Source: Hemiscyllium ocellatum (Eukaryota). From it: DNA of 64,000 nucleotides. Within the stretch, counting starts at the first letter, position 1. Each line of letters opens with the position of its first letter. Below the pieces are notes generated by a model. The model did no database searches. It saw only the letters and a list, made by a program, of their open reading frames with translations, and was not told where the DNA came from. The position numbers were made by a program, and so were the translations under genes. This document shows, one piece after another, positions 1 through 64,000 of the stretch. The DNA lies in contig NW_026867441.1 of the NCBI RefSeq assembly GCF_020745735.1, positions 1 through 64,000 of the forward strand. Direction: 5' to 3'.

Positions 1-1500
1 CCCCATGTGTTTTGAAGGAGATTGTTGAGGAGATTGTGGAGGCATTGGTGATGATCTTTCAGGAATCAATGGAGTCAGGGTGGTTTGGAGGTGGGGTGGG
101 GGATGGGGATATGGTGGGGCAAGGGACAGGAAAATGGCTCACATACCACCCCTGTTTAAGAATGGAGGGAGGTAGAAGATGGGACATTATAGGCCAGTTA
201 GCCTGGACTATTGTTGGTAAGGTTTTAGACTTCAATTTAAGGATAAAATTGCAGCGGACTTGGAAGTGCAATGAGAAAATAGGGCTGAGTCAACACGGCT
301 TCATCAAGGGGAGGTCCTGCCTGGCAAATCTGTTAGAATTTTTGAGGAGGCAATGAGCCAGTCAGACAAAGGAGAGTCCGAGGAAGTAATCTATTTGGAT
401 TTCCAGAAGGCATTTGACATAAGATAAGCGCCCACAGTGATCGGGCAATGTACTGGCATGGACTGAGGACTGGCAGGTAGGCATAAAGCAGACCGTGAGG
501 AACAATGGCCGCTGGTGACGAGTAGAGTTCTGCAGGTGTCAATGTTGGGACCATCACTATTCACGTTATACATGAACAATCTGGATGAAGGAAGTGAAGA
601 CATTGTTGCTACGTTTGCAGACAACATGAGATAGGTGGAGGGACAGGTAGTGTTGAGGAAGTGGGAAGGCTGTAAAAGATCCTGGATAGGCTCGGAGAGT
701 GGGCAAAGAAGTGGCAGATAGAATGCAATGTGTGACAGTGTGAGGGTGTGCACTTCGGTAGGAAGAAGAAATACAAAGACTGTTTGTTAAATGAGGAAAG
801 CCTTTGGAAATCTAAAGCACAAACCTCTTTCAGGGTTCTCTGAAGGTTAACAGGCAGGTCCAGTTTGTGCTTGGGAAAGCAAATGAAATATTAGCATTCA
901 TTTCAAAAGGGCCAGAATACAAGAGCAGAGATGTACTGCTGAGGCTGTGTAAGGCTCTAGTCAGACTGCATTTGGAATGTTGTGAACAGATTTGGGTCCC
1001 AAATTCTAAGAAACAATATGCTGGCATTGGAGGAGTTTACAAGAATGATCCTGGGGGTGAAGGGCTTGTCATATGAGGTGTGGTTGAGGACTCTGGGTCT
1101 GTACTCGCTGGAGTTGAGAAGGACGAGGAAGGATCTCATTGAAATTTACAGAATACTGATAGGCCTGGATAGAGTGGATGCAGAGAGGATGTTTCCAAAA
1201 ACAGGAGAGACTCGAGAACCAAGGCACAGCCTCAGAATGAAGGGCCAACCATTTAGAGTTGAGATGAGGAGGAATTTCTTCAGCCAGAGGTTGGCGAATC
1301 TGTGGAACACATTGTTACAGAGGGCAGTGGAGGCCAAGGCACTGAGTGTATTTAAGACAGAGATAATTAGGTTTGTGATTGTTAAGGGGATGGAACGTTC
1401 CTGTGGAGTAGGCAGGAGAATGGGGGTGAGTAGCATATCTGCCAAGATCAAATGGCAGAGCAGATTCAATGGGCTGAATGGCTGATTTCTGCTCCTATTT
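1..1500 (+). mobile_element. Decayed CR1-type LINE ORF2 (RT) and 3' end
   Basis: Peptides QHGFIKGRSCLANLLEF, VRLHLECCEQIW, LYSLELRR, RRNFFSQR; many stops and frameshifts. Confidence 0.88.
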
Positions 1501-1559
1501 CTTAAAGTCTTCTGGAGAGTTTCCCCAAAACCCTGGAACACTGAACCCACTGAACTGTG

Positions 1560-4300
1560 AGCCCTGCTGTAGCTGTTTGTCATCAGAACTTTGCCAAGAG
1601 ATAACCAAAGAGTGGAGAGAATGTGCTTCCATGTGGGAATTTCAGGATACTTTGCAGTTCCTGGAATGCCATGATTACAGGAAGTGTGGTCAGTGACAGC
1701 AGTTGGAACTCTGGATTTTGGAGCTTGAGCAGCAGCTGGTGTCAGTGCGGAGCGTCCGTGAGGCTGAGAACTCCATGGAGAGCACGTTTCTAGATGTGGT
1801 CATATGCAGCTTCAGAGTATGCAGGGAGAGAGGGAATGGGGGAGCAGCAGACAGTCCAAAAGGACCAGGCAGCTAGTGCAGGAATCCCCTGAGTGCATCC
1901 CACTCTCCAACCAGGATTCAGTTCAGAATCCTGATGAGAATGATGGTTAATCTGGGGAGTGCAGCCAGAGCCAAGTTCCTGGCACCACGGGGGGCTCAGC
2001 TGTACAGGGGGGCACAAGAAGACTGGAAGAGTGAGAGGAGAGGAGATTCAAGAGTGAGGGCAATCGATAGGTGTTTCTGCAGCTGCAGATGGGAATCCAG
2101 GATGGTGTGTTGTCTCCCTGGTGACAGAGTGAAGGATGTCACTGAGCGGCTGCAGAGCACCCTGAGGGGAGAGGGGGAACAGGCAGCAGTTGTGGTCCAC
2201 ATCGGTCCCACTGACAGTGGGAGGAAAGGGATGTGGTCCTCCAGTCAGAATTTAGGGAGCTTGGGAGGAAATTAGGAGCAGGAGCTAAAAGGTAGGAATC
2301 TTCAGATTCCTCCCATTATCCCATGCAAGTGAGAAGAGGAACAGGAGGGTAACACAGGTGACTGTGGAGCTGGAGAAAAGGTCCAGGAGGGAGGGCTTTA
2401 GATTTTTGGGACATTGAGAGTGGGTCTGGGGGAGATGGCACCTGGACAGACCTGACAGTGTTGCTCCTGAACAGAGCTGGGACTGAGTTCCTTTGTGGTG
2501 ATTTACTCGTGCTGTTGGAGAGGGTTTAAACTAACTTGGCAGGGCTGTGAGAGCCGGGGGGAATATCAGAGAGGAACACCAAGGTCCACAGAATTCTCAG
2601 TGCAGTCAATAAGTCACCACCCAGTGGGAAGGATGTGAAGGAATACAAATGCAAGGAATTTACAGAAACCTACAAATATGTTAGAGTCGTTATAAATTGG
2701 GGGAAGGGGTCTTTAATTTCTGAATATAGACAGGGGTAGTAGCAATGTAAAGGGCAGAGAGGGGCCAAAGGTGTGAGACTATGTTCAGGTGAATTTTCAG
2801 GTGGCATCGTGGCCAGTGAAAAAGGCTGTCTCAGAGTACATGGGATCTTGACCAACTGGGCCAGTGGGCTGAGGAATGGCAGATGGAGTTTAATTCAGAT
2901 AAATGTGAGTGCTGTATTTTGGTAAGACACAGGAGATGGGTGAGATCCTCAACAAATATTTCAGGTCAGTATTTATTGTGGAGAATGACATGAATGCAAG
3001 GGAATTTGGAAAATATAGCGCTGCTTTCAAAAAGTCCACAATACAAATGAGGAGATGCAAAAGGTCTTTAAACATATAAAGGTACGTAAATCCCTAGGAT
3101 CTGATCAGGTGTATCCCAGAACATTGTGGGAACTAGGGAAGAGATTGCTGGGCCCCTTGCTGAGATATGTTTATCATCGACAACTACAGGTAAGGTGTTG
3201 GAGAACCAGAGAGGTTGGCTACTGTTGTATCATTATTTCAGAATGGCTATAAGGAAAAGCCAGGGAACTATAGACCAGTGAGCATGATGTCAGTGCTGGG
3301 TAAGATGTTGGAGTGGATTCTGAGGGATAGGATTTCCTTCCATTTGGATAATCAATGTGGTTTTGTGCATTGGAAATTGTGTCTCCATTATTTAATTGAG
3401 GAGGTGACAAAGAAGATTGATGAAGGCAGAACAGTAGACAGTGTCTGTATGGACTTCAGTAAAGTATTTGACAAGGTTCCACATGATAGACTGGTTCGTA
3501 AGGTTAGACCACATGGGATCCAGGGGAAGCTAGCCATTTGGGTAAAAACATTAGCTTGAAAATATGAGAGAGGGAGTGGTGGTAAAGGGTTGATTTTCAG
3601 ATTGGAGAGCTGTGAATAGCTGTGTGCCGCAAGGAGTGGTGCTGGGTCCACTGCTTTTGGTCATTTAAATAAATGATTTCACTGTGAATATAGGAGTTAA
3701 CATAAGTTTGTAAATGACATCAAAATTGGTGGGACAGTGGATATTGAAGAAGATTATCTCAGGGTACAGTGGGACCTTGATCAGATGGGGCAATGGGCAG
3801 AGATGTGGCAAATGGAGTTCAGTTTAGATAAATGTGAGCTGTTGCATTCTGGAAAGGCAAACCAGGGCAGGACTTATACAGTTAATGGGAGGGCCCTGTG
3901 GAGTGTTGCTGAACAAATTGACTGAGGGGTGAGGGGTGAGGTGTGAGGGTGAGGTGTGAGGGGTGAAGGTGAAGGTAAGGGTAAGCTGCATTATTCCTTA
4001 AAACTGGATCACAGGGAGACAGGGCGATGAAGAAGGTTTTGGGAACGTTTACCTTTATTGGTCACTGTGTTGAGTATCGGAGTTGGGACATCATGTTGCA
4101 GCTGTACAGGAGATTGGTGAGGCCATTTTGGGAATAATGTGAACAATTCTGATCTTTCTGTGATAGGAAGGATGTTGTTAAACTTTTAAAAGGTGCAGAA
4201 AGAGATTTACAAAGATTTTGCTAGGACTTGAAGGGTTTGAATGATAGGGAGAGGATAAATAAACTGGTGCAATTTTTCCTGCAGCATTGGAGGCTGAGAA
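1560..4300 (+). mobile_element. CR1 ORF1 (esterase-like) and ORF2 fragments
   Basis: MVCCLPGDRVKDV...AAVVVHIG (SGNH-like ORF1); KPGNYRPVS, MDFSKVFDKVPH (RT). Confidence 0.85.
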
Positions 4301-4898
4301 ATTTATAAAATCATGAGGGACATAGATAATGTGACTAATTGAGGAAGCATGTGAATATTTTGGATAGATGACAAATTATATTCCCAAAGGTCATTCCAGG
4401 GATGAGGAACATAAGTTATGAAGTTTGATTGGAGAATTTGGGACTGTCTTCTTTGGAGAAGGCTGGAAGGAGATTTGTTCGAGGAATTCAAAATCAGGAG
4501 GGGCCTGAACAGAATAAATAGGGAGAAAATGTTCCCAATTGAGAAAGGATTGAGACCGAGAGAACACAGATTGAAAGTAATTGGTAAAAGTAACAAAAGA
4601 AGAGGAAAAACATTTTCAGCCAGTGGGTGGTTAAGGTGTGGAATGCACTGCCTGAGAGTGTGGTGGAGGCAGCTTCAACTGAAACATTTTGAAGGGAATG
4701 AGACTGTTATTTGAAAAGGAACAATGTGCAGGGTGACAGGGAGAAGGCAGGAGAATGACCCTCAGTGAATTGCGCATTCAGAGAACCAGTACAGACAGGA
4801 TGGCTGGAATGGCCTCCTTGTGCACTGTAACAATTCTGTGATTGTGTGATTGAGCAGAGTTAAAGCTGGGGGAGGTGGGAGCTCGGTGTCTCACTGTG

Positions 4899-4916
4899 CT
4901 GCTGCTGCTGCTGCTG
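4899..4916 (+). repeat. (CTG)6 microsatellite downstream of J1
   Basis: Direct count. Paralog of the (CAG)14 at 59527. Confidence 0.9.
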
Positions 4917-5290
4917 AGGTCAGTGAGATCAGAGACTGGGACAGGGAGCCAGAGCTCACATCAAACTCTGTCCCGTGTCCGTCACACTGAGACTGGCAGG
5001 AGGCTACTCACTGATTTCACTCCATGCTGCAGGAATGGGACCACAGGCTGCAAATGGACAGAGCTCCTCCACACGGTGAGTAAAACTTACTGACTTATAT
5101 CTTGCTTTTTAAAGGGGGCAATGGACATATAAAAATACAGCTGGACACATTATTAGACACAGTGCTCCTCAATCAACTATTTCATTCACTGCAGCTCCCG
5201 ACTAACACCTTCAACAATTTAGCATTTGTGTTTTAGAAGTTGTGTTTCAGTATTGACAGGGTTAATAACAGAGGATTGAGGTTTACTTAC

Positions 5291-5325
5291 TCAGTCTGAG
5301 CTTGGTTCCTTTACCGAACGTAAGC
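5291..5325 (-). CDS. IGKJ: Ig light chain J segment, unit 1 (LTFGKGTKLRL-S)
   Basis: G CTT ACG TTC GGT AAA GGA ACC AAG CTC AGA CTG A, then GTAAGT donor (5290-5285). FGxG motif. Confidence 0.95.
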
Positions 5326-5364
5326 CACAGTGAGAGCTCCCAGTGCAGAGGCTGTACAAAAACC
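5326..5364 (-). other. J1 23-bp-spacer RSS, consensus heptamer and nonamer
   Basis: Plus strand reads CACAGTG (5326-5332), 23 nt, ACAAAAACC (5356-5364), abutting the J1 coding start. Confidence 0.95.
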
Positions 5365-5769
5365 TCAGCTCTCTGCTTCCCTCTGTGACTTTCAACCTCT
5401 CCCTGTCTCTCCCTCATTTATGTCTTTCTTCCTCTCTCTTTCTCTCATTCTGTTTCTCTCTCTGAGATGTGTCCAGCTGGACTCGCGAAGTCTATTAAAT
5501 TTATTTTTTGATGTTAACTCATGCAGCCATTCTTCACACGTGGCCATGGAGTGGAAGAGGGAAACTTGAAGCCTTCAGTGAATGGTGGACACCACAGGAA
5601 CTGGAGTGTGTAGGGGACAGTGACAATTCTGGCACGGGGTAATTTGTTCAGTTTCATTTGTATATCACTGTGTTGGTATCAGTGACAGAGGTAGGGCTGT
5701 GTCTCTATTATTATTTATAACATATAATTGTGAATGTGTCAGTACAGGAGGTGGTGCTGTGTGTATTGA

Positions 5770-5795
5770 GGTTTTTGTACGGCTCTATCACTGTG
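5770..5795 (-). other. V1 recombination signal sequence with abnormal 10-bp spacer
   Basis: Minus strand: CACAGTG (5795-5789), spacer ATAGAGCCGT (10 nt, 5788-5779), nonamer ACAAAAACC (5778-5770). Confidence 0.93.
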
Positions 5796-6092
5796 AAGAC
5801 CAGCTGCTATACTGCTGACAGTAATAGTCAGCGACATCCTCATTCTGAACGTTGCTGATTGTCAGGGTGAAACTGGTCCCTGATCCACTGCCGGTGAATC
5901 GATCGGAGATTCCTGTGAATCGAGTTGCTGCATTATAGATCAGGAGAGAGGGTTTCTGACCTTCTCTCTGCTGGTACCAAGCAAGGTTGCTGCTGATGCT
6001 TTGACTGGCCGTACAGGTGATGGTTGCGGTCTGGCCCCGTCCCACTGACAGCACCGGGGGAGACTGGGTCATGATGATGGCCCCACTGATAC
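5796..6092 (-). CDS. IGKV: Ig kappa-type (NS4-like) V exon, unit 1, unrearranged, open frame
   Basis: Translation [99 protein letters not shown]. Conserved Cys, Trp and YYC; followed directly by a heptamer. Confidence 0.95.
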
Positions 6093-6277
6093 CTGAGGGG
6101 TCAGAGAGAATCACAGTGAAGTCAGAACTGTCACAGAAAGAGCCTGTCAAATGAGAGATTGTTGGAGACTCTGAGCATTCCTCTGGTTTCAGCATTTTCC
6201 CTTCAATCACAAGTCAGTGGAATTGGAGTGAAATGGAGAGCAGCTAAAGATCAAGGTGGAAGGAGAGAGATTTGTAC

Positions 6278-6326
6278 CTGCGACACAGAATGCCAGGGGC
6301 CAGATCAGCTGGATGTGTGAAATCAT
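6278..6326 (-). CDS. IGKV: Ig kappa-type light chain leader exon, unit 1 (MISHIQLIWPLAFCVA-G)
   Basis: ATG at 6326-6324, 16 hydrophobic codons plus one base, then GT donor (6277-6276). Phase-1 intron 6093-6277 ends in cccctcAG. Identical to the unit 2 leader. Confidence 0.93.
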
Positions 6327-6386
6327 GGTGTGTGCTCCTGTCCCTGTGCCTGGTTCCTGATAAACTCTCCCTTCACTGGGCTCTGC

Positions 6387-6482
6387 TTTATAAAGCTGCA
6401 GCCTGTGAGAGTCTGACTGGGTGTTCCTCAGTATGTAAATGGCATCAGGCAGAGAGAGCCACGTCAGCCCCTCACACTTCCT
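6387..6482 (-). promoter_or_regulatory. V1 promoter: ETS site, CRE-like site, variant octamer, TATA
   Basis: Sense strand: AGGAAGTG (6482-6475), TGACGTGG (6466-6459), ATTTACAT (6440-6433), TTTATAAA (6394-6387), about 60 nt before the ATG. Motif function is inferred. Confidence 0.75.
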
Positions 6483-7464
6483 CTTCGCTCTCTCTGTCTC
6501 CGCCATTCTCCCTCTCTGTCTGTCTATCCTAGAGAGATATTGATGTGAACTGCGCTGAATTAGACCATTTGGCCCATTGTGTCTGTGCTGGACAACAAAG
6601 AGCTTGACAAACTAATCCCATTTTCCCGCTCTTGGTCCATAGGCCTGGAAGCTACAGCAACACAAATGTATATCTAAACATTGCTGCAATGTCACGAGAG
6701 TTTGTGACTCAAACAGCCTTTCAGGCAGTGAGTTCCAGACTCCCAGCACCCTCTGGGTGAAAACATTTCTCCTCAACTCACCTCTCACTCTCTAAGTCGA
6801 CTGGGCCTGAACTCACTTGAGTTCAGAAGGATTAGAGTGAATCAGATTGAAATGTATAAATTTCTAACAGGGCTGGGCAGGGAGGAGGTTTCCCCTGGTT
6901 GGGAATTCTGGAACCGGGGACCCAGTCTTGGGGGATACAAAGTTGACCATTTAGGACTGAGATGAGGAAACATTTCTTCACTCAGAGGGTAGTCAACCTG
7001 TTGAACTCTGTACCTACGATCCTGACAGCTATGGAGGAAAGAGAATTGAATATATTCAAGATTATTGTTTTGCCTTTTCACAGCATGAATGGAATGGGGA
7101 ATAAGCAGGAATATGACTTTGAGATGGAGGATCAGCCATGATCATACTGAATGACAGAGCAGACACAAAGGGCTGAGTGGGCTACTCCTGTTTCTGTGTT
7201 TCCGTGTCTGTATTACCCTCAGTTTCTGACACCTTTATCCGTGTAAAAAGTGTCTTCCTGTCGAATCTATCTGTGACCCTCATAATCTTACAGCCCTCTG
7301 TCAGGTTTCCTCTCAACCTTCACTGCTCCAAGGAAAACAACCCCAGTCTTTCCAATCTTTCCTCATCACTCAGACACTACAGCCCAGGCAGCATCCTGGG
7401 AAATCTCTGCACCCTTCCGAATACAATCACTTCCTTCCCACAATGTGGTGACCAGATCCTGTCT

Positions 7465-7980
7465 CTGTCTCTTTATCACTTTCTCTCTTTATCACTCTCT
7501 CTCTCTTCCCATTCTGTCTCACATCTGCCAACTCTTTCTCTCTATCTCTCTCTTTGGCACTCTTAATCTCTCCCATTCTCTCTCTCTCTCTCGCACTCTG
7601 TCCCATCATCATTCTCTTCAACTCACTCACACTTTCTCACTCTGTCTCATAATCTCTATTTCTCCATCTCTCACTGTTTCCCTCACTTCCTCCCTTTCTT
7701 GTTTCTTATCTATTCCTTCTTCTTTCTCCATCCTTCCTCTCCACCTACCTGGTCTCTCTCTCTCTCTCTCTCTCCGTCCCTCTTAGTCACACTATCTCAC
7801 ACCCTATTTCTTTCCCCATTTCCCTCAACCTCACCATCTCTACTTCCATGTGCATCTCTCTCGCTCCCTCTACACATCTCACACTATCGCAGACACACCT
7901 CCCTCTCTCTCTCTCTCTCTCAGACACACTCTCCCTTCAGCTATCATTCTGCCTATCTTCCCTCTCTTTCCCACAGTATC
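7465..7980 (+). repeat. TC-rich simple repeat/low-complexity tract (upstream module A)
   Basis: (TC)n-rich. Mirrored by GA-rich tracts at about 37115-37500 and 55680-55985. Confidence 0.9.
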
Positions 7981-8041
7981 CCAGGTGGTGACAGTTAATT
8001 GCAGGGCAAATCTCCCTCTGCTCTATCCCACTAATGGATGT

Positions 8042-8345
8042 TCGACTGGGACAACACTACTATTATAGGACAAGCCAAACAGAGAACAGCCAGGGAATTC
8101 CTAGAGGCATGGCACTCATCCACAGATTCAATCAATATGCACATCGACCTGGACCCAATATACCGGCCACTGCATTAGACAGCTGGAACTGACAACCGGA
8201 AGCAGCAGAGACAAATCACTATAAATGCCGGAGGAAACATCACAGAAGCGCTTCACAGGAGGCTCCCAAGCACTGAGGATGTCACCTAGACAGGGGATGA
8301 AACGTCTGCAACACAAATTCCCAGCTCGGCGAACAGAACTACAAC
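8042..8345 (+). mobile_element. 5'-truncated Penelope-like element with 9-bp TSD
   Basis: Matches the 3' part of the GIY-YIG element at 30538-31305. AATGGATGT at 8033-8041 and 8346-8354. Confidence 0.85.
8270..8309 (+). ncRNA. Minimal type I hammerhead ribozyme motif in a Penelope terminus
   Basis: GCA-CTGAGGA-T-GTCACC-TAGACA-GGGGAT-GAAAC-GTC-TGC. Helix II has one mismatch and one wobble. Confidence 0.6.
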
Positions 8346-8760
8346 AATGGATGTAAACCCTTAACCTCAGAAGCATGTCTTATCCTGGACTAAGGCCTCA
8401 TTTCCCACATTGACCAGGCATTAGCCTGTCTCAAGATGATGGACAGATTCTTGTTAAATGAAGACAGTTCTGTGCCGTTGGCCTATTCTCATGGGGACTG
8501 GTTTGGACACAAACCTCATTCCATGAAGATCCAGCAGAGAGAGGAGATCCTCAGGCCATCAGTGTGAGCTGGGGGGACAGGACAGGCTCTGACACACTGA
8601 CCCATCCTGTCCATCCACAACATGTTCCAATCCTTCCCCTCTCCTTCCCCTTCCACAGTCAGGCTCTGGGTCAGGGTGTTTTACTGGGATGAGGTCAGGA
8701 CCATCACACAATTACAACAGAAAGAAACTGAGTCCCACACCCACCATGATGTCCATGACC

Positions 8761-9111
8761 CACTGGACTCTCTAATGGAGACCAGCAAACAAAGGCCTCC
8801 TTCCCACTGGATGTCCAGCAGAGACCAGTATATATGGATCTTTATACCACTGGATCATCCAATACATATCAGTAAACATGGACCTCCATTACACTGGGCC
8901 CTTCAATAGACACCAGTAATCACAGGCCCCCAGCCCACTGGATCATCCAATAAACTCCAGTAAACATGGGTCACCATCTCACAAGACACTTCAGTAGAGA
9001 CCAGTAAACTAGGGCCTTCTTTACCCTGAACCTTACAATAGAGACCAGTAGGCATGCATCCTGTTCCCACTGATCCTCCAATAGAGACCAGTAAACATGG
9101 GCTTCCATGCC
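8761..9111 (+). repeat. About 44-bp degenerate minisatellite, about 8 units
   Basis: Units like CACTGGATCATCCAATAGAGACCAGTAAACATGGGCCTCCTTCC recur every 43-44 nt. Inverted paralogs at about 35040-35170, 36445-36620 and 53290-53470. Confidence 0.8.
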
Positions 9112-9769
9112 ACTGCACCCTTCAGTATCTGAGCTTCAAACCGCACATCCTCTCCATCACGTCGGCCTCTTTTCTATCTCCACAACGTTGTCTCTCTGCA
9201 CTATGTCAGCCCCTTGACCACAGAAACCCTTATTCCTGTTCATCCCACCTCCTAACTCCATAATCCTGATGTCCTCTCCCACCTTCCTTCCACCCGCTCC
9301 ATAAAGCCCAACTGTCTGAAATGGAGTGGTCATTTCGCGGTCTTACACCAAGATGGAAATGGACAGACATTTAACGACTAATGGGTTAAAGGATGATGGA
9401 GAGTGAGCAGGAAAGTGGAGTTGAGTCTGAGATGGGATCAGCCATGATTGTATTAAATGGTGGAGTGGGCTCGAGGGGCTGAATTGCCTGCTCCTGCTCC
9501 TAGTTCTTAAGTTCATCCACCCCCTCCCCCATCCCTCTTACTGCAACTTTGTGAACATTCTTGGAATGTTTTGGATATTGAAGGTGCGATGCGAATTCAA
9601 CATTTGTGTTGAGTTAATGTGGGGACAGAATTGTGCAGAGGCTGTGAAAGCCCCTGTGGTTGAATATCCTGCTGGCAGGCTTCAGCCTTCCACATACAGA
9701 ATGGGAAAGTCGGGGAGGTCAGAATGTGATGTTTGGATCCTTGGCACTGCCCCCCAGCAATGTGGTTGA

Positions 9770-11400
9770 CTCTCTATTGCCCTGTGAAATGGCCCAGCAA
9801 GGCTCTCAGTTGTACCAATTGTGACGACCTCTCAACAAAGAAATGAAACCGGACGGACGACAGGCATCGATGCAGAGACAGTAAAGGTATTGACATACCT
9901 GCTCCATCCTCCTTACTGACATCTGGGGGAAAGTGCCAAATTCAGGAGAGCTGTCTCACAGACTAGTCAAGCAACCGTGGGCGTCACGGTGGCACAGTGG
10001 TTAGCACTGCTGCCTCACAGCGCCTGAGACCCGGGTTCAATTACCGACTCAGGCGACTGACTGTGTGGAGTTTGCATGTCCTCCCCGTGTCTGCGTGGGT
10101 TTCCTCCGGGTGGTCCGGTTTCCTCCCACAGTCCAAAGATGTGCGGGTCAGGTGAATTGGCTATGCTAAATTGCCCGTAGTGTTAGGTAAGGGGTAAATA
10201 TATGGGTGGGTTGCGCTTCGGCGGGTCGGTGTGGACTTGTTGGGCTGAAGGACCTGTTTCCACACTGTAAGTAATCTAATCTAATCTAAAACAGCTTGAC
10301 ACAGCCATACTCACAGCCAGGAGGGAGTTACACTGAGAGGCCTCAAAGTTGATTCCGGACCCCATGAAGTCTCATGACCCCAGCCTAAACATCCTGGTGA
10401 TTACAAGATATTTTGCTCCCTCGGCTGATGAATCAGTCTCTCCTCCATGTTGAACAGTACTTGGTGGAAGTTTGTTGGTGACAACACAGAATGTACTTTG
10501 GGTGGGGGTTTCAATGTCCACCACTGAGAGTGGCTCGGCAGCAGCATTACTGATCGAGCTGGTTGGTTCTTTTTGGACGTAGCTGAGGGACTGGCTCTGC
10601 AGCTGGTGGTGAAGGAACCAAACAGATGGAAAAACGTACTTGACCCCATCCTCACCAATCTTGTGGCTGTAGATGCATCTGTCCTTGACAGTATTGGTAA
10701 GAGTGACCATAACACAGTCCTTGTAGAAACAAAGTTTGAGCTTCACATTGAGAATACCCTCCATTTTGGTGTGTGGTATTATCACCGTGCTAAAAAGGAC
10801 AGACTCCAAACAGATATTGCAACTCAAGGCAATGATCATGAATGGGGAGCATTGCCAATGAGTGCACAATCTGAACATCTCATATACTGAAACAGTCCAT
10901 GTTCGAATGCAGCAATATCTGTACAATATCCAATTTTATCTGAGAAGCAATATTTCCATTGGTGCCTTGCAAATACCAGCAAATGACCATCACCAATAAT
11001 AGACAATCTAACCATCGTCACTTGACAGCGAATCCTATTACCATCACTGAATCCCCACTATCAACATTCATAGAATAATGGTGTCACAGAGTCATGCAGT
11101 ACAGAAACAAACCCTTAAGCCAAACTTCTATATTCTGACCAGGTTTTCTGAAGTGAACTACTCTCATTTGCCTGCATTTGGCCCATATCCCTCGAATCCA
11201 TTCCTGTCTATGTCTATCATATCCTATGTCATTCTTATCCACTCAGAAAGCTTGATACCATCCAGAGCCAAGCAGCCTCCTTGATTGGCATCACATCCAC
11301 AAAGCATCCACTCCCACCACTGCTCCATAGCAGCAGCATGTATTATTGATAAGATGCTCAGCAGAAACCCACCAAAGATCCTCAGATAGCACCTTCCAAA
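9770..11400 (+). mobile_element. Decayed APE-type LINE of uncertain clade, interrupted by a SINE
   Basis: LDPILTNL...SDHNTVLV endonuclease end. Related pieces at about 11580-11890 (-), 33290-33750 (+) and 40940-41710 (+, LATIYKAQVR..EYSPLAW). Confidence 0.65.
9979..10288 (+). mobile_element. tRNA-derived SINE (HE1/V-SINE-like), full length
   Basis: A/B-box-like head GGTGGCACAGTGGTTAGC...GGGTTCAATT, central GTGTCTGCGTGGGTTTCCTCCGGG domain, (TAATC)n tail. Multiple copies in the window. Confidence 0.9.
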
Positions 11401-12158
11401 CCCATACGGGAAAATAGAAATTGCACAAAAAGCTCAGCAGATCTGGCAGCATCTGTGGAGAGAAATCAGAGCACGAAATGTTAACATTGATTTCTCTTCA
11501 CAGATGCTGCCAGACCTGCTGAGCTTTTCCAGCAATTTCTATTTTTGTCTCGGATTTACAGCATTTGCAGTCCTTATGGTTTCCTTCCAAACCCACGTTC
11601 ACTTCCATTTAGAACAAGAGCAGCAGATACACGGGAACACTGTGAGCTGCAAGTTCCCTTCAAAAAAAGCTTAGCATCCTGACTTGGAAATGTATCACTG
11701 TTCCTTCACTGTTGCTGGGTCAAAATGCTGGCATTCCCTCCCCAAGAGCATTGTGAGTCAATTTACAGCTTGTGGACGCTAACAATTCCAGAAGGCAGCT
11801 TCCCACCGCCTTCTCCAGGGCAACTAGGGACAGGGTAAAAAATGTTGGCCCAGCCGGTGAAGCCCACTTCCCCCAAGTGAATATGCAAAACCAAATGAAG
11901 TGTTCCTCAGGAGGGGAGAGGGAATGTTCAGGATCCTGAGCTCCATTTCCCAGCCCAGGCAGTTTGTCTCCCAATGAATGAATGAGATGCCAATTTGAAG
12001 CCCAGCTTCAGAGCAGTATCACTCTGTGGTCATGAGGTCTATAAGAGGGAATTGGAGATTGAGCGCAATAGGAAAGAATTGCTGAGTTATGGGGAGAGAG
12101 CAATGGGGCTAATTGGGTAATTAAAAGGCATGATGGATTGAATGGCCGCCTCCTGTGT

Positions 12159-12405
12159 TGTCAGATTCCAGGGAGTGGAGTTGGTTCACAGTTTTCTCCC
12201 GTCTCAGTAACAAATACCCAGCTGCTCCGAGCTCCTTCTTTCACTTCCTCTTTTGGTGAAGTTTCAACCTTGCGATCTGACAGTCTTTGCAGTTATTTTT
12301 TACACTGGGGCTTTCTGCTGTGGTCAGAATCTCTAATAATAAGTGTCCAATCAGTGACAATCACAGCAGCTAAGAGCAGTCAGGACTGAGGAGCCAGGCT
12401 CACTG
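12159..12405 (-). promoter_or_regulatory. Candidate lymphoid enhancer block, copy A
   Basis: GAGGAAGTGAAA (Ets-IRF composite GGAAnnGAAA) at 12250-12239, CAGCTG 12219-12224, TGTGGT 12319-12324. Highly similar to copies B and C. Function is inferred. Confidence 0.5.
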
Positions 12406-12900
12406 GGAAACACATAGGGAAGATCAAAGTCATCCTCTTCAGCTCCCGGTACAAACTCCATCCCTCTCCCTGAGCACTGTCTGCTGCTCAACCAGACTCT
12501 TTATAACTTTGGCCTCATCTTTGAGGTTGATTTGAGGCCCAAGTCCTCCACATCATAAAGATCAGCCACTGAAAATCTCAGTCATTTTTTTGGTACGCCA
12601 AATGTGACCATTCCAATGTTATCCACGCCCATGTCACAGCCACTGCCTTCTTTAAATATCAGCTCATCCCAAACTCTGCTATCGTTGTTCAAACTCACAC
12701 CAAGTCCACCTCACACCCCCGCCCCTGTCTTCCATCGCACCATAACCACCACAATCCTCACTGACTGACATAAGCTCCTGGTCCAACAACACCTTGATTT
12801 TCAACTTCTCATCCTTGTTCTCAATTCGCTCCCTGTCCTTCCATCCTCCCTATCTCTGTGACCTCCTCCAAGCCACATCAGTGTGGTCAACAATCTTGGA
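12405..12900 (+). mobile_element. L2-like LINE fragment (part of the upstream module)
   Basis: Paralogous inverted copies at about 32450-32945 and 48500-48880 plus 50205-50300. Clade assignment from memory of L2 RT 3' motifs. Confidence 0.6.
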
Positions 12901-13366
12901 TATATGGCTCTCTGTTTCTACATCCAAGTCATTGAGAAATATCGTGAAAAGCTTAGGTCCCAGCACAGACCCCTGGCAACACCACTACTCACATCTGGCT
13001 CACTGGAACACACGCACATTACCCTTCCTCTCTGTCTCCTAGACAGACCCATTTCTGACCCAAGGTAAATGCATTTCTCAAATTCCAACCGATTCCATGA
13101 TTTGGAGGTGCCGGTGTTGGACTGTCGTGTACAAAGTTAAAAATCACAGAATACCAGATTGTAGTCCAACAGGTTTATTTGGAAACACCAGCTTTCTGAG
13201 CGGTGCTCCTTCATCAAGTGATTGTGGAGTGCAAGATCTGATTCCATGTTTCGTTTGTGAAATGTTCTTAAATGTCTTCTGAAATTCCCTATGGAAAATA
13301 GCCATCAGCATTCCCTTATATCCCACATTAGGGAACTCCGAACAATGTGTAACCTCGTTAGTTAAT

Positions 13367-13652
13367 GATTAGATCAGATTCCCTACAGTGTGGAAACAGA
13401 CCCTTTGGCCCAACAAGTCCACACTGACCATCCGAAGAGAAACCCATCCAGACCAATTTCCCTCTTAATTAATGCACCTAACACTGTGGGCAATTTAGAA
13501 TGGCCAATTCACCTGACCTGCAGATCTTTGCACTGTGGGAGGAAACCCACACAGACACAGGGAGAATGTACAAACTCTGCACACATCCGAGGCTGGAATT
13601 GAACCTGGGCCCCTGGTGCTGTGAGGCAGCAGTGATAACCACTGAGCCACCA
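13367..13652 (-). mobile_element. SINE (same family)
   Basis: Reverse-complement match to the 9979 copy. Confidence 0.85.
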
Positions 13653-13959
13653 TACTGAACCTTCAATGTCTGAACCTTTGTAAATCCATGCTGATTCTCT
13701 CGGACCAGTTCATATTTGTCTGTTATTCTCTCTATAAAAACAGACTCAATCACTTCCTGACAACAAACATTCAACAGAGATGTCATCGTGAATGAGGTTA
13801 CTAAACCGCTAGCACTGACATGAGGGGCTGAAGAGCCTCCTTCTGAGCTGGAGCCTTCTCTGTCTCCTGGATGGAAATATTTTACAGATTAAAAATTAAA
13901 GACTGACAGCATTTTTTTTAAAAATTAAAAGCTCCTCAAATAATTCCCACATACAGGGC

Positions 13960-16900
13960 CGGGCGATGTGTAGTAATTGCGATGGGGAAGCTGGTGGAGC
14001 CCATTGTAGCTCAGAGTGACCACATCTACAGCAAGTGTTGGTTGCTCAAGGCACTCCAGCTCAGAGTTGATGAGCTGGAATCTGAGCTTCAAACACTGCG
14101 ACACATCGGGGAGGGGGAGAGTTACCTGGACACTGTGTTTGGGGAGACAGTCACACCTTGTAGGTTAAATGCTTCAAATTATAGTCAGTGGTCAGGGACA
14201 GGAGGGGGTGACGATAAGTGAGCAGGTCGACGCAGCATGAATGTAGTATTGCAGGAGTCTCAGCTCATTGTCCAACAGGAATGAGGTACTTGCTCCCTGT
14301 GTCAATGAGGAAAAGGATTGTCAGGAGAATGAGCAAATGTAGTGTAAGCATTTTGGTGATAGTGACCAAAGTCTGTAAGTTTCAAAGTCATCATGTAAAG
14401 AGATAAAGATGAAGCAAAAATTAAATGTGTAAACTGGGGGATATCTAATCTCAACTAGGCAAAAGTGAGGACTGCAGATGCTGGAAACCAGAGTTTAAAT
14501 CAGAGTGGTGCTGGAAAAGCACTGCAGGTCACGCAGTATCTGAGGGCAAGAAAATTGACGTTTTGGGCAAAAGTCCTTCATCAGGAATAGAGGCAGGGAG
14601 CCTCCGGGGTGGTGAGATAAATGGGGGTGGGGGGTGGGTTTGGGGAGAAGGTAGCAAAGAGTACAATAGGTGAATGGGGGGGGGGATGGAGATGATAGAT
14701 CAGAGAGGCGGGTGGAGCAGATAGGTGGGAAGGGAGATTGGCAGGTAGGACAGGTCAAGAGGATAGTGCTGATCTGGAAGGTTGGAACTGGGGTAAGGTG
14801 GAGAGAGGGGAAATGAGCTCTTCAACTATGTACTGAAAGAGATTCGACTTCACCAGTTTCCTCATTTCCCCTATGATTGTATGATTCCATGTGGTTGTCT
14901 GTTAACTGCCCTATGGGCAGTAAATATTGGCTTGGCCAGAGATACCCATATCCGATGAATGAATGAATGAAAACCACTGCACCATGGTCCAGGAGCCATT
15001 CAGGCAGGGTGAGCACAAAGGAAAGAGGAGGATTTGATAATGAGGGGGACTGATACCATCCTTTGTGAGCAGGATTGAGAGTCCCACATGGTGTGTTGCC
15101 TGCCTGGTGCTCAGGTAAGGGGCATCTCGAACCAGCTTGAAAGGATATTGGAGTGGGGGCGGGGAGGAGGATCCAGTTGTTGTCGTGTGTGTTGAGACAA
15201 CAACATTGGTAAAAGGTCCTATTTGGGCAATATCAGGAAAGCTATCAGAAGGATATTGATTAAACAGATAGAGAGAAATAAGAAAGAGGTAAATACAGCA
15301 TCAGTGTTGAGGAACAGATTCCAGTGAATGGACCAAATGAGAGTTCTATACATGAATGCACGGAGCGTAAGGAATAAATACAATAATCTGCGGGCACAAA
15401 TTCAAATTTAAGATTTTGCTGTCGGATCAATTGCTGAGATATATTTGGTAACTATTCCGGACACCCTCCAGAAATTTACTACCTTTCTGACAGAGTGCTT
15501 GTCTCTCTCCCAATCTAAGTTAGGATTGGGACCTAAATATATCGGGTTATAAGGTTCACAGGATGGACTTGGGGAAATGACAGAAGAGGTGGAGCAGCCT
15601 TATTCATTAGAAACAAAATTACTTCAATGGTGAGGGAGGTTAAAATGAGGAGAAAACATTCAGTGGAACTGAGAAGCAGGAAAGGATCTAAAACTGTAAT
15701 AGATGTTGGATACAGACCCCCCCTGGCAGCAGCTCTGAGGTGCTGGATTGTGTAAATGTAGGAATTAGGCAAGTGTGCAGCAAAGCCAGTGCATTATTAA
15801 TGGGGAAGTTTAATTTTAACTTAGATTGGGAGAGAAACAAGCCCTCTGTCAGAAAGGTAGTAAATTTCTGGAGGGTATCCGGAATAGTTACCAACAGCCA
15901 TAGGTCCTGGATACAACAAGGGGACAAACAATATTGGAATTAGTAATGAATAATGAGCCAGATTTAGTTAGTAACTATTTGCACATTAACATTTATCAAA
16001 TAGTGATCATACCATGATCGAGTTCAATGTCACATTTGAAAGTGAAAAGCATGAATCAGCTGCTAGAGTTTGAGATTAAGGTAAGGCCTGACTTTAACGA
16101 GATGAGACAGGGACTGTCCATAGTAAACTAGGAAAATTTGCTCATGGGTAAAACAACTGAAGAACAGTGGGGGATGTTTAAAGAAACATTCAACGTAAAA
16201 CAAAACCAGTTTATACCTGAGAGGGGAAAGCTCCACTTCTTCGAACAAACAGCAATGGACAATAAAAGAGATTAGGGAAAGAATAAAACTAAAACAAGGG
16301 CTTGCAAAAAAGCAAGTAAAATGACATCATCTGCTGAATGGGAAAGATGCAAAGGGCCACAAAGCAGCTTCGAAGAGCTACCAAAACGGACCCTGAAAGG
16401 AAACATGTGAGGGATATCAAAATCAATAAGGAGAAATGTTTCAGTTCCATAAAAGGGAATCTGGGAGGTTAGGAGCAATGTTGGCATTAAAGACTGAAAG
16501 TGGGGGATATTGTCAGTGACAATGGGGAAATGACAGCCATGTTAAAAAAAAATACTTTACCTCAAGATTTGCAGTAGAAAAGGAAAAGGATTTGCCTGAA
16601 GTCCCAAAGGAATGAACAGGGGATTAGGGACAGGGACTGAATAAAATTAATGTCAGAAAAACATCTGTAATGAGGAAAATAATGGAACTAAAGAGTGATA
16701 AATCCTCAGAATCTGACATTCTCCATCTGAGGGTGATAAAGGTAGCAACAGACCACATTGTAGACACTCTGACTATAATCTTTCAGAGTACCCTGGATAC
16801 AGGAGTTAGACCTCTGGCTTGGAAATTTGCAAATGTCACTTCACATTTAACAAGGATGTGAGAGAAAATCCAGGGAATTACAGGTTACTAAGCCAATGTT

Positions 16901-17400
16901 TGTAGTGCAGAAATTGTTGAAGTCTATAAGCAAGGATGGGGGTAACTGAAGACCTTGAAAATGGTCAGTTATTCAGGGAGAGTCAGCATGGATTCAATGA
17001 CAAGGTGGTCATGGTGAAAAACCTCATTGAACTTTTTTGAAGAGGAGACTAACGTACTGGACACAGTAATGTCTATGGATGTTGTTTATAGGGACTTACA
17101 ATAGACATTTAATAGTGTCCTATGTAAGAAAACGTCAACTTCGATATAAGTCCACAGAATTGAGGCTAAAATACTGACACATTGGAATGCTGGTTGAGTG
17201 ATAGGTGACCGAAAATAGGGATAATGGGTAAGTGCTGAAATTGGCAGGATGTGACTAGTGGTGTCCAATAGGAAAGTGTGCTCACACCTCAATTAGTTAC
17301 ATTATTTATCAATGACTTGGATAATGGCACAGAAAGTCAAATATTTCAGTTTGCTAATGACACAAAGTTTGGCAGCATTGTAGACAGTGTCAATTGAGTC
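13960..17400 (+). mobile_element. Heavily decayed CR1 ORF1/ORF2 pieces (with a Penelope insertion)
   Basis: LQLRVDELESELQTLR coiled-coil-like ORF1 piece; endonuclease-type MNARS/NLDW motifs; RT remnants. Confidence 0.7.
14455..14875 (-). mobile_element. Penelope-like 3' terminal fragment
   Basis: Terminal motif CCTGATGAAGG..TTTTGCCC.AAACGTC on the minus strand and a CT-rich tail shared with 49750-50080. Confidence 0.75.
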
Positions 17401-17600
17401 AGAGAGTCATACAGCATTCAACCAGGGCAGTCTTTAACAGAGTATAATTTATCTTTGATATACAACTCCTTGAACTCCATCTCTCTCTCTCTCACTATAT
17501 CCCCCTCCTCCTTCACTACCTCAGCTGCATGGATCTCACTCTTATTTTAATCCCTCTTTTCTCTCTCCAAGCTCCATCTCCCTCTCTTTCAAAGCTCCCA

Positions 17601-17639
<39 letters not shown>

Positions 17640-18829
17640 GTGCTCCATCTCTTGCTCTCTAAGCCGTATCCCTCCCTCCATTGCAGCTGCTGGGAGTTCG
17701 ATCTGAGCCAATGCCAGTGAATCCCATGGAGAATAATGACGGGATATTTGGAGTGTGAGTTTGATGATGTAAATGTGAACCATTGCAACAAAAACATTAC
17801 AGATGGTTTGTACAGACAGCAAAGCCCAAACCAGAGCATTGTGTCAATCAACACAGAACTTATGAAAGCTTCAATAAAAACGGCTATTAATGTGATTCTC
17901 AGATTATTCTCATTACAAACGGCTGTTTCCCAGTGAAGGCCCATCCTGCTGAATATTAGATACAGCTGAGCTTTGGAAAATATTGGGCAGTTGGAGTGTC
18001 ATGTGGGGAAGTGTGACCTTGTTCACTTTCACGAGAATCATTCAAATGTGACTGGCACTCTTAAGTTCAAATGGCAATTGGGTATAATCCTGAAGGTGTA
18101 AGAGATACAGAAACTCACATAGTTCTAGTTATCAATGAGGTCTTATCAACACCCTTTTCACAAATCAATTTTAGAAAAGAATGATACACTTCCAATCTTA
18201 TCTATGCAATCTTCTCGTCTGGGAATGGGGAATGAATCTGGCTTTGTGACTATATTCACTTTCTTAGAGTCTACACAGAATCAAATTGAACAGTTTGGTT
18301 CAGGAACCAATGCTACAGGAGACCTCCAATTATTCTGACTTGGTTCAATCAACTGATTCCCCAACATGGAAGCCCTCTGTTACGTTGGCCTGTTTCTGTT
18401 GGTTTTTGTTTTATTGTGTCTGAATTACCAATTCCATGTCATATTTGATTCATGTGGTACATCCAAGTGTATCATTACAGGACCATAAGATAAAGAAGTG
18501 GAATTGGGCCATTTGGCCCATCAAGTCTGGTCTCCCATTTATTTATGGTTAATACCGTCTCTCAGCCTGATTCTCTTACTTTCTCTGCTGCCCTCTGCAA
18601 CAATCAGTTCCACAGATTAATGACACTCTGGCTGAAGAAATTCCTCCTCAACTCAGTTCGAAAGGTCGACTCTTCACTCTGAGGCTGTTCCCTCAGGTCT
18701 TCAACTCTCCTATTATTGGAAACATCTTCTCCATGTCCACTCGATCCAGGCCTCTCTGTATTGTGTAAGTTTCAATGACATTCCCTCTCAGCCGTCTAAA
18801 CTCCATCAATTACAGAATCAAAGACCTCA

Positions 18830-19370
18830 ACTACTCCGAATACAAACATCTTTGTATTTTCTGAGCAATCTCATTAAATCTACCTGTTGATCTTTCTCCA
18901 GATACAGTATCTGAATTCTCGAATATATCTGAAATTGTTCATCCAATAACAGGAAGTTCCCTTTGGGAATTATCTGATTCGCTTTGGATCTCTTACATTT
19001 TCTGATCCCCTCCTCCATTATACTCACTACTTGACAAACCTGTACATGACACGTTGGTTCCTCAAAAACTGGGAGAGGAATTAAGGATGCTGGTTTTGTG
19101 TTGAGGTTTACCTACAACCTGACAAGTAGTACACGTTTTATAAAACTGCACCACATCTTTATCCAATTGTGGCTCAGTAAAATACCTATTTCCGGATGCC
19201 TGTGTTTTCCAAATCCCCATGTGACCTGCCATGGGAGTCTCATGTGCCCCTTGTACTATCTCCCTCTGATAGCTGGGTGGGACCAATAGCCAATGTCTAA
19301 ACAACCATTCTTCATCTGGGGGTCCATGAGAGAGTATCCAAATCCTCATCAGCACTCTGTTTTGAAGTTA
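18830..19370 (-). mobile_element. Gypsy LTR-retrotransposon pol fragment (integrase zinc-binding region)
   Basis: AHETPMAGHMGIWKT...CTTCQVVGKPQ (HHCC-like). Confidence 0.8.
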
Positions 19371-19376
19371 ACCATA

Positions 19377-19672
19377 GTGGCACAGGTGCTCAGTGGTTAG
19401 CACTGCTACCTCACAGTGCCAAGGACCTGGGTTCAATTCCATCCCTGGGTGACTGTCTGTCTGGAATTTGCACATACTCCCTGTGTCTGTGTGGGTTTCC
19501 TCCGGGTGCTCCAGTTTCCTTCCACAATCCAAAAGAAATACAGGTCAAGTGAATTGGCCAAGCTAAATTGCCCATAGTGTTAGGTGTGTTAGTCAGGGGT
19601 AAGTGTAGGGGAAGGGCCTGGGTGGGTTACTGTTTGGAGGGCCAGTGTGCACTTGTTGGGCCAAAGGGACTG
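19377..19672 (+). mobile_element. SINE (same family)
   Basis: Head and central domain match the 9979 copy. Confidence 0.85.
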
Positions 19673-19679
19673 AATTGAG

Positions 19680-20580
19680 AAGGAACTTCTTCACCCAGGT
19701 CGTCGTAAATCTACGAAATTCCTTGTCCAAAGAAGTAGTTGATGTTAATTCAATAAACATTTTTAAAACTAAGGCCAATCTTTTTTGAACAATAAACGAA
19801 TTAATAGATACGGTGAGAGTGCAGATAATTGGAGCTGAGTCCAAGAAAACATCAGCCATGATCTTATTGAATGGCAGAGCTGGGTCGAAGGGCCAGATGG
19901 CCTACTCCTGCTCCTGTTCCTAGTTCTTATGTTCTTATGTTCCTTGGGAGTAGTGAGGAACGAAGGGACCTTGGTGTACAAATCCATCAATCCCGGAAGG
20001 TATCAGCACAGTTAGACAGGGTGGTGAAGAAGGCATATGGGATGCTTGCCATCATTAGCCAGGGTGTAGAATATAGGAGTAAGGAAGTCTTGTTGTTAAT
20101 TTACAGAGCATTGATTAGGCCATATCGGGAACACTGTGTACAGTTCTGGTCATAACACTGTTGGCAGGACATGACTGCACTGGAGAGGGTGGAGAGGAGA
20201 CTCACCAGGATGTTCCCTGGAATGGACTGTCTTAGTTATGAGGAGAGACTGGATAGGCTGGGTTTGTTTTCTCTGGGGGATTTCTGATTGAGGTTTAAAA
20301 AATTCTGGAAGGCATAGACAAAGTAAATCGTGAGAATCTTTTCCCCATGGCAGACATTTCTGTGACCAGAGGGCATAAACAGAACGTGATGAAAAAATGG
20401 TTAAGAGGGATTTTGAGGACTTTTTTCCCCAGACGGTGTTAGAAATATTAAATGTGCTGCTTGAGAAGGTGGCGGAGGCAACTACTCTCACAACATTTAA
20501 GAAAGATCCAGATGAGCACAGAAAATACCAGGACATGGAAGGCGATGGACCAAGTGCAGGTAAATGGGGGTGGGGGTGAG
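19680..20580 (+). mobile_element. CR1 3' fragments
   Basis: ERRDLGVQIH, VKKAYGML, RPYREHCVQFWS. Confidence 0.8.
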
Positions 20581-20984
20581 GGGGGGGTGGAATTAACACA
20601 GTTTGGTGATTACTGATCAGCAGCGATATGAAGGGCAGGAGAGCCTGATTGTTTGCTGTATGACTCTATGACTATGAAGAGAAGGATTTGGAAGCATTTT
20701 TCATGTCATTAGAGAAGATAGTTAAACAAGTGAGGTGGGGAAAAAACAATGGAGCTAGACCATGCAAAAATGAACTTGGGAAGCACATGAGGTTTCTGCA
20801 TCCCTATCAGAGGAATATTCTCAGGGTCATGAAAATGTGAAAATCGCTATTCTAAGCACATATGAGTCGGTCCCAGGAACACACAGACAGATGTTTCAGA
20901 ACTTACAGAAACAGCCTGGACAAACATCTCCTGACTTTGAGACTGTGAGGTAGCAGTGCTAACCACTGAGACCCCGTGCCGCCA

Positions 20985-21345
20985 TGGTTAACTTCAGAAC
21001 AGAGTGCTGATGAGGAAGTGGAGGCCACCTCATGGACCCCTAGATGAGGAATGGTTGGTTAGACATTGGCTAGTGGTCCAACCAGCTATCAGAGGCAGCT
21101 AGTACAAGGAGCACATGAGACTCCCATGGCAGATCACATGGGGATTTGGAAAACACAGGCATCCAGAAACAGGTATTTTACTGAGCCACAATTAGATGAA
21201 GATGTGATGCAGTTTTATAAAACTTGTCCTACTTCTCAAGTTGTAGGTAAACCTCAACACAAAACCAGCATCCTTAATTCCTCTCCCAATTTTTGAGGAA
21301 CCATCGTGCCATGTACAGATTTGTCAACTAGTGAGTATAATGGAG
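20985..21345 (+). mobile_element. Gypsy integrase fragment, inverted duplicate of the 19030-19370 copy
   Basis: AHETPMADHMGIWKT...CPTSQVVGKPQ, with the same SINE junction. Confidence 0.8.
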
Positions 21346-22500
21346 ATGAGGATGACCCTTACTTCTTTCCATGATAACTATGAAACATATGGAGTTATGT
21401 TCACTATCTCCAAAATGCTCAACCACTGACTCTTCAACCATTTGACCGGCTTCATTACCAAGGATTGAGTCCAGCACTGCCCATGTTTAGAGGGACTACC
21501 TATGTACTGGCACCAAAAGCTCTCCTGGATAGACTTTAAAATTTCTACCATTCACACAAAGGCAATCCCAGTTCATGCTAGATAAGTTGAAATTCCCCAA
21601 TAATATAACCCTATTCCTCTCACACCTCTCTGTGATTTGCCAACATATCTGCTCCTTTCTCTCCATCTGACAATTGGGAGGCCTGTAGTATAATCCCAGC
21701 AAAGTGATTGTCCTTTTGTTATTTCTAGCTTTACCCAGATGGACTCATTTGAAGAGCCTTCCAAGAAATGCTCCTTCAATCTTGCAGTGATGGTCTCCTT
21801 TATCAATAGTGCAATGCTCCCACCTCTCTTGCATTCCCTCTATCCCACCTGAGACTTCTCTTTCCTGGAATGTTGAGCTGCCAGTCCGATCTTGCTTCAA
21901 TCATGTCTCAGCAATTGCAACAATATGATATTCCCACGTGCTGGTCAATGCTCTCAGTTCAACCTCCTTACTCGTCAAGCTCCTTACATTAAAATAGATA
22001 CAGTTCAGCTTTCTGGTCCTCCTGTGTTCTGGATACTGTCCTAGTGGTTACCCAGTGGTTTTCTGTGTAGCCCTTACTCTCCCATGAAGGGAAACATCCA
22101 GCATTTCCCCTGTCAATCCCCTTAAGAATTTGATACGTTTCAATGAGATTCCATCTCATTCTTCTAAATTCCAGGGATCAGATTCCAAACCTGTTTGACC
22201 TTTGCCCATAAGACAATCGCTCCATACCAGGAATCAGTCAAGGGAACCATCTCTGAACTACTTCCAATGCAGGTCCTGTCCGTCAATAAGGAGCCTGATA
22301 CTGGACACCATATTCCAGATGTGCTCTCACCAAACCCCTAATCCTAACAGCTGCAGTAAAACGGCCCTGCTTTTAGATTGCATTCCCTTTACAAGGAGCA
22401 CCAACACTCCATCTGCCTCCGGATTCACTTGCTGTAGCTGCGTTCTAACTTTGTGATTCATGTCCCCACATTACACTCCATCTGCCCAATATCTCTCCAA
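21345..22500 (-). mobile_element. CR1 fragments, paralogous to about 37870-39345
   Basis: LGLYYRPPN endonuclease motif; junction-level match to the plus-strand copy. Confidence 0.8.
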
Positions 22501-23329
22501 AGCCCAGCTTTATCGAATACTCAGCAGGATGGACCACATTCACTAGGAAAAAGTCATTTTTTGACAATGCTCTGGTTTGGGCTTTGCTGTCTGCACAAAC
22601 CATCTTTAATGTCTTTGCTGCAATGGTTCACATTTACATCATCAAACTCAGACTCCAAATATCCTGTCATTATTCTCCATGGCTGAAGAATACGGCCCTG
22701 GCTGATCCTTTCCCTGCAGCAAGGGACCGAGTGGAATGTCATCATTGGGATTGATATTTGAGAGGTACAGGTCCACTCTGGATCTGGATCTCTGGTTTGG
22801 GAACGTGCCGGGATGCTGGATCAGAGGATGGAGTCTCCTCCAGAACTGGGAAAATGTAACAATGAGAATCCAATCAGACAGAGCCTTGTCAGGGAGGGGG
22901 ATGTCAGTGCTGGGCACAGTAAACCAGCTCATGGTGTCCAAGAGGCCGCGTGGGCAGTTTCTGGTTAGAAATTGAAGCTTCTGCAGCTTCTCCTGGCTTC
23001 CAGCTCCATCTGTAAATCAGGAGCAGTTTCAACAGAGGAACCCCATTTCTCATCAGCACAAACTGACACCATCATCAGAACAGAAGAAATAGGGACAGCA
23101 GGAGGCCATTCAGTCCCTCCAGCCTGCTCCACTAAACCCCAGGGAATAGTGTCCCAACCGACTCCATTTGGCCTCATCAGAGAATCCCCTTATGCCAGGA
23201 ATCAGCTTCACGAATCTTTGCTGCACTCCTTCCAGGTAGAGTCTGGGTGAGTCTATCCTTCCATCGGGAAAGAAATCAAAACTGGACCCAGTGCTGCCGG
23301 TGCGGCCTTACCAAGGCCTGACATAATTG

Positions 23330-24160
23330 GAATATGGAATTCAACGTAAGCAAATGCGAGGTCTTGCACTTTGGCAAAAAGAATAAAAGCATAGACTACT
23401 TTCTAAACAGTGAGAAAATTCGTTAAGCCAAAGTGCAGAAGGATCTTGGAATGCAAGTCGAGGATTCACTAAAGGTAAACATGCAGGTTGAGCCCATGAT
23501 TAAGAAAGCGAATGCAATGTTATCACTTATCTCAAGAGGGTTGGAATATAAAAGCACCATTGTACTACTGAGACTTTATAAAGCTCTGGTTAGGCCCCAT
23601 TTGGAGTACTGTTTCTAGTTTTGGTCCCCACACCTCAGGAAGGGCATACTGGCACTGGAACATGTCCAGCGAAGATTCACACAGATGATCCCTGGAATGG
23701 TTGGTCTAACAAATGAGGAACGACTTAGGATCCTGGGATTGTATTCATTGGAGTTTAGAAGATTAAGGGGAGGTCTAATAGAAACTTAGAAGATAATACA
23801 TGGCTTGGAAAGGGTGGACGCTAGGAAATTTTTTCTGTTAGGCGAGGAGACTAGGACCCGTGGACACAGCCTTAAAATTAGAGGGGGTAAATTCAGAACA
23901 GAATTGCGGAGACATTTCTTCAGCCAGAGAGTGGTGGGCCTGTTGAATTCATTGCCGCAGAGTGCAGTGGAGGCCGGGACGCTAAATGTCTTCAAGGCAG
24001 AGATTGATAAATTCTTGATGTCTCGAGGAATTAAGGGCTACGGGGAGAATGCAGGTGAGTGGAGTTGAAATACCCATCAGCCATGATTGAATGGCGGAGT
24101 GGACTCGATGGGCCGAATGGCCTTACTTCCACTCCTATGTCTAATGGTCTTATGGTCTTA
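23330..24160 (+). mobile_element. Relatively young CR1 3' fragment
   Basis: KKANAML, VRPHLEYC, RTRGHSLK, RRHFFSQRVV. Confidence 0.88.
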
Positions 24161-24789
24161 TGGAATAAGACTCCTTCCCTCAGACATGGACAGCAGCTGG
24201 CTCCCAATAATTGGCTCCCTCTCCGTCTCTCTCTTTCTCTCTCTCTTTCTCTCTCTATTTGTCTCTCTCTCTCCTCTTTCCCTCTCTTTGTCTTTGCATC
24301 ACCCCATCTCTCCCTCTCTCTCAGTTTCGATGCTGACTTCTACCTCTGAAGGGGCTCTCTGGTGGTCAGTGTGTAATAGAAGGAGCTGTGTGTCCGTTTT
24401 TTTTCGATGCTGTAGGGTTTATGAGCATGGAGGGAGGGGTTTCAGGCTCCGTGTTTTGATGTCAGGCAGTGATGCCTGTCCCAGTGGGTCAGACTGTGAT
24501 GCTGCTATTTGCTGGCACTGACACTATGATATGGATTGCAATGTCACTCAGTGTGACAGGAGGTTACATGGCTTGACCAGTGGTGGGGAGGAGCAGACTG
24601 AACAAGGAGCTGCAATCATCAGTCACTGCTGAAACCCTTCACACAGCCCTCACCGTCCTAAACTACGTCACCAAAAATTCTTTCAGCTCCTTCATGACAG
24701 CCCTGGAGCTGAAAATGGAACCAGAGAAAGACACCTTTTCAAGATGCTCCTGGACACAATGTACACTGTGTATTGCCCAATAATATGTG

Positions 24790-27700
24790 CAAAATCATGT
24801 CTTACAAAGTTGATTGAGTTTTTTTGAAGACGTAACAAGGAGGATTGATGAGGACAGAGTATTAGACGGGATCTATGTGGACTTCAGTAAGGCATTCAAC
24901 AAGGTTCCACATGGGAGACTGTTTAGCAAGGTTATGTCTTATGGAGTACAGGGAGAACTAGCCATTTGTATACAGAACTGGCTGAAAAGTAGAAGACAGC
25001 GGATGGTGGTGGAGGGTTGCTTTTCAGACTGGAGGCCTGTGACCAGTGGAGTGCCACAAGGGTTGGTGCTGAATCCATTATTTTTCATCATTTATATAAA
25101 TGATTTGGATGTGAACATAGGAGATATAGTTAGTAAGTTTACAGATGCCACCAAAATTTGGTGGTGTAGTGGACAGTGAAGAAGGTTTCCTCAGATAACA
25201 ATGGGATCTTGATCAAAAGGTCCAATGAGCTAAAGAGTGGCAGATGGAGTTTAATTTAGATAAATGTGACGTGCTGCATTTTAGCAAAGTAAATCTTAGC
25301 AGGACGTATGTACTTAATGGTCAGGCCCCAGAGAGTGTTGCTGAACAAAGACACCTTGGAGTGTAGTTTCATATCTCCTTGAAAGTGGAGTCACAGGTAG
25401 ATAGGATAGTGAAGAAGGCATTTGGTATGCTTTCCTTTATTGGTCAGAGTACTGAGTACAGGAGTTGGGAGGTCATGTTGCGGCTGTACAGGACATTGGA
25501 TAGACCACTTTTGGAAAATTGTGCACAAGTCCGGTCTCCATCCTATCTGAAGAATGTTGTGAATCTTGAAAGGGTTCAGAAAACATTTGCAAGGATGTTG
25601 CCAGGTTTGGAGGATTTGTGTTATAGGTAGAAGTTGAATAGGTTGGGGCTTTTTTCGCTGGAGCATCAGAAGCTAAGGGGTGACCTTATAGAGGTTTATA
25701 AAAGTATGAGGAGCATGCGTAGGATAAAGAGATAAGGTTTTTTCCCTGGGTTGGGAGTCCAAAACTAGAGGGCATAGGATTAGGGTGAGAGGGAAAAAAC
25801 ATAAAAGAGACTTGAGGGGGCCAATGTTTCACGCAGAGGGTGGTGTGTGTGTGAAATGGGCTGCCAGAGGAAATGGTGGAGGCTAGTACAATTACAACAT
25901 TTAAAATGCATCTGGATAGGGAAATGAATAGGAAGGGTTTCGATGGGTCGGGTGTTGGCAAGTGTACAAGACTGGGGTGGGATATCTGGTCGGCATGGAT
26001 GGGTTAGACTGAAGGGTCTGTTTCCGTGCTGATCATCTCTATGACTTAATGACTCCAGGAGGAGGTTGTTCAGCCCTTCGTGTCAGTGCTATCTGTTTAC
26101 TAACCTCTCACAATGAACATCTCTGTTGAATGTCTGTTGTTGGGAATTGATTGAATCTAGTTTTAGAGACAGAATATCTGACAAATCTAACCTGATCAGA
26201 GTAAGTCATCATGGATTTAAAGAGGTTCAGACATCTTCAACTAACCTGGTGACATACTATAAAGAGGTCACTAATGTGTGAGATAAGGGAATGTGTTGTT
26301 TATATGGACATCCAGATGACATTCAAGGAAGTTACACACAAATGTTATAATGTTATAATTGAAACAAAGAGATGACAGATAAACATATTCTGGATCTTTC
26401 TTCACAAATGAATTCTCAAATATATCTTAAAAATGTTGGTGAACCCAGGGTCTTATCAGAGGAAGGAACGAAAGGAATCTGTCTTTGTAAGGAAATGGTT
26501 CTGGGAAAATTAAAGTATGTTAAATCAGCAGGGACAAATAATATATTTTCGGGAGTACTTCAGGAAGCGGTTGTAAAATACTGGAAACACTGACAGTTAT
26601 CTGTTTGTCGGCTGTGGGATAGGTTCTAGAGAGTGGAGGGCAGCTAATTTAACACGACTATTGAAAAAGAGAGAGAGAGGGAAAATAAGGAATTTGAGAC
26701 CAATTAACCGGACATTAGCAGTGGAGAAACTGTTCAAGATCAGTCTAAAATGTTTTATAGCTTAGCACTTTGAAAACAGTGACAGAATTGGACAGAGTCA
26801 GCATAGATTTACGAAAGGGAAATATGCTTAACAAATCACCTGGAATTGTTCAAGGATGTAGCAAGTGGATGTGATAATATGGACCCCATGGATATGGTTT
26901 ATTTGGACTTTGTAAGGGGAGAAGGCAGATGGATCTGTGGTCAAAAATGAGACTTCTGAATAGCATGTTGCCTCCGAGGTGCACAGGTCAGGGATGTGTC
27001 AGATCAGCTACAGGACATTCTGAAGGGGGAGGTGAACAGCTAGCTGTGATGGTGCATGTAGGCACAAATGATATCAGTAATAAATGGGATAAGGTCCTAC
27101 AGCAGAATTTAGGAGGTAGGAACCACGTTAAAAAGTAGAACCTCAGAGGTAGTAATCTCAGGATTGCTACCAGTGCCACGTAGCAGAAATGAAAAAAAAA
27201 GCAGGATGAATGCGTGACTTGAGAGATGGTGTAGGAAGGAGATGCTCAGATTTTTGGGACATTAGGACCAGTTCTGGGCGAAGTGGGACTATTAAAAATC
27301 AGATGGTCTACACCTGGGCAGGACTGGAACTAATGTCCTCTGTGGTACTTTTGCTCATACTCTTGGGGAAGGTTCAAGATAAGGTAGCAGAGGGATGGCA
27401 AGATTAGGGAACCCTGGATGACAGAAGAAATTGTGAGACAAGCTAAGAGGAAAAAGGATGCATACATAAGGTCTATGTGGCTGTAAACAGATAAAGCTTT
27501 GGAAGAATACCGGGAAAGTAGGACAGATCTGAAATGAGGAATTAAAGGGGCTAAAAGGGGTCATGAAATATCATTAGCAAACAGGGTTTAGGAAAATCCC
27601 AAAACCTTTTATTTATATAAAAGAAGCAAGTGGGGTACCAGTGAAAGGGTTGGCCCACTCAAGGACAAAGGAGGAAAGTTAGGCGTGGAGTCAGAGAAAA

Positions 27701-30535
27701 TGGGAGAGCTTCTTAATGAGTACTTTGTTTCAGTAGACATCAAGAAGAGGGAAAAGATGGATGTTGAAATTGGTGATAGATGTTTGATTACTTTAGGTCA
27801 AGTCGGTTTAAGAGTGGAGGAAGTGTTGAGTATTCTAAAAAGCATTAAGGTGGACAAGTCCCCATGTCGGGATGGGATCTATCCCAGGTTACTGAGGGAA
27901 CCGAGAGAGGAAATAGCTGGGGCCTTAACAGATATCTTTGTAGCCGCCTTGAACGTGGCAGAGATCCCAGAGGACTAGAGAATTGCTAATGTTTTCCCCT
28001 TGTTTAAGAAGGGCAGCAAGGATAATCCAGGTTATTATCAACCGGTGAGCCTGACGTCAGTGGTAGGGAAGATGCTGGAAAAGATACTGAGGGATTGGAT
28101 CTATTTACATTTGGAAGAAAATTGACTTATCAGTGATAGGCAGCATGATTTTGTGCAGGGAATGTCATATCTTCCTAACTTAATAGAATTCTTTGAAGAA
28201 GTGACAAAGTTGATTGATGAGGAAAGGGCTGTTTGTGTCATATACATGGACTTCAGTAAGGTGTTTCACAAAGTTCCCCATGATAGCCTGATGGAGAAAT
28301 TAAAGTCACATGGGGTCCAGGGTGTACTAGCCAGATGGATAGAGAACAGGCTGGGCAACAGGAGACAGACAATAGTAGAGGAAGGGAGTTTCTCAAAATT
28401 GAAAACTGACCTGTGGTGTTCCACAGGGATCCATGTTGTTTGTGATGTACATAAATGATCTGAAGGAAGGTATAGGTGGTCTGATTGGCAAGTTTGCAGA
28501 TGACACTAAGATTGGTGGAGTAGCAGATAGTGAAGGGGACTGTCAGAGAATACAGCGGAATATAGACAGATTGGAGAGTTGGGCAGAGAAACGGATGGAT
28601 GGAGTTCAATCTGGACAAATTCGAGCTGATGAATTTTGGAAGATCCAATTCTAGATGAACTATACAGTGAATGGAAAGTCCTGGAGAAAATAGATGTACA
28701 GAGAGATCTGGGTGTTCAGGTTCATTGTAACCTGAATGTTGCAACACAGGTCAAGAAGGTATATGGCTGGCTTTCTTTCATCGGGTGGAGAACTGAGTAC
28801 AAAAGTTGGCAGGTCATGATAGAATTATATCGGACTTTGGTTTGGCCACATTTGGAATACTGCCCACAGTTCTGGTCGCCATATTACCAGAAGGATGTGG
28901 ATGCTTTGGAGAGGGTGCAGAGGAGGTTCACTGGGATTGCCTGGTATGGAGGGCACTAGCTATGGAGAAAGGGTGAGTAGATCAGGATTATTTTCATGAG
29001 AAAGTCGAAGGTTGAGGGGAGACCTGCTTGAGATCTACAAAATCATGAGTGGGGGAGATAGAGTGGGTAGCACGAAGCTTTTTCCCAGAGTGGGGGACTC
29101 AATTACTCGGGGTCATGAGTTGAAGGTTAGAGGGGAAAGTTTAAGGGAGAAATGCATGGAAAGTTCTTTACACAGAATGTGGTTGGTGCCTGGAACGTGT
29201 TGCCAGCCAAGGTAATAGAGGCAGGCATGGTCGCACCATTAAAGATGTATCTAGACAGACACAGGAACGGGCAGGGAGCAAAGGGATAAAGATCCTTGGA
29301 AAATTGATGACCAGTTTAGGTCGATGTTCTGGATCGACGCAGGCTTCGAGGGCCGAAGGGTCTGAGTCTGTGCTGTAATTTTCTTTGTTCTTTGAACTGA
29401 CGAAGCTCAGTGGTACATAGTGATCTTGGGGTACTTGCCCACGGATCTCTGAATGTGGCAAGACAGGTTAACAGAGCAGTTATGAAGGCACTTGTATTTG
29501 TCATTTCAGGTATTGGTTATAAAAGCAGGAGGATATGGTGCAGTTAAGCAGAACATTACTTAGGCCACAGCTGGAATACTGTGGGCAGTTCAGGTCACCA
29601 CACTGTAGGAAGGATGTGATTGCACTGGATGGGGTGCAGAGGGGAATCACCAGGATGTTACGTGGGATTAAACCTCTCAGTGATGAAGAGAAATTGGATC
29701 AGCTCGGGTTGTTTTCTTCAGCGCAGAGAACGTGGAGGGGGGACGTGATAGAGGTGTATAAGGTTATGAGGGGAATGGGCATGGTGGAGAGAAAGCAGCT
29801 GTCTTCCTTTGTCGGGGGGTGGTGGTCAATAACAAGTTGGTTCACATTCAATGTGAAAGATAGGAGGTTTCAAGATGTTTTGAGGAAATTGTTTTTCACC
29901 CAGAGGATGATGTGGTTCTTGAATGCACACCATGGAAAGGTAGTTGAAGTGGGAAACCTGAAAAAGTACTTGGGTGAGTAGTTGAAATGTCATAACATTC
30001 AAGCGATGGGCCTTGTGTTGGAAAGTGAGACTGGTGTAGGTTTAGTGGAAATTGGCTGGTACACAGTTAATGGGCCAAAGGGCCTCCTCTGTACTGTGTG
30101 ATTTTATGATTCTATTGTGTGCAGTTTTGGACTCAGTATCTGAGAAATGATGTTCTGGTTGTGGAGGGAGGGAAATGAAGGTTTACCAGACTGATCCCTG
30201 GGACGACAGCACTTATATTTGTTGAGAAACTGGATCAGTTAGGACTATATTCACTGGAGTTTAGAAGATTGAGAGGAATCACATTAAAACCTATAAAATC
30301 CTAACAGGACAAGACCGGAAAAACACAGGAAGGATGTTCCTAATGACTGGAAAATCCAGAACCAGGAATTACAGTTTAAAGAAAAGGGAAAGGCCATTTC
30401 GGACTGAAATGAGGAGACATTTCTTTAGCCAGAGAGTGGGAAGCTAGTGGAATATTCTGTCACAGAAAGCAGTTGAGCCCAAAACATGAAATGTTTTCAA
30501 GAAGATGATAGGGACAGTTCTTGGGACTGAAGGGA
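24790..30535 (+). mobile_element. Stack of CR1 RT and 3'-end fragments
   Basis: [45 protein letters not shown] in several tandem 5'-truncated copies. Confidence 0.85.
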
Positions 30536-30537
30536 TT

Positions 30538-31305
30538 GTTGTGGTTCTGTTCGCCGAGCTGGAAGTTTTTGCTGCAAACGTTTCGTTCCCTGGCTAGGGA
30601 ACATCATCAGTGCTATTGGAGCCTCCTGTAAAGCGCTGCTTTGATGTTTCTTCCGGTATTTATAGTGGTTTGTTCTTGCCGCCTCCGGGTGTCAGTTTCA
30701 GCTGTAGTATTTATGTGGGGTCCAGGTCGATGTGTCTGTTGATGGATGTTCTTGCCGCTTCCGGGTGTCAGTTTCAGCTGTAGTGGTTTGTATATGGGGT
30801 CCAGGTCCATGTGTCTGTTAATGGAGTTTGTGGATTAATGCCATGCCTCTAGGAATTCCCTGGCTGTTCTCTGTCTGGCTTGTCCTATGATGGTAGTGTT
30901 TTCCCAGTCAAATTCATGTTCCTGGTTGTCTGAGTGTATGGCTACTAGGGATAGCTGGTCGTGTCATTTTGTGGCTAGCTGATGTTCATGGATGCGGATT
31001 GTTAGCTGTCTTCCTGTTTGTCCTATATAGTGTTTTGTGCAGTCCTTGCATGGTATTTTGTAAACTTCATTAGTTTGGCTCGTGCTGGCTATTGGGTCCT
31101 TTGTTCTAGTGAGTTGTTGTCTGAGTGTAGAAGTTGGCTTGTGTGCTGTTATGAGTCCTAAGGGTCGCAGTAGTCTGGCTGTCAGTTCTGAGACGCTCCT
31201 GACGTATGGTAGTGTGGCTAGTCCTTTTGGTTGTGGCATGTCCTCGTTCCGTGGTCTATCTCTTAGGCATCTGGTGATAAAGTTGCGTGGGTATCCGTTT
31301 TTGGC
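30538..31305 (-). mobile_element. 5'-truncated Penelope-like element (GIY-YIG endonuclease), 9-bp TSD
   Basis: ORF 30964-31362: VYKIPCKDCTKHYIGQTGRQLTIRIHEH. GAAGGGATT at 30529-30537 and 31306-31314. Confidence 0.9.
30574..30613 (-). ncRNA. Minimal type I hammerhead ribozyme motif in a Penelope terminus
   Basis: GCA-CTGATGA-T-GTTCCC-TAGCCA-GGGAAC-GAAAC-GTT-TGC: core boxes, perfect helix II, 3-bp helix I, GUU triplet. PLE-borne hammerheads are an established class. Confidence 0.7.
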
Positions 31306-31439
31306 GAAGGGATTAAAGGTTATGGGGGAAAATGGAAACAGGGGACTAAGTTGAATAATCAACCATGGTCATATTGAATGGTGGAGCTGACTCAAAGGGC
31401 TGAATGGCCTCTTCCTGCTCCTAGTTCCTTTGCTTCTAT

Positions 31440-32240
31440 GTATGAGAGATTGTTTATAAACATGGACACAATGGAAATATAGAGTCACAGAGTCATCGAG
31501 TCCTACAGCACAGAGACAGGCCCTTTGGCCCAAACTGGACCGTGCTGACCAAAATGTCCATCCACACTAACCCCATTTCCCTGCACTTGGTCCATATCCT
31601 TCAAAGATTTTCCTATCTATGTATTTGTCAAAATGCTTTTTAAATGTTGTTAATCTACCCCCCCAATCATTTCCACTGCAGCTCATTCCATATGCGGATG
31701 ACCCTTTCTGTAAAAATGTTGTACCTCAGGTTCTCTTTTATTCTAACCTTAAACCGATGCCCTCTACTCCTTGATTCCCCAACTCTGGGAAAAAGACTGA
31801 GTGCATTCACTCTATCCAAGTCTCACATGATCTTTTCTACTTCTAAAAGATCCCCCTCAGTCTCCTACGCTCTAAGTAATGAATCCTAATTTGTCCAACC
31901 TCTTCCTGTCACTCAGATCATTGAGTCCAGGCAACATCCTTGTAAATTTCTTCTGTACTCTTTGTGGTTTAATAATATCCTTCCTATAACAAAGTGACCA
32001 AAACTGAACACAATACTCCAAGTGAGACCTCACCAATATCCTGTACATCTGTAATATAACTTCCCAAATTCTATACCCAGTACCCTGACTGATGAAGGCC
32101 ATGACACCGCTTCTTGTAGTGTCGTCTGCAAACTTACTAATCATGCCTTGCAGATTCTCATCCAAATTATTGATAGAGATAACAAACAGTAATGGGTCCA
32201 GCATTGAACCCTGAGGCACTCCACAAGTCACTGGCCCCCA
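31440..32240 (-). mobile_element. CR1 3' fragment
   Basis: GVPQGSMLDPLLF, KFADDT, VRSHLEYCVQFWS. Confidence 0.85.
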
Positions 32241-32946
32241 GTCAGACTAGCATCCTTCCACTATGAACATCTGCTTCCTACCATTAAGCCAATTAGAGAA
32301 AAATATCTGTCTTTGGTGAGGAATTCGTTTGGGTGTAGGTGGCCTTTGGATGTAGGAGACAGAGAAGAGGGATAATGTGTGTGCTCTCCAATAATGTGAA
32401 TATTGGTGTCCCCAGGGATCTGCGCTGGGACCTAAGCATTTCATGATATTTCTCAATGACTTGGATGAAGGAATAGCGAGCCATTTATCCAAGATTGCAG
32501 ACCACACTGAGCAACACAGTTTGGAGGAGGTTACAGAGATAGGGAGAGTGAAGGACAGGGATGGATTTGAGAACAAGCATGAGAATTTGATGACCGAAGT
32601 GTTGCTGTTCCAGGAGCCAATGTAGACATGGCGTGCAGGGGATTGGGGGAACAGAAGTTGGTGCAAGTCTGGACATTGGCAGCATACTTTGGGAAGAGTG
32701 AGTGCAGTGGCTGTGATGTGTGCGAGCACAATATTCGAATGCCCATGTTTGGATTCACAACAGGATGGCTGAGAATTTCAGTGGCTGATCTTTGTGATGT
32801 GGAAGATGTGGGACTCAGAACAGCCCCAAAGATGAGGCCTAGGTTGAAAAGAGTCTGGTTGAGCAGCAGACAGGGCTCAGGGAGAGGGATGGAGTTTGTA
32901 CCGGGAGCTGAAGAGGATGGCTGTGACCTTCCCAATGTGTTTCACA

Positions 32947-33122
32947 GTGAGCCTGGCTCCTCAGTCCTTTAGCTGCTGTGATTGTCACTGATCGGACACT
33001 TATTATTAGAGATTCTGACCACAGCAGAAAGCCCCAGCGTAAAAAATAACTGCAAAGGCTGTCAGATCGGAAGGTTGAAACTTCACCAAGAGAGGAAATG
33101 AAAGAAGGAGCTCGGAGCAGCT
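32947..33122 (+). promoter_or_regulatory. Candidate lymphoid enhancer block, copy B (truncated, no adjacent V)
   Basis: ACCACA 33018-33023, GAGGAAATGAAA 33092-33103. Similarity stops at the E-box, which reads CAGCTC here. Confidence 0.4.
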
Positions 33123-35174
33123 CACAAACACACACACCTGCACTCGGAGATCAGAAACAGAATCCAGCAGCAGCTCTGTCTCTAAGCTGTGAAACCTGAA
33201 CAGAATTATTCCCTCATTCAGTTTTTAAAAGGCGGGATAGACCAAGCAGGGGAGGCAACACAGTGGTGTGTACAGTCGAAACGGAGTTACCCTGGGAGTC
33301 CTCACCATTAACTATGGAACCCATGAAGCCTCATGACAGCAGGTCAAACATGGGGAAGGAAACCTCCTGCTGATTACCACATAGCACCGCCCTCCGCTCC
33401 AACCTCAACTGAGCAGTCAGTCCTCCTCCATATTGAACAACACTTGGAGGGAGCACTGTGGGTGGGAATGATGCAGGATATACCCTGAGTAAGGGACTTC
33501 AAAGTCCACCTTCAAGAGCTGCTCAGAAGCATCACTACTGAGCAAGCTGGCCAAGTTCCACCTGATTCAGCTGCTAGACTGGACCTGGGGCAGGTGGTGA
33601 GGGAACCAACAAGAGGGAAAAACAAACTCACTATCACCCTCACCAACCTGCTGCTGGTGTAGCTGTCCATGACAGTATCAGTAAGGGTGACCACCGCACA
33701 GTCCGTGTGGAGACAAAATCCCATCTTTACATTGAGATTACCTTACATTTTGTTGGGCAAGAGATATGGAACGACAGAAAGAACTTTGTTTTTTGCAGCA
33801 ATTGGCAATGACTTCAAAATTAGTGCCCATTCAGGTGAGGCAGGTGAAGAAACATTGATTGCAATGGCAGATTGGATGGGCTCTTGATGGAAATAAACCT
33901 GCAAGGCTCTGGGAGTCGAGTAGGGGAGGGGGTGGGACTGACTGGATGGCTCCATTAAATGACAGCATTTCACTGACAGGCTGAATGTTCTCCCCCTGTG
34001 CTGGAAATAGGTCTCACTCAATGAGGGGTTCAAAATTAGAGAGTTTGGATGCAGTAAATACAGGACAAATTGTTTCTCCAGGCAGGAGGGTCAGTAACCA
34101 GAGGGCACACATTTCAGACAGGGTCTGAACACCAAGAAAGAAGATAGGAACATTTTTATCCAGTGAGCTCATGATGACTGTCTGCAAGGTGAGTGGAAGT
34201 GGATTCAACAGCAACTTTCAAAAGGGCATTTGGACAAATAGGTGTAAAGGAAACAATTGCAGGGTTATACAGGAAGGGCTGGGCAAATGGGACTCATGGG
34301 ACTAATTTGACTAACAGTCACTACAGGCCCAGTGACCTCTGTCTGTGCTGTATAAGAGCTTACACACACTTAGTCTCACCTTTACACAAAGACTGGGAGA
34401 AACAGACAACCCAGTTTACAGAAAAGTGTTTTCTCAAGGAAAACGCTCTTGAACCAACTCAGGGAACACGCCAGACTAGATTTACTGGACTACATCAGCA
34501 AATCAATGGCAAGGGAACAGTGAACCAAAAGTAATGGCACTCAACAGTATATTCAATAGCACAACAATTGAGAGGGGGAGGGATGAAGGGCAGGGGGTCA
34601 GAGAGCTCTAGGGGTCTGAAGGCTCTGCTGTCAATACTGGGATGGAGGAAGCAGCAATGGGCAGGAGACCAGCGAGAGAAGATGGAAGGGGGAGGGAGGG
34701 AATGTGAATCTGCAGCAGGGCACAGAGTGAGGGAGGAGAAAGGTCATGGAGGCAATTGGCTGTCAGTGAGGTCAGGGGTCATTCTGGAATAACACATGGA
34801 AAGACATGGAAGAGATCACGCCATATCAGACAAGCTGGCGTTTATGGGATTTGGCTTCAGGAAGCTGGGAGAGGACATTGGAATCATATAGTTAGAAGGC
34901 GGGACAAACAGGAATTAGGGTTTCTGTGGTCAAGGGGCTGAGGTAGTGCAGAGACGGACAATGTCATTAAGACTGAAATAAGAGACCTACGTGATGGAGA
35001 GGATGTGGGGTTTGCAGCTCACATATTGGACAGTCCTGAGGGAAGGAGGCCCATGTTTACTGGTCTCTTCTGAAGCATCCAGTGGGAAGGAGGTCCATGT
35101 TTATTGGTGCCTATTGGAGGGTCCAGTGGGAAGGAGGTCTATGTTTACTGGGCCTATGGGAAGATGGACCATGT

Positions 35175-36425
35175 GGACATCATCATAGAGTTATGGAGGT
35201 TTACAGCATGGCATCAGGCCCTTCAGCTCTACTCATCCATGCCGACCAAGTTTCCAAAACTGAACTAGTCCCATTTGCCTGTGTTTGGCCCAAATCTCTC
35301 CGAATCCTTCCTATCCATGTTCCTGTAAAAATGTCCTGGAAATGTAGTAATTGTACTCACCTTTACCACTTCCTCTGGCAGTCATTGCACACACATGCCA
35401 TCCTCTGTGTGAAAAGGTTGCCTCTCAGGGCCCTTCTAACTCTTTCCCCTCTCAACTTAAATCTATTTCTTCTAGTACTGGACTCTCCTACCCTGAGGAA
35501 AAGACTTTGACTATTCATCTTATCAATGACCCTCATGATTCTATGAACCTCTATCTGGTCACCCCTCAATCTTCTGCATTTCCTGGAAGAACATCTCGGC
35601 CTATCCATCCTCGCCTTATAATTCAAACCCTCCAATCTTGGTAACATCCCTGTTAATCTTCATTTTATCCAAACCAGTGTAATAACTTCCTTCCTATAGC
35701 AGGGTGTGCAGAAATGTGCACAGTGTCCAAATGTGGCCTTATCAATGTCTTATACAGCTGTCACATGATGTCCCAGCTCCTGTACTCCCTGCTTTTTCCA
35801 GTGAAGGTGAGCGTGTCAAATACCTTCTTCACCACCCTGTCTACCTGTGACACCACTTTCAAGGAACTGTGTACCTGTACCCCTCGGTCTCTCTGTTCAA
35901 CAACACTCCCCATGACTCTACCATTTATTGTGTAATTCCTGCCCTGTTTTGTCTTACCAAAAGGTAACTCCTTCCATTTATCGAAATTAAACTCCATCTG
36001 GATTTGTTGACCCACTGGCCCAGTTGATCAAGATGACATTGCACTCTTGGATAACCTTCTTCCCTGTCGATGATGCCAATAATTTTAATGTCAGCCACAA
36101 ACTTACTGACCATTCCTCTTATTTTCTCATCCACATTGTTCATATAAATGAAGACCAACAGTGGATCCAGGATCGATTCTTGTGGCAGACGGCTGGTCAC
36201 TAGCCTCCAGTCTGAAGAACAACCCTCTCTCACCAGCCTCTGTCTCCTACCATCAGGCCAATTTTATATCCAATTGGCTCGCTCTCCCTGGATCCTATGT
36301 GATATAATCTTACTGAGCAGTCTGCCATGGTGGGGGGAACCTTGTCTAAGGCCTTGCTAAAGTCCATGTAGACAGAGTGTACTGCTGTACCTTTATCTAC
36401 CTTCTTGCTTACTTCTTCAAAAACT
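35175..36425 (-). mobile_element. CR1 3' fragment inserted into the 44-bp minisatellite of module B
   Basis: RT motifs (KFVADIK, RNRFKLRG); minisatellite units flank it on both sides. Confidence 0.85.
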
Positions 36426-37114
36426 CAGCCATCCACTTATCTCCATTGGAAAGTCCAGTGATTAGGAGCCCCATGTTTACTGGTCTCAATTAGAAGGTTC
36501 AGTGGGAAGGAGGCCCATGTTTACTGGTCTCAATTGGGTGGTTCAGTGGGAAGGAGGTCCATGTCTCTCCATTGGGCAGCCCCGTGAACTGAATTCCATG
36601 TTTGTTGGACTCTGTTGGAGTGTCCATTACATCATGGACGCCATGATTGGTGTGGGGCCAGTTCCCTTCTGCTGTAACTGTGATGCTCTGAACATCATCC
36701 CAGTGAAACACATTGACTCAGAGACTGATCATGGAATGGGAAGGAGAGGGGAAGGGATTGGAGCATGTTGTGAATGGACAGGATGGGTCACTGGGTCACA
36801 AACTGTCCTGCCCCATCCCTCCAGCTCACACTGATGGCCTGAGGAACTCATCTCTCTGCTGGGCCTTCATGGAATGAGGTTTGTGTCCAAACCAGTCCCC
36901 AGTGAGAATAGGCCAACAGCACAGAACTGCCCTTCCTTTGACAAGAATCTGTCCATCTTCCTGAGAGAGGCTAAACCTTGGTCACTGTGGGAAATGGGGC
37001 CTTACTCCAGGGAAAAAAAAACATGCTTCTGGGGTCAAAGGTTAACATCCATTATTGGGGCAGAGCAGAAGGAGATTTATTCTGCATTCAACTGTCATCA
37101 CCTGGGACACTGTG

Positions 37115-37263
37115 AGAAAGGGAGAGAAGCGAGACAGAGAGAGAGAGAGAGAGAGGGAGAGTGTGTGTGTAATCGAGGAATAGAGGGAGGAGCATCTGAG
37201 ACAGTGTGAGATATGTCAGGGGACCGAGAGCGGTAGAGGGGGGTAAAAATGATGTGGTTGATG

Positions 37264-37304
<41 letters not shown>

Positions 37305-37500
37305 GATTATCTGACGGAGTGAGGAACTGTGAGTGGGTTGGAGAGAGTGGCTATGAGAGAGGGAGTGAGAGATAGAGAGAGAGAGAGAGAGAGAAAATAT
37401 GAAAGAGAATATGAAAGAGATTAAAAGTGGGAGAGAGATAGATAGGTAGAGAGAAAGAAGTGGCAGATGTGAGTCAAAAAGGAAGATAGAGAGAGAGAGG
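37115..37500 (+). repeat. GA-rich simple repeat tract (module B)
   Basis: (GA)n runs. Confidence 0.9.
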
Positions 37501-38891
37501 TGGACAGGTCGTGGCCACCACATTCTGGGAAAGATGTGATTGTTCTTAAGAGGGTGCAGAGATTTACCAGGATGCTGCCTGCAATAGAGAGTTAGTTATG
37601 AGGAAAGATTGGAAAGGTTGAGGTTGTTTTGCGTGGAGCAGTGAAGGTTGAGAAAGAACCTCATTGAGGGGTATAAGATTATTCAAGGCAGTGATATGGT
37701 GCGTAGGAAATAAAAGCATCAATAAAACAATTATTAATGTGATTCTCAGAGATGTGTCATTATTCTAGTCACAAACAACTATTTCCCAGTGATGGGGTCC
37801 ATCCTGCTGAATATTAGATACAGCTGGGCTTTGGAGAAATATTGGGCAGAATGGAGTGTAATGTGGGGGACAAAAATCACGAAGTTAGGACACAGCTACA
37901 GCAAGTGAATCCGGAGGCAGATAGAGTATTGGTGCTCCTTGTAAAGGGAATGCAATCTAAAAGCTGGGACATTTTACTGCAGCTGTACAGGGGTTAGGGT
38001 TAGGAGCTTGGTGTGGGCACATCTGGAGTATGGTGTCCAGTATCAGGCTCCTTATTGAAGAAAGGACAGGAGCTGCATTAGGTGTAGTTCAGTGATAGTT
38101 CCCTTGACTGATTCCAGGTACAGAGCGTTTGTCTTATGGGCAAAGGTCAAACAGGTTTGGAATCTGATCCCTGGAGTTTAGAAGAATGAGAGGGAATCTC
38201 ATTGAAATGCATAGAATTCTTAAGGGGAGTGACAGGGGAAATGCTGGATGTTTCCCTTCTTGGGAGAATAAGGGCAACACAGAAAATCACTGGGTAACCA
38301 CTAGGACAGGATCAGGAATACAGGAGGACCAGAAAGCTGAACTGTATCTATTTTAATGTAAGGAGCTTGACGAGTAAGGAGGTTGAACTGAGAGCATTGA
38401 CCAGCACGTGGGAATATTATATTGCTGCAATTGCTGAGACATGATTGAACAAAGATAGGACTGGCAGCTCAACATTCCAGGGTAGAGAAGTCTCAGGTGG
38501 GATAGAGGGAATGCAGGAGAGGTGGGTGTATTGCATTATTGATAAAGGAGACCATCACTGCTGGATTTAAGGAGCATTCCTTGGAAGGCTCTTCAAACGA
38601 GGCCATCTGGGTGAAGCTAAAAATACAAAAAGAATAATCACTTTGCTGGGATTGTACTATAGACCTCCCAATAGTCAGATGGAGAGAGAGGAGGAGATAT
38701 GTTGGTAAATCACAGACAGGTGTGAGAGGAATAGGGTTATGTTAGTAGGGAGTTTCAACTTCTCTAACATGAACTGGGATTGCCTTTGTGTGAATGGTGG
38801 AATGTTTAAAGTCCATCCAGGAGAGCTTTTGGTGCCAGTATGTAGATAGTCCCTCTAAACATGGGCAGTGCTGGACTCAATCCTAGGTAAT

Positions 38892-39243
38892 TTTTTTTTA
38901 GATTAGATTAGACTTACAGTGTGGAAACAGGCCCTTCGGCCCAACAAGTCCACACCGACCCGCCGAAGCGCAACCCACCCATACCCCTACATTTACCCCT
39001 TACCTAACACTACGGGCAATTTAGCTTGGCCAATTCACCTAACCCGCACATCTTTGGACTGTGGGAGGAAACCGGAGCACCCGGAGGAAACCCACGCAGA
39101 CACGGGGAGAACGTGCAAACTCCACACAGTCAGTCGCCTGAGTCGGGAATTGAACCCGGGTCTACAGGCGCTGTGAGGCAGCAGTGCTAACCACGCCTGT
39201 AGACCCGGGTTCAATTCCCGACTCAGGCGACTGACTGTGTGGA
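38892..39243 (-). mobile_element. Young SINE with 5' fold-back and GTAAT target-site duplication
   Basis: Near-identical to the 9979 copy. GTAAT at 38887-38891 and 39244-39248. Confidence 0.9.
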
Positions 39244-40149
39244 GTAATGAAACCAGTCAAATAGTTAAAGAGTCAGTGGGTGAGCATTTTGCAGATATTG
39301 AACATAAGTTCATAAGTTTTATAATTATTATGGAAAGGAATAAGGGTAGTGCAGAAAGGTAAGTGTTTAATGTGAGGCAAGGCCAATTTCAATGTCATGA
39401 GACAGGATCTGGCAAATACAGACTGGGAGCAGCTACTTACAGGTCAGTCTACATTTGGAAAGTGGGAAGCTTTTTAATGTGAGACAGTGAGAATTCAGGG
39501 CCAGCTCAGAAAGAAAGGCAAGGGCAGCAACTCCTGGGATCCTGGATGTCAAGGAGTATGGATAGTTTGGGAAAGGAAAAGAAGGAAAGCTTTGTCAGCG
39601 ACAGAGCATCAAAAACAAGGAAGCCCTTCAGGAGGAGAGAAAGTGTGGGGAGTAGCTTAAAAAAATAGGAGGGCAAAGTGGAGCCATGAAATATCTTTGG
39701 CAGCCTTAGCTCCTCACCCCAGAATGCTTAAGAAAAAGTGGCACTAGAAAGAATAGATGCACTTGTGGTCATCTTTCAGAATTCTAGACTCTGGAGCAGT
39801 TCCTATGGATTGGAGGGTGACTAACATAACCCCACTATTTAAGAAGGGAGGCAGAGACCGGTTAGCTTGACATCAGTAGAGGGAGAAATACTGGAGTCCA
39901 TTATAAAAGATGTGCAGCAAATTTTGTTGTAACCTGCACCTTATGAACTTGTATTCTTGACAAACCGGCAAAAGTTATATCCCTCAAATGCCACAAAGTT
40001 TAAGACATTAGTCTGTCCAATTATTATACATTTATAATGTATTAATTTCAATGTAAACATACTTGTTGTTTAATTGTATATCAACATAAAATACCAACAG
40101 TTGATTCAATTTCGAGTCAATTTCTCCTCAAACGCGGTGACCTGCCGCG

Positions 40150-40680
40150 ATGCCCGGGTAATCAGTTGAGAGTGTGAGTGAGAAGGATAGGGACAAAGTG
40201 GGCTATTCGAGATACAAAGCATTGCTGACCACAATCATCATCTAGTGGCCTGCAGGGTGTAGCTTGTCAGGAGCTGAACAAGAAAGAAAGATTCATTAAG
40301 CTGAACAAGAAAGTTTGCAATTAAAGATGCCCAAGTTAAGTACATAAGTCACATACTGAGAGCAAAAGGATTTGCCTGGATTCTGGAAAGGTAAGAGCGG
40401 TGGCAGTGATGTGGTGACTGACAGATGTGAAAACAGTGTAAGGGTTTGTTGGATTTATCAAATACGAAGTGTCAATTTCTAATTAGAGTGACAATCATGA
40501 TGCTAGCCAACTATTCCCATCCCAGCTGCTGGTATTATTGGACAACACAGATCTCAGAATGCAACACAAACAGAAACTGCTGAAGAAATGCAGTTGGTCT
40601 GCAGCATCTTCAGAGCATAAGCACACAATGATTTAGATGTAATAATAAGACCTCCTTAGACAAAAGAAATGAAGATGAAA
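40150..40680 (+). mobile_element. Decayed Gypsy RT/RNase H fragment
   Basis: V.YISHIL..KG-type RT C-terminal motif read by eye. Further Gypsy RT pieces at about 42770-42990 (IEHDVEV..PIKQNP) and 45380-45720 (WSSxVVLV.KP...RFCVD). Confidence 0.6.
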
Positions 40681-42219
40681 CATACTATACTGACAGAAAA
40701 CACAAATTCAAAAGATTTCAAAACTCATGGCAAATTAAAATCCTTTCTAATCTAACATTATTTCTTTCCAGTACTCAAATAACAGAGAGAAGGGGTCCAT
40801 TTCTCTATCATATCTTCCGGTTTAACTTAACTGTATTTTTCATTTCATTGCCTTTAAAGTTTGGCTGCCTTTTCCTTGATTAATACTTCGCTGGCCACAG
40901 GTGAAGTGCCAGAGTGGAGGATTGTCAATGTCGTTCCTTTGTCCAGGCTTGGGCTGACAAGTGATAAGTAACTTTCATATCATACAAATGCTAGACTCTG
41001 ACTGTCACCAATAAGAGACAATCTAACCAGTGTCCCTTGACATTCAGTGGTGTTACTATCAACGTGTCCCCCACTATCAACATCCTGGGAGTTGATAGCC
41101 AGCTGAAACTCACCAAATAAACACTGGCTACAAAAGCAGGTCAGAGGCTAAGAATACTGCAGCAAGTACCTCACCTCTTGTCTCCTGAAAGCCTGGCCAC
41201 AATCTACAAGGCACAAGTCAGGAATGTGAAGGAATACTCCCCACTTGCCTGGATGGGTGAAGCCCCCAACAACACTCAAGAAGCTGAACACCATTCAGGG
41301 CAAAGCAGCCGCTTGATAGGCACAGCATCCACATGTAACCATGCCCTCTACCACCGACATTCAGCAGCAGCAGTGTGCACTATCTACAAGATGCACTGCA
41401 GAAATTCACCAAAGATCCTCAGACAGCACCTTCCAAACACAACCATTTCCATCTGGAAGGACAAGGGCACCAGATATATGAGAACACCATTACCTTCAAG
41501 TTCCCCTCCAAGCCATCTTGACTTGAAAATGTATTGTGTCCCTTCACTGTTGCTGGCTCCAGATCCAGGAATTCCCTCCCTCATGGTGTTGTCTGTCAAC
41601 CCACAGCAGGTGTACTGCAGCAGTTCAAGAAGGCAGCTCACCAAAAGCCTTCTCAAGGGCAACTAGGGATGAACAATAAATGCTGGCCAGCCAACAATGC
41701 TGACATTCCATGAAATGAATACATTAAAAAAAACTTGTCAAGTTGTAGGTAAACCTCCACACATGATGAAAGCAGCATCCTTAAGTCCTCTCCCAGTTTT
41801 TGAGGAGCCATTCAGTCGTGTAGAGGTGTGTCCAGCACTGAGTGTAGCAGAAAGGGGATGAGAAAAAGTGTGAGAGCCAAAGAGAATTGGTCAGTTCCCA
41901 AAGTGAACTTCCTCCTGTGAGTTAAACAGACTCAGAGGCATTAGAGAATTCAGACACTGCATATTTGTATCTGGAAAAAGATTAACAGAGTTACAGAGGG
42001 AGATTGCTCAGAGAATACAAAGAAGTTTGTATGAGGAGTGGTTGAGGCCTGTACTCGGTCAGTACTCGATGGAGTTGAGAAGGATGAGTGGAAATCTCTG
42101 TGAAACATACAGTATACTGAGAGGCCTGGATAGAGTAGACATGGAGAAGATGTTTCCACTTGGCAGAGAGACTGGGACCTGAGGGCACAGCCTCAGAAGG
42201 GGCCATCCTTTGGAAGTGA

Positions 42220-42530
42220 GATTAGATTAGATTAGATTACTTACAGTGTGGAAACAGGCCCTTCGGCCCAACAAGTCCACACCGATCCACACCCATCCAT
42301 TCCCCTATATTTACCTCTTTACCTTACACTACGGGCAATTTAGCATGGCCAATTCACCTGGCCTGCACATCTTTGGACTGTGAGAGGAAACCGGAGCACC
42401 CGGAGAAAACCCACGCAGACACAGGGAGAATGTGCAAAATCCACACAGACAGTCACCTGAGTCAGGAATTGAACCCGGGTCTCTGGCGCTGTGAGGCAGC
42501 AGTGCTAACCACTGTGCCAACGTGCCGCCC
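42220..42530 (-). mobile_element. SINE (same family), full length, inserted in a CR1 3' region
   Basis: (GATTA)n tail and head ending ...GTGCCGCCC. Confidence 0.88.
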
Positions 42531-44271
42531 CTAATGATGAGGAGATTCTTCCTCCAGAGAGTTGTTAATCTGTGGATTGATCATTGCTGCAGAGTTCTGT
42601 GGAGGCCAAGTCATTGAGTGAATTTAAGACAGAGATAGATAGATTCTTGATTGGTAAACAAGTCAAGGATAACAGGAGGCAGGAGATTGGGGTTGACAAA
42701 CAAATCAACTATGATAGAATGGCAGAGTGTACTTGATAGGCTGAATGGCCACATTTTGCACTGATACATGGTCTTTAAAAGATACACTTGGATGCGCCAC
42801 ATTAATTGAACATGATGTGGAGGTAGATAATTCGGACCCAATAAAACAAAACCCATTTTGGTTAAACCCAGAGAAACTGGCCAAAGTAACAAAGGAAGCT
42901 CAATGTTTGTTGGAGAATCAATTGATTGATGGGTCAGAGTAATTGGAGTTCTCCCGTGTTGGAATTGAACAAATATCCCAATCATCTAAAACTCTGGATT
43001 TTTAAAAGGCTTTTAAAAATAAAGAGACAGCTGGGCTGAGCTCTTGGAAAACACAGAGACACGGAGATGGCTGCCTGGAACCATTGTTCTGCCTGGAATT
43101 CCAGTTCACACCTCAACCCTTAAAGAGACACCAACCAGAACTCATTCTCCAGACTGAACCTCACTTTTACACCTCAGCCTACTAACACAGACATTTTGGA
43201 ACCTGTACAGATACTGGACATTCAACACAATCAATACTTACTCACAGGGATATTGGGCATTCAATATCAATCAAGATACATTCACTAATACTCTTAACTG
43301 TCAGGAAGCCAACTGACCCCATAGAGAACACCAGAAACACATTGGCCAACACAGATCTGAGGGGAGATAACGGTGCACACAGTCTGTATAACAGCCAGCC
43401 CTAATCTGAGGGTGAGCCTTTTCAACAACAAGTTTCTGCAGGAACAGCTTCAGCAAGCCCCAACAAATAGCTTCAGAACCAAGAACCACAGACGCTGAAC
43501 AGAGAAGCTACATCCAAAAACCAAACCAAGAGCATCATTACAACAAAGGACACCCGAGGTCAGGAACACCAACCAAATGCTATCTGAGCATGAGCTTCCA
43601 GAGACATGCCTGTTCCGATCACATTGCCAGATACTTTCAAACCATCCGATTTATCTCTCAGCTCCCAGCCCACAGGTCTTATTCCCGATGAAGGGCTTAT
43701 GCTCAAAACATTGATTCTCCTACTCCTCGGATGCTCCTGACCTGCTGCGCTTTTCCAGCACAACACTCTCAATCCTGATCTCCAGCATCTGCCGTCCTCA
43801 CTTTCTCACAGACCTGTCCTGAGCCAAGAGAACTGACGGCAAGAACCTCACTAAAAGGGCACATTTTAAACGTGTATTTTCCTCAGTGCTGAGCTGAAAA
43901 TCCTGAGACCCCAAAGTTTCCCTCTGAGCTCGCAGGGAGGGGATGGTGGCTGGTGGCCGTGCATTGGGACCCAAGGGTAGGGAGCCTGATTAAAGTTTGT
44001 GTGACTCAAACTGTTTTGCTTCGAATAGTAGAAAGTGAGGACTGCAGATGTTGGAGGTCAGAGTCGGAAAGTGAGGCACTGGAAAAGTGCAGCAGGTCAG
44101 GCAGCATCCGGGGAGCAGGAGAATTGGGCAGAATGCCGTCATCAGGAATGTTGGGAAGGATGACTTGTGGAACATTTCTGGGACACATGCACCAAACAAC
44201 TCCACCATCCTGTGGCCGGACACTTCAAATCCCCCTCCTCCACTGCCAACTCCAAGCCACCCGAAGTATCA

Positions 44272-44750
44272 TCAGATTAGATTAGATTCCCGACAGTGTG
44301 GAAACAGGCCCTTCGTCCCAACATGTCCATACCAATCCTCTGAAGAGTAACCCACCCAGACTCATTCCCCTACCCTATATTTACCCCTGACTAATGCACA
44401 TAACACTATGAGCAATTTAGTATGGCCAATTCAGCTAACCTACACATTTTGATTAGATTAGGTTCCCTAGAAATTGGAAACAGGCCCTTTGACACAACCA
44501 GTTCATACCGACCCTCCGAAGAGTAACCCACAGAGACCCATTTCCCTCTGACTAATGTACCTAACACTGCGGGCCATATAGAATGGCCCATTCACCTGAG
44601 TTGCACATCTTTGGACTGTGCACACGGAGGAAACCTGGAGGAAACCCGGACATGAGGAGAATGTGCAACCTCCACACAGACAGTCGCCGAAGGCTGGAAT
44701 CGAACCTGGGTCCCTAGTGCTGTGAGGCAGCAGTGCTAACCACTGAGCTA
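44272..44750 (-). mobile_element. Composite of two SINE copies (3' fragment plus near-full copy)
   Basis: Two tail-plus-3'-domain units in tandem followed by a single head. Confidence 0.8.
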
Positions 44751-45165
44751 CTATGTCTGGAAGAAGAATGCCTCATTTTCCACCTTGGGACCCCCCCAAT
44801 CGCACAGCATCAATGTTGTTTTCACTAGTTCGTTATCTCCCCTCCCCCCACCCCCAACGAATATCCAATCCTCCAACTCGACACCACCCTCTTGAACTTT
44901 CAAATCTATCCATCATCCATCCCACCTGTCTGCTTCACCATTCCTTCTGAACTATCACTATCACCTCCCCCCACCTGTATCTACCTATCCCCTTCCCAGC
45001 TACTTTCCTCCACCCCCTGCCCCACCCTCCTATTGATCTCTCAGCCCCATTCCACTCCCCCAACCTTCCTGATGAAGAGCTGATGCTCGAAACATCGATT
45101 CTCCTGTCCCTCAGATGCTGCCTGACCTGCTGTGCTTTTCCAGGGCCACACTTTTCCACTCTAGC
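44745..45165 (+). mobile_element. Penelope-like 3' terminal fragment
   Basis: GAAGAATGCCTCATTTTCCACCTTGGGACC... and terminal CCTGATGAAGAGC...GAAAC motif. Confidence 0.75.
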
Positions 45166-45719
45166 CTCTAATAGTGTATAACCAGTGTTTAATTTGGTAG
45201 TGTACTTAATTTCTGTTCTCTGTATAATGGATACTGGTAATTTCACTGTTTATTACATTTACATTTGCTCCTGTATTATACTTACCTTTTGTATTGAATA
45301 AACCCAGAGATTCTTTTGCCCTGAAACACCCATCTACTGCCCTCTTCATTTGACATTTTTAAATAAATCCAGCGGCAGAAACAGGGATCTGGGGTTGATT
45401 CAAACCATCTAATAATCAGCAAATTACTGATCATAAATTAGACAGAGTACCCTGATTGAACTGTTAGAGTAATTGGAGTTCTCTTGTAGTGTTGGTTCTG
45501 AAACCAAATGTTTCAATTAGATTCTGTGTAGACAGTTGGAAAGTGAATGTACTCACAAAGATGGATTTGTACCCTATTCCCAGGCCAGGAGATTGCATTG
45601 ATAGGGTAGTAGTGTGTCATTCTTATCCAAAAGTGATTTGTTAAAAGTACCACTGACAACAAGAGCAAAGGAAATTTCTGCATTTGCTACATTCTGGATC
45701 TTTGTATACAATGGAAAAC

Positions 45720-48290
45720 TCAAATATATTCTAAACATTTTGGGATGACAGGGTATAGACTGATAGCAGCACTGAAGAAAACTAGTTTTATTAGGGAGAT
45801 GGTTTTGGAAAATTTATGGGATTAAATTCTGATAAATCCACAGGATCCAATAGTCTAAACCTCAGATTACTTCAGGAAATGCCCAGAATGTTTGGAAACA
45901 TTGATGTTCAATATTCTATACATTCTGGAATAATTCCCACTGACTGGAGAGTTGCTAATGTAACATCACTATTTAAAATGGGAGAGAGAGAGAAACTGGA
46001 CAACTTAGACCAATCAGCCTGAAAATACTCGAGTCTATTATGAAAGATTTAATCACTGAAAGACAGTGACAGGATTAGACAGAGTCAGCATGGTTTGTGG
46101 AAAGGGAAATCATGCTTAACAAATTGACTGGAATTGCTTAAGTATGCAAAGACCAAATTTGACAAGAAGGAGTCAATTGACATAGTATATTTGGAACTTT
46201 TACAAGGTTTTTAATAAGTCCCACAGAAGAGAGCATAAAAAATTAAGATTCATGGGACTGGGAGCAGTGTACTGACATGAATAGAGAACTGGTTGGCAGG
46301 CAGGAAACAAAGATTAAAAATAAACTGGAATTTTTCTGAAAGGGCCTGGATCCAGCTATTCACAATATTTGTTCATGGTTTAGATGAGGGAACTTCAGAG
46401 TAATATCTCCAGGTTTGCAGATGACACAAAGCTGAGTGGGAAGGGGAGCTGTGAGGAGGATGCAGAGATACCTCAGTGTGATATGGAGATGTTGAGTGAT
46501 GGCAGATGAAATACAATGAAGTTAAATATGAGGTTACCCAGTTTAGTACCAAAAAGTGGAAGGCAGATTATTATCTAAATGGTGATAGATTGGGAATGGG
46601 GAGGTGCAATAAGGCCTGGGTGTCTGTGTATACCAGTCCTGAAAGTCAGCGTGAAGGTGCAGCAGGCAGTGCAGAAGGTAACTGATAAGTTACCTTCATA
46701 GTGAGAGGATTTGAGTACAGGAACAGGGATATCTTGCTGTAATTGTACGGAGCCTTAGTGAGACCACACCTGGTATATTCAAACCAAAACTGGTTCAATG
46801 ACAGGGGACAGTGGGTGGAGGCAGAAAGTTGTTTATGTGACTGGGCCCAGTGTGCACTGGGATACCACAGGGTTCAGTGCTGGGTCCCTTATTGTTCAGG
46901 ATGTATTGAAACAATGAAGATGAGAATGTGAGAGGTGAGAGGTGGGGGTGAGTGGATGATGACTGAATTTGTAATGACATGAGGTTTGGCAGATGGTTGA
47001 CAGTGAGGAAGAAGGTCTTAGGTTACAGGAGGATCTAACTGGATTGGTCAGATGGGCAGGTCAGAGTCAGATAGAACTTACCCCCGATAAATGTGAGGTG
47101 ATGAACTTTGGAAGATGGAACAGATGAAGAAGATGTTTATGAAGTCAGATGTGATACTTGCCTTTATCACTTCAGGTATAGATTAGAAGACCAGGGATGA
47201 GATGTTGGAGAATACAGAAATTTGGTTAGGCCACAGCTGGAGTACTGTGTGCAGTTCTGGTCACCATGTGATCGGAAGGATGGGATTGTACTGGAGGGAG
47301 TGCAGAGAGTAGTCACCAGGATGTTGCTTGGGATGAAGCATTTCAGCGATGAAGAGAGGTTGGATAAACTCGGGTTGTTTTCTTTGAAGCAGAGAAGTTT
47401 GAAGGGGGACCTGATAGAGGTGTATAAGGGTATGAGGGGAATGAGCAGAATAAATAGAAAGTAGCTGTTCCCCTTACATGGAGTTGGCACACATTCACTG
47501 TGAAAGACAGGAGCTTTAGAGGGGATTTGAGGAGCAGGTTTTGACTCAGAGGGTGGTGGGGGTCTGGTTTGCATTGCCTGGGATGGTAGTTGAGGTGGAA
47601 AATCTCACAATCTTTAAAAAGTACTTGGATGAACTCTTGAAATATCGTAACATTTAAAGTTATGGGTCTTGTGTTGGAAAGTTGGATGAATGCAGGTTTA
47701 GTGTAGTTTGGCTGGTACAGGTTCAATGGGCCAAAGGGCCTATTCTATGATTGTATTGTGTGCAGTTTTGGTTTCCTTATGAGAGGAAGAATGTTCTGGC
47801 TGTGGAGAGAGGGCAGTGCAGGTTTACCAGACTGATTCCTGGGAGGACAGCACTTAGATCTGATGAGAAACTGGATCAGTTAGGATTATATTCACTAGAG
47901 GTTAGAAGATTGAGGGGAGTCACATTGAAAACTCTAAAATCCCTAACAGGAAAAGGCAGGATATTCTTGATGACTGGCGAGTCCAGAATCAAGGATTACA
48001 ATTTAAGGATACGGGAAAGGCCATTTAGAGCTGAGATGGAGAGAAAGATTTTTCATTCAGTGAGTGGGAAGCCTGTGGAAGTTTCTGTCACTGAAAGCAG
48101 TTGAACACAAATCAATAAATGTTTTCCAGAAAAAGCTATGCATAGTTCTTCGGAAGAAAGGGATCAAAGGTTACGGGGAGAAAGCAGGAACATACGACTG
48201 AGTTGGATGATCAGCCATGATCATATTGAAAATTGGAACAGGCTCGAAGGGCTGAATGGCCTACTCCTGTTTTTAGTTTCACTGTTTGAG
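45720..48290 (+). mobile_element. Decayed CR1 fragments
   Basis: DWRVANVTSLFK, VRPQLEYCVQFWSP, LGLYSLE. Confidence 0.8.
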
Positions 48291-48879
48291 AGACTGTTCA
48301 TCAATGTGGAAACATAATGAGTTAGAGAAAAGCATTTGCCTTTGGTCAGGAATTAATTTGGAGAAAGGAGACAGAGTGGAGGGATAACGTATGTGTCCTC
48401 CAATGAGCAAGATGTGAATAGTGGTGTCCCCAGGGATCTGTGCTGGGACCTCAGCTTCACACAATATTTCTCAGTGACTTGGATGAAGAAACAGAGAGTC
48501 ATCTATCCAAGATTGCTGACCACACTGAGTGAGGCAGTTAGGAGGAGGTTACAGAGATGGGGAGGGTGGAAGGACAAGGAGGGACTTCAGAACAAGGATG
48601 AGAATTTGAAAATCGAGGTGTTGTTGGACCGGGAGCCAATGTCGCTCAGGGAGGACGGTGGGGGATGGGGATGGGACTTGGTGCAAGTTCGGATACGGCA
48701 GCAGAGTTTGGGATGAGCTGAAGGTTACAGAGGGCAGTGGCTGTGATGTGGCCCAGGACAACATTAGAATGGTCATGTTTGGAGTCCCAAAGCAACGGCT
48801 GAGGTTTTCAGTGAGTGATCTCTGTGATTGGAAGGGTTTGTGGGGCTCAGATCAGCCTCAAAGATGAGGCCAGAATTGG

Positions 48880-50205
48880 GAGGAATCTGATACTAAATAA
48901 AAGCTGAAAAAGCTGTGTTTGTTGTAAATGAGGAACAAAAACTGAAATTGCTGGAAAGGCTCAGCAGGTCTGGCACCATCTGTGGAGAGAAAGCAGACCA
49001 GTTCCATCATAGAACACACCAGATGGCCTCTTTCTTTAGAGAACGCAATTTCCCTTCCCACGTGGTTAAAGATGCCCTCCAACGCAATTCGTCCACATCC
49101 CACACCTCCACCCTCAGACCCAACCCCTCCAACTGTAACAAGGACAGAACGCCCCTGGTGCTCACCTTCCACCCTACAAGCCTTCGCATAAACCAAATCA
49201 TCCGCCGACATCTCTGCCACCTCCAAAAGGACCCCACCACCGGGGATATATTTCCCTCCCCACCACTTTCCGCCTTCCGCAAAGACCATTCCCTCCGTGA
49301 CTTGCTGGTCAGGTCCACGCCTTCCTACAACCCACCCTCCCATCCTGGCACTTTCCCCTGCCACTGCAGGAACTGTAAAACCTGTGCCCACACCTCCTCA
49401 CTCACGTCTATCCAAGGACCTAAAGGAGCATTCCACATCCATCAAAGTTTTACCTGCACATCCACCAATATCATTTATTGTATCTGTTGCTACCGATGCG
49501 GTCTCCTCTACATTGGGGAGACTGGGCGCCTCCTAGCAGAGCACTTTAGGGAACATCTCTGGGATACCCGCACCAATCAACCACACCACCCTGTGGCCTA
49601 ACATTTCAACTCCCCCTCCCACTCTGCTGAGGACATGGAGGTCCTGGGCCTCCTTCACCGCCACTCCCTCACCACCAGACGCCTGGAGGAAGAACGCCTC
49701 ATCTTACACCTCGGAACACTTCAACCCCAGGGCATCAATGTGGACTTCAGCAGTTTCCTCATTTTCCCTTCCCCACCTCATCCTAGTCCCTAACTTCCAG
49801 CTGTCCCCATGACTTGTCCGGACTTACCCTACCTGCCTGTCTCCTTTTCCACCTATCCACTCCACCCTCTCCTCCCTGACCTATCACCTTCATCCCCTCC
49901 CACACTCACCCATTGTACTCTATGCTACTTTCTCCCCACCCCCACCCTCCTCTAACTTATCTCTCCACGCTTCAGGCTCACTGCCTTTATTCCTTATTAA
50001 GGGGTCTTGCCCGAAACGTCGATTTCGCTGCACTTTGGAAGCTGCCTGGACTGCTGTGCTCTTCCAGCACCACTAATCCAGTTAACATTTTGAGACAAGT
50101 GAACCTTCTTCAGAACTGTTCTGAGCAAAGGTCACACCACTCGAAATGTTAACGTTGATTTCTTTCCCCAGATGCCGCCAGGCCTGCTGAGGTATTCTGT
50201 TTTTG
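48880..50205 (+). mobile_element. Penelope-like element, second family (GIY-YIG), with inverted terminal repeat pieces
   Basis: ORF 48915-49601: IIYCICCYRCGLLYIGETGRLLAEHFREHL. Interrupts an L2 fragment that is uninterrupted in modules A and B. Confidence 0.88.
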
Positions 50206-50305
50206 TGAAGAGTCTGGTTGAGCAGCAGACAGTGCTCAGAGAGAGGGATGGAGGTTGTACTGGGAGCTGAAGAGGATGGCTTTGATCTTCCCAATGTGTT
50301 TCCCA

Positions 50306-50550
50306 GTGAGCCTGGCTCCTCAGTCCTGACTGCTCTTAGCTGCTGTGATTGTCACTGATTAGACACTTATTATTAGAGATTCTGACCACAGCAGAAAGCC
50401 CCAGTGTAAAAAATAACTGCAAAGGCTGTCAGAGCATAAGGTTGAAACTTCACCGAGAGAGGAAGTGAAAGAAGGAGCTCGGAGCAGCTGGATGTTTGTT
50501 ATTGTGATGGGGGAAAACTGTGAACCATCTGCACTCCCTGGAATCTGACA
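50306..50550 (+). promoter_or_regulatory. Candidate lymphoid enhancer block, copy C
   Basis: ACCACA 50385-50390, GAGGAAGTGAAA 50459-50470, CAGCTG 50485-50490. Confidence 0.5.
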
Positions 50551-51339
50551 GCGCATGAGAACATTAAAACCAGGAGCAGGAGCAGGCTATCTGGCCTCTT
50601 GGGCTGCTCTGCCATTCTGTAAGATCATGGCTGATCTTTTCATGGCCTCAGCTCCCCCTACCCACCTTTTCACCAAAACCCTTGATTAATTTACTGTTCA
50701 AAACATTACCTGTCTTAGCTTTAAAAACATTTACTGAGGAAACCTCAACCACTTCGCTGGGCAGGGAATTCCATAGATTCACCACCCTCTGGGTGAAGAA
50801 GTTCCTTCTCAATTCAGTCCTAAATCTGCACCCCCTAGCACACGAGGAGACCATTCAGCCCATCATGTCTGTGAGTGATCCAATTAATCCCACTGCCCCT
50901 CCCTCTCCCCATAACCCAGTAAATCTTTCCTTTTCAGCTCGATCTCTAGTTGCCTCTTGTAGAGCAGCAGAGCCTGTCCCTAACCTGGGCTCCAAATTGG
51001 CATCTCATCCATTCACCGGGAGACAAACTGCCTGGGCTGGGAAATGGATCAGGACCCTGAACATTCTCTCTCCCCTCCTGAGGGACACTTGATGATGAGG
51101 GATAGTTCCAAGGAGCCCTACAGTACACACTTCCCCATTCTGAGTGTAAAAGGCTGGAGCATGCCAGCAGGATATTCAACTGCAGGAGCTATCATCTGTT
51201 TGATCAATTCTGACTACCCCCATTCTCCATAACCCTTCTAATCATTATTGATGGACAATCTCCTCCTTGGTGTGAGACAGGGAAGGGACTAGTCTGTTGC
51301 AGACAATTTGAAATTTACACAGCAAAGGTTGAAGAAGAT

Positions 51340-53130
51340 CCAAAGGGACATTACAAATACATTAAGGACAAAAGGGTAACTAGGGAGAGATTAGGGCCGC
51401 TCAAAGATCAGCTCGGTGGCCTTTGTTTGGAGCCGCAGGAGATGGGGGAGATACTGAACTAGTATTTTGTGGAAAAGGAAATGGGTGATATAGAATGGAG
51501 GGAAATAGATAGTGACGCCTTGAAAAATGGCCATATATCAGGGGAGGAAGTGCTGGATGTCTTGAAACGCATAAAAATGGATAAATCCTCAGGATCTGAT
51601 CAGGTGTCCCGTAGATCTCTATGGGAAGCTTGGGAAGTGATTGCTGGGCCTCTTGCTGAGATATTTGTATCATCAATAGTCACAGGTGAGGTGCTGGAAG
51701 TCTGGAAGTTGGCTAATGTGGTGCCACTGTTTAAGAAAGTTGGTAAGGACAGGCCAGGGAACTATAGACGAGTGAGCCTGACGTCTTGGTGAGCAAGTTG
51801 TTGTAGGGAATTCTGAGGGACTGGATGTACATGTATTTGGAAAGGCAAGGACTGATTAGGGATAGTCAACATGGCTTTCTGCCTGGAAAATCATGTCTCA
51901 CAAACTTGATTGAGTCTTTTGAAGAAATAACAAAGAGGATTGATGAGGGCAGAATGGTAGACGGGATCTATACGGACTTCAGTAAGGCGTTCAACAAGAT
52001 TCCCCATGGGAGACTGGTTAGCAAGGTAAGATCTCACCGAATACAGGGAGAACTGGCCATTTGAATACAGAAATGGCTTAAAAGTAGAAGACAGAGGGTG
52101 GTGTTGGAGAGTTGTTTTGCAGATTGGAGGCCTGTGACCAGTGGAGTGCCACAAAGATCATTGCTACTTTTCATCATTTATATAAATGATTTGGATGTGT
52201 GCTAAAGAGGTAGAGTTAGTAAGTTTGCAAATGACACCAAAATTGGAGGTGTAGTGGACATCGAAGAAGGTTACCTCAGATTACAATGGGATCTTGATCA
52301 GATGAGCCAATGGGCTGAGGAGTGGCAGATGGAGTTTGATTCAGATTAATGCTCCATTTTGGGAAAGCAAAACTTAGCAGGACTTATACACTTAATGGTA
52401 AGGGTGTTTTGCTGAACAAAGAGACCTTGGAGTGCAGGTTCATAGCTCCTTGAAAGTAGAATCGCAGGTAGATAGGATAGTGAAGAAGGTGTTTGGTATG
52501 CTTTCCTTTATTGTTCAGAGTATTGAGAGCAGGGGTTGGGAGGTCATGTTGTGGCCTAACAGGACATTGCTTAGACCAAGTTTGGAATATTCTGTGCAAT
52601 TCTGGTCTCCTTCCTTTCAGAAGGATGTTGTAAAACTTGAAAAGGTTCAGAAAAGATTTAAAAGGATGTTGCCAGGGTTGGAGGATTTGAGCTATAGGAA
52701 GAGGTTGAATGGGCTAGGGCTGTTTCCCTTGGAACGTTGTAGGCTGAGGAATGGCCTTTTGGGGGCTTACAAAATCATGAGGGGCATAAATAAGGTAGAT
52801 AGACAAAGTCTTTTCCCGGGGGTAGGGGAGTCCAGAACTTGAGAGGTTACGTTTAGGGTGAGAGGGGAAAGATATAGAAGAGTATTGAGGGGCAACGTTT
52901 TCATGCATCAGGTGGTACGTCTATGGAATGGGCTGTCAGAGGAAGTGGTGGAGGCTGGTACAATTACAACATTTAAAAGACATCTGGATGGGCATATGAA
53001 TAGGAAGGGTTTGGACGGATATGGGCCGGGTGCTGGCAGGTGGGACTAGATTACGTTGGGATATCTGGTCGGCATGGATGTGTTGAACCAAAGGGTCTGT
53101 TTCCGTGTTGTATATCTCTCTGACTCTATG
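51340..53130 (+). mobile_element. CR1 ORF2 fragment through the 3' end
   Basis: [48 protein letters not shown]. Confidence 0.88.
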
Positions 53131-53914
53131 ACTCTAAGCTGGGAGAGTTTAGATATGGGATGAGCAGGAATAAAGGTTTCTGTGGTCAAGGGGCTGATGT
53201 AATGCATAGACGATCAATCTTGTGGAGATTGAAATAGAAGACCTCGTGATGGAGAGGATGTGGGGTTTGAAGTTCCAATATGGAGGGCCAGTGAGAAAGA
53301 GGCCCGTGCTCACTGCTGTCCATTAGACATCCCAGTGGGATGGAGGCCCATGGTTACTGATCTCTGTTGGATGGCCCAGTGGGAATGAGGTCCAGGTTTA
53401 TTGGCGTCTTTTGGAGAGTCCAGATGGAAGGAGGCCCATGTTTACTGATCTCTGTTGGAGGTTCCAATTGAGTTCCATGGAATTGGAATGTTGGCATTTC
53501 TTACAGCAATTGGAATCTTGGTATTTATTATAAAAGGACTGGATTACAGAATTAAGGAAATATTGTTACAATTCTGTGAGGCATTGGTGAGACCACATCT
53601 GAAGTATTGTGTCCAGTTTTGGTCTCCTTATTTGATGAAGGATATGGTGGCACTGGATGCAGTTCAGAGGATATTCACCAGACTGATTCCCGGGATGAAA
53701 GGGCTGTCGTATGAGGAATAGTTGAATAGCTTGGGCTTATACTCACTGGAATTCAGTCACATGACAGGGGACCTGAGAGAGGTAAATAAGATGCTAAAGG
53801 GGACTGATAAGTCAGACATGGAACAGATGTCCCTCCTGTGGGACAGTCTCGAACAATAGGTCATAGATATAGAATGGGTGAGGTAGGTTCAAAACTGTGA
53901 TGTGGATAAACTAC

Positions 53915-54260
53915 AATGGCATGGTGGTGCAGTGTTAGCACTACTGCCTCACAGTTCAGGGAGCTGCGTTTGATCCCACCCTTGGGCAGCTGTGTGGAGT
54001 TTGTAGATTCTCCCCCTATCTGTGGGGGTTTTATCTGGGTGCTGCTCCCACAGTTGAAAGATGTATGTACTTGGAGGATTGGCTATGCTAAATTTCCCAT
54101 TGTGTTCAGGGATGTGTAGGTTAGGTTCATTAGTCATGGGAAATGTAGGGTTACAGGGAAAGGGTAAGGGGATGGGTCTGGGTGGAATGCTCTTTGAAGG
54201 GCCGCTATGGACCTGTTGGGCCAAATGACCTGTCTCTATACTGAAGGGATTCTATTCTAT
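53915..54260 (+). mobile_element. Older SINE copy
   Basis: Degenerate head GGTGGTGCAGTGTTAGCACTACTGCCTCACAG and central domain. Confidence 0.8.
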
Positions 54261-54429
54261 TGTAAGGCGTTCTCTCAGAGGGTTGAGAATCTGTGGAAGT
54301 CACTGCCCCCAGAGCACAGTGGAGGCAAAGTCAATCAACAGATTCAATAAAGAAGCAGATATCTTTCTGATGAAAAGCAGGATAGAGGGCAATAGGGAGC
54401 AGTCTGGAAAGTGGAGAGGAGGATAAGGT

Positions 54430-55275
54430 CAGGCAAGATCAGGGCTCGAAGGACTGAATTATCTCTTCCTGGTCCTCATTCCAAAGTTGGAGGGAAGGAA
54501 GCTGAGAGTGTGAGAGATAGATGGAGGTAAGGGTAATGGAGATCGGTCGGAGAGGAGGGTGGAGAGGATAGGTGGGAAGGAAGATTGACAGATGGGACAG
54601 GTCATGTGGGGACAGATGGGACAGTGCCGAGTTGAAAGATTGAAACTAGGATAAGATGGGGAGAGGGGAAACGTGGAACCTGGTAAAATTCACATTGATG
54701 CCGTGGGGTTGGAGGGTCCTGAGGCAGAAGATGAGGTGTTCTTCCTCCAGGTGTCGGGTGGCTAGGAAGTGGTGATGTAGGAGGCCCATGACCTACATGT
54801 CCTTGGCAGAGTAGGAGGCAGAGTTGAAGTGTTTGGCCAGGGGGCGGTGAGGTTGGTTGGTGCGAGTGTCCGGAGAAGTTCTCTGAAGCATTCTGCTCGA
54901 AGACATCCTGTCTCCTCAATTAGAAGAGACCGCATTGGGAGCAACGGATACAGTAAATGACACATGTGGAAGTGCAGGTGGAACTTTGATGGATGTGGAA
55001 GGCTCCTTTGGAGTTTTGGACAGAGATAAGGGGGGTGTTGTGGGCTCAGGTTTCTTTGGTGGCAGGGGAAGGTGCCGAGTGGGGACGGTGGATTGGTGGT
55101 GGACCTGATGAGTGAGTCACAGAAGGAATGGTCTTTATGGAAAGCGGATAGGGATGGGAAGGGAAATATATCTCTGTTGCTGGCATCTGTTTATAGGTGG
55201 CAGAAATAACGGAGGATGATGCAATGTATACGAAGGTCAGTGGGGTGGAAGGTGAGGACCAGGAGGGTTCTTACC
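54430..55275 (-). mobile_element. Penelope-like fragment (second family)
   Basis: Reverse-complement similarity to about 49150-49900. Confidence 0.8.
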
Positions 55276-55679
55276 TTGACAGTAAAACTGGAGCTTGACC
55301 ATGGAAGGGGAAGGAGAGGAGAAGGTATTGGAACATGTTATGAATGGACAGGATGGGTCAGTGGGTCAGAACCTGTCCTGTCCCTCCAATTCACACTCAT
55401 GGCCTGAGGATCTCCTCTCTCTGCTGAGCCTTCATGGAATGAGGTTTGCGTCTGAACCAGTCCCCAGTGAGAATAAGCCAACAGCACTAAACTGCCCTTC
55501 ATTTGGCAAGAATATGTCTGTCTTCCTGAGAGATACCAAAGCCTGGTCAATGTGGGAAATGGGACCTTCCTCCAGGAGAAGACATGCTTCTGGGGTCAAG
55601 GGTTAACACCTATTGGTGGTTCAGAGCAGAGGGAGATTTACCCTGTATTTAACTGTTACCACCTGGGATGTTGTGGGAA

Positions 55680-55985
55680 ATAAAGAGAGAGGGAGATAGA
55701 GTAAGACAGAGAGAGAAAGAGAGAGAGGGAGAGGGCCATTTGGAGAGAGAGAGTGAGAGAGAGAGAGGGAGAGAGAGAAGGACAGGGTGTGAATGAGATA
55801 GAGGTAGAGTGAGCCTGAGGAAATGTAAGATGAGCAAAAGTAGAGAGGGAGAGGGACAGAGAGTTAGAGGGAGGTAGAGATGGTGGGGTTGAATAATAGA
55901 AACAGAGAGAAAGAGAGAGAGAGAGAATGAGATAGAGTATGAAACAGTGTGACTGAGGGAGAGGAGAGAGAGAGAGAGAGAAAGA
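55680..55985 (+). repeat. GA-rich simple repeat tract (module C)
   Basis: (GA)n runs. Confidence 0.9.
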
Positions 55986-56323
55986 TGCAAAGTAGGTGTG
56001 AGACTAGGAGTAAAGAGAATCTAGTGAAAGAGACATTATGAGAAGGATATGACTGTACTCGAGAGGATGCAGAGATTTCCCAGGATGCTGCCTGGCCTGG
56101 AGGGTCTGAGCTGTGAGGAAGGATTGGAAAGGCTGTGTTTGTTTATCTTGGAGCAGTGAAGGTTGAAAGGGGACCTAATAAAGAGCTATAAGATTATGAG
56201 GGGCAGAGATATAGTGGACAAGAAGTCAATTTTTCCATGAATAGAGGAATCAATACCCAGGGGCAGAGATTGAAGATATCACAGACGTACATAGATAGAA
56301 ACAGGGAGCAGGAGTAATGTTCT

Positions 56324-57302
56324 GGTTAGGGTACGGGTTAGGTTACGGGTTAGGGTTTGGGTTTGGTTAGGGTTCGGGTTAGGTTTTGGGTTAGAGTTTG
56401 GGTTAGAGTTGGGGTAGGGGTTGGGGTTGGGGTTGGGGTTGGGGTTTGGGTTTGGGTTTGGGTTGCGGTATAGGTTAGGTTTAGGGTTGGGGTTAGGGTT
56501 AGCGTTTGGGTTTGGGTTCAGGTTAGGGTTTGGGTTCGGGTTTGGGTTTGTGTTAGGGTTCGGGTTTGAGTTAGGTTTTGGGTTAGAGTTTGGGTTATGG
56601 TTGGGGTTGGGGTTGGGGTTTGGGTTTGGGTTAGGGTTAGGGTTAGGGTTACGGTTTAGGTTAGGGTATGGATTAGGGTTCGGGTTCAGGTTCGNNNNNN
56701 NNNNNNNNNNNNNNNNNNNNNNNNNNNNNNNNNNNNNNNNNNNNNNNNNNNNNNNNNNNNNNNNNNNNNNNNNNNNNNNNNNNNNNNNNNNNNNNNNNNN
56801 NNNNNNNNNNNNNNNNNNNNNNNNNNNNNNNNNNNNNNNNNNNNNNNNNNNNNNTGGGTAAGGTTTCAGGTTCAGGTTCGGGTTAGGGTTGGGTTTTGTG
56901 TTAGGGTTAGGGTTAGCGTTTGTGTTCGGGTTAGGATTAGGGTTTGGGTTTGGGTTAGGGTATGGGTTAGGGTTAGGGTTAGGGTTTGGGTTAGGGTATG
57001 GGTTAGGGTATGGGTAAGGTTTCAGGTTCAGGTTCCGGTTAGGGTTGGGTTTTGTGTTAGGGTTAGGGTTAGGGTTTGTGTTCGGGTTAGGATTAGGGTT
57101 TGGGTTTGGGTTAGGGTATGGGTTAGGGTTAGGGTTTGGAATTAGGGTTAGGGTTTGGGTTAGGGTTAGGGTTAGGGTTAGGGTTTGGGTTAGGGTACGG
57201 GTTAGGGTTCGGGTTCAGGTTCAGGTTAGGGTTGGGTTCTGGGTTATGGTTAGTGTTAGGGTTAGTGTTCGCGTTAGGATTAGGGTTTAGGTTTGGGTTT
57301 GG
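56324..57302 (+). repeat. Interstitial degenerate telomeric (TTAGGG)n array
   Basis: TTAGGG with variants TTTGGG, TTCGGG, TTGGGG, TATGGG. G-rich on the plus strand on both sides of the gap. Confidence 0.93.
56695..56854. other. Assembly gap (160 N)
   Basis: Run of n; true size unknown. Confidence 0.99.
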
Positions 57303-57424
57303 TCTTGTGAGGCTGCTCTGTCATTCAATATGATCCTGGCTGATCCTCTCCCTCAATGCCAAGGTGGGATTAGCGTTAATGACTTTTGCAAGTTGTTCAA
57401 TGCTGTTCATGTCATTGAGCTTCT

Positions 57425-57455
57425 GATTGAGAGATAGAGAGACAGAAGACAGAGA

Positions 57456-57499
<44 letters not shown>

Positions 57500-57719
57500 A
57501 CAAGTGCACATTGTGAGATTGAGTGAGAGAGGGCGAGGCATTTAGCTGCTGCCCCATGACTCAGTGTTCCAATGTTCTGGAACAACACCTGCTATAGAGA
57601 TCAGTTAGAGAGTGACTGGAGGGAGAGAGACAAGGATGGAGTGAGGCAATGAGAGATTGTGGGGGCGAGTGAGGAAACAGGTAGAAAGATAAGTGATGGA
57701 GAGGAATGGATGATCAGAC

Positions 57720-57750
<31 letters not shown>

Positions 57751-57900
57751 CCAACCAATACAGAAGGAAAGGGAGATCAAAAGAATAAGAGGGAGTAAGT
57801 CAATGAACAACAGGATTATATTCAAGAGAAAGGTGAAAAAGAGATAGAAGGGAAAAGGGTGGGAGGAACTAGGGAAGGATGAGAGAGAGAGAGAGTAAAA
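57425..57900 (+). repeat. Purine-rich (GA)n tract directly upstream of the V2 promoter
   Basis: Several (GA)n runs in strongly purine-skewed sequence. Confidence 0.85.
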
Positions 57901-57902
57901 AC

Positions 57903-57998
57903 AGGAAGTGTGAGGGGCTGACGTGGCTCTCTCTGCCTGATGCCATTTACATACTGAGGAACACCCAGTCAGACTCACACAGGCTGCAGCTTTATAAA
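57903..57998 (+). promoter_or_regulatory. V2 promoter: ETS site, CRE-like site, variant octamer, TATA
   Basis: AGGAAGTG 57903-57910, TGACGTGG 57919-57926, ATTTACAT 57945-57952, TTTATAAA 57991-57998. Confidence 0.75.
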
Positions 57999-58058
57999 GC
58001 AGAGCCCAGTGAAGGGAGAGTTTATCAGGAACCAGGCACAGGGACAGGAGCACACACC

Positions 58059-58107
58059 ATGATTTCACACATCCAGCTGATCTGGCCCCTGGCATTCTGT
58101 GTCGCAG
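58059..58107 (+). CDS. IGKV: Ig kappa-type light chain leader exon, unit 2
   Basis: ATG 58059, MISHIQLIWPLAFCVA-G, GT donor 58108, 186-nt intron ending in AG at 58292-58293. Confidence 0.93.
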
Positions 58108-58293
58108 GTACAAATCTCTCTCCTTCCACCTTGAATCTTTAGCTGCTCTCCATTTCACTCCAATTCCACTGACTTGTGATTGAAGGGAAAATGCTGAAAC
58201 CAGAGGAATGCTCAGTGTCTCCAACAATCTCTCATTTGACTGGCTCTTTCTGTGACAGTTCTGACTTCACTGTGTTTCTCTCTGACCCCTCAG

Positions 58294-58592
58294 GTATCAG
58301 TGGGGACATCATGACCCAGTCTCCCCCGGTGCTGTCAGTGGAACTGGGCCAGACCGCAACCATCACCTGTAAATCCAGTCAGAGTGCCAGTGGTGATGTT
58401 GAATGGTTCCAGCAGCGGGAAGGACAGAAACCCTCTCTCCTGATCTACAATGCTGCATCACTATTCACAGGAGTCTCAAACAGATTCACCGGGACAGAAG
58501 TGTCCAGCACACATTTCACCCTGACAATCAGCAACGTTCAGAATGAGGATGTCGCTGATTATTACTGTCAGCAAAGTGAGAGCTTCCCTTGG
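58294..58592 (+). CDS. IGKV: Ig kappa-type V exon, unit 2, unrearranged, open frame
   Basis: [100 protein letters not shown]. Canonical Cys/Trp/Cys and a kappa-like QQxxxxP CDR3 start. Confidence 0.95.
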
Positions 58593-58620
58593 CACAGTGA
58601 TACAGAGCCGTACAAAAACC
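58593..58620 (+). other. V2 12-bp-spacer RSS, consensus
   Basis: CACAGTG 58593-58599, ATACAGAGCCGT (12 nt), ACAAAAACC 58612-58620. V-12/J-23 is the kappa-type configuration. Confidence 0.95.
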
Positions 58621-59107
58621 TCGATACACATAGTCCCACCTCCTCTACTGACACATCCCACAATTATATATATTTAATATATAATAGAGAACATACACAT
58701 GCACCTCCTGTATTGACAAATCCACAGTTAAAGATAAATGAAACTGAACAAATTACCCCATGCAGGGATTGTCACTGTCCACGACACACTCCAGTCCCTG
58801 TAGTGTCCACCGCTCACTGAAGGCCTCAAGTTTCCCTCTTACACTCCATGGCCACATGTGAAGAGCAGCTGCAAGATTTAACATCAAAATATAAAGTTCA
58901 CAAACCTCCTGAACCCAGCTGGACTCAACCCAGAGAGAGAGAGAGAGAGAGAGAGAGTGAGAGAGAGAGAGGGAGAAAGAGAGAGAGAACGAAACAGAAT
59001 GAGAAAAAAACAGAAAAACATGAATGACAAAGAGAAGGTGAGAGTAAGTGAGAGACAGAGAGAGACAGAGAGAGGTTGACAGTGATAAGAGAGAAGCAGA
59101 GAGCTGA

Positions 59108-59146
59108 TGTTTTTGTACAGCCTCTGTACTGGGAGCTCTCACTGTG
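59108..59146 (+). other. J2 23-bp-spacer RSS, one nonamer mismatch
   Basis: TGTTTTTGT 59108-59116 (consensus GGTTTTTGT), 23 nt, CACTGTG 59140-59146. Confidence 0.93.
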
Positions 59147-59181
59147 GCTTACGTTCGGTAAAGGAACCAAACTCCGACTGA
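59147..59181 (+). CDS. IGKJ: Ig light chain J segment, unit 2 (LTFGKGTKLRL-S)
   Basis: G CTT ACG TTC GGT AAA GGA ACC AAA CTC CGA CTG A, then GTAAGT donor 59182-59187. Confidence 0.95.
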
Positions 59182-59526
59182 GTAAGTCAACCCTTTCAAT
59201 ATCAAACTTGCTAAAACACAAATGCTGAATTGTTGAAGGTGTTAGTGGGGAGCTGCAGTGAATGAAATGGTTGATTGAGGAGCACTGTGTTTAACAGGGT
59301 GTCCAGCTGTATTTCTTTAGTTCCATTGCCCCCTTTAAGCAAGACAGAAGTCAGGAAGTTTACTCACCGTGTGGAGGAGCTCTGTCCATTTGCAGCCTGT
59401 GGTCCCATTCCTGCAGCATGGAGTGAAATCAGTGAGTAGCCTCCTGCCAGTCTCAGTGTGACGGACACGGGGCAGAGTTTGATGTGAGCTCTGGCTCCCT
59501 GTCCCAGTCTCTGATCTCACTGACCT

Positions 59527-59568
<42 letters not shown>
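59527..59568 (+). repeat. (CAG)14 microsatellite downstream of J2
   Basis: Direct count. Confidence 0.9.
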
Positions 59569-59570
<2 letters not shown>

Positions 59571-60129
59571 CAGTGAGACACCGAGCTCCCACCTCCACCA
59601 GCTTTAACTCTACTCAATCACACAATCACAAAACTGTTACAGTGCAAAAGGAGACCATTCTGCCCATCCCATCTGTACTGGCTCTCTGAATGAGCAATTG
59701 ACTAAGTGTCATTCTCCTGCCTTCTCCCTGTCACCCTGCACATTGTTCCTTTTCAAATAACAGTCTCATTCCCTTCAGAATGTTTCAATTGAAGCTGCCT
59801 CCACCACACTCTCAGGCAGTGCATTCCACACCTTAACCACTTGCTTCATGAAAATGTTTTTCCTTGTCTCACTTCTGCTTCTTCTACCAATTACTTTCAA
59901 TCTGTGGCTCTCGCTCTCAATCCTTTAATGAGAGGGAACATTTTCTCCCTGTTTACTCTGTCCAGACCCCTCCTGATGTTGAATTCCTCAAACAAATCTC
60001 CTCTCAGCCTTCTCTTCTCCAAGGAAGACAGTCTGAACTTCTCCAATATATTTTCATAACTGACGTTCCTCATCCCTGAGCCTTCCATGGGAATTTTCTG
60101 TCATGCCATCTGCAAAATATTCATATCCT

Positions 60130-63100
60130 TTGTGAAATATATACCTTTTCTATTCCCCATAGTCCCATTTGCCTGCATTTGGCTCATTTCCTATCCCTTT
60201 TCTCTTCCAATGTACCTGTTCAAATGTTTTTAAAATGTTTTAATCATACTCGCCTCTCCGACTTTCTCTGGCAGTTCATTCAATATCACTTTCTGCCAGA
60301 AAGAGGGATACCTCAGGTCCCTTTTGAATCTTTCCTCTTTCACTTTAAACCGCTGCCCGCTAGGTTTGCACTAACCTACCGTGAGGAAAAGACCTTAGCT
60401 AGTCACCTTATCTATGCCCATTATGATTTTATAAATCTCTAAAATGTCACCCTGAAGCTTCTGAGCTTCCAAAGAAAGTAGCCCTGCCTAACCAGTCTCT
60501 CCTTATAACTCAAACCCTCCAGTCTCGGTGACATCCTTGTCATCCTTTTTACACTCTTTCCAGTTGAATGCTATCCTTCCAATAGCAGGTGGATTGGAAA
60601 CGTGGCCGGACCAACATCTTGGGAAGCTGTAATGTCCCAACTCCCATACCCGATGAAGGCAAGTGTACCAAATGCTTTCTTCACCACCCTGTCTACACGT
60701 GACACCAGTTTCAATCCTCTATGTGCGTCCACCCCTTGGTCTCCCTGTTTGACAACACTCCCCATGGCCCCACAATTAACTGTGTTAGCCCTGGCCTGTA
60801 CCAAAATGCAACAGCTTGCTATTATCTCAATGCATAATGTAAATGTACTCTCAAATAGCCTTCTTCACTGACCATGAAACCGCCAATTTTGGTGTCATCT
60901 TCAAACTCACAAACTATACTTCCTATATTCTCATTCAATTTGTTTCTATAAATGACGAACAATGATGAACCCGGAAGCAATCCTTTCGCTTGTCACAGGC
61001 TTCCAGTCTGAACAGCAACCCTCTACCACCACACTCTGTCTCCAACCATCAAGCCAATTTTGTATTAATTAACTTGCTCTTCCTGGATCACATTTGATCT
61101 AACCTTACTAACCAGATGTCCATGCAGGAAATTATCAAAGGCCTTGCTAAAGTCCATGTAGACAATGTCTACCACTCTGCCCTCAGCTATCTTATTGGTC
61201 ATGTCCTCAAAAAAATTTGTAAGACACATTTTCCCACTGACAAAGCCATGTGGACTATCCCTAATCAATCCTTGTCTTTCCAAATGCATATAGATCCTGT
61301 CTATCAAATTCCCCTCCAACAATTTACCACGATCAGACTCACTGGTCTATAATTCCCTGTGTATTCCTTGCAGATCTCATTAAATAACAGCTCAACATTA
61401 GACACACCCCCGTCTTCCAGCACATCACCCGTGGCTGTTGATGATACAAACATCTCCACAAGGGGCATCACTGTCTCTTCCCAAGCTTCCCACAAAGTAT
61501 TGGGATGGAGCTGATCAGGTCCTGGGAATTTATCTATCTTTATGAGTTTAAAGAGCAGATTACCGCACGTCTTCTTCTGTAATATGGGCTCTTCTCAAGA
61601 CATCAACATTTATTTCCCAAATTTCCTTCACTTCCATGTCCTTCTCAACTGTAAATACTGAAGCAAAATATTATATTTGTAACTCATTCATACTCTGTTT
61701 TAAAATAAAATGTGAAAAATTCTAAGAGTGAAACATTGGAGGTGATCCATGGGATACGATCCATGATCATGGCTTTATGCTGGATTGTCCGTTGTCCTTT
61801 TCCATTGTTCCCCTAAACTTTATGATACAATGATCACTCTTCCCTAAATGTCCTCTCACTGACACTTGATCTACTTGGATTTCCTCATTCCCAAGATCTA
61901 GTTGCTGTCTCAGTTGATATTCTGACAATTAAAATCCTGTAATGTTTGCACCTCTCTGTAAATTCCTTGCAGGTTTGCTCCTCTACATCCTTCCCACTAG
62001 TCAGTGACCTACAGACTGCACTGAACAACCTGATTGCACCTTTTTGTTCCTTATCTTGAACCAAATCGATTCTGTCCTTGACCCCTTTGAGACACCTTCT
62101 TTCTCCAGCTCTGCACCGATCTCCTTAATCAATCCCACACCTCTCACCCTTTCCCCCCTTTCCTATCTTTCCTGAACACTTTGTATCCAGGAATATTTAA
62201 CACCCAGTCCTGTCTTCATTTGAACCTCATCTGTTAGAGCAACAACATCAGATTTCCACTTGGTAATCTGTGTCTGTAATTCCCCAGTCTTATTCCCCAC
62301 ACTCTGTGCAGTCCCATACATGCACAGCCAGCCAGATTTAGAATTTATTGCTGGCTCTCTCTCACTCTGACCCTGCCTAGGAAGTTACTACTCCTTACTC
62401 TGATGCGAACAATTTTTTCCAGGGTTCTGTGTTCCTTGGTGTTCCTTCCTGATATTACCCTCCTGGTTCCCACGGCCCTTCAATATTAATTTAAACCCTC
62501 TCCAACAGCACCAGCAAATCACCCCACGAGGAGCTCAATTCCTGCTATGTTCAGGAGCAACCCATCCAGTCTATAGAGGTTGCATCTCCCACCAGGTCAT
62601 TCCCAAAGACCCAAGAATCTAAAGCCCTCCCTCCTGGACCACATTTCCAGCCCACATCCACCTGTCTTATCTTCCTGTTCCTATCCTCACTTGCATTGGT
62701 CATGGGAGTAATCCAAAGATTCCTATTTTTGAGTTCCTGTTGCGAATTGCCTCCCAAGCTCCCTAAATTCTGACTGCAGGAGCACATCCTTTTTCTCCCT
62801 CTGTCACTGGGACCGATGTGGACCATGACTGCTGCCTGTTCCCCCTCTCCCCTCAGGGTGCTCTGCAGCCACTCAGTGACATCCTTGACCCTGGCACCAG
62901 GGAGACAACACACCATCCTGGATTCCCATCTGCAGCTGCAGAAAATCTTATCGATTGCCCTCACTCTCGAATCTCCTCTCACTATCGCTCTTCCAGTTCC
63001 TTGTGCCCCCCCTGTACAGCTTCCCCCCATCTTGGTGCATTGGCTGCATTCCCCAGATGAACCATCATTCTCATCGGGATTCTGAACTGAATTTTTGTTG

Positions 63101-63440
63101 GAGAGCGGGATGCACTCAGGGTATTCCTGTACTAGCTGCCTGGTCCTTTTGGACTGTCTGCTGCTTCCCCATTCCCTCTCTCCCTGCATACTCTGAAGCT
63201 GCAGAGTGACCACATCTAGAAACGTGCTCTCCACGGAGCTCTCAGCCTCACGGACGCTCCACACTGACACCAGCTGCTGCTCAAGCTCCGAAGCCCAGAG
63301 CTCCAACTGCTGTCACTGACCACACTTCCTGCTCACATTGTATTCCAGGAGCAGCTCGGAAGCATTCTGAAGTTCCCACAAGGAACAGGATGCATACTGT
63401 CTCCACTCTTTGGTTATCTCTTGGCAAAGTTCTAATGACA
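60130..63440 (-). mobile_element. CR1 ORF2 and ORF1 fragments downstream of J2
   Basis: GNYRPVSL, MDFSKAFD, MVCCLPGARVKDV on the minus strand. Confidence 0.82.
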
Positions 63441-64000
63441 AACAGCTCCAGCAGGGCTCACAATCCAGAGCTTTCAGTTTTCTGGGGTTTTGCAGAGTCT
63501 CTTCAAAAGATATCAGAATTAGGCCATTCGCCCCATCAAGTCTGCTGTGCTGTTTGGTCATGTGTTTCTCAAGACTATTCTCCTGCCTTCTTCCCATTAT
63601 GCTTGTTCGCCTTTCCAATCAGGAATCTATCAATGTCTGTCCTAAATACACTCAATGACTTCATCTCCACTGCAATGAGTTCCACAGATTAACCACCCTC
63701 TGGCAGAAGAAATTCCTTCGCATCTCAGTCCTAATGAGTTATCCCTAAATTCTGTGGCTGTGCCCTCTGGTCCTTGTTTCACTTACTGGTGGAAACATCT
63801 TCTCCACGTCCCTATCCAGACCTCTCAGTGTTGTGTAAGTGTATATGTGATCCTCCCATGTCCTTCTGAACTCCATCAAGTACACATCCAGAGTTCTCAA
63901 CCGCTCTCATCAGACCAGGCTGTCACCCCCAGGGTCATTCTTATAAACCTCCTCTGGATCTCCTCTAATACAAGCACATCCCTCCTTATATATGGGTCCC

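What the first reader, a model, noticed from the sequence alone, without database searches (positions are those of the whole stretch)
5770..5795. V1 RSS has a 10-bp spacer (2-bp deletion) on an otherwise intact V gene
Seen: spacer ATAGAGCCGT versus V2's ATACAGAGCCGT, a 2-nt loss in the ATACAG stretch. Heptamer, nonamer, ORF, splice sites and promoter are all intact. Established: RAG tolerates 12+/-1 with reduced efficiency, and larger deviations strongly impair recombination. Inference: V1 is recombination-crippled, which leaves J1's fully consensus 23-RSS and its C available to V2 by inversion. Alternatively V1 is a young pseudogene or conversion donor, or shark RAG is more tolerant of spacer length.
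Basis: partly seen in the sequence, partly recalled or inferred. Interest (0 to 1): 0.7.

Follow-up and report, generated by a model that had tools for sequence, protein, structure and literature searches.

The report
Shark kappa V with shortened RSS
One shark antibody light-chain V gene has lost two bases from the spacer of its "cut here" recombination signal, which probably makes an otherwise intact gene nearly unable to join its J segment; this is an ordinary young defect in a large gene family, not a new mechanism.

Summary
V1 (minus strand, V exon 5796-6092) ends in a perfect heptamer and nonamer separated by 10 bp (ATAGAGCCGT). Paralog V2 (plus strand, RSS 58593-58620) has the same RSS with 12 bp (ATACAGAGCCGT).

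V1's leader, splice sites, reading frame, conserved Cys/Trp/Cys and octamer/TATA promoter are intact. Its J1, 405 bp downstream, has a perfect 23-RSS.

Ten kappa V genes fetched from the bamboo shark Chiloscyllium punctatum have spacers of 12 bp (nine) or 13 bp (one, with a degenerate nonamer). Seven J signals there are all 23 bp. One bamboo-shark V of V1's own subfamily carries exactly V2's 12-bp spacer. The 10-bp spacer is therefore a derived 2-bp deletion, and spacer length is conserved in these sharks.

The literature says length changes of more than 1 nt severely reduce joining. The best reading is a young, recombination-impaired "ORF-class" V gene.

It has no supporting evidence, and published shark data argue against it. 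No C exon lies in the window.

I could not check reads or expression. Unchecked earlier notes of this scan report several other RSS-damaged kappa clusters in this genome, including another 10-bp V. Interest is low.

The parts
6433..6440 (-). Octamer-like promoter element ATTTACAT of V1 (one mismatch to ATTTGCAT)
   Evidence: The same 15-mer is present upstream of V2 (57940-57954) and in 5 of the bamboo-shark loci.
6387..6394 (-). TATA-like element TTTATAAA of V1
   Evidence: It lies in the 153-bp promoter/5'UTR block that is 99.3% identical to V2's.
6278..6326 (-). V1 leader exon (MISHIQLIWPLAFCVA + first base of the Gly codon)
   Evidence: It is 49/49 identical to the V2 leader and matches the leader of the nurse shark NS4 cDNA P0103.
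6093..6277 (-). V1 leader intron (GT...AG)
   Evidence: It is 98.4% identical to V2's and 91-98% identical to bamboo-shark paralogs.
5796..6092 (-). V1 V exon, open frame, kappa-type V domain (CDR1 [11 protein letters not shown], germline CDR3 QQYSSWS)
   Evidence: Pfam V-set E=1.5e-16. It is 83-85% identical to the nurse shark NS4/kappa cDNA P0103 (83% in alignment A2; 85% by BLASTP), and 96% identical over the aligned 70% of the query to the H. ocellatum model P0122.
5789..5795 (-). V1 RSS heptamer CACAGTG (consensus)
5779..5788 (-). V1 RSS spacer ATAGAGCCGT, 10 nt, where relatives have 12
   Evidence: compared
5770..5778 (-). V1 RSS nonamer ACAAAAACC (consensus)
5365..5769 (-). V1-J1 intervening DNA (405 bp), ending in a purine-rich GA-type tract
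   Evidence: It is 79% identical to the V2-J2 interval.
5326..5364 (-). J1 23-RSS; read outward from the J1 coding end (plus strand) it is a perfect heptamer, 23-nt spacer and perfect nonamer
5291..5325 (-). J1 coding segment (..TFGKGTKLRL) followed by splice donor GTAAGT
   Evidence: It differs from J2 at 2 positions.
58059..58592 (+). V2 gene: leader exon 58059-58107, intron, V exon 58294-58592
   Evidence: Pfam V-set E=5.7e-18.
58593..58620 (+). V2 12-RSS, consensus heptamer and nonamer, spacer ATACAGAGCCGT
59108..59181 (+). J2 23-RSS (nonamer has one mismatch at its last position) and J2 coding segment (59147-59181)

Best explanation
The window holds two divergently oriented cartilaginous-fish Ig kappa (type III / NS4) mini-loci: C1<-J1<-V1 on the left and V2->J2->C2 on the right, about 52 kb apart. 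It probably comes from the epaulette shark or a close relative. V1 has suffered a recent germline 2-bp deletion (CA or AC) inside the 12-RSS spacer, leaving 10 bp. The heptamer and nonamer are untouched, so RAG can still bind each motif. The two motifs now sit about 7 Angstrom closer and are rotated by roughly 70 degrees relative to each other. The RAG1 nonamer-binding domain and the active site at the heptamer therefore cannot engage both motifs in the 12-RSS geometry needed for synapsis with J1's 23-RSS. V1-J1 joining is expected to fall by one to two orders of magnitude. V1 then behaves as an IMGT 'ORF-class' gene: transcribable and translatable, but rarely or never contributing to the repertoire. 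Everything else is intact because the lesion is young, not because the gene is selected in this state. Shown here: the anatomy, the derived nature of the deletion, and the conservation of 12/23 spacing in relatives. Inferred: the size of the recombination defect, its consequences, and that the deletion is real in the animal.
For: The 10-nt spacer with perfect motifs sits next to the V1 coding end. The V2 RSS is identical apart from a 2-nt gap. Ten C. punctatum kappa V signals have 12 nt (nine) or 13 nt (one, with a degenerate nonamer), and seven J signals all have 23 nt. L007 belongs to V1's FR3 subfamily and has exactly ATACAGAGCCGT, which is the presumed ancestral state. Framework dS between V1 and its bamboo-shark subfamily is 0.08-0.11, against 0.28 between V1 and V2, so the subfamilies predate the genus split and the deletion postdates it. 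The H. ocellatum gene model P0122 is 96% identical to V1 over the aligned region. It reads through its RSS as ..[10 protein letters not shown].., the translation frame of a 12-nt spacer (compare V2's read-through [10 protein letters not shown]). V1's coding region, splice sites and promoter are intact. [quoted passage not shown] Unchecked scan notes list other RSS lesions in kappa clusters of this genome.
Against: I had no access to reads or to other individuals, so an assembly error or a private allele is not excluded. No repertoire data for this species were found, so V1 usage is unknown. The size of the effect comes from mouse substrates, not shark RAG. The two signals are only 405 bp apart in cis and have perfect motifs, which could rescue some joining. 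An unchecked scan note reports a second kappa V with a 10-bp spacer elsewhere in this genome. If that is an independent event, it would hint that the state is tolerated.
Confidence: 0.6

Rival explanations
1. The 10-bp spacer is not a fixed feature of the animal. It is either a consensus or assembly error, or a rare allele of this haplotype, and the gene normally has 12 bp and is fully functional.
For: No read-level check was possible. The exact V1 product is not in the protein collection, and H. ocellatum DNA could not be fetched. The only metagenome hit for the pattern was an unrelated teleost-like V.
Against: The deleted dinucleotide lies in non-repetitive sequence (ATACAGAG), not in a homopolymer or microsatellite where consensus errors concentrate. 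The surrounding 1.3 kb aligns cleanly to V2. The only gap in the window is 50 kb away.
Confidence: 0.15
2. The 10-bp spacer is tolerated. With perfect heptamer and nonamer and a partner only 405 bp away, shark RAG still joins V1 to J1 at a useful, perhaps deliberately lowered, rate.
For: Both conserved motifs are perfect. J1 is intact with a perfect 23-RSS. V1's coding sequence is closer to the family consensus than V2's. An unchecked note reports another 10-bp kappa V in this genome.
Against: Spacer length is strictly kept at 12 (once 13) and 23 in 10 V and 7 J signals of a related shark and in V2, J1 and J2 here. That argues for the same length constraint as in mammals. The literature reports a severe drop for changes of more than 1 nt. 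No alternative heptamer or nonamer register gives a 12-nt spacer: shifting the nonamer by 2 gives AAAAACCTC, with 4 mismatches including positions 6-7, read directly.
Confidence: 0.15
3. One reading: because V1 is crippled, J1's consensus 23-RSS and C1 are used by V2 through a 53-kb inversional inter-cluster rearrangement.
For: The geometry is right. The V2 12-RSS (58593-58620) and the J1 23-RSS (5326-5364) point the same way, so joining would invert 5326-58592 and place V2 with its promoter upstream of J1. Inter-cluster inversional IgL joins exist in zebrafish (PMC3014032).
Against: V2 has its own J2 487 bp downstream with a near-consensus 23-RSS. Reviews state that all available shark data show rearrangement within clusters only, not between them (PMC5192425; PMC3014032). 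C1 is outside the window. No transcript or junction evidence exists.
Confidence: 0.04
4. V1 is retained as a sequence donor (germline gene conversion or unequal exchange) for neighbouring kappa clusters rather than as a rearranging gene.
For: Promoter, leader and leader intron are 98-100% identical between the two clusters, while the V-J interval is 79% identical. This pattern is compatible with homogenisation.
Against: The same 5' block is 91-98% conserved across species and across all paralogs, so family-wide constraint or concerted evolution explains it without a special role for V1. The CDRs of V1 and V2 are very different (55-81% identity). No somatic conversion is known for shark light chains (my own knowledge).
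Confidence: 0.05

Closest known systems
Cartilaginous-fish Ig kappa (type III / NS4) V-J-C clusters (nurse shark NS4 family; Lee et al. 2000, PMC2193156)
   Same: One V, one J about 0.4-0.5 kb downstream in the same orientation. The V carries a 12-type RSS and the J a 23-RSS. The octamer promoter and split leader are present. V1 is 83-85% identical to the nurse shark NS4 cDNA P0103. The family is large and includes pseudogenes with non-canonical RSS.
   Different: Here the lesion is a spacer-length change with perfect heptamer and nonamer and an intact coding region. The published nurse shark pseudogene S5 has stop codons, a splice defect and non-canonical heptamers.
IMGT 'ORF' functionality class of germline V genes (open reading frame but defective RSS, splice or regulatory element)
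   Same: Open frame, conserved Cys23/Trp41/Cys104 and intact splice sites. The only defect is an RSS spacer outside 12+/-1.
   Different: The class is a bookkeeping category defined mainly on mammals. No usage data exist for this shark gene.
Spacer-length mutants of the 12-RSS in extrachromosomal recombination substrates (Hesse et al. 1989; Akamatsu et al. 1994, as summarised in PMC2212273)
   Same: Consensus heptamer and nonamer with the spacer shortened by more than 1 nt.
   Different: Those are engineered substrates tested with mouse recombinase in cell lines. This is a natural chromosomal gene in a shark and is untested.
Zebrafish inter-cluster inversional IgL rearrangement (Zimmerman et al. 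2008, PMC3014032)
   Same: Neighbouring V-J-C clusters in opposite polarity on one chromosome, so a V of one cluster could reach the J of the other by inversion.
   Different: In zebrafish this was shown with cDNA clones. In sharks it has not been observed, the clusters are much further apart, and nothing here shows it.

Membership tests
Cartilaginous-fish Ig kappa (type III/NS4) cluster | V-set domain with closest similarity to shark kappa/NS4 V regions | tested here: met
   Pfam V-set E=1.5e-16. Best hits are C. punctatum and H. ocellatum kappa-like proteins and the nurse shark NS4 cDNA P0103, at 83-96% identity.
Cartilaginous-fish Ig kappa (type III/NS4) cluster | Single V followed within about 0.5 kb by a single J in the same orientation, with the J carrying a 23-RSS | tested here: met
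   V1 ends at 5796 and J1 starts at 5325. The J1 RSS is a perfect 23-type. Cluster 2 and seven bamboo-shark loci have the same layout.
Cartilaginous-fish Ig kappa (type III/NS4) cluster | Constant (C1-set) exon downstream of J | tested here: inconclusive
   No Ig C-like open frame lies in 1-5290 (minus strand) or 59182-64000 (plus strand). Both C exons must lie beyond the window ends, more than 5.2 kb and more than 4.8 kb from the J segments.
Functional (IMGT 'F') germline V gene | Open reading frame, initiation codon, leader splice sites, Cys23/Trp41/Cys104 | tested here: met
Functional (IMGT 'F') germline V gene | Canonical RSS: heptamer, nonamer and a spacer of 12+/-1 nt | tested here: not met
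   The spacer is 10 nt. The IMGT definition is 12+/-1 (PMC7555362).
IMGT 'ORF'-class V gene | Open frame with a defect confined to the RSS, splice or regulatory elements | tested here: met
   The only departure found is the spacer length.
IMGT 'ORF'-class V gene | Not found, or only rarely found, rearranged and expressed | not testable with these tools
   No repertoire or transcript data for this species are in the collections searched.
Inter-cluster inversional IgL rearrangement (zebrafish type) | V of one cluster and J of another in opposite transcriptional polarity with complementary 12/23 signals | tested here: met
   V2 (+) carries a 12-RSS and J1 (-) a 23-RSS. The signals point the same way, 53 kb apart.
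Inter-cluster inversional IgL rearrangement (zebrafish type) | Rearranged transcripts or junctions joining V of one cluster to J-C of another | not testable with these tools
   No data. The literature reports only intra-cluster joining in sharks.

The most novel reading that the evidence does not exclude
Ten-bp-spacer kappa V signals with perfect heptamer and nonamer are a recurrent, retained state in this shark. This one and a second reported by the scan on another piece of the genome would be examples. They would act as deliberately weak signals that delay or gate a cluster's rearrangement, or that free its J-C for use by a neighbouring, oppositely oriented V through inversion. That would be the first RAG-mediated inter-cluster light-chain joining in a cartilaginous fish.
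Probability: 0.05. Interest if true: 0.6.

Novelty: new member of a known kind. Interest (0 to 1): 0.15.

Why it matters
As it stands, this is a useful annotation. V1 in this cluster should be labelled ORF or recombination-impaired rather than functional when shark kappa repertoires or germline databases are built. It adds to the picture that many kappa mini-loci in this genome carry signal lesions, which fits birth-and-death evolution of a multi-cluster family. It would matter more only if V1-J1 joins turned out to be common, meaning shark RAG tolerates a 10-bp spacer, or if V2-J1 inversion products existed. Both would change textbook statements, and both are cheap to test by PCR on lymphoid DNA.

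Tried and rejected
1. Independent DNA for the same gene. The exact V1 product is absent from the protein collection. The H. ocellatum and S. torazame records could not be fetched because their files are too large. No read-level or second-assembly check was therefore possible.

2. Metagenome scan for the V1/V2 RSS with 10-12 nt spacers. The only hit, L009, is a teleost-like light-chain V with a 12-nt spacer (ATAGAGAGCCGT). It says nothing about V1.

3. Alternative registers. No CAC lies 2 nt upstream of the heptamer. Shifting the nonamer by 1 or 2 nt gives 4 mismatches each (read). A hidden 12-nt RSS is rejected.

4. Germline open-and-shut joint by RAG. V1's coding end is also 2 nt shorter than V2's, directly next to the intact heptamer. 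An open-and-shut event could trim that end. However, germline CDR3 length varies among all relatives, and such an event cannot remove bases from inside the spacer. Rejected as an explanation for the spacer.

5. Dating from conservation of heptamer and nonamer against V2. The neutral divergence between the clusters (about 21% in the V-J interval) predicts only about 1.7 changes in 16 positions on the V1 lineage. Perfect motifs are therefore not significant evidence of selection (my estimate, P about 0.17).

6. Framework dN/dS of V1 against relatives (0.3-0.7). Pairwise values across paralogs cannot isolate the V1 terminal branch, so this is uninformative about relaxed constraint.

7. Hesse et al. 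1989 could not be read. Exact percentages for a 10-bp spacer are therefore not quoted.

8. The search of earlier findings by sequence returned nothing.

Full report
**What is there**

The window contains two immunoglobulin light-chain mini-loci of the cartilaginous-fish kappa (type III / NS4) kind, in divergent orientation.

Cluster 1 is on the minus strand:
- octamer-like ATTTACAT at 6440-6433
- TATA-like element at 6394-6387
- leader exon 6326-6278
- GT..AG leader intron 6277-6093
- V exon 6092-5796
- RSS 5795-5770
- 405 bp of intervening DNA
- a 23-RSS at 5364-5326
- J1 at 5325-5291, followed by GTAAGT

Cluster 2 is on the plus strand:
- leader 58059-58107
- V exon 58294-58592
- 12-RSS 58593-58620
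- 487 bp of intervening DNA
- 23-RSS 59108-59146
- J2 59147-59181

Neither constant exon is inside the window. No Ig C-like open frame exists left of J1 or right of J2. Those stretches instead hold retroelement debris, including a reverse-transcriptase fragment at 3215-3556.

The best protein matches are kappa-like proteins of Hemiscyllium ocellatum (96% over the aligned part, and 87%), of Chiloscyllium punctatum (74-86%), and the nurse shark NS4 cDNA (83-85%). The genome is therefore probably the epaulette shark or a near relative.

**The observation**

It is correct as written. The V1 signal is CACAGTG, then ATAGAGCCGT (10 nt), then ACAAAAACC. The V2 signal is CACAGTG, then ATACAGAGCCGT (12 nt), then ACAAAAACC.

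A search for perfect heptamer and nonamer at any spacing of 8-26 nt finds only V1, V2 and J1 in 64 kb, against 0.00 expected. In the cluster-to-cluster alignment all 26 shared RSS positions are identical, and the only difference is a 2-column gap.

V1 is otherwise intact:
- The frame is open and Cys23, Trp and YYC are present.
- Its FR3 has the family-typical [10 protein letters not shown] motif.
- Pfam V-set gives E=1.5e-16.
- The splice sites are canonical.
- The promoter block is 152/153 identical to V2's and the leader is 49/49 identical.
- The octamer-containing 15-mer is shared with V2 and five bamboo-shark loci.

**Is 10 nt unusual for these genes?**

I fetched ten kappa clusters of C. 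punctatum through their annotated V proteins and scanned them.
- V spacers are 12 nt in nine loci. In the tenth the spacer is 13 nt, and that locus also has a degenerate nonamer.
- The seven J signals recovered are all 23 nt.
- The V spacer sequence itself is conserved (ATACAGAGCCAT, ATACACAGCTGT and similar).
- Locus L007 carries exactly ATACAGAGCCGT, the V2 spacer.

FR3 identity and framework dS place V1 with L001, L002, L003 and L007 (dS 0.08-0.11). They place V2 with L004-L006, and dS between V1 and V2 is 0.28. The two subfamilies are therefore older than the Hemiscyllium/Chiloscyllium split, and both ancestrally had 12 nt. V1's 10 nt is a derived loss of CA (or AC) from ATA[CA]GAG.

A further hint comes from the H. 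ocellatum gene model P0122, the closest relative of V1 found. It runs through its RSS and translates as ..[10 protein letters not shown].. This is the 12-nt frame seen when V2 is read through ([10 protein letters not shown]). It also implies a T at heptamer position 1 and a 5'-truncated V, so that sister cluster looks damaged in a different way. This inference rests on protein sequence only, because the DNA could not be fetched.

**What it most likely does**

Established knowledge applies here. [quoted passage not shown] IMGT defines signals as 12+/-1 and 23+/-1 and classes germline genes as F, ORF or P (PMC7555362).

Two base pairs fewer brings the nonamer about 7 Angstrom closer to the heptamer and turns it by about 70 degrees. 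This is B-DNA geometry and is my inference. The motifs therefore cannot both be held in the 12-RSS configuration required for pairing with a 23-RSS.

No alternative register rescues a 12-nt spacer (read). I therefore read V1 as a recombination-impaired, ORF-class gene. It should still give germline transcripts from an intact promoter but should rarely join J1.

The intactness of everything else is what a young lesion predicts. Even against the much more distant V2, neutral divergence (21% in the V-J interval) would predict fewer than two changes in the 16 motif positions on the V1 lineage.

Nurse shark NS4 has about 50 genes, with pseudogenes that include non-canonical RSS (PMC2193156). Unchecked notes of this scan list more kappa signal lesions in this same genome:
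- a V without an RSS
- a J with a 12-type signal
- a J lacking its heptamer
- a J with a 9-bp spacer
- another V with a 10-bp spacer

I did not verify these. If right, they fit birth-and-death decay of individual mini-loci.

The geometry is right. The V2 signal and the J1 signal point the same way, so a V2-J1 join would invert 5326-58592 and put V2 with its promoter in front of J1.

Against the idea:
- V2 has its own J2 487 bp away, whose only blemish is the last nonamer base.
- The distance to J1 is 53 kb.
- C1 is not visible in the window.
- Reviews state that RAG-mediated joining in sharks has been seen only within clusters (PMC5192425; PMC3014032). Inter-cluster inversion is documented only for zebrafish IgL.

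I rate this at a few percent.

The alternative that shark RAG tolerates other spacer lengths is disfavoured by the strict length conservation in the comparators. It is not excluded.

**Limits**

I could not reach raw reads, other individuals or any repertoire data. The exact V1 product is not in the protein collection. The one metagenome hit to the RSS pattern is a teleost-like V. An assembly error is unlikely, because the deleted dinucleotide is not in a repeat, but it remains possible. The size of the defect is extrapolated from mouse substrates.

**Verdict**

The 'V2 takes J1 by inversion' part is unsupported. This is a new example of a well-known kind of defect, and interest is low.

Noticed in passing
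window 6093-6480 (-) and 57905-58293 (+); loci L001-L008: The promoter, leader and 185-bp leader intron are 98-100% identical between the two clusters and 91-98% identical to bamboo-shark paralogs. The V-J intervening DNA is only about 79-84% identical. The leader intron is better conserved than the framework regions, which suggests a regulatory element or strong concerted evolution in this 5' block.
   Followed up: partly
window 58470-58568 (+): V2 belongs to a distinct kappa V subfamily, with a one-codon insertion and an unusual FR3 ([14 protein letters not shown] instead of [13 protein letters not shown]) and one residue fewer in FR1. The same FR3 type occurs in C. punctatum L004-L006, so it is an old subfamily and not damage.
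   Followed up: partly
window 5796-5800 (-): V1's germline coding end is also 2 nt shorter than V2's, directly next to the intact heptamer (..TCTT|CACAGTG versus ..CCTTGG|CACAGTG). Two separate 2-nt differences therefore flank the heptamer. Germline CDR3 length varies across relatives, so this is probably ordinary.
   Followed up: partly
window 1-5290 and 59182-64000: Neither constant exon is in the window. The J-C introns exceed 5.2 kb and 4.8 kb and contain retroelement fragments, for example a reverse-transcriptase ORF at 3215-3556 (Pfam RVT_1, E=1.2e-10). A conserved ~70-87 aa ORF ('..RSVRSETGTGSQSSHQTL..') lies just downstream of each J (4875-5093 and 59335-59598, on the strand opposite to the J in each cluster). 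It reflects the duplicated intron sequence.
   Followed up: partly
protein P0122 (H. ocellatum gene model, DNA not fetchable): The closest relative of V1 is annotated as a 214-aa model. It starts inside CDR1, reads through its RSS (..[17 protein letters not shown]..) and then splices to C. This implies a 12-nt spacer, a T at heptamer position 1, and a damaged 5' part of V. It would be a sister cluster with a different RSS lesion.
   Followed up: partly
L009:100-127 (metagenome contig ERZ506946 NODE-2370): A teleost-like Ig light-chain V gene sits in a metagenome contig. It carries a 12-RSS whose spacer ATAGAGAGCCGT differs by one base from the shark kappa spacer ATACAGAGCCGT. This points to deep conservation of the kappa 12-RSS spacer sequence, and to host contamination of that metagenome.
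   Followed up: no
window 56695-56854 and flanks to about 57140: A 160-N assembly gap is embedded in a GT-rich minisatellite that translates as VRVRV.. repeats, about 1 kb upstream of the V2 promoter. I left it as it is.
   Followed up: no
window 5370-5480 (-) and 58925-59100 (+): A purine-rich (GA)n-like tract lies immediately upstream of each J 23-RSS nonamer. It is about 80 bp longer in cluster 2 and accounts for most of the length difference between the two V-J intervals.
   Followed up: no
protein P0127 (C. punctatum chiPu_0011747): This is a 237-aa bamboo-shark kappa model with a contiguous V-J-C reading (..YYCMQDYSVPQTLSFGKGTKLQLN..). It is possibly a germline-joined kappa gene like those described in nurse shark.
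   Followed up: no
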